From Bipalium vagum (lineage: Eukaryota), in NCBI GenBank assembly GCA_037834085.1, contig JBBMKC010193942.1:1-36850 (forward strand): a DNA stretch of 36,850 nt. Reading direction: 5' to 3'. Below are positions 1 to 36,850 of this stretch, in pieces. Each line of letters opens with the position of its first letter. The stretch's first letter is position 1. Position numbers and translations under genes: made by a program. Below the pieces are notes generated by a model. The model was not told the origin of the DNA and made no database searches. It worked only from the letters and a program-made list of their open reading frames with translations.

Positions 1-69
<69 letters not shown>
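1..69. repeat. (ATT)n microsatellite, truncated by window start
   Basis: Perfect attattatt... run from base 1 to about 69; lies in an intron of the minus-strand MPDZ-like gene. Confidence 0.98.
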
Positions 70-155
70 GATTATTGCTTATTATTATAATTATTTATAT
101 ATACATGTAATATCAACATATCGTAGAATTTAATAATAACAATCATAATAATTAC

Positions 156-3100
156 CTTTCAGCTAACGTTCCAGAAACAATTTCCTCAATAAATATACCG
201 TTCATTTGTGATGATCCTGAGAACTTAATAGAAAATCCAAGGCTTTGAGAAGAATTCTCTTTAATAATTTGAACAAATAATAACTCCCTAGTTCCACACA
301 TCTTTTTGAGTATTTTATTAAATTCCTCCTGTGATGGTGGCGATTTCTGAAAATATTTTTAAAATATATTTATTTCTTTCAAAATCAATTATGTATTACT
401 TTATTACATAAAAAGTTATACATTTTATTAGTATGAACATTATTATTACAATGAATTGTCAAAAATCATAGCATCATATCTTTATTGCCATGAATCACAA
501 GTAAAGCGAAATCTCCTTCCATAGATTAATCATACAAAAGATTAGAAAAGATTTTAATGAAAATATGCTAATTTTGATAATTATATTTAATGAATCTCCT
601 CTATAGGAGAGATTCAGTTTTGAATCACAAATAATTTCTACTTTCATTAACCAATTTTTAATCAATATGATAATAACATAATGATAAAACAATCAAATTA
701 TTGTGTTAAGTTATAAAATTTATTTGATAAGCTTAAGATTAATTTTATATTAAAAAATTTTCGAAAATTTTTGGATTAAATTAAAAATTGAAATCTCTAA
801 TTTTCAGATAAAATATTATTTCTTATCCATTAAAAATTATCAACATATTGAGTCTAGAATTTAATAAGTACAGTTATAAAATAATATCATTTTCCTTCTT
901 TTGAACTAAAATTTTTCTAAGGTACAAAATTTACAAAAAAATGGGACTTGCTAATTTAATTTAATTTTTATATATGAATTGAGAATCTGAAATAAGCTTT
1001 CTTTCATAATAAATAAAGCTGAAATATTCTGCCCCATTTCTTTATGAGCAATATATATGTATAGTGGAAACTACTTTTGGATATTATATTATTATAGTTT
1101 AAAACTTTAAGACTATCTTAAAAATTGATTTTCCTTCATTATTATTTGGTTTTATGGAATATAAGAAAAAGATTTAAATAACCAGAAAATAAAATATTTT
1201 AATAAAACCATTTCTTGGCAAGCTCTAAAAAAGAAAAATTATGAAAATTTTTTTTAATGAAGAAATCTGATGAGTTAAACTTAGCGTAAAATATTTTTAT
1301 CGGTTTTACTTCATATTATTTGAAATTCTTTAATTAATTAAAATAAAATATTTCCATAACACTTTTCTTTGAATTCCTGGCAAGACCTTCATATGATACC
1401 TCACTCTTCAATATTTCATACTAATGTTTCTTCACAAAAACTTCAATATTTAAGATACTTGTTAAAATTTACACTATACTTTCAAAAATGTTGTTATTTT
1501 CCCTATTTTCGTAAAAGAAATGCTGCTCTGAAACTTTCCGTTTCGTTTAGTAATAAATGACTTTTTCATCTAAAACTTGGAGTTATGTGTTTCCGAGAAA
1601 ACAACCAAATATTAGCTTTAAGAAATATTGGGTGTTCCATAAAGAATGGCGAACTTTTTAATTTCATTTATTCCGGTAATAATTTTAGATAAAGTTTAAT
1701 CAAGGAAGATGTTAATTGACGAATTAAAGTGAACTGTCAAACCAAAAAGGCAAGATATTGTCTTATATAGTTATAAAAATTGAACTAAAACGTTCAATCG
1801 CCTTATAAAAAAATTAGTGAGATTATTTTTCATAATAAAAATACATTTTATTATATAAAATTAAATGCTGAATCAACAAAAAAGTAAAACAATAGTCTTT
1901 TTCATTAGGTGCTAAAAATGAAAATTAAAACGTCCCATTCCTTATGGAACACCCGACATATTAAAAAGATTAGTTAAATTTCAAAAATAACATCAAGTTA
2001 TGAAAAGATCTATGCAAATGATTTTGGAAAACCAAGATTTAAAGTCACAGAAACAGTGCTTCAATTTTAAAAAAATTATGCAATCACTTTAATAGGTTTT
2101 TATTAAATTTATTGAAAGAAATTAAGAAAATATAATTGATTAATGTTACTGTATTAGTTTTAATAATATTTTCGATGGAGTATGACAAATTTCAATTTTT
2201 CAGAAAGATTTTTTGTTGAATTCTTTAATAAATCTATAAATACATTGCCAAATTTCTTTAAAAAATTATGAAAGAAAAACCATTTCTGGAAACTATCTAT
2301 TTTGATCTTTTAATGATCGTTTGAAAGATGATTTAATAAATAATTAAAACATTAGTAATTATTTAAATTGATATGTTTCCTTGACAACAAATGGAAAATC
2401 TTTCATCGATAAAAGTTCAAAGAGTATCAAAAATAATTTGTACTTTGTAAAATGGAAACATCATTAATCAGAATAAATTAAAATTAAATTAAAATCGTTA
2501 TTAATCAATTACATTTTGTCAACGAATGTGCAGATGATCCATCAGATTGATTACCATTTCACCAAAAAAAATAGGACGGTACAGTCAAACTAATAATCGT
2601 TCGATGGAAAATTTTGAAAACGATTTTCATTTTATAAAAAATTTTTGTGTTTTATATGAAAAAAAAACAAATAAATAGATAAAATTTCAAAATTTCAAAA
2701 TTTCAAAATTTGACGGGAAAATTGTTTGCCATGGCTCCAGATCAAAATATACATATAATCCTTACGGTGATCTCTGTACGAGACATAATTGTTGACAGAA
2801 GACCTCATAATGGATCACTGCTTCCTCGCGCTTACTTTAATCTGTCAGTGAAAATCTCAATTCAAGACAGCTTTTTCTTCTACAAAACCATTCCACTTCA
2901 CTAATTTTTCCATATGAAAAATTAAAAATAATCGATTTTCATATTAAAAAATCTTTCGCAAATATTCAATAATTTCTAGAATAAGATGAGAATGAAGCAA
3001 CAGAATCCAACCCGGATAATGTATAAAATAAGTAAAACGTATTATATGTAAAATGAGATTATTTGGCAGACATTTCCGGTTTGTCTTATCGTTCAAAAAT

Positions 3101-4027
3101 CAATGTGAATCCTCTATTTTTTTAAAAACTGAGAATTTTACAGATAACTTTGAGATAAGACAAAAAAATATGTCGTCAAATTTGGAAAAAGACAAACAAG
3201 AAAAAGATAACTTTTAGAATATGTTAAAATGTACTGATAGTTTTCAAATTAATTTTGATAAACAGAAAATTATATTTATGAAAGCTTAGGAGAAAGTATG
3301 GCAGAGATTTTTTATTATCTTTCCACAGAAATGTTACTAGGTTCGGTTAGAAGAATTCATTTTAATTATAACCTCAATTAATTTATAAACCTCAAGAAAG
3401 TGAAGACGGAGAAAAAAACAAAATGACATTTTAAACCGGTCTTAAATTTTCAAATTTTAAAAGTAATAAAAGGTTGAAGACTTTCATCGCATAAATGACA
3501 ATCAGCTTGATATTTTAATATAGATATAATAAAATGACAAAATAGACCATTTTATGAATAAAAAGATTTTGTGAGTGTGAAAAAAATCGTAATTGATTAC
3601 TTTTGGTGGTTTTGATTTCAATGAGCTTTCCTGAGAATCTTTAAGATTATTATTTAATGATTTATCAATTTTTATCAATCCATTTTCACTGTCCAAAAGA
3701 ATATCTTCGGGCCTAAGATCCTGTGGATATTTAATCAATGTCAAAACCTTCAAAAAGTAAGTTTAATAAATCAATTTACCTTTTGATTTTTCAGTGCTTC
3801 AAATGTCTTATGGATTCCAACTATTTTACTGAAAAAAGAACTTTCCAATACTGCAATTATTTGGTTTAGCTGTTTCAATTTACCGGTCTCATCGGATTTT
3901 TGAAGTTCCGATCGTAATTGATAGAATATTTTTAGGGCTCTTTGATTGTCTTAAAATATAATTTAAATTTTTAAAATCAATATATATAATGGAAATTAAT
4001 CAAAATATTACCATAATCCATTGACAT
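156..4027 (-). CDS. MPDZ: MPDZ/PATJ-like multi-PDZ scaffold protein, 5' part (L27 domain plus start of PDZ1); continues beyond window start
   Basis: Phase-compatible GT-AG exons on the minus strand: 4027-4012 (MSMDY), 3949-3780 (DNQRALKIFYQLRSELQKSDETGKLKQLNQIIAVLESSFFSKIVGIHKTFEALKNQK, matching the N-terminal L27 pattern of MPDZ/PATJ), 3720-3601 (an alternative in-frame acceptor about 27 nt upstream is possible) and 346-156 (EEFNKILKKMCGTRELLFVQIIKENSSQSLGFSIKFSG...NGIFIEEIVSGTLAE, a PDZ with SLGF carboxylate loop and GIFIxEI). MPDZ versus PATJ cannot be separated from this fragment. Confidence 0.85.
1626..1960. mobile_element. Mariner/Tc1-type MITE (about 335 bp) in the MPDZ-like intron
   Basis: Imperfect terminal inverted repeats of about 40 bp: gggtgttccataaagaatggcgaactttttaatttcattt (from 1630) versus the reverse complement of aaaatgaaaattaaaacgtcccattccttatggaacaccc (to 1954). 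Flanked by TA at 1626-1627 and 1959-1960; no coding capacity. Confidence 0.8.
2681..2711. repeat. 8-bp tandem repeat (AAAATTTC) x about 4
   Basis: aaaatttcaaaatttcaaaatttcaaaattt read directly. Confidence 0.85.
3061..3181. repeat. Small imperfect inverted repeat (mini foldback or MITE remnant)
   Basis: atttggcagacatttccggtttgtcttatc (3061-3090) versus the reverse complement of gataagacaaaaaaatatgtcgtcaaat (3154-3181). Confidence 0.55.
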
Positions 4028-4337
4028 TTTCGTAATGACGTTTCAAGAATAATTTAACGGAAAATAATTATAGAATAAATATTAAAATTATATTTGAAAA
4101 GTTTGGGGTAATATTTTAATTTATATAAACAAAGATTGAAAAGTATGTTAAATTTATACTTAGTACTTAAAGTACTATATTTAAATTAGCGTGTTTAATA
4201 ATAATTGTTAAAATATTAATAATCATTGATTTATTATATTTTCTAATGGCATTCAATAACTTCAAAGTAAAAATGTTTAAAATTATTTATTATTTAGGAT
4301 CTCAAACAAATTTATCAATAAAATAAAAATTTTAAGT

Positions 4338-5336
4338 AAAAGATTGAAAATATCAATTTCTAATCCTAATTACTCAAATATTTTCAAAATTAATGTGAAT
4401 TCTCAAACTTTGTAACTTAATAATATGTACTCGTGAAACTGGACATTTATGCTTTATATAAATTTCATAATGTAGAATCAAAATATATATGTTTAATGGT
4501 TTCTTTAGAAATTTATAGGAGGATTTTGGTAAATAGTGAAAAAATCAATTACTTCGTCTATTCTTAATCTAAAAACGGTTGATAAGTATACTTGAATACA
4601 ATTTTAAATTTTAAAATAATACTTATAATTATATTTTTCATTGTGTTTCGTACGTTCATTTTTGGTAAATCGATTTTCCAATTAATTAATTATTTTTCTG
4701 AAATCGAAATTTTTACCTTGATAAATATTTAATTTAACCATTTAATTGAAAATCTAAAAAAATATGATATTCTCAAGGAATAAACATCATTAGATAATCT
4801 TGATTAATGTAAAACTAATGGGAATCATTTAATGTTTTTCACCAAGATTATCATTATTGAAATTGAAATTCAGTTCGTTGTTAATATATTTCAAGTTAAA
4901 TAGAATTAAATATTTAATTACAGAAAAATATAATAATATATTTTATAAAACATATCAATGTTTAAAGAAAATGTCATATTTTGAAAATCAAATTACTTTA
5001 TGTAATATTTTAATTAAGAAACTTATAAGTTTAATCTTGTTTTTAAGAAGTTATTTTGTAATTAATCAATATATATCTAAAAATTGTTCATATATAATGA
5101 CTTTCGATTTTGTCTCTTTCGACATCATATCTGTTTTTAAATTCTTTTTAATTAACAACTATTTGTGTATCTATAAATTAATATAACTTCCCAAATATCT
5201 TTGACTTTAAAAATTTATATTATTTTAATAGTAAATCAATATTATGGATTTATTATTAAATTACAAAGTTTGAGAATTCACTTTTTTTGAAAATATTTGA
5301 GTAATTAGGATTTCAAATTGCTACTTTTTATTTTTT
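4338..5336. repeat. Long inverted repeat (arms about 4338-4425 and 5251-5336), probable foldback/MITE in the divergent intergenic region
   Basis: atcctaattactcaaatattttcaaaa...gtgaattctcaaactttgtaa(c/t)ttaataata is present on + at about 4363-4425 and on - at about 5311-5251, with few mismatches. Confidence 0.85.
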
Positions 5337-5445
5337 AATTTTAGACTGAATAATTAAATGAAACTGGCGAGTAGCCTTAAAAATATAAAATTTAATTAAG
5401 TTTATTTGAAATATGTAATAAAGTTGATAGAAATAAATCAGAATT

Positions 5446-5473
5446 TGTTTAACTACGGAGTTACCATGTTAAA
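5446..5473 (+). promoter_or_regulatory. Putative forkhead (FoxJ1-type) site and imperfect RFX X-box upstream of CFAP91
   Basis: TGTTTAAC at 5446-5453 and GTTACCATGTTAAA at 5460-5473 (good left half-site of GTTRCCATGGYAAC), 35 nt before the ATG of a motile-cilia gene. Confidence 0.45.
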
Positions 5474-5508
5474 ATAAGGTTTCTTTTTTAAAAAATTATT
5501 TAATAAAA

Positions 5509-9748
<4,240 letters not shown>

Positions 9749-10264
9749 TGATAACAATTGATAAGAATATTTGCAGTGTCATTAATAATCAATGACTGAA
9801 ATATATTTTTCACTATGATCTTCATAAGATGATATACGATTTCGTTGAGATGAGAAGTGAAAAGAAGACTTTCGTATATTATAAATATTAATTTTTAAAA
9901 TACACATTAAGAGTAAATAAACATAATTTTTTTTTCTTTATATTATTATTAAAAGGATTTTTGTTTTTAAAGTTTTCTCTTCAACGAAATTCTCTTGGGA
10001 TGTAATGTGAGAAATCTTTGTCTTATTAACTTCTCTATTTTCATATTTACTCATTTTTATATTTACTTAACTTTTATTTTAAAGAGTATTTTATTCGAAT
10101 TACTTTACATTATTTTAATTATCATATTAATATCCCTTTAGCAGATATTCTCATTGCTTGCTCATTTGACTTTAAGATTTTTTGATAATGTTATAGGGGT
10201 TCTCATTTTTATATTTGCATGCTTGCAAAATTATATGGGCATTGATTTTTATTTAATTTTCATT

Positions 10265-10450
10265 ATGGCTGAAGAATATATCAATCGTAGAAAAAGAACA
10301 TCGATAATGCATGAATTGTATTCAAGTATGATAAGAATGCCCACTAATGAAGCGACAAAAAATTGTCAGATTGCAGAAGATACTGGTTTACTTAGGAATA
10401 CAATAACGAAAATAACAAATAATCAAAGAAATAGCATTGAATTCAAAATA
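10265..10450 (+). mobile_element. Probable transposase N-terminal helix-turn-helix remnant (IS630/Tc1-like)
   Basis: MAEEYINRRKRTSIMHELY...KNCQIAEDTGLLRNTITKI resembles the first HTH of Tc1/IS630 transposases. It is followed at about 10451 by a mariner-TIR-like start (agggtgtttcaggaaaaa). No catalytic domain follows. Confidence 0.35.
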
Positions 10451-11199
10451 ATAGGGTGTTTCAGGAAAAATATACCAGGCCTGAATATGGGAATTAAGAT
10501 TATAAAAATAATAAAATGAAATGTTTCAACTATATATTTTTAAAATTATAATTCTTATAATACTTTTTCAAAATAGACAGAGGCAAATTAGTTTCTACAC
10601 CGAAAAATCCTAACATGGGAAAATATTTAATTCTTCAGTGTTTAATAAAATTTATAATAAAAAAAATTTGAAAAGTAAATAAAAATTATTTATTTTTCTC
10701 CTTTGCATATTTAAAAGTTATATTTCCACCAATCATTTATGATTAGGGTTTTAAAAATTATTCTGAAGATGTAAAAATCGAATATAAACAAATTAAAATA
10801 ACCATATGCATTTTTGTTTTAATGTGACATATTATGTTCTTTGAAATAAGAATCAGATATTCATAACTGAGGTAAATATGTTATGTTTTATGAAGAGTAT
10901 ATTAATTGTTAAATTTTTTTTCATTAATTCCACTTGACTGAGTGAGAAGTCCTTTTTCATATTTTATCACTTTGAACTGACAGGTTCTGTATACATAAAT
11001 GAATTATCTTTTCATTTACCGTTAATTAAGATAATTATACAATAATACCTTTTATAAAAAGAGAGCAATATGGAACATGTAATAATAGTTTCTTATTCTT
11101 CGTAATGCATAGAATAGTCATCTTTTCGAAATTATAATGAATTTTGAAGTGATGTTCAGTAGCTTAAAATAATTTGTACTACTGATCTCAAAAGATGAT

Positions 11200-11450
11200 G
11201 GTGCTGACTTTCTGGTTTCAGCAGGCATCACATAATATATTTTTGGTTTCGGATTTTCATAAAATATTCATTTTTCACCACAAGTAATAATGAGTTGTAA
11301 AATTGGCTTTTCTTTTGCCTGCTGAGCAGCTTCTGAAAAATGTCTAATCGTTTTGGGATATGTACTTTGTTTATTTGATGAAACAACCATTTCCTGAAAG
11401 TATCCTATAACTTTCTGCAGTACTTCTTTTGAGATAAAACTGCTAAACAA
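11200..11450 (-). mobile_element. Degenerate mariner (DD34D-type) transposase fragment
   Basis: The minus strand reads QQAKEKPILQLIITCGEK*IFYENPKPK, a decayed copy of the mariner FLxRIVTGDEKWIxYDNPK motif around the first catalytic Asp. Confidence 0.7.
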
Positions 11451-11949
11451 CGACTCCTACAAATATACTTTTTTAAGATAAAATTCCTCATATTAAATAG
11501 ATTGGTCTTCGTTTGCTGTACAACTTAGCTATATAGCTCAGCAAGGTTTCCACTTTTGCTATGTGGCTTAAAGTAATGTCTTTACCTTTTCCCATTCCAA
11601 ATAATGTAACTTTTCAAAAATGTGCTCTACAAACAAATATTAAATTTAATTAATGTTCTCATATAGAATTTTATTTCATTATTACAAAAAATAACATTAA
11701 AGGTACTTTATGCTTTAAAAATAAATATTTTATGACATAAATATAAAACATAGTGAAATCTGTTAAATTCCGGATTTGGACCAATGATGTTTCAAATCCA
11801 AAATTTGGTAATAAATTTTAGAATTTGACAATAATATTAATATGGTTTAATTTTAAAATGTCCAGATTATCGTTGTACATCTTCAATAGCTAATTACTTT
11901 ATATTAATATTCCAACAAACACCCACAAAGTTAAAATTTATACATTTTT

Positions 11950-11983
11950 CTAAGTGTCCCTAATAATATGGCAAGGGACTGTA
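11950..11983. mobile_element. Solo Tc1-like terminal inverted repeat
   Basis: The reverse complement reads TA-CAGTCCCTTGCCATATTATTAGGGACACT, a CAGT start after TA typical of Tc1 termini; no partner end was found. Confidence 0.35.
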
Positions 11984-12427
11984 ATATACCATTATGTTAA
12001 AATTTAAATATTAATACTTAAGTTAGTTAAAACAATCAGCGAGAATTAATGCAACTACCTAATAGAAATTTTAAATGGTAAGTCAGCTGAAATCAGAAAT
12101 AACGTAATATGTATCTCTAGGTAATTTACAGAAACGTTACTGTGATGTGTTAAGAATAAACCAGGGAATCAATTAAAGAAACTAATGTTTTTGTTTACTT
12201 GTTTTCTGAGTTTTATCATTTGATTGCAGTTTCCCTTATCTAGTAGATTGAAATGTAGTTTTTTGCAGAGGAACTTTTCACTTTCAAAATGAGATGTTAT
12301 TCTTTACTTTAATTAAAAGTTATTCAGTTTGTAATTATTATTTTTATGACTGACCCCCGTATATTTACTTTCATATTTTTGAAATATTTAAGGAATCTAA
12401 AGATTCAAAAAATTCATACAAAAAATA

Positions 12428-13760
12428 TACACTACCACTCAAAAATATTAGGTAGGTACTCACAATTCTAAATATAGTATGAAAACATCATATTTGTAAG
12501 AATCTACTTTGTCAAAAAAGTTTATTTAGATTATACAAATACTCTTGCTATTCATGTTAGTTCGCAAATCTCAGGTGCAATTTTTAATTTGATATACAGG
12601 TATTGATTTCAGAAACTAAAAAATACGTGAATGTCGAAATTTGAAATAAGATTCTTTCTTAACTGTTGCATTTATTTTTAGATTCCCCTATAGTTTTATA
12701 TTGTGTTATGTAACATGTAATTTTCATTGTTTTATCATATAGATTTATTTTTATTTATAAAGTGCATTTTCAAAGTAAGTTGTGCTTCTTTGCCATAAAA
12801 ATATAAATATTATAGACAAATGGTAAAAATAAGAGAATTAACTATAACAGAAAGATAAAGAATTCTGATTTATCATGAAGAGGGTTATTCTCAAGTTCAA
12901 ATTTCTTAGAAAATGGAAATTATCTAGATTGGCACTTCACAAATTTCTTGATCAACGATGTGATGAAGACAACCAGAGGTGCGAGAGACTAAGAAAAACG
13001 AACAGAGTGCAGGATAGAGAAAATAAGAAGAATTGCATATTAAATAGACACCTAATAGCTGGAATTATAGCTAAAAAATTTCAGGAAGTGAATGTCAGCG
13101 TATCTACAATAAAACACAGGTTGAACAATTTTTACTTGTACATTCGAGTAGCTACAAAAACTCTTTAATTTAGAAAAGTTTATAGAGCAAAATATCGAGA
13201 TTTGACTTTTGACCAATGGGAAAAGGTCCTATGGACAGATGAATCGAACTTCCATATTTTAGGTTCTCCTCGCTTAACATTCGTTCGGAGATTTTCTGCC
13301 AAAAGATATAAGGAAGTTTGGAGACAGTTCCGTTAATGTCTTGGTATGCTTTGAGGGAGAAACTATTGGCCAGCTGCATAAAATAGAAGGAACCATGAAA
13401 AAATAGGTTTATAAGGATATTTTGGAAAGGATGGTTAGGCCATCCATGAAACGATTATTTCAAGAAAAATATATATCTATGCATGACAATAATCCCAAAC
13501 ATAAGACCAAGATATGCAAAGCATTCTTTGAGGAGTTAGAATAACAGAATATCCTCGAAATAATGGAATAACCTCTTCAATCGCCAAAAACTGAACCCTA
13601 TTGAATTACTGTTCGATGAATTGGACAGAAAATTCGGCAATTACAGCCATTTTCAGAAAACTGTCTTTCGGAGACACTACAAGTGCAATGGGTTGCAATA
13701 ACACCAGAAATTCTACGGAAATTGCTTTATAAGAATGAAGTACAATTTGAAGAGTAGTTC
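12428..13760 (+). mobile_element. Decayed Tc1-like DNA transposon with DD38E spacing (Intruder-like); pseudo-transposase about 12820-13740
   Basis: Left end TA-CACTACCACTCAAAAATATTAGG at 12428. Frameshifted transposase: MVKIRELTITER*RILIYHEEGYSQ... EKVLWTDESNF... MHDNNPKHKTKICK...QSP-LNPIELLFDELDRKIR. Second D at 13485-13487 and E at 13603-13605 are separated by 38 codons plus 1 nt. Right TIR not found. Confidence 0.88.
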
Positions 13761-15602
13761 TAATGGAAACTTAAAAACATCTTAACTTATGCCTCATAGA
13801 ATATTCTCTTGTTTAAATATTCTATTTTTTATCTAATTTTTAGAGAGATAAATGAACATTGTTGTTATTTAATTATACGATATTTAATAATAAATACGCG
13901 CAAGTCAAAGACAATTAAAAAATTGATTAAGCAAAACAATGAATAATTGTTATGGCCAATTTCTGACAACTGAACGTTAATTTGTCTCTTTGTAAACCAA
14001 CATTCTTTCGTTAACTGACATTTTCAGGGTGAAATGAAATCTGAATTTGTTAGAGCTAATTTGTTATTAAAAACTATTACCTGAAATATTAGCTAAAAAT
14101 AGTATTAGAAAGTAATAGAAGTGAAAACTATAGATTTTTTCATCACTGTTATTGTTATTATTTATTATTATTATTCATTTTATTAATATTATCACTTATT
14201 ATTGGTGTTATTATTATTAATATTATTATTACTATTTTTAAAATCTTCATATTGTCATTAATTTTAGTTTTTTACCCTTACTTTTATTTTAATTATTTCT
14301 TAATAAAGTAGTTTAGTTAGACAACTTAATTTAGATATCAACCTTGAAATTATTTATATTTATTTACTCTGTTCATTCAGAAAATGATTAATTTCTCTTA
14401 GAAAATAGAATATTATTAAAAGACCTATCATTAATTTTCCAGTATAAATTAATTTAATTTAATTTTTAATAAGAAAATTATAATTTTCTTAGAAATGAAC
14501 AGCTCGTTTGCATTTATCAAAATTATACTTATAAATCGGAATGAAAATTGGAACATTTTGAAACACATTTCATAATATAGTCCCACAACTAATTTTGGTA
14601 ATTGACAAGACCTTTGATCCTTATATACCAAAATGTATATAAAGTGGTCAGAAACTCTCTAAATTGTTTAAAATTTTTTGGAAACATCATAAAAACATTT
14701 TAAAGAAATTCTGTTAAATTCTTTACTTAAATTCAGAGATAATTCACAGAATAAAAATTATAAAAATATAATATTTACTAATCATTTCCAAGGAATCGAT
14801 GAAGTAGTTATTAAGATAAGATGTTGACGCTTTTTCATTATTCTTAATTTATGTCACTTACAAATGTATTATAACTACATTTTGTTAATTATATTACCCT
14901 GTTATAATCGTTTTAAACTCATATATACGGTTTCGAAATAATATTATTTTCTGTATTTTTTAATATTATTAATAATAAAATAATAATACAAGTATTCTTC
15001 CCTAGGTCAATGAACCGCACATTTTATTAAGGTTGTTTTCTTCGTTACTTTTAATGGAACAAGATTAAATATTTTAAAGATTTATGAAAGTTGTAACAGC
15101 ATTCAAACAATAAATTAAATCTTTTGTTACTTTCAGATATTGATATAAGTGAACATTGTCTTCGCCTTCAATTTTAGCTCAATTTTTTAATGTATTTAAC
15201 AATAAAAAACTAATTCAAAAAGATGTTTAATTTTTATTAATTAATTAATTTTAATTTAATTATTTTTTAATTAAATTTCAATCTTAAAATAAAACAAAAA
15301 TGTATTCTTTTATTAAATTAATTTATCTGCTCTATTGAAAATGGTGAATAAAATAATTTACTAATTATACCAATATTATATTTAAAGCCGAGTGATAATA
15401 ATAATATGCAAAATTAATTGATATATTCAGTGTAAATAATATAAATGTTTAAAACGTGTGTCTTAGCTACAGAGAAAAGTTAAGCAAGCCTTATACATCA
15501 ATATATCATTACAAGTTAAGTGAAGCTATTTCTTGATAAATATTTGCTGTTTCATATTAATTTTATTTTTGATTACTTTATGAGTGCATCATCACTTTAA
15601 CA

Positions 15603-16502
15603 ATGGATAGTCCACAATGGTACAATCGGAAATTATGGAATACTTCCAGCCAGTCGATTGATGGAAAACCGGTACGATCTCGGAGTGCTATGTACACTGC
15701 TAGACGAATGGGATCCACATCTCAATCCATGTCGGGAACATTAACAAATCATTTGACAGTAACCAATTTGATTCTTCCAAACAAAAGTAAAGAACTTACA
15801 TATAAATATCTTTTGAATAATAAACCTCAAAAATCCACAACCAGCAGCCCTTTGTATTCTTTATCACCAAATTATTTCATTAATTTTTCTTCACCTAAAA
15901 ATTTCGTAAGAAAAGCCGATTCATTAACTCCATCTGAAATTTTATCATTTCAAAATAAGCCTGTGACTTTTCGTTATAAATATCCAAACATTCAGAATGA
16001 AACAAGACCCTTTGGAGCTCAACATTCCTCTAAACCCTTGTCATCGCAACCTGTGGAATACGACCCGGTCATTTATCCTCTGACAAAAATGTCCGATACT
16101 TCAATTGTTCATCCTAAATCAGATAAAGATCGAATTGACAATTCAGAAACAAAATTAATACCAAAAAATCAACCTGACGAACAACCTTCACGATCAGTAA
16201 TCAGTTCAAATCCAAGTCCGTTAAACATAGAAAATTATAACTCAGTTGAAACTTCTAGTCAAATTAGTTATCCAAAAAAATCTATTTTGAAAAAACCTGC
16301 AAACATTGTGCATTATTCTAACATTTTTCGAAATTCTAATACAAGAATATTGAGTGCCTCTTTGAAGCCCTTACCTTCATCGGAACCTTTAAATAAACCA
16401 TACCATATCAGAAACCAGTTACAGTCTGCTCCTGGGACCAAAAGAGAAGTTAGGTTTGATATGGATAGTAACAATATAATAGAATATTCAGAAATTGACT
16501 GA
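15603..16502 (+). CDS. Intronless 299-aa Ser/Pro/Asn-rich protein of unknown family; candidate PP1 regulatory subunit
   Basis: The longest ORF in the window (900 nt, ATG to TGA), clearly less AT-rich than its flanks and with no TE motifs. Contains KSILKK (SILK, aa 227-230) and KREVRF (RVxF, aa 280-285), followed by II at aa 292-293. Confidence 0.8.
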   Translation: MDSPQWYNRKLWNTSSQSIDGKPVRSRSAMYTARRMGSTSQSMSGTLTNHLTVTNLILPNKSKELTYKYLLNNKPQKSTTSSPLYSLSPNYFINFSSPKNFVRKADSLTPSEILSFQNKPVTFRYKYPNIQNETRPFGAQHSSKPLSSQPVEYDPVIYPLTKMSDTSIVHPKSDKDRIDNSETKLIPKNQPDEQPSRSVISSNPSPLNIENYNSVETSSQISYPKKSILKKPANIVHYSNIFRNSNTRILSASLKPLPSSEPLNKPYHIRNQLQSAPGTKREVRFDMDSNNIIEYSEID

Positions 16503-16724
16503 CAAATATTTTTACTCCTTCAGAATTTGTAAAAAGAAATCTTTGTTTTCCTGGGAGATAGATAACTGTCTCAATCTTGTGGCGATTTTTATCCAATGTA
16601 TTATTTTTCCATTTAATAATATTTCGCGATTTGTAATATTAAAATTATTTTTTGTATTTTAACTTCATCATTTATAATTTTTTAATAATATTTTTTATAC
16701 ATAAACAGTTATAAATAAAAAAAC

Positions 16725-16790
16725 TGTTAACTTATATTGTTATTGTTAACTTCTTATTTATTGTTAACCTCTTCTTATTGTTAACTTATA
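16725..16790. repeat. Imperfect minisatellite with four TGTTAAC cores
   Basis: tgttaacttatattgttattgttaacttcttattttattgttaacctcttcttattgttaacttata read directly; abuts the Tc1 terminus at about 16801. Confidence 0.75.
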
Positions 16791-16800
16791 TTTACTTATA

Positions 16801-17620
16801 TACTTTTACTCCAATAATTATCCGTACGATTATATTGCAAATAATAAAATAACATTTAAGGAAAAATTGTTAGAATATTTTTAAAAGGCCATTGTTTCTA
16901 ATTATAACAGCCAATTCTGCATTTTTAAAAAAACAATAAGAGGATGAAAATAGTTTGTTTTACAAATATAAGCATAATTATTTGAAAAGTTTGAAAATAA
17001 GTGACACAAAAAATATCCGTACGAATATATTTATGTTAAACAGATAAACAATTAGTAACAAAATTTTGTTCTTAATAATTAATTGGTCCATCTTTATTCT
17101 TAATGATCATGTCACAGCGCTTATTCATAGAACTCATCAAGTTATTACAAAAATCTGGAGTCATTTTTTGTCATTCCTCCAAGATACACCTTTTCAAAAT
17201 GATTTTCCCAGTAACTTGTCTCTCCTTCAGTTTTCTCTTCAAAAAAGCCAATAAATTTTCAATTTGTTTCATATCAGATGATTACCCAATCAATTTCATG
17301 ACATTTATATCGGATTCATGAAGCTAATACGTTAAGTTTGGCCGTATGTTTCGGGTCTCTGTCATGTTGAATTTTTAGTCAGATTCAAACAAATTATCTT
17401 TTAAAATTTTTAAATAATCTTGCCTATACATTATTTCATCGATGAAGACTACATTTTCAACTCCCCAACTTGAAAAACATCCCCAGACCATAACCGATCC
17501 ATTACAATGCTTCGTTTTTACACTACATTTCTTCCCAATTTTAAGACATTTGATTGTTTGATTACAAATTATATCCTCCCTATACATTTTATTAATTGAT
17601 ATTTTGCGCATGATTTATTT
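16801..17620 (-). mobile_element. Decayed Tc1 transposon (3' half) with IR/DR-type terminus
   Basis: The minus strand reads TKHCNGSVMVWGCFSSWGVENVVFIDEIMYRQDYLKILKDNL...SSDMKQIENLLAFLKRKL...FCNNLMSSMNKRCDMIIKNK. The direct repeat TATCCGTACGA(T/A)TATATT occurs at about 16819 and 17014, inside the presumed terminal repeat. Confidence 0.85.
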
Positions 17621-17849
17621 TAAAGTTTGCTTAAATATGTCAACTAATATTTATGGCTGTGGATTTGCAATTGATTTTTACAAATTGCATTTCAGAATCA
17701 TTTTATTGTTTTATTACCAAAAAGGTAAAAATACAATACAACCCTCAGAAATAAATTGTGTAACGTGTATGAAAAGGTGTACTTACAATATGATTCTGTC
17801 AAAAAAAGGTCTAAAAATTTCGTTCAGTAATTTCGAGCTTAAAAACAGT

Positions 17850-19068
17850 TTTGTCCCAAAAACACGCTAAATATGATGAGAAAACATTAAAATTCCTCGA
17901 AACAAACCACAAATTCTCGACACGAGATTTTGCTGCAGAAAAAAATCTCGGTAAATATTTACTTAATCTAATAACATGTGCCAAGCAATTTGTGCGTTGG
18001 AGAGTGCTATCAAATTCTCCTACACCTGACCTTACTGCCTCCGAATTATCATCAATTACATTGTGTGCATTTAAATTAAGGGAATTCCGCTTTAAATAAT
18101 AATCATTCATTGCATTAAAAATCCACAGAAATGTATACTTGTCTTCATTTTGGCAAAAGAAAATTTATGAACAAAAGAACGTACGATTTAGATCGGAAAA
18201 CCCGACAATGATTATAGGAAAAGAAACCACGTTCAATCTATACGTAGCATCAATATGTAAATTAATAGATTCACTAAACCAAAATATGTTTTTCATTGTT
18301 ATTAACACACGAATTTGATCTGAAGAATAGCACAATACAAATGGTTCATTTTCATCACTAAGCAAATTATTATTACATATTTCAATTAGATTTTCCCTAG
18401 ACAAATATTTCATTTTCATTATCAGTTTCATTTTTTTTCTGATTTTTATACTTAGATAACACATTGCTTATCTTTCTTAAAGGGACAGATATTTGTTAAT
18501 CAGAAAGTTGTTTCTAGATGTTAAAAATTCTCTTTATTCCTCTTTCGTGCATTTTGATAATTTTTTCTTTTAAAAGATTTGGATTGAGTACAATCAATCA
18601 ACTAATGCAATGCGAGGAATGATCAATGTCGTACAATCAATCGTAATAAACCACATAAGAAGTATAAAATAGGTAATTATTATCTTTTTTGTGTTAAGCG
18701 CACCCCTGCCTTGCTGATGATTTGTAAAAACAAAAATAACGCCAAAACGAGCCGATGAATGGCGAACACTTGAAGTATCAGATGAGTGAAAAGGAAATCT
18801 TAAAACAAATGGAAAAATTAAAACCACAACCGAAAGATGATGTGAAAGTTTCAATTAAAATAAATGTTGATTTTGTTATGTTACCAGTATTTTTATCATA
18901 GGCAATTCTTAAATCAGCTTGACAATGAGCTTTCAATTTATTACAACAATAATATAAAACTGTTGTAAAATTAACTAGATTATTGCACTATCTAATTCTC
19001 CAAAGGTCATTATTGTGATCATAATTTTTATGTTCTATTACTTTCCATTGTATTCGGCCTGAAGTCAT
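17850..19068 (-). mobile_element. Decayed Mutator-like (MULE) transposase, interrupted by an insertion at about 18595-18835
   Basis: N-terminal WRKY/FLYWCH-like zinc finger (MTSGRIQWK...LYYCCNKLKAHCQADLRI from ATG 19068), first-D motif NLHIDATYRLNVVSFPIIIVGFSDLNRTF (ORF 18165-18464) and second-D plus CxxH motif VIDDNSEAVRSG...RTNCLAHVIR (ORF 17811-18110). Stops and frameshifts throughout. Confidence 0.88.
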
Positions 19069-19139
19069 ATTTATTAAAATAAAGATTTTGAATATTTAGA
19101 CAAATATATACATATAGTTTAACTGAAACAAATATTAGC

Positions 19140-20240
19140 CATCTTTGGCATCATCTTTTGGTTACTTCTTTCCGAAGGTTCCGTCAGCAGCCTCGTCAGC
19201 CCTGTCAGCTCTTCTTCACCAGTCCTCGACAGTAGATTTGAAAGGATTAACAAGAAAATAAAGAAATTTACTTGGTTCTCCTTGCCAACCTTCAGCTGTG
19301 CATAAAAATCTTATGAAAGAAGTCTACCGTCTCAACTGCGGCTAGGAGGAACTTTTCCTAACTCACTCAATCCATCACCTATTAGATGTTTCGAAATTAC
19401 CCTATACCCTAAGTCATAAAAGCAAACAATATCACAGTAAAAAAAAATAAAAATAAATAAGACCAGGTCTTTGTGTTTCTATCATCAACAAAAATTTATT
19501 TAAGAAAAAACTGCCTCTCACGAGGAAAATCTGCATCCGGCACAATCTTCCTCCTTTGTCGTCTTGGGTATTCGTCATTATGACAGAGCTTGGATATTGA
19601 TTACAAGCGGCCTTTCGGCTACAGGGATCCCGCAACAGAGCAATATGACCGTTCGTTGCCTGGTTATCTACTGCAACCAGGTTCTTACACTATTTAAGTC
19701 GAGTGAAATTACATAGGTAATTAAAAATATCGTACCTTCCGAAGAACAGTAGTATTTATTTCACCGTATTGCATCTGCGCAAAGATACTAATAGGTGTTT
19801 TTATATGTATTGAGTTCTTATAAGAAGTCCTTCTAGGAAAATCATAAAAATTATACATAAAATCCCTTATTAACCCATCATCATAAAAAGATTTTCAGTA
19901 AACGTTAAAAGAAAATTTCCACCTCACTGTTCTAACCCTTTTCACCCTCATGCCTTGAGATTTGCAGTCTGCCTAATTCAGGATATTGTTGTGTAAATGA
20001 GCTAATGAATCATGATATAGTTCCTTGATTCATTCATTGAGAGTTACTTATTGACCCTTTTTGTTCTCCACCCATGAGCCTTGGGCGTTAATCTACTTTA
20101 GGCCATTAAGCAATCCCCTGTGTAATCCTATCCTGAGCCGTGGTTATAATTACGATTTAATATAAATATATAAATCAAAGATAAAAATAAAGATAAAATA
20201 ATAAAAAATAAGTACAATAAAGAAAGATAAAATAAAAATA
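19140..20240 (+). mobile_element. Highly degenerate R2-like non-LTR retrotransposon 3' fragment with A-rich tail
   Basis: GC-richer island. Frameshifted remnants INKKIKKFTWFSLP...LGG (RT-thumb-like) and CLSRGKS...LCRLGY..SL..LQ..RLQGSR (SRG..CRxGC zinc-knuckle-like), then an A-rich tract from about 20160. Heavily decayed, so the assignment is tentative. Confidence 0.4.
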
Positions 20241-20643
20241 AGTATAATTTAGTAAAAAAAGAGATTTTTAAATTATTTTTTTAATAAAAATTTTAATAAA
20301 GTTTGTAAAGTTATTAAAATTTTTAAAAGTAAAGAAAATTAAAAATATTATTCTTTTAGTAATGATTTTAAAGTTATTCAAAAAAAGAAATTTTTTGAAA
20401 ATTTTTATGAAGAGTTAAAAAAGTTGATATTTTTTAAGAATATAAAATTGTTAAGGTTTTTTGAAAAATAATTTTAAATCTTATAATTAGATAGTATATT
20501 AAGATTTTGATTATTTAAGTTAGTAAAGTTTATTTTTATTTTTCTCTTATTAATTAATAATAATAAATGATACTCTACTTTATATAATATGTATTATGAT
20601 AATAGAGATAAAAAGTACTTTTATATAATAAGATTATCAACCT

Positions 20644-20960
20644 TTAGCTACATGTTGTAAATGAATATGATATCATGTCAGTTGATAAGTAGTGTATATT
20701 CTTTTTCTTGAAGGCAAATCGACGGAACACGTTATCATTCTCTGAATCCCAGGAGCCGAGGCACCTGAGATTAATCGTCCAGATATCAACTTTGTTGCGC
20801 GTTACAAATGCTATTTGCTGAGAGAGTCCTGCATATGTCTTCTGGTTTCTTTTACGACCTTCAGAGACGTTACTACGCTCATCATATGGCACTTTCAGGT
20901 CGATAAGATTGATAACTTTCTTGTCATTGAATCTGGCATTTAAAATGTTCCTAAGAAATC
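20644..20960 (-). mobile_element. 5'-truncated NeSL/R5/Utopia-like non-LTR retrotransposon: restriction-like endonuclease C-terminus
   Basis: The minus strand reads KKVINLIDLKVPYDERSNVSEGRKRNQKTYAG...LRCLGSWDSENDNV, matching the IIDVxxPF/Y...KxxKY...GxLGSWDxEND pattern of NeSL-clade RLE domains. Confidence 0.78.
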
Positions 20961-21346
20961 GAAATAAATAATGAGACCTTTCTTGTTGAGTTTTTTTATA
21001 ATTAAAACCATTAAAAAAAATTCCAAACCAGCGACAAATGAGATCAATGACTTTTCATTTTCCGTTACACATTGTCAACAAAACCAAAAGCGCGCGCATA
21101 GACCAAAAAAACGAAGACTGGAAAAACAAATATACGTGTGCTTGATTATCATCTCACATTAAAGTTGAACCAGTTATATACGTACTTATATTTCCAATGT
21201 ATCCTCAATATTGATTTAATGCAATTTTGTTTGTTGTTGTTATTTATAAAATTATTATTCACAAGCTGCATAAACACCTTTACCACCATTACACACTATC
21301 TAAACGAAAATCTTTGATAATCCTAATAACTGTTATAATTTAAGTG

Positions 21347-21791
21347 TTGGTACTTGTTTAATATATACAAACAGTTTTCATTTTTAAATATATTAAAATT
21401 ATTCTGGTAATAATTTAACGGTAACATTATTTATTAAACTTAATTTATTTTAGATTTAAAAATATCTACAAAAAATAAAATTATACATTTTTACCAAATT
21501 TTGATATCTTCAATGATATAGCATCGAGAATGCATATTTAGGAAATATTGATTTTCTCCACATGAACTATGTGACATAACTTTCAAGGTGGTTTTGACCT
21601 GTTCCCCAGTGACATTTATTTAGTACTGCTTTCTCTTCATTTTTAGCAGACTCCAAATTTTATTTATTAATATAACAAAAAATAAAATAAATAAATAAAT
21701 GTATTATAAATTTAAAAGACATATGAATACAGTTGGTGAATTATATTAAGGTATTTATAAAAACTGTTGGTATATAACAAACAAGTACCAA
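21347..21791. mobile_element. MITE-like element (about 445 bp) with imperfect TIRs
   Basis: ttggtacttgtttaatatatacaaacagtttt (from 21347) versus the reverse complement of aaaactgttggtatataacaaacaagtaccaa (to 21791). Non-coding interior; TSD not evident. Confidence 0.65.
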
Positions 21792-22208
21792 ATTTTTTAA
21801 AATAATATTTCCTTGTCGACAATTTACATTTGAAATTTCTAACTTCCTTGGATTATCACTCATTTATTCTTTTCATTATTTTGTTGGGTTTTGTATTAAA
21901 TAATAGATTTATTGCTTGATCTAACTCCTTGTGTGTTTCAGTGAGGTTAGTGGCCAATCACAGGTATTTTTCCGATAAAAGTTTTGAAAGAATTTGAATA
22001 ACAATGAAGTTTTAAAATACTTATTTATTTTACATGTTTAAATATCCTGTTTCAACTCCCCTACCATTCTCAAATGAATCAGCGTAATATTTTGATTATA
22101 TTTACTTATCATTAAATATAAGTATTATTATTAAATTTTTAATAAAAGATATTTTATTCGTTTGAAAACTTTACTTGGTCTTTAATACTTAAATAAGAAA
22201 ATTTATCG

Positions 22209-22292
22209 AAATAAAATTTGATTATGCTTGATTATAAAACTAAAACGAAATTTGATTATTTCTTGATCTTAAAAATAAAATAAAATTTGATT
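22209..22292. repeat. About 34-35 bp tandem repeat, 2.4 copies
   Basis: Unit aaa(t/c)(a/g)aaatttgattat..cttgat.(a/t)taaaa.t at 22209, 22243 and 22278, about 400 bp upstream of the phosphorylase-domain gene ATG. Confidence 0.75.
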
Positions 22293-22687
22293 GTCACAAA
22301 GATTTACTTTGAATGGATTTTGTTACATTGGTATACTTGAGGTTTTGAAGATAGGTTGAATGATTTAAAAACAAAACGTGTTATTTTATTTTCGTTTTTT
22401 TGCTGATTTCCACAATTTTATTGTTATTTAAATTTTTGTACTTTGGTTTGAATAATTAATTTAATTCCTCCATAAAACTTTAATTTGATCGTTAAAAAAT
22501 TAAGTCTAAGAAATTTTAAAATTATTCTTAATTATTATTATGAAATGAATTTTCATAACATCTATCAAATATTTTATTTCTTGTTTGAACGAAATAATAG
22601 ATTTAAATTTACTTATTATAAATTTAAAATTTATTTTTAGGAAGCGTGAATAATAATTTTCTTTAAGTGTACTAAGCTCTAGAAAAG

Positions 22688-25600
22688 ATGACAACCAGAA
22701 ATTACAAGATCGTAATGACTCCTTCTCAAAAGTTGAATGTCAAAACAATTAAAGTCGAACGATTATATGACATTGATATGGCAAATGTTTATTTAGAAGC
22801 ACAAGGAAAACATTCAGGATTAATTATTAATAAAGAAGAAAAAAATGATAAAGAAGATAAAATTCCACAAGAGATGCAGTTAGAGTTTACATGCATGATG
22901 CGAAATGAAACCTCCGGAGACACTTATGCGGTACTTTATTTATTTTACTTTCTTATAATTTTATTTTGTTGTACAGGAAAACAGACGATTAAAATTCTGG
23001 TTTATTGAAAATTTAAAGCAAATGGAAAAATTAGATGTATCTTATGAGTTTTTTAAGGAATTAATAAATCCGAAAGATTTTCCAAAGGGTAATTAATATA
23101 ATTTACTAACTCATTTTATGATAAATCATTAGATTATCCAAATTTTGTGAAAAAAGTTATGAAACAAATGCAAATAGAAAGGTTTTCAAAACTGAAGCGA
23201 GTAGATATTGATTTTATCACCTTAAACAAACAGGAACAAGATGCTCTTGTGCCTCGTATGATTTTTTTTTCATTTATAAATACTCATGTATATTTTAATC
23301 TTAAAGACATTCTAATGAAACTTTCCTTGATTTTTATTTATTGAATTTTAGATCCAATTATTAACCGAGTTTGTGAATAATAATAATAATTTATTTTTAT
23401 ATTTAGTCTAAGCCATTGTTTCTAATTATTAAGAGATTTGTTAATTAATGGGAAACAAGTGAAAGTGAATACTTCCAAAATTGTGACATTTTAACAATAT
23501 CGATTTAAGTATTGTAAAATCGCTAAATTAATTTGTGATATATGAACATGTCTGATTCCAGACTGAAGTCAATTGTTTAGTGTTAAATTAAGGTTTCAGA
23601 TCGAATTTTTTTTTCGATCTCTTAGGTCACCGTTGATGATTGAAAATGTCACAAAATCAAACATATCCCCCTCTTTATATTTCTTTGCAGTTGTCTTTAA
23701 TGTCAAGTCCTGTCATACATTGACTGTGATATTTTTAAATCGGTTAAACTCTGTTATTAAGTGCTGTTTTTCATTATTTATCAATTATTATTAAAAGTAT
23801 TTCTGGTTCATGTGAGGATCTGTAAAAGGGTGATACAAATTCATTGATCCGATATTTTTGATCAAGATCAGTAATCAGAATTGTGCTCGTATCCGCAGAG
23901 TAAAAATATTTTGACAGAAAAAACTTAATTTTTAGTAACAATTGATGAAATATTCACATTGGGTTTTTGTTAATGATTTCCATTATGTTATCTTCACCAC
24001 TGTTAGGATTGAGAATTTTTCAATCATGTCTACAATAATTAAACCAGTTATTGTCCTTTCATAGAGCATTTCATTTGTTTATATTCTAGAGTTTTTGCTA
24101 TAACAAAAAATCGGTTAAATATTCTCTTTAAATCGCTATTTCTGTTATCAATGTTGTGAACTTTCTATTGTTCCCACTACCTTTCCGTTTGTTGATCGTA
24201 TATCGAGTTTAATAGTGACATAATATGGACATTGCACTATTTCTTCGTCTCGTGCAAAACCTTTTTGGTTTTAATCAATCAATCTTTAAGTAATTTTCAA
24301 TAAATAACATTCTTGACCAATTAATTTTTTGTCTTTTAAATATTTTTTAGTTGATGTCAGTAATACATCGATTTCGCTTTTTTATCTCCCCAAAATGTTC
24401 TGGATTATTGTGTGCGATTGAACCGATCTGTAAAACTTTCAATGCCAATTATAATGTTCCATTTTTCTTTTAGTTTCTGTAAAAGACAATATTATGTTGA
24501 GATTGAAAATCAATATTTCCCTTTGTATTTGTTTTGTTTGTATGGGTTGTTTTCGAATCTAAATCTTGGAAAAATTGTAATTGTTTCATTGATTTCAATT
24601 TTAATTGATTAATTAACCTATTTCTTTTTTCTGATGATTGTTGAAATGAGACATTGTTTTGTGAGTACAGATTCAGCGCTCTTTTTTCATAAAGATCTAA
24701 CAATAAATGCAAAAACATTGTAATGGCATTGTTTAAGCAACTTGATTTGCTCAATGTAATCACTGTAAGCATAACTCCTAATCGATTTTTTCCATTCTTT
24801 CCAACCATTTCGATGTGAATATTTACTGATTCAAATTATCCTAGCACTGATTAGAAATTTTTCATTTTAGCAGTGGAAAATGTTCAAGAAAATTCAGTAG
24901 AAATAGGAATTTCCTCCTACTGCTTTCCTTCTTCCTGTCTCATTTAAAACTTGATAAAGATATCGATTATGTTCTCTTGTGTCTTGTTTTCAGTCAAATC
25001 ACAAAAGTAATTTTACGGCTTCTACATTACTTTGATCACTGAACCGTCATGATTTACTCATGCTTATTTACTTTTGTATCAAAATCAATAATAAAAGAAA
25101 AACCTTTGCCACTGATAGTTATAATGGAAAACTAGGCTAAATGTCCTGTTTACAGATGTGCAGATGACGCCAAGATGAACAAACTCTCAACCTCTAATGA
25201 TAATAACGCGTGTGCTTTAATAATATGGTTAAAAAAACAAAGGTCGTCACAAATTACTTAGATAAACATCTCTGTTCCTCGTTTTCCACATAATCTTAAA
25301 CGATAATTTGCATAAGTTGGCATGGTATATGAGACTATATAGACTATTACTAATCAATTCAAGAATGGAGTCGGTCTGTGTTTCGCCTTTGCTCTAAGTT
25401 AATAATAATAATAATTATTATTATTATTATCGGTTATTCTTGAACAACGATAACATTTCTACAAACAAACATCCGCTGAGTCTTACATCATGATATTACA
25501 TAACACCGAAAATTTTGTTGATGTAAAATCCTCTAACGATTTACTTGCCAAATGTGTTCTGATAGATTGTATACCGATTAAAAACGATATGGATTTATAC

Positions 25601-28600
25601 TTAACAATTTTGACTAAATTTGTTCCTTGGCAAATATTGGGAAAACGAAATATCTGATTATGGCCACTTCTTTTTCAATATTCATTTTTTGATAATTGAT
25701 TTAGATTTTTAATTATTTATATAATTTTATGTATTGAAATCGATTAGAAGTTGATTCCGTACAAAAGGGTATGGTTTAATTTCGATTTTCTTTTTTAAAT
25801 TTTTGTATCGTCATTTTTTCTTGTTTTGTCGGTTTGGTTTGGTTTGAATTTTCTATTATGATTAATGATTTTTATTATAATTATTACTAGTACCAAGTTT
25901 GCTTTAATATTTTTCATTTTGAACCTTTTTTCGTATTAGAGTTACAGAAATCCGGTTAGTGAAAAATATTTCTTGTGTGATATAATTTTGGTTTTGTTTT
26001 GACTGTGCGGTGTTTGTTTATTTTTGTCGATTTCTATTTTATATTTATATATATTGATTTGGGTATCCATGTAAAAAATAGTTTTTGCATGAATGTTGTA
26101 TCAGAATTATTTCGATATTTACTAATTTTCTTGCATTGATTTGATGACACGTTCTTTTCCTTCATTTTCGTTTTTTAGCATGTCTTCCTTTTTTTCTTTT
26201 CTCTACTTTTATCTTTGTGCTTATTAATAATCATCAAAATGTCATAAATCGATTTTTTCTATTTGATGTTGTGCATTCAATTTTGTTGATAATTCAATCC
26301 TCACAATTGTTCTCAGTTAATCTGTGAACAAAAAAATCAAGAAATTGATTCTCACAATTACACAATAGTGCACAATGAAGTAATTAGAACTGACTTCGTG
26401 CCTAACTTTGTCCGGAAGGTTATCAAATCAATTGCCACTTACTCTATTATATTATACTTGCTACAATATCTAATGGCACACAGGCACACCGAACACACCG
26501 CCAAAGTCATTCTCTGCCTTAGCAGAGATCACTGGCCATTACTATTTAATTATAACATTTATTATATTTTTAATTAAAATTTTATTAACGATTCTCTTAC
26601 TGTTTTCTATTTTATTGACATTATATATTTTGATTATTATTATTATTATTATTTCTTTGGTCATATAATCGTCAAATTGTATCGATTTTGAGAACGGTGG
26701 AATGATGAATCACTATTTCATTACGCTATCTCTACCGCCTAAGATCGATGGAGATGAGTCACTCACATAATCTTGATTCATCATAACCTGTGGCTGTGTG
26801 AGTAGCTGGTCTTTGTATTATATTATTATAATATTAATAATAAATAATATTAATAATCTTAATTATTATCGTCATCATATCACTTGTAATATCTTTTATG
26901 GACTATAATGTACTAATGTCAATTATTATCAATGCAAAATACAACAATGTTTTCTGTTAAAAGTAGTATTAAAATCAATGGAATTGATTTTGTAAAGTAA
27001 TCTGTTTTATTTCCATATTACTATTTTTTAAAAAAATCAATTGATTCCCAATGACCTATTCACACAAAACCGTAACTGTTGTCATAATGATTAATTTGGG
27101 TAGGAGTTGAAGTGAAATCACCCGAGGTCGTGGTAAAAGAAAATTTACAAGCCCGTTTGGATGAGGCCTATCCAAACTGTTTGTCGATGGATGATCTGAT
27201 TCGGTAAGCTTTGCAATTAACTCGTTGCAGAGGCCAGGTATTTATTGTCTTTTGATTCTTACAGAATTCTCGAAACCAAAGAAGGCATCCTTAAACCGCA
27301 AATCGACGAGCTATTGGCAAAAGATGTCATAGAATTGGTGGTAATCGATGGTAAAGTTTCTGGATTCCGTCGGAAGATCTGTTATCACAATGAGGGTAAT
27401 TATTTTTAATCGGAATATTAAAAATATCATTTTACCTTTGACATTGCGATGTTTTAAAGACAATATGAACGATTTTCATGTTTACTAAATTAAAAGACCA
27501 ATTATTAACTTTTTATTGAATAATATTTAATTCTGAAATAATATTAATTGATGAATTTTTTTATTGATTCATATATATATATCGAGTTTTATATTATTTC
27601 ACTAAAGTCGAGTTCCACGGTTAATTGTAAATCGATGAGAAAATTTTATAAAATTGTCATTGGACCGGTTTTGATGTTCACTTGTCATTGAAATCTCTTT
27701 GGGAAACTTGTGTACAACTTTTACACACGGCATTTGATGGAGAATTGGCACCCGGATCTCCACAGTTATTTTTACCGTGTTTCTGTGATGATATTGAATT
27801 GTCAGTTGTGTTTTTTCGATATTTCTCTCACGTATTCGTGGTCAGTGGAGATGGAAATATAAAGCGTGTAAATATCTATATTATATGCATTCATTCAACT
27901 ATAAATATTTCTACTTGTTGCGAGATTTTTTCATTTGTCGGTCACCATGGTGATGATACATCATTGCAATGTGGTTTATAATAAAGTGATATATAATAAT
28001 ATCATGTCACAAAATGAAGTTGTTAAGGGTCTATAAAATCAAATTACGTACAGAGTTCCTTGGCAGAAGGATTCCCTTTCAAACCAGCTATTGGTTGTAT
28101 AATATTTTCTTATTAAGTTTCAATTTTTTGGTAATTAAAAGTTATTTAAACAAGAGAAGTAAGACATTCCTAAAATACTTCTTTAGCTCTTCAGTTTGAT
28201 TTTTTCATTCATTCTAAAATTACGAATATTATAAAATTCTGTTAAAAATATTATCATCAAAAGTCCAGAATATTATCTAATCCATTTGGAATTATTAATT
28301 ATTTGAATAAAACTTGAATTTAGTAATTAAAAAGAATGCAGAACCTATTCAACAATATAATAGGTCATTATTTATTTTTCGTTTTGTTAATCAGATCGAA
28401 GTATTCAGGGTTATTTCCTAAGATCAATTTACCCTAAAGATTGAAGTTTTGAAAGAAAAATACTAGAAATATTGGAAAAATATCTAAAGTCCAATATCAG
28501 AAATGCATGTAATAATGGAAAAATCAATGAGCTAAGTGTTTTCTGATGGATGAAAATAAAAATTAAACCAAAATGCTTTTTTTTATTACCTGATTCAGAA

Positions 28601-31600
28601 TTTATTTGAAATTTAATTTAATTAATGGTAACGGAAAATATTTTAGATGTGAAAGTTGTCAAGGAAACGGATCAAATGCAAAAAATATTCCAAAAAGAAA
28701 AACCAACTGTTGCCATTATCACAAATTTACTTTGTGAAAAACTGGCGGTCGATGCCATGATGACAGACAAGACAACATTTGTCAAGTTTGAAGGTTGGTG
28801 GAATCGACAAATCATTAATTTTGGAACTATTAATATTGGGATCATTTTTGGTTTCAGGTGAATCTCACGTGTACACAATCGGAAGAATCGGTAATAAAAA
28901 AGTCATCAGTACCAAAGTGGCGATGGTGGGTCGGGAACTGAAAGCAAGAATCTCATCTGCAAATACAACTACTCGACTATTGGGTAATTATTTATTGATC
29001 AATTTCCGAGTTGTAAATAATAAGTCGATAATATTTTAACAATGACATTTGTCCTTTTTGTAAAACATTTGATTCTGCTTGAAATCGTTGACCGAGTATT
29101 CCGTTAATCGTTCTCACAGATGTTACAGAGCTGCTAAGGCGCTTAAAACTGTCGGCATTATCAGACGACTTTATTCTATTGTTGAATTATCAAAAACTAT
29201 TGATTTTTACTGCATACCAAAATTTGATTCCATTGAACCAAGAAGACGTTGATGTTGTGTGTCAGTGTTTGGTTTGCTGTCTGCTCTCTCTGTCTGTCAC
29301 TGAGACCGTTTTCTGGTGATGAATTAGATATCAGTCTGAACATTTATTATTTTATTATTATTATTTTACTATAAATAATTATTTTAATTATTCCTATATA
29401 GCAATTGATTATATTAGTATAATTGTTAATGTATCAATGTGATACTTATTTATTGAAAATTTTCTATTAATTATTATTATTTATTCTAATCAAAGATTTA
29501 TTGATTTCATTCAAAAACCGAGATTTAGTTTTCAACGAGGTTTACTTTCATAAAATCAAGAGGCTTGGTATTAAAGAACTTCGAAATTTAATAATAAATC
29601 AATATTATAAAAATAATTTTTGGCACCTTATTTTCATTTCCTTTTGAAATTATTTATAGGAATTGTGTCATGAATTCGTTTCTTTGATAATTGATTTGCA
29701 TGTTATTCACTAAATTATTATTCATAATTGTATTATTATTATCTTTACGAGATTATTTGTACAAGTGAAAGTAAATTTTCTGTTGGTTATGAAAGACACG
29801 TGAGCCCTGACATTATTCTGATGAAAAAGAATGCCTTTCAGATTAGTCAATGCAGAAAAATATTAAAAACTCTTCGAATTTATGATACAACGATATTTAA
29901 TTTCTTTTTGTGGGAAATATTGATATATAAAACTAATATATTTTTTATCGATCTTATAATAATCAAATTTAAATATATTTTTATCAATATTGGTTCAACC
30001 CTGATCTTGTTTTCCTGAATTATTATTCATTATTGACATTTTAACATATATTTTTCTTTATGGGTTTTTTTGTAATTGATTTTTCAATTTTCCCATTTTA
30101 TAATTATCGATATTGATTCTTCTAATCCGGTGTTATTTAGGAAAATTGTACATTTTTCAAAAAAGTGACTTAGTTGAGATGGACAAGTTCAATTTTTCTG
30201 GTCCATTTAGGTCTTAACTTTCTCGAGAAGGTTAACTGAAATCCATATTTTCAATGATCAATGACATTTTATTTATTCTTTCTTGGACTACTTGGTGTGT
30301 GTTATGGGGTCTAATACATGAGATGATTGATTCTATCCAATTTCAAAGAAAGGTCCCTTTTTCGATAAATTAAACACAGATTTTCTCTTAATACACGATT
30401 ATTCTTCGATGTTCTACTTCAGAATAGTTATCATTTCTTTAATATAACAAGTCTGGAATTGTCAAATGTCATTAATTTTCAGTGTCTTTATTTCTATGAC
30501 TGCTAAATAAATTGATCTTTGATTTTTTTCGATTTCTAACCATTGTTGTCAGGCAGTCTAATTATTGCAGCTTTTTTGTGACAATAATAAATTTTTGGTT
30601 GTTTATCGGACATGATTAATTCACTCTTTTTTACCTTCATCATCAGGTACTTTCCAAGACGTACAACATGTTCTTGTAGTTGGAGTTGGAGGAAGTGTTC
30701 CCCATGTATACGAGTTTGACAAACACAGTCGTCTTGGTGATATCGTCGTTTCTTATCCCAACGATAACGGATCGGTTTACATATTTTGTGAAAAGCTCCA
30801 TTTGTTGGAGAATAGCCGTGATCCATTTAACACGGCCACGTTTGAGATAAAAGATTTTAAGTTCACCGATAAAACTTTGCAAAAGTTAGTTTGATTTTAT
30901 AATGGAAAAATTTCTGCAACATTGTTTTATTTCGGTTTCGAATTTCAGAGTTATTGATGATGTATTGGACACTTTTGAAAACGATCCGAAATCGTGTGAA
31001 TGGTACCGCTACATGCAAGAGGTGCTGCCCGAGCTGCAAATGTCCGATATCGATTTCAATAGGCCTCCAGCCGATACCGATAAACTAAAGTTGAAGGTAA
31101 GCAGAAATTTGTTGATATAGATTTTTTTTATTATCATTATTGATCTTTAATTATTTATTTATTACTATTGCTAGGTGTCCGACAAAGTAGTATTCGATAT
31201 GAAACATCCAGAGGTTCCGAAAGAGTTGGAACATTTGTATTTTCCCGATTTCCCTGCGGTTCGTTTAGGAAGTATTGGGTCTGGTAGACCTGTCACTGAC
31301 GTTGATCTGATCAGAGACAGATTCTCTAAAGAAAACTGTTTGCTGGCTTATGATTCGGAATACGATCAGGTAATTAAATTGCGATTGATTTCTACACATA
31401 TGATCCGTGCTGAGAAAGTAAACTTATTCGTTATTTGTCAGAAATCGATATATAAACAATATTAGATCTTTCGATTTTGAGACTAAAAACATAGCCAATT
31501 ATTTTTATTCTTAATCAATCGATTTTTATTTATAAACTCAATAAATAATTATTTGATATCGTTTTTTTTTGAAGAATTGTGCGCGGCATTTTTTATTTAA

Positions 31601-31944
31601 AAATATTTGTGAGATCAGTAATTTTCGATATATTAATTAAATTCATTGTAATTGAATCGTGCTTTTTATATATTTTTAATTGATTTTCCGATTTTCCCAT
31701 TACATGATGAACAATATATCGATTATTTTTGTCAATTATTTTTTTGCACAAAATATATTTATTTTCCATCTCTCCCTTGTAGGTTCTCGATTCCATCAAA
31801 GGTAACGGTCTGAGAAGCTTTGCGCTTATTCGTGGAATTTCCGATTATATTGACGGCAGCACTGGCGGTCTTTGGCAACCTTATGCCTCATTGGCTGCAG
31901 CAGCATTCATGAAAGCCATCATTTTGAGATTAGTTATTAAATAA
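22688..31944 (+). CDS. Uncharacterised nucleoside phosphorylase (PNP_UDP_1/MTAN-like) domain protein with N-terminal extension and probable winged helix, 574 aa, 11 exons
   Basis: Exons 22688-22930, 22977-23088, 23133-23255, 27104-27203, 27265-27395, 28647-28793, 28858-28983, 30647-30884, 30949-31096, 31175-31369, 31783-31944 join in phase with GT-AG ends (1725 nt). Motifs: PTVAIITNLLCEKLAV; YTIGRIGNKKVI; VLVVGVGGSVP...RLGDIVVS; RLGSIGSG; LAYDSE; FALIRGISDY...WQPYASLAAAAFMKAII. Exons 4-5 (LDEAYPNCLSMDDLIRIL...IDELLAKDVIE...GFRR) look like a winged helix. Confidence 0.92.
23590..23780 (-). mobile_element. Possible CR1/L2-type LINE ORF2 C-terminal remnant
   Basis: The minus strand reads TTAKKYKEGDMFDFVTFSIING, loosely matching TLxxRRxRGDMIxxFKIIxG; very decayed. 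Confidence 0.3.
25100..25240 (+). mobile_element. Non-LTR reverse transcriptase fragment (YADD region)
   Basis: KPLPLIVIMEN*AKCPVYRCADDAKMNKL...ALIIW resembles GPLLFxIYINDL...YADDxK...W of CR1/Jockey-type RTs; lies in intron 3 of the phosphorylase-domain gene. Confidence 0.55.
26702..26784. promoter_or_regulatory. Cluster of AP-1-type motifs in intron 3 (putative enhancer or alternative promoter)
   Basis: TGAATCA 26706-26712, perfect TGAGTCA 26755-26761 and TGATTCA 26774-26780 within a GC-richer patch. Confidence 0.35.
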
Positions 31945-31973
31945 TCGTCAATCAAGAAGAGAGATTTTGAAAT

Positions 31974-31999
31974 CCAAGGCGACGAGCTCGTCGTCTTGG
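31974..31999 (+). other. GC-rich 3' UTR stem-loop (11-bp stem, AGCU loop)
   Basis: CCAAGGCGACG-AGCT-CGTCGTCTTGG, starting 30 nt after the stop codon; fully paired in the sense RNA with one G-U pair. Confidence 0.75.
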
Positions 32000-32654
32000 T
32001 GTGTGTTGCGTTACTATAATTATTATTGAAATAAACTCATATTCTGTTTCCTAATTTATAGTTTCTGTTCAATTACTTTGTATATGGAATAAAATTTTGT
32101 CTTATTTTTACTTTAGTCGGGTGTGGATTTGGATCGTTATTGTGGGGTTATATCACAGCTCAACTAGTTCGATTCATTTTCGGTTTTGGTTCGAGGAAAA
32201 GTCGATTGTTATTTTATGATATAATTATAAAAATACTGAGATCGGGTATGATTCGATCAGTCCAAACATTTTTGGTGATTATTTATTTCAGCATTAAAAA
32301 TTTCAGACATTTTTAATTAATTCGTAAACCAAAATAAGTTGCATTAAAAGTTTTCTTAAATAATATTAAAGTATCAAGATTATGAGAATTATACATCGGA
32401 ACAGAAAAAATAAGAAAATCTATTGAATCAAGTAGTTAGCTACTTAGAAATTAGAAAGAAAAAAAGTACCTGAAGGCAGATTGATATAATTTTAAGCATA
32501 AATTTTAAATTTATTGGTATTTCTGGCATAAGTTGGAATAATGAAAAGATAAAAATATATTTAAATATTAAAAAAGTAAGTAAAACTGTATTTAATAAGA
32601 AATTTTAATTGCCCTTCATTTAACAATTAAATTGAAAATTAATCGTAACGTAAA

Positions 32655-33210
32655 TTATTTCTTAACTTTTCCGAACAAGAATTTTGTAAAAGCCAGTTCT
32701 ATTGGGTTCATCATATAATATGGAGACAAGAATTTTAATTTAAAACCAAATTCACTATTAATGGTTTCTAAATCCTTTTGTTGATGAACCATTGCATTAT
32801 CTAATATTAAACATGCATTAGCTAGACCTTTAATATCACGTATTTCAATGAACAAATCCCTTAGATATTCACCAAAAATATCTCCATTCACTGTACTATT
32901 ATTAATAACTTTCGAATATACGATTCTATCTATTGAAAGCTCACAAATTAAGCTAACCGATCTATCTCTCACAATAGTTGAAATTACATTCGCTCTACTT
33001 CCACGTCAGATCTCGCCTGAAATCTTTTTAGATGAAGATTGAAAGATGATTCATCTATAAAAATTACATTGGAATAATTTTCTCTAAACTTGTTATTAAA
33101 CCATGTCACACAATTTCTTCTTTTTTCCATGGTTTTATCAGCATTTACTGATTCTAGGTCTCTTAAATAAAAGTGGAGCGAGTTAAGAGCTTAACGGTTA
33201 AAAGTTTTTC
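32655..33210 (-). mobile_element. Decayed IS630/Tc1-superfamily (DDE_3) transposase
   Basis: The minus strand reads RDLESVNADKTMEK...ENYSNVIFIDESSFNLH...RSVSLI...ACLILDNAMVH...KFLSPYYMMNPIELAF, containing all three D, D and E motifs. Frameshifted; no TIRs identified. Confidence 0.88.
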
Positions 33211-33990
33211 CTTTTTTTTGATTCAGATTTTTATTCGACTAAGAAAACAAATCAATGTACAAAATTTTATTTATATTAAATAACAATCTTTTTTCTATAA
33301 TTTTACAAGATCAGAGTGATTGCTATTGCAACAATCCTCTTTAAGAATGATTCACCAAGGTTACGATTAATTAAAGGAAGGATGTCTTTTTGCACTGATA
33401 AAAATACCAGTGTCCGAAAAGCCCTGAAAGAAATGCAATTCACTACCCTAATTAGTATGTGAACTGCTAACACAAAAAAGCTGCTTCGGAAGTGAAGAGA
33501 GAACAAAAAAGATAAGATGATTTTAGGGTTTGACTCTAACATTTATTTATAAGAAATTTAATTAAATTATTTTATAATTAGCAAGAATTACCAATTAAGA
33601 TATTTGATTATTTATTTATTTATTAAATGATTATTGTGTAATTCACAAGAATTACCAATTAAAATTTTTTACTTAATTTTAATTATTAATTAATAAATAA
33701 AAAGAATACTTGTTAATTACTTAATGTATTCTATAAAATATATTTATTACGATAATAATCAATAAAAACTCACTATGGGCATAAAAATTTGAATGGATAA
33801 TTTTCACTGTCTGTCTACTTAAAAATGAATTGATCATTTTATATATTTTTTAACTCGTGATCACTGCTTGATAAGTTCGTGATGATTTTATTTATAAATA
33901 TCTTTTCTCTGCCAATGTAAATAAAATTATGCACTTATATATATAATTTTTTACTTTAAATTTTATAAATAATAAGTAATATTTTCTTTA

Positions 33991-34038
<48 letters not shown>

Positions 34039-34049
34039 TAAATAATAAT
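33991..34049. repeat. (AAT)n microsatellite
   Basis: aataataat... run, slightly degenerate at the 3' end. Confidence 0.95.
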
Positions 34050-34140
34050 TTATATTTATTTCTCATATATATTTACTAATAATAAATTTACTATAACTAA
34101 TTTTCCCCTAAAATCTATTTTTAGTAAGTTATACTTACTA

Positions 34141-35254
34141 CAGTGCGCGCAAAAAGTCTGTTCATCCCCTATAAAAAATACTAATTTTAATTGAAAAAAA
34201 TATTTTAAACAACGAAATTTATTAAATGAACAAGTCTTAATATTGAATAGGATATCCCTTTGATTTCTTGACCAATTGTAATCTTTTGGGGATTGAATTC
34301 ACAATTTTCTTGCACGTGTTACGAGAAAGGTTGTACCATTTGTTTTGGATCTCATTCCATAAATCTTTAGCACAATTATGTTTTATTGGACTTAGTTGAC
34401 GCTTAAGGATACCCCAGATATTTTCTACGGGATTCAGGTCAGGAGAATTACGTGGCCAAGGTAAGACTTCAATATTTTTATTTCTTAGGAAAGCCTGGGT
34501 ACTTTTGGCCTCATGATGAGGAGTCAAATCTTGTTGAAAAACGAATGCTGCTTTTGGACAGACTAAGCATTTGCCAACTATATCTAAATCATGAAGTATG
34601 TCTTTTTGATATCTCTCGGCATTCATATTTCCATTGATTTTTTTAGAAGTCCAACTCCATTACTACTGAAGCAACCCCAGACATGAATGTATAGTCCTTT
34701 GAGCCGTTGATGCATTTTCAAATACGGCTTCTTAATTGCTGTATAACTTCGAAAACCATATTTTTTCAGAATTTTCTGAACGGTACTGACAGATACATTT
34801 CGGACATAACTTGAATTGTACCTATTGGTGATATAAAGAAAAGATGCAAAGTGGTTCGCTTTGAAAATGCGTCTTATAGCTCGTGAAGCTTGTGGTGAAA
34901 TAATAGTTGGTCTGCCGAACCTGTTTCAAGATATTTCTTCCAAATATATTGCATGCGTCTTGTTGTACTTTTCCAAGATTTGCTGACATATTTCAGTCCA
35001 AGAATTTCCATTATTCCGTAATGCAACAATGCAACATCTTTATAATTCTATTAAATTTCTAAAAATTTTATTTATCTAAAACAATAAATTTATACATTTT
35101 TGATAAATTTAATTTAAAAATATGTTATATTTGATTACATTATTTAAAAATCTTTACAAAAAGTTAATCTTTAAACAACTATTTATAATTAAATTGAAAT
35201 ATATATCAAAATTAGTATTTTTGATAGGGGGTGACAGACTTTTTACGCGCACTG
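34141..35254 (-). mobile_element. Tc1 (DD34E) transposon, internally deleted, with both TIRs and TA target duplication
   Basis: TIR CAGTGCGCG(C/T)AAAAAGTCTGT..CCCCTAT.AAAAATACTAATTTT at both ends, with TA at 34139-34140 and 35255-35256. ORF 34237-34626 has FQQD-34 aa-E (WPRNSPDLNPVENIW). IHVWGCFSSNGVG and the N-terminal GRPTIIS lie upstream; the first-D region is missing. Confidence 0.96.
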
Positions 35255-35562
35255 TATATTATTTTTTGCAATATTTTTATCTATTTGTTTGTTTTAATGA
35301 ATATACTTTTATACAAAAAAAATAATTATTTATTTATATTTTATTTAATTTTTTTTGATTTTATATATACATTTTTTTCTTTATCGACACTTTTGGGGAA
35401 AAATTCTTTTACACAAGACATGAAATTAATTCAATAAAGTACATTTTTTATTCATATAAAATATTATCAATTATAATGTAATTGTCACAAAATATGATTA
35501 AAAAATTGTTGAATTATTAATTGAAAGCTTTATGGGTTTTTCAAGATTTCTGAAGCCTCCAC

Positions 35563-35748
35563 ACTGATTCTAATTCCCTATGACTTTTGTAATGGTAATT
35601 ATAAGTTTGTTTAATGCATTGCTTATTGTCTGCAACGAAATTTTTAATCCTGGGTTTCGATTTTCAATATTTGCTTTTATTTCTCTTAAATTTGTATCAA
35701 GCGATATTTTTTGGCAACGGAAACCACCTTTAGGTAATTGAATTACTC
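35563..35748 (-). mobile_element. IS630/Tc1-like transposase N-terminal (HTH) remnant
   Basis: The minus strand reads VIQLPKGGFRCQKISLDTNLREIKANIENRNPGLKISLQTISNALNKLIIT, then RELESV after a frameshift: a linker plus second HTH similar to the element at 32655-33210. Confidence 0.65.
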
Positions 35749-36453
35749 TTAAAGGTAAAAAATGTTTTTAAATAAAACTAATTTAAAATATACCACTTGT
35801 GAAGACTCCCACCTTCAGGCCAATCATATCAAGCGAACCCTTCAAAAACATCAATCCAACCAAATCAATCAAAGTCTTCAAAATAATAACATTTTAGCAT
35901 TGATTTTGAACATCTTTAGTGATCATTTACTGTTTCATTTCATGTACAAAAACAAAATATAATTCTGTGTAATTTTATTTATTTGTTTCATATAAGAGCT
36001 AAAACCCTGAGTTTGGTTTTAATAACTTTCCTTCCGTCTGTTTAATTAATAAAAAATACAAAATAGAATATAAAATATAAAATTATATTAAACAAAAAAA
36101 TAAAATAATATATAAAATATAAAAATTATTATTATTATAATTAATTTAAAAATTAATCATTTTGATGATTAATTTATAAAATATTTGGACAAAATCGTTT
36201 AGTAACATAGTTACTATAAATAATTTTTTCAATAAAAATTTTAATAATGTTACTATAAATAAATTTATAGTAAAAAATTTTTAAGTGGAATGTAAAAATA
36301 GTAACATAAAGTTGCTGTAAATAAAAATACAAGAAAATAAAATAATATAAATACTAAAGAGTTTCAGTATCAAAACACACAATATAAATACGAAAAGAAG
36401 TCTAGATGAATCAAGCGGTCAAGAAGACAACCAGACAAAATCCAGAGGAAAGC

Positions 36454-36582
36454 AGAACAATACTCAGAACCATACTCGGAACAATACTCAGAACAATATT
36501 AGGAACAAATTTCAGAACAATATTCGGAACAATATTCAGCATAAAATTCGGAACTCCACTCGGAACTCTACGAACAGTAATC
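36454..36582. repeat. 12-bp tandem repeat (RGAACAATAYTC) x about 10
   Basis: agaacaatactc agaaccatactc ggaacaatactc agaacaatatta ggaacaaatttc agaacaatattc ggaacaatattc agcataaaattc ggaactccactc... Confidence 0.92.
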
Positions 36583-36850
36583 ATACATCTCACGGTCCAG
36601 CATTCAAGGAAAAATAACTTTTAGTAAATTATTTTTATTGTTATAAGTTTATTAGATTTGACTACAAATTTAAATAGATTTTTAGTATTAATAAATTAAA
36701 TAAATATAAAATAATTTTGGGATTCACACTGCTCACAAGTGAACCGATATCCATATAAAAAATAATAATTAATAACAAAATTAAAAGCTATAATTCGATT
36801 ACGAATTATAAGTTATTAATTAAATTAAATAAATACTAAGAATTGGACAG

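Follow-up and report, generated by a model that had tools for sequence, protein, structure and literature searches.

The gene at positions 22688–31944 of the window, a 36,850-nt stretch of a Bipalium vagum contig (JBBMKC010193942.1), is by its sequence an intact three-domain member of a protostome-wide protein family. Its predicted product carries an N-terminal domain, a winged helix and a C-terminal nucleoside-phosphorylase-like (PNP-like) domain, and this last domain very probably sits in the clade of Cap17 and fungal PNP_UDP domains. We tentatively propose that the protein is a regulated hydrolase releasing adenine from ATP or from a similar adenine nucleotide, with routine nucleotide or energy control a likelier task than antiviral defence triggered by Z-form nucleic acid.

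The gene runs on the + strand from an ATG at 22688 to a TAA at 31944 in 11 exons. All junctions are GT-AG, and the spliced open reading frame of 1725 nt predicts a 574-aa product whose sole stop is the terminal one. The N-terminal domain (aa about 8–152) is encoded by exon 1 (22688–22930, aa 1–81 by splice model and alignment to homologues), exon 2 (22977–23088, with a conserved motif E-x-R-x-L-x-F-W-F) and exon 3 (23133–23255), where it ends. Intron 3 (23256–27103; 3848 nt, phase 1) lies in the linker to the winged helix, the first half of which is encoded by exon 4 (27104–27203; Pfam HTH_69 E 0.016 for this exon alone), while exon 5 (27265–27395) supplies helix 3 and the wing and lacks the Zα Asn/Tyr pair. 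The PNP/MTAN-fold domain begins in exon 6 (28647–28793) with E267 (28736–28738) in the MtnN Glu12 column, and continues through exon 7 (28858–28983), exon 8 (30647–30884, carrying VGVGGSVP and RLGDIVVS), exon 9 (30949–31096, the insertion region), exon 10 (31175–31369, with D516-S517-E518 at 31352–31360 in the MtnN E172-M173-E174 columns) and exon 11 (31783–31944, with R538 and D542, the latter at 31843–31845, in the MtnN R193 and D197 columns, and the stop codon). The PNP motifs named in the earlier note all lie where it had put them, on the + strand (IITNLLCE from 28715, VGVGGSVP from 30679, RLGDIVVS from 30730, IRGISDY from 31828 and WQPYAS from 31873).

We infer the ten exon junctions by homology. 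Residues 8–571 of the product align with nine single flatworm-type proteins at 50–55% identity, and thus the gene model is not a chance product. Two full-length homologues, P0010 and P0019, lie on contigs just 2052 and 2481 nt long, consistent with spliced transcripts, which suggests that exons 1–3 and 4–11 form one protein in relatives; separate transcripts for these two parts, which the earlier note had considered, are not what the single full-length proteins of relatives indicate, and its intact 11-exon, 574-aa gene is borne out by the GT-AG splicing, the one terminal stop and the end-to-end homologues. Sequencing run X1, which may be the source sample, covers the region with three contigs and differs in 1 letter; these contigs retain introns and contain no exon joints, and are thus uninformative on splicing. 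Isoform inserts in the family recur at two intron positions, in frame in the intron 3 linker of other species and in the intron before exon 7 (28794–28857 here). Intron 3 holds a candidate 15-nt cassette at 25940–25954 (+ strand), and another candidate cassette lies at 28395–28409; a 9-nt microexon candidate at 24351–24359 fell outside the top five by splice-site score and was set aside.

Over its whole length the product can be aligned to single proteins from flatworms (46–55% identity), molluscs, annelids, arthropods and nematodes, and 145 of the 309 proteins fetched span it in full, in line with the earlier expectation of similar proteins in other protostomes. Members include Apis mellifera LOC551214 (isoform X4, A0A7M7MVI7) and proteins of Drosophila species and Caenorhabditis brenneri, and the family now reaches flatworms (including Schistosoma mansoni Smp_068070), molluscs and annelids. 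Pfam scans (E ≤ 0.5) matched HTH_69 in 83/83 members and PNP_UDP_1 in 42/83, the only recurrent families; NLR, Death, STING, TPALS, receiver and repeat domains were absent from these scans. All three domains are retained in 24/24 animal rows tested, the N-terminal domain is conserved as strongly as the enzyme domain, and the N-terminal and winged-helix profiles matched 0/35 non-animal proteins in the set. The gene tree broadly tracks animal phylogeny, and the architecture is fixed and the copy number apparently low across protostomes, as judged from named matches rather than a genome census. Within the family itself, identity is 93% for Apis–Bombus, 58% for Apis–Drosophila and 72% for Schistosoma–Fasciola. 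Large inserts, acidic or of FAMeT type, occur in mollusc forms. The named matches listed (best 120 per list) include no vertebrate protein; if the protein were essential, it is tempting to speculate that it could offer a parasite-selective target.

Genome-scan matches L007–L009 were excluded as apparent fungal sequence in bacterial bins (51–78% identity to a Penicillium protein), and C36B7.6, at first considered the worm orthologue, is a CLPTM1 homologue. AGAP000321 and PTHR47705 are presumably further labels for the family. One paper on AGAP000321 merely lists the gene as overexpressed.

The family, taken as unannotated in the earlier note, has very probably been flagged before: Rousset et al. 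(2023) placed fly, bee and worm proteins of the same architecture (Drosophila CG12065/Q8MRM6, Apis A0A7M7MVF0 and C. elegans H14E04.2/H2L0A5) in the Cap17 clade, with a Zα-like domain and no assay there, in a text silent on flatworms, molluscs and the 150-aa N-terminal domain (10.1101/2023.01.24.525353). From the same species or genera and the same architecture, the gene here very probably belongs to the family of CG12065 and H14E04.2; the Apis accession in our set differs (A0A7M7MVI7 versus A0A7M7MVF0). The family is a published, putative candidate for ATP-depleting immunity in animals. Four clade members, namely Cap17, DtcC and one domain each from a fungal NLR and a sponge, were shown by assay to be ATP nucleosidases, and all four prefer ATP (10.1101/2023.01.24.525353). 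The literature found holds no assay of any family member and no infection phenotype. Ubiquitous knockdown of CG12065 altered diet-dependent body-size plasticity (PMC13232497), a weak pointer since 68% of the candidates in that study gave some effect. CG12065 and H14E04.2 are listed as regulated splicing targets (PMC4274639, PMC2265522), and CG12065 was among the top 50 SUMO-enriched proteins after LPS, with a ratio of 2.86 (PMC4592996). What is new here is the flatworm and other lophotrochozoan spread, the missing Zα Asn/Tyr signature, the acidic helix domain and the recurrent isoform inserts.

The PNP-like domain, which the earlier note had rightly recognized but sized at about 330 aa, spans about 316 aa (256–571). 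In the AlphaFold2 model of P0019 (55% identical; pLDDT 90.9, pTM 0.87), the best structural match of the enzyme domain is the MTAN 4l0m (Z 22.8, rmsd 3.1, 223 aligned), and the top PDB matches by structure and sequence alike are MTANs. Since neither Cap17 nor DtcC has an entry in the PDB match lists, MTAN may rank first by default. In the tree, the animal rows are monophyletic (100/100) on a long stem (1.14), with fungal-type domains, selected with the family's own profile, as sister group (89/94); together they fall inside a defence-associated group (91/87), both key branches lying under the starred support threshold, and MtnN stands apart (99/89). The AU test rejected a grouping of the animal rows with MtnN (p-AU 0.023). 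DtcC-like, SAVED-PNP, HNH-PNP and fungal-type domains served as stand-ins for Cap17 and DtcC in this tree, which is without E. coli KTE188 Cap17, V. alginolyticus DtcC and eukaryotic MTAP, PNP and UPP rows. The family profile gave 14–59 bits to bacterial defence-associated proteins, 4–33 to MtnN and at most 6 to DeoD, Udp and XapA, and the nearest non-family matches are fungal PNP_UDP_1-type proteins (E 1e-36 to 1e-30), one of which, P0232, carries NB-ARC. The tree, the AU test, the profile scores and the nearest outside matches agree with the earlier placement nearer to fungal NLR-type and defence PNP domains than to housekeeping enzymes, here MtnN, DeoD, Udp and Amn. PADLOC profiles of the Cap17/DtcC type weakly matched 3/6 family proteins (E 4e-6 to 5e-3); these matches are non-discriminating, as the same Cap17-type model matches E. 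coli MtnN (E 1.8e-9), and were not taken as evidence.

The alignment puts E267, E518, R538 and D542 in the columns of MtnN E12, E174, R193 and D197, of which E12 and D197 are named as mutant sites in the PDB titles 1z5n and 1z5o. Among 97 homologues, D542 is kept in 97, E267 and D516 in 95 each, R538 in 92 and E518 in 79, and among 118 insect proteins the counts are 118 for E267 and D542 and 110 for E518; the putative catalytic Glu and Asp of the earlier note are thus retained. We take D542 as the equivalent of Cap17 D472 through the MtnN D197 column, with the catalytic Asp motif kept. The EME motif does read DSE (516–518), as had been noted, but the concern this raised is weaker, since E518 retains the Glu174 equivalent. 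The Met9, Phe151 and Met173 columns of MtnN read Leu, Val and Ser in this protein; an aliphatic residue in the Phe151 column is also what the defence and fungal domains have, and the Met173 column is replaced family-wide (T43, S21, A17 of 97). E518 is Gly in 10/97 (including three named nematodes) and Asp in 5/97. The changes at the Met173 and E518 columns may mean that specificity differs or that some lineages are inactive. Fly or flatworm proteins would be the better assay targets, because nematode members often lack the Glu174 equivalent.

The N-terminal domain of the P0019 model adopts a confident alpha/beta fold. Foldseek returned nothing for it at E ≤ 0.001 and the ESM Atlas no usable match, and the best VIA matches were ribosomal small-subunit chains (Z 5.1, rmsd 3.4, 99 aligned), followed by T-fold proteins. 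In this model, such scores are too weak for a fold assignment, and a new fold is not thereby proven.

One possible trigger, put forward as a speculation by Rousset et al., is that the winged helix is a Zα domain and the protein an ATP nucleosidase sensing Z-DNA or Z-RNA. A winged-helix-like segment before the enzyme, as the earlier note had proposed, is supported by the HTH_69 match and the modelled fold, and residues 161–234 of the P0019 model do match Zα structures (ZBP1 9j89, Z 10.6, rmsd 2.0, 64 aligned; viral 1sfu, 10.4; PKZ 4kmf, 10.3; 3irq, 9.8). However, winged helices of other kinds, MarR-type among them, score just as well (Z 10.9, 10.7 and 10.7). Binding of the Z form by winged helices requires N173 and Y177 (PMC11298590), and the corresponding N-x-x-x-Y/F pattern was found in the helix-3 region of 0/98 aligned proteins and 0/118 insect proteins. 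An aromatic wing residue in the putative Trp195-equivalent column is common (F42, W29, Y17 of 97). The winged helix is acidic (median net charge -4, positive in just 3/97), which argues against binding of Z-DNA or Z-RNA, and Pfam z-alpha is absent from the families matched by at least 2 of 83 members. The residue comparison thus leaves the published Zα assignment unsupported while the winged-helix fold itself appears to be present, and a Z-nucleic-acid sensor is very improbable.

Our tentative model of a regulated adenine-releasing hydrolase follows MTAN chemistry. D542 would protonate the adenine leaving group, E267 would activate water, and E518 and R538, whose MtnN counterparts E174 and R193 we take to act likewise, would hold ribose and water; the products would be adenine and ribose phosphate. 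The N-terminal and winged-helix domains, together with the splice inserts, may restrain the enzyme, a regulation suggested by the toxicity of isolated clade domains. The protein is probably an active enzyme, and by analogy with the four ATP-preferring clade members assayed by Rousset et al., the chances are about even that its substrate is ATP or dATP. A prediction of the homodimer with ATP scored 0.00, did not use the alignment and was counted neither way.

A mainly non-immune role is somewhat favoured: a well-conserved gene that is inherited almost vertically in few copies suits a routine function no less than an immune one, and the tree following animal phylogeny, the identities between species, the retention of three domains, the body-size effect of CG12065 and the splicing-target listings all speak for it. 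The assayed clade members, all in immune architectures, and the SUMO/LPS enrichment of CG12065 lean towards immunity. An immune or stress effector, an ATP nucleosidase that infection or damage would switch on via the N-terminal domain or a partner protein rather than via Z-nucleic acid, would suit the position among defence PNP domains (one neighbour, P0232, with NB-ARC), the ATP nucleosidase activity of Cap17, DtcC, fungal NLR and sponge domains and the sensor-effector layout, but the fixed, low-copy architecture, the absence of NLR, Death or repeat domains and the lack of an infection phenotype in the literature found make it rather unlikely. Similarly doubtful is a bolder version, in which an ATP-destroying switch from defence enzymes was kept since the protostome ancestor, with the 150-residue sensor domain, of a fold not yet described, as trigger in place of Z-nucleic acid and conserved alternative splicing of the sensor linker and an enzyme loop setting the threshold; if true, cell-autonomous immunity or programmed energy collapse in invertebrates would have an arm that has gone unrecognised. 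A pseudo-enzyme or scaffold that binds an adenine nucleotide with little or no turnover could explain the D-x-E motif, the family-wide loss of Met173, the changes at E518 (Gly 10/97, Asp 5/97) and R538 (5/97) and the mollusc inserts, which suggest protein contacts; it is improbable given that D542 (97/97 and 118/118) and the nearly invariant E267 stand beside variable columns and that fungal-type domains, too, can start the EME motif with Asp. MTAN-like salvage of MTA, SAH or a nucleoside is more improbable still. The leading MTAN matches, the retained catalytic columns and the dependence of parasitic flatworms on purine salvage count for it, but MTAN may lead by default, the tree and AU test set the family apart from MtnN, the Met9, Phe151 and Met173 columns differ, and salvage has no need of extra domains.

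The regulated hydrolase proposed here most closely resembles the ‘Zα-PNP’ proteins of Rousset et al. in arthropods and nematodes, which likewise join a winged helix to a Cap17-clade PNP domain; the homology to Zα stated there is not supported by the family residues here. With MtnN and other MTANs the family has the fold (Z 22.8) and the E12, E174, R193 and D197 columns in common, whereas its domain is ~80–90 residues longer, replaces Met9, Phe151 and Met173 and belongs to a separate clade. CBASS Cap17, Detocs DtcC, fungal NLRN and sponge DDAN, as represented by the stand-ins in the tree, share its clade and catalytic Asp motif. Unlike them, the family lacks TPALS, receiver, NB-ARC and Death domains, carries D-x-E rather than EME and a basic residue after GSG (R51, K32 of 97), and is stably and vertically inherited, with an activity predicted from sequence. 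Fungal PNP_UDP_1 domains (PF01048) share the RLGD-V-V, RG-I-x-DY and WQ-x-YA motifs and long insertions, but there the domain is N-terminal or in tandem, while here it is single, C-terminal and joined to other partner domains.

Splicing of the window sequence across 11 exons, with GT-AG introns throughout (22688-22930, 22977-23088, 23133-23255, 27104-27203, 27265-27395, 28647-28793, 28858-28983, 30647-30884, 30949-31096, 31175-31369 and 31783-31944, all on the + strand), gives a 574-aa frame, and single flatworm proteins align to residues 8-571 of this model with 46-55% identity. These results support the intact gene described in the earlier note, whose five motifs were all found on the + strand where it had placed them. 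We infer the exon junctions from homology. Sequencing run X1, possibly from the source sample itself, reproduces the window DNA in three tiling contigs with one difference.

The closest homologue (P0019, 55% identity) was folded on a 97-sequence alignment as a stand-in for the window protein (pLDDT 90.9, pTM 0.87). In this model, residues about 256-595 best match MTAN (Z 22.8; Foldseek E 1e-9), so the structural check proposed earlier assigns the enzyme part to the MTAN fold. Residues 160-234 form a winged helix, as had been suspected, and Pfam HTH_69 was detected in all 83 members scanned from the 97-sequence set. The N-terminal domain modelled alone is confident (pLDDT 91.6) and has no clear structural match (best Z 5.1; Foldseek none). 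Column conservation is 0.58 in the N-terminal domain, 0.61 in the enzyme domain and 0.51 in the winged helix. An inserted Methyltransf_FA (farnesoic acid O-methyltransferase-like) domain separates the N-terminal domain from the winged helix in four family proteins (P0131, from the chiton Liolophura, P0134, P0142 and P0147), and the N-terminal domain of P0263 has comparable surroundings.

Alignment to E. coli MtnN equates E267 with E12, D516-S517-E518 with E172-M173-E174, R538 with R193 and D542 with D197. The proposed catalytic Glu and Asp are kept (E267 in 95 and D542 in 97 of 97 homologues), alongside D516 (95), R538 (92) and E518 (79). In 118 insect proteins, the E12 and D197 columns are invariant, while the E174 column holds Glu in 110 (five unparsed, three other). 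Judged by these counts, DSE is the family norm and retains the Glu174 equivalent; the earlier note correctly read DSE in place of EME, but its concern over the change is weakened. Because three named nematode proteins (P0152, P0156, P0162) have Gly at this position, the C. elegans member that Rousset et al. list may make a poor enzyme model.

To place the PNP-like domain, we built a tree of 59 rows and 238 columns, comprising 24 animal, 11 fungal-type and 13 bacterial domains, eight MtnN, DeoD, Udp and Amn. The fungal-type rows came from eight proteins among the 150 top-scoring representatives, chosen as long, multi-match and apparently outside the family; each is a PNP_UDP_1 protein, one of them also contains NB-ARC, and four carry fungal names. 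Among the bacterial rows are DtcC-like receivers from Detocs-like operons, a SAVED-PNP next to a CBASS cyclase, fusions with HNH, TPR and AAA, and four actinobacterial rows of unchecked architecture; XapA, a Bradyrhizobium row, L015, P0227 and P0276 were omitted. The animal rows form one clade with the fungal-type domains as sister (89/94), nested in a defence group (91/87) apart from MtnN, and an animal+MtnN grouping is rejected (p-AU 0.023), although key branches are unstarred, the animal stem is long and the fungal rows were chosen circularly. The suggested fungal or defence-type rather than housekeeping affinity is thus supported in a tree without true Cap17 or eukaryotic MTAP, PNP and UPP rows. 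PNP genes in three bacterial genome bins (L007-L009) share 51-78% identity with a Penicillium protein and probably reflect fungal contigs in the bins or a recent transfer.

A profile built from 11 flatworm-type homologues identified 896 proteins among 8000 scored candidates and, in a set of 1.84 billion representatives, 6328 matches at E<=0.001, of which 121 reach <=1e-30; a flea query identified 1060 among 8000 candidates. Named members come from trematodes (Schistosoma mansoni Smp_068070), cestodes, Macrostomum, nemerteans, annelids, molluscs, a bryozoan, Seison, Priapulus, Gordionus, a tardigrade, nematodes, chelicerates and insects, matching the protostome spread suggested earlier. Among the best 120 matches per search, many of them nameless, no deuterostome, cnidarian or sponge name was listed. 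The Apis mellifera member found is LOC551214 isoform X4 (A0A7M7MVI7; Rousset et al. list A0A7M7MVF0). In the tree, the window protein falls within flatworms (100/98), where a JGI protein is its sister and the trematodes and cestode sampled lie elsewhere; this position suggests that the gene comes from a flatworm.

Among 20 isoform pairs, all database predictions and some possibly retained introns, two sites repeatedly carry in-frame inserts: the linker between the N-terminal domain and winged helix (Schistosoma 4 aa, Bombus 20, Saccostrea 8, Ylistrum 11, Octopus at least 125) and the loop ahead of GES-x-VYT (Schistosoma 18 aa, bees 19, Liolophura 7). The remaining pairs differ at termini or elsewhere. 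Introns 3 and 6 of the window gene coincide with the two sites, and candidate 15-nt in-frame cassette exons lie in intron 3 (25940-25954, +; score 16.7, reached by 2 of 100 shuffles) and intron 5 (28395-28409, +; score 18.3). Cephalopod-type isoforms (P0053-P0056, P0104, P0106) carry long acidic repetitive linker inserts of up to about 480 aa, and isoform numbers at one Octopus locus reach X48. Published work on probable family orthologues reports B52-regulated splicing (PMC4274639), a developmental cassette exon (PMC2265522), mRNA binding by many RNA-binding proteins (PMC4617965) and a place on a MYS-2 target list (PMC11363564); for CG12065, it reports LPS-responsive SUMO enrichment (PMC4592996) and altered nutritional size plasticity upon knockdown (PMC13232497).

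Elsewhere in the window, a multi-exon CFAP91 (cilia/flagella-associated) gene lies at 5588-9745 (+; Pfam CFAP91 E 3e-42 on 6290-6676). A Ser/Pro-rich open frame of 309 codons at 15573-16499 (+; no Pfam match) is probably genuine, either as a single-exon gene or as one large exon, and a PDZ-like exon at 155-358 (-; E 0.003) belongs to a gene extending beyond the window. Tc1/mariner-type transposase remnants (32658-33005 and 34240-34925, -; DDE_3, HTH_Tnp_Tc3_2) adjoin the downstream side of the PNP-like gene; a weak MULE transposase remnant (17814-18467, -; E 0.047) and, in six-frame translation, a short tandem repeat tract (36406-36621) were also found.

The window protein is most likely an MTAN-type hydrolase that would act on ATP or a related adenine nucleotide and would be restrained by its N-terminal domains. 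For the related arthropod and nematode proteins, Rousset et al. assign a Zalpha-homologous domain and speculate that ATP is degraded after foreign nucleic acid is sensed (10.1101/2023.01.24.525353). The winged helix of the P0019 model does resemble Zalpha structures in fold, yet it ties with MarR-type helices. N173 and Y177 are named as required for a winged helix to bind Z-forms (PMC11298590), and a register-free search for N-x-x-x-Y/F found none in 98 homologues or 118 insect proteins; the domain is also acidic (net charge -3 in the window protein, with a median of -4 and a positive value in just three of 97 homologues). The missing signature and the acidity argue against the Zalpha assignment and nucleic-acid binding in general, and a Z-nucleic-acid sensor is the least probable reading of the window protein. 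We tentatively prefer a domesticated routine role, to which we give a little under an even chance, because the protein is conserved and of near-vertical descent. Next to it, an immune effector with a trigger other than Z is a distinctly lesser possibility, a pseudo-enzyme is unlikely and a salvage enzyme slightly more so.

The earlier note regarded similar proteins as unannotated and the family as possibly undescribed in function, but Rousset et al. had already placed its probable orthologues Q8MRM6 (CG12065), A0A7M7MVF0 and H2L0A5 (H14E04.2) in the Cap17 clade (10.1101/2023.01.24.525353). The assays in the text of that paper cover Cap17, DtcC and one domain each from a fungal NLR and a sponge, but no member of the HTH_69+PNP family, and the literature searched, largely outside subscription papers, contained no functional study of the orthologues or functional follow-up to Rousset et al. 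Our analysis adds the failed Zalpha signature, an N-terminal domain without a clear match and a taxonomic range wider than in that text, whose Table S6 may already hold flatworm or mollusc entries. The window gene is an additional member of a family already flagged in the literature.
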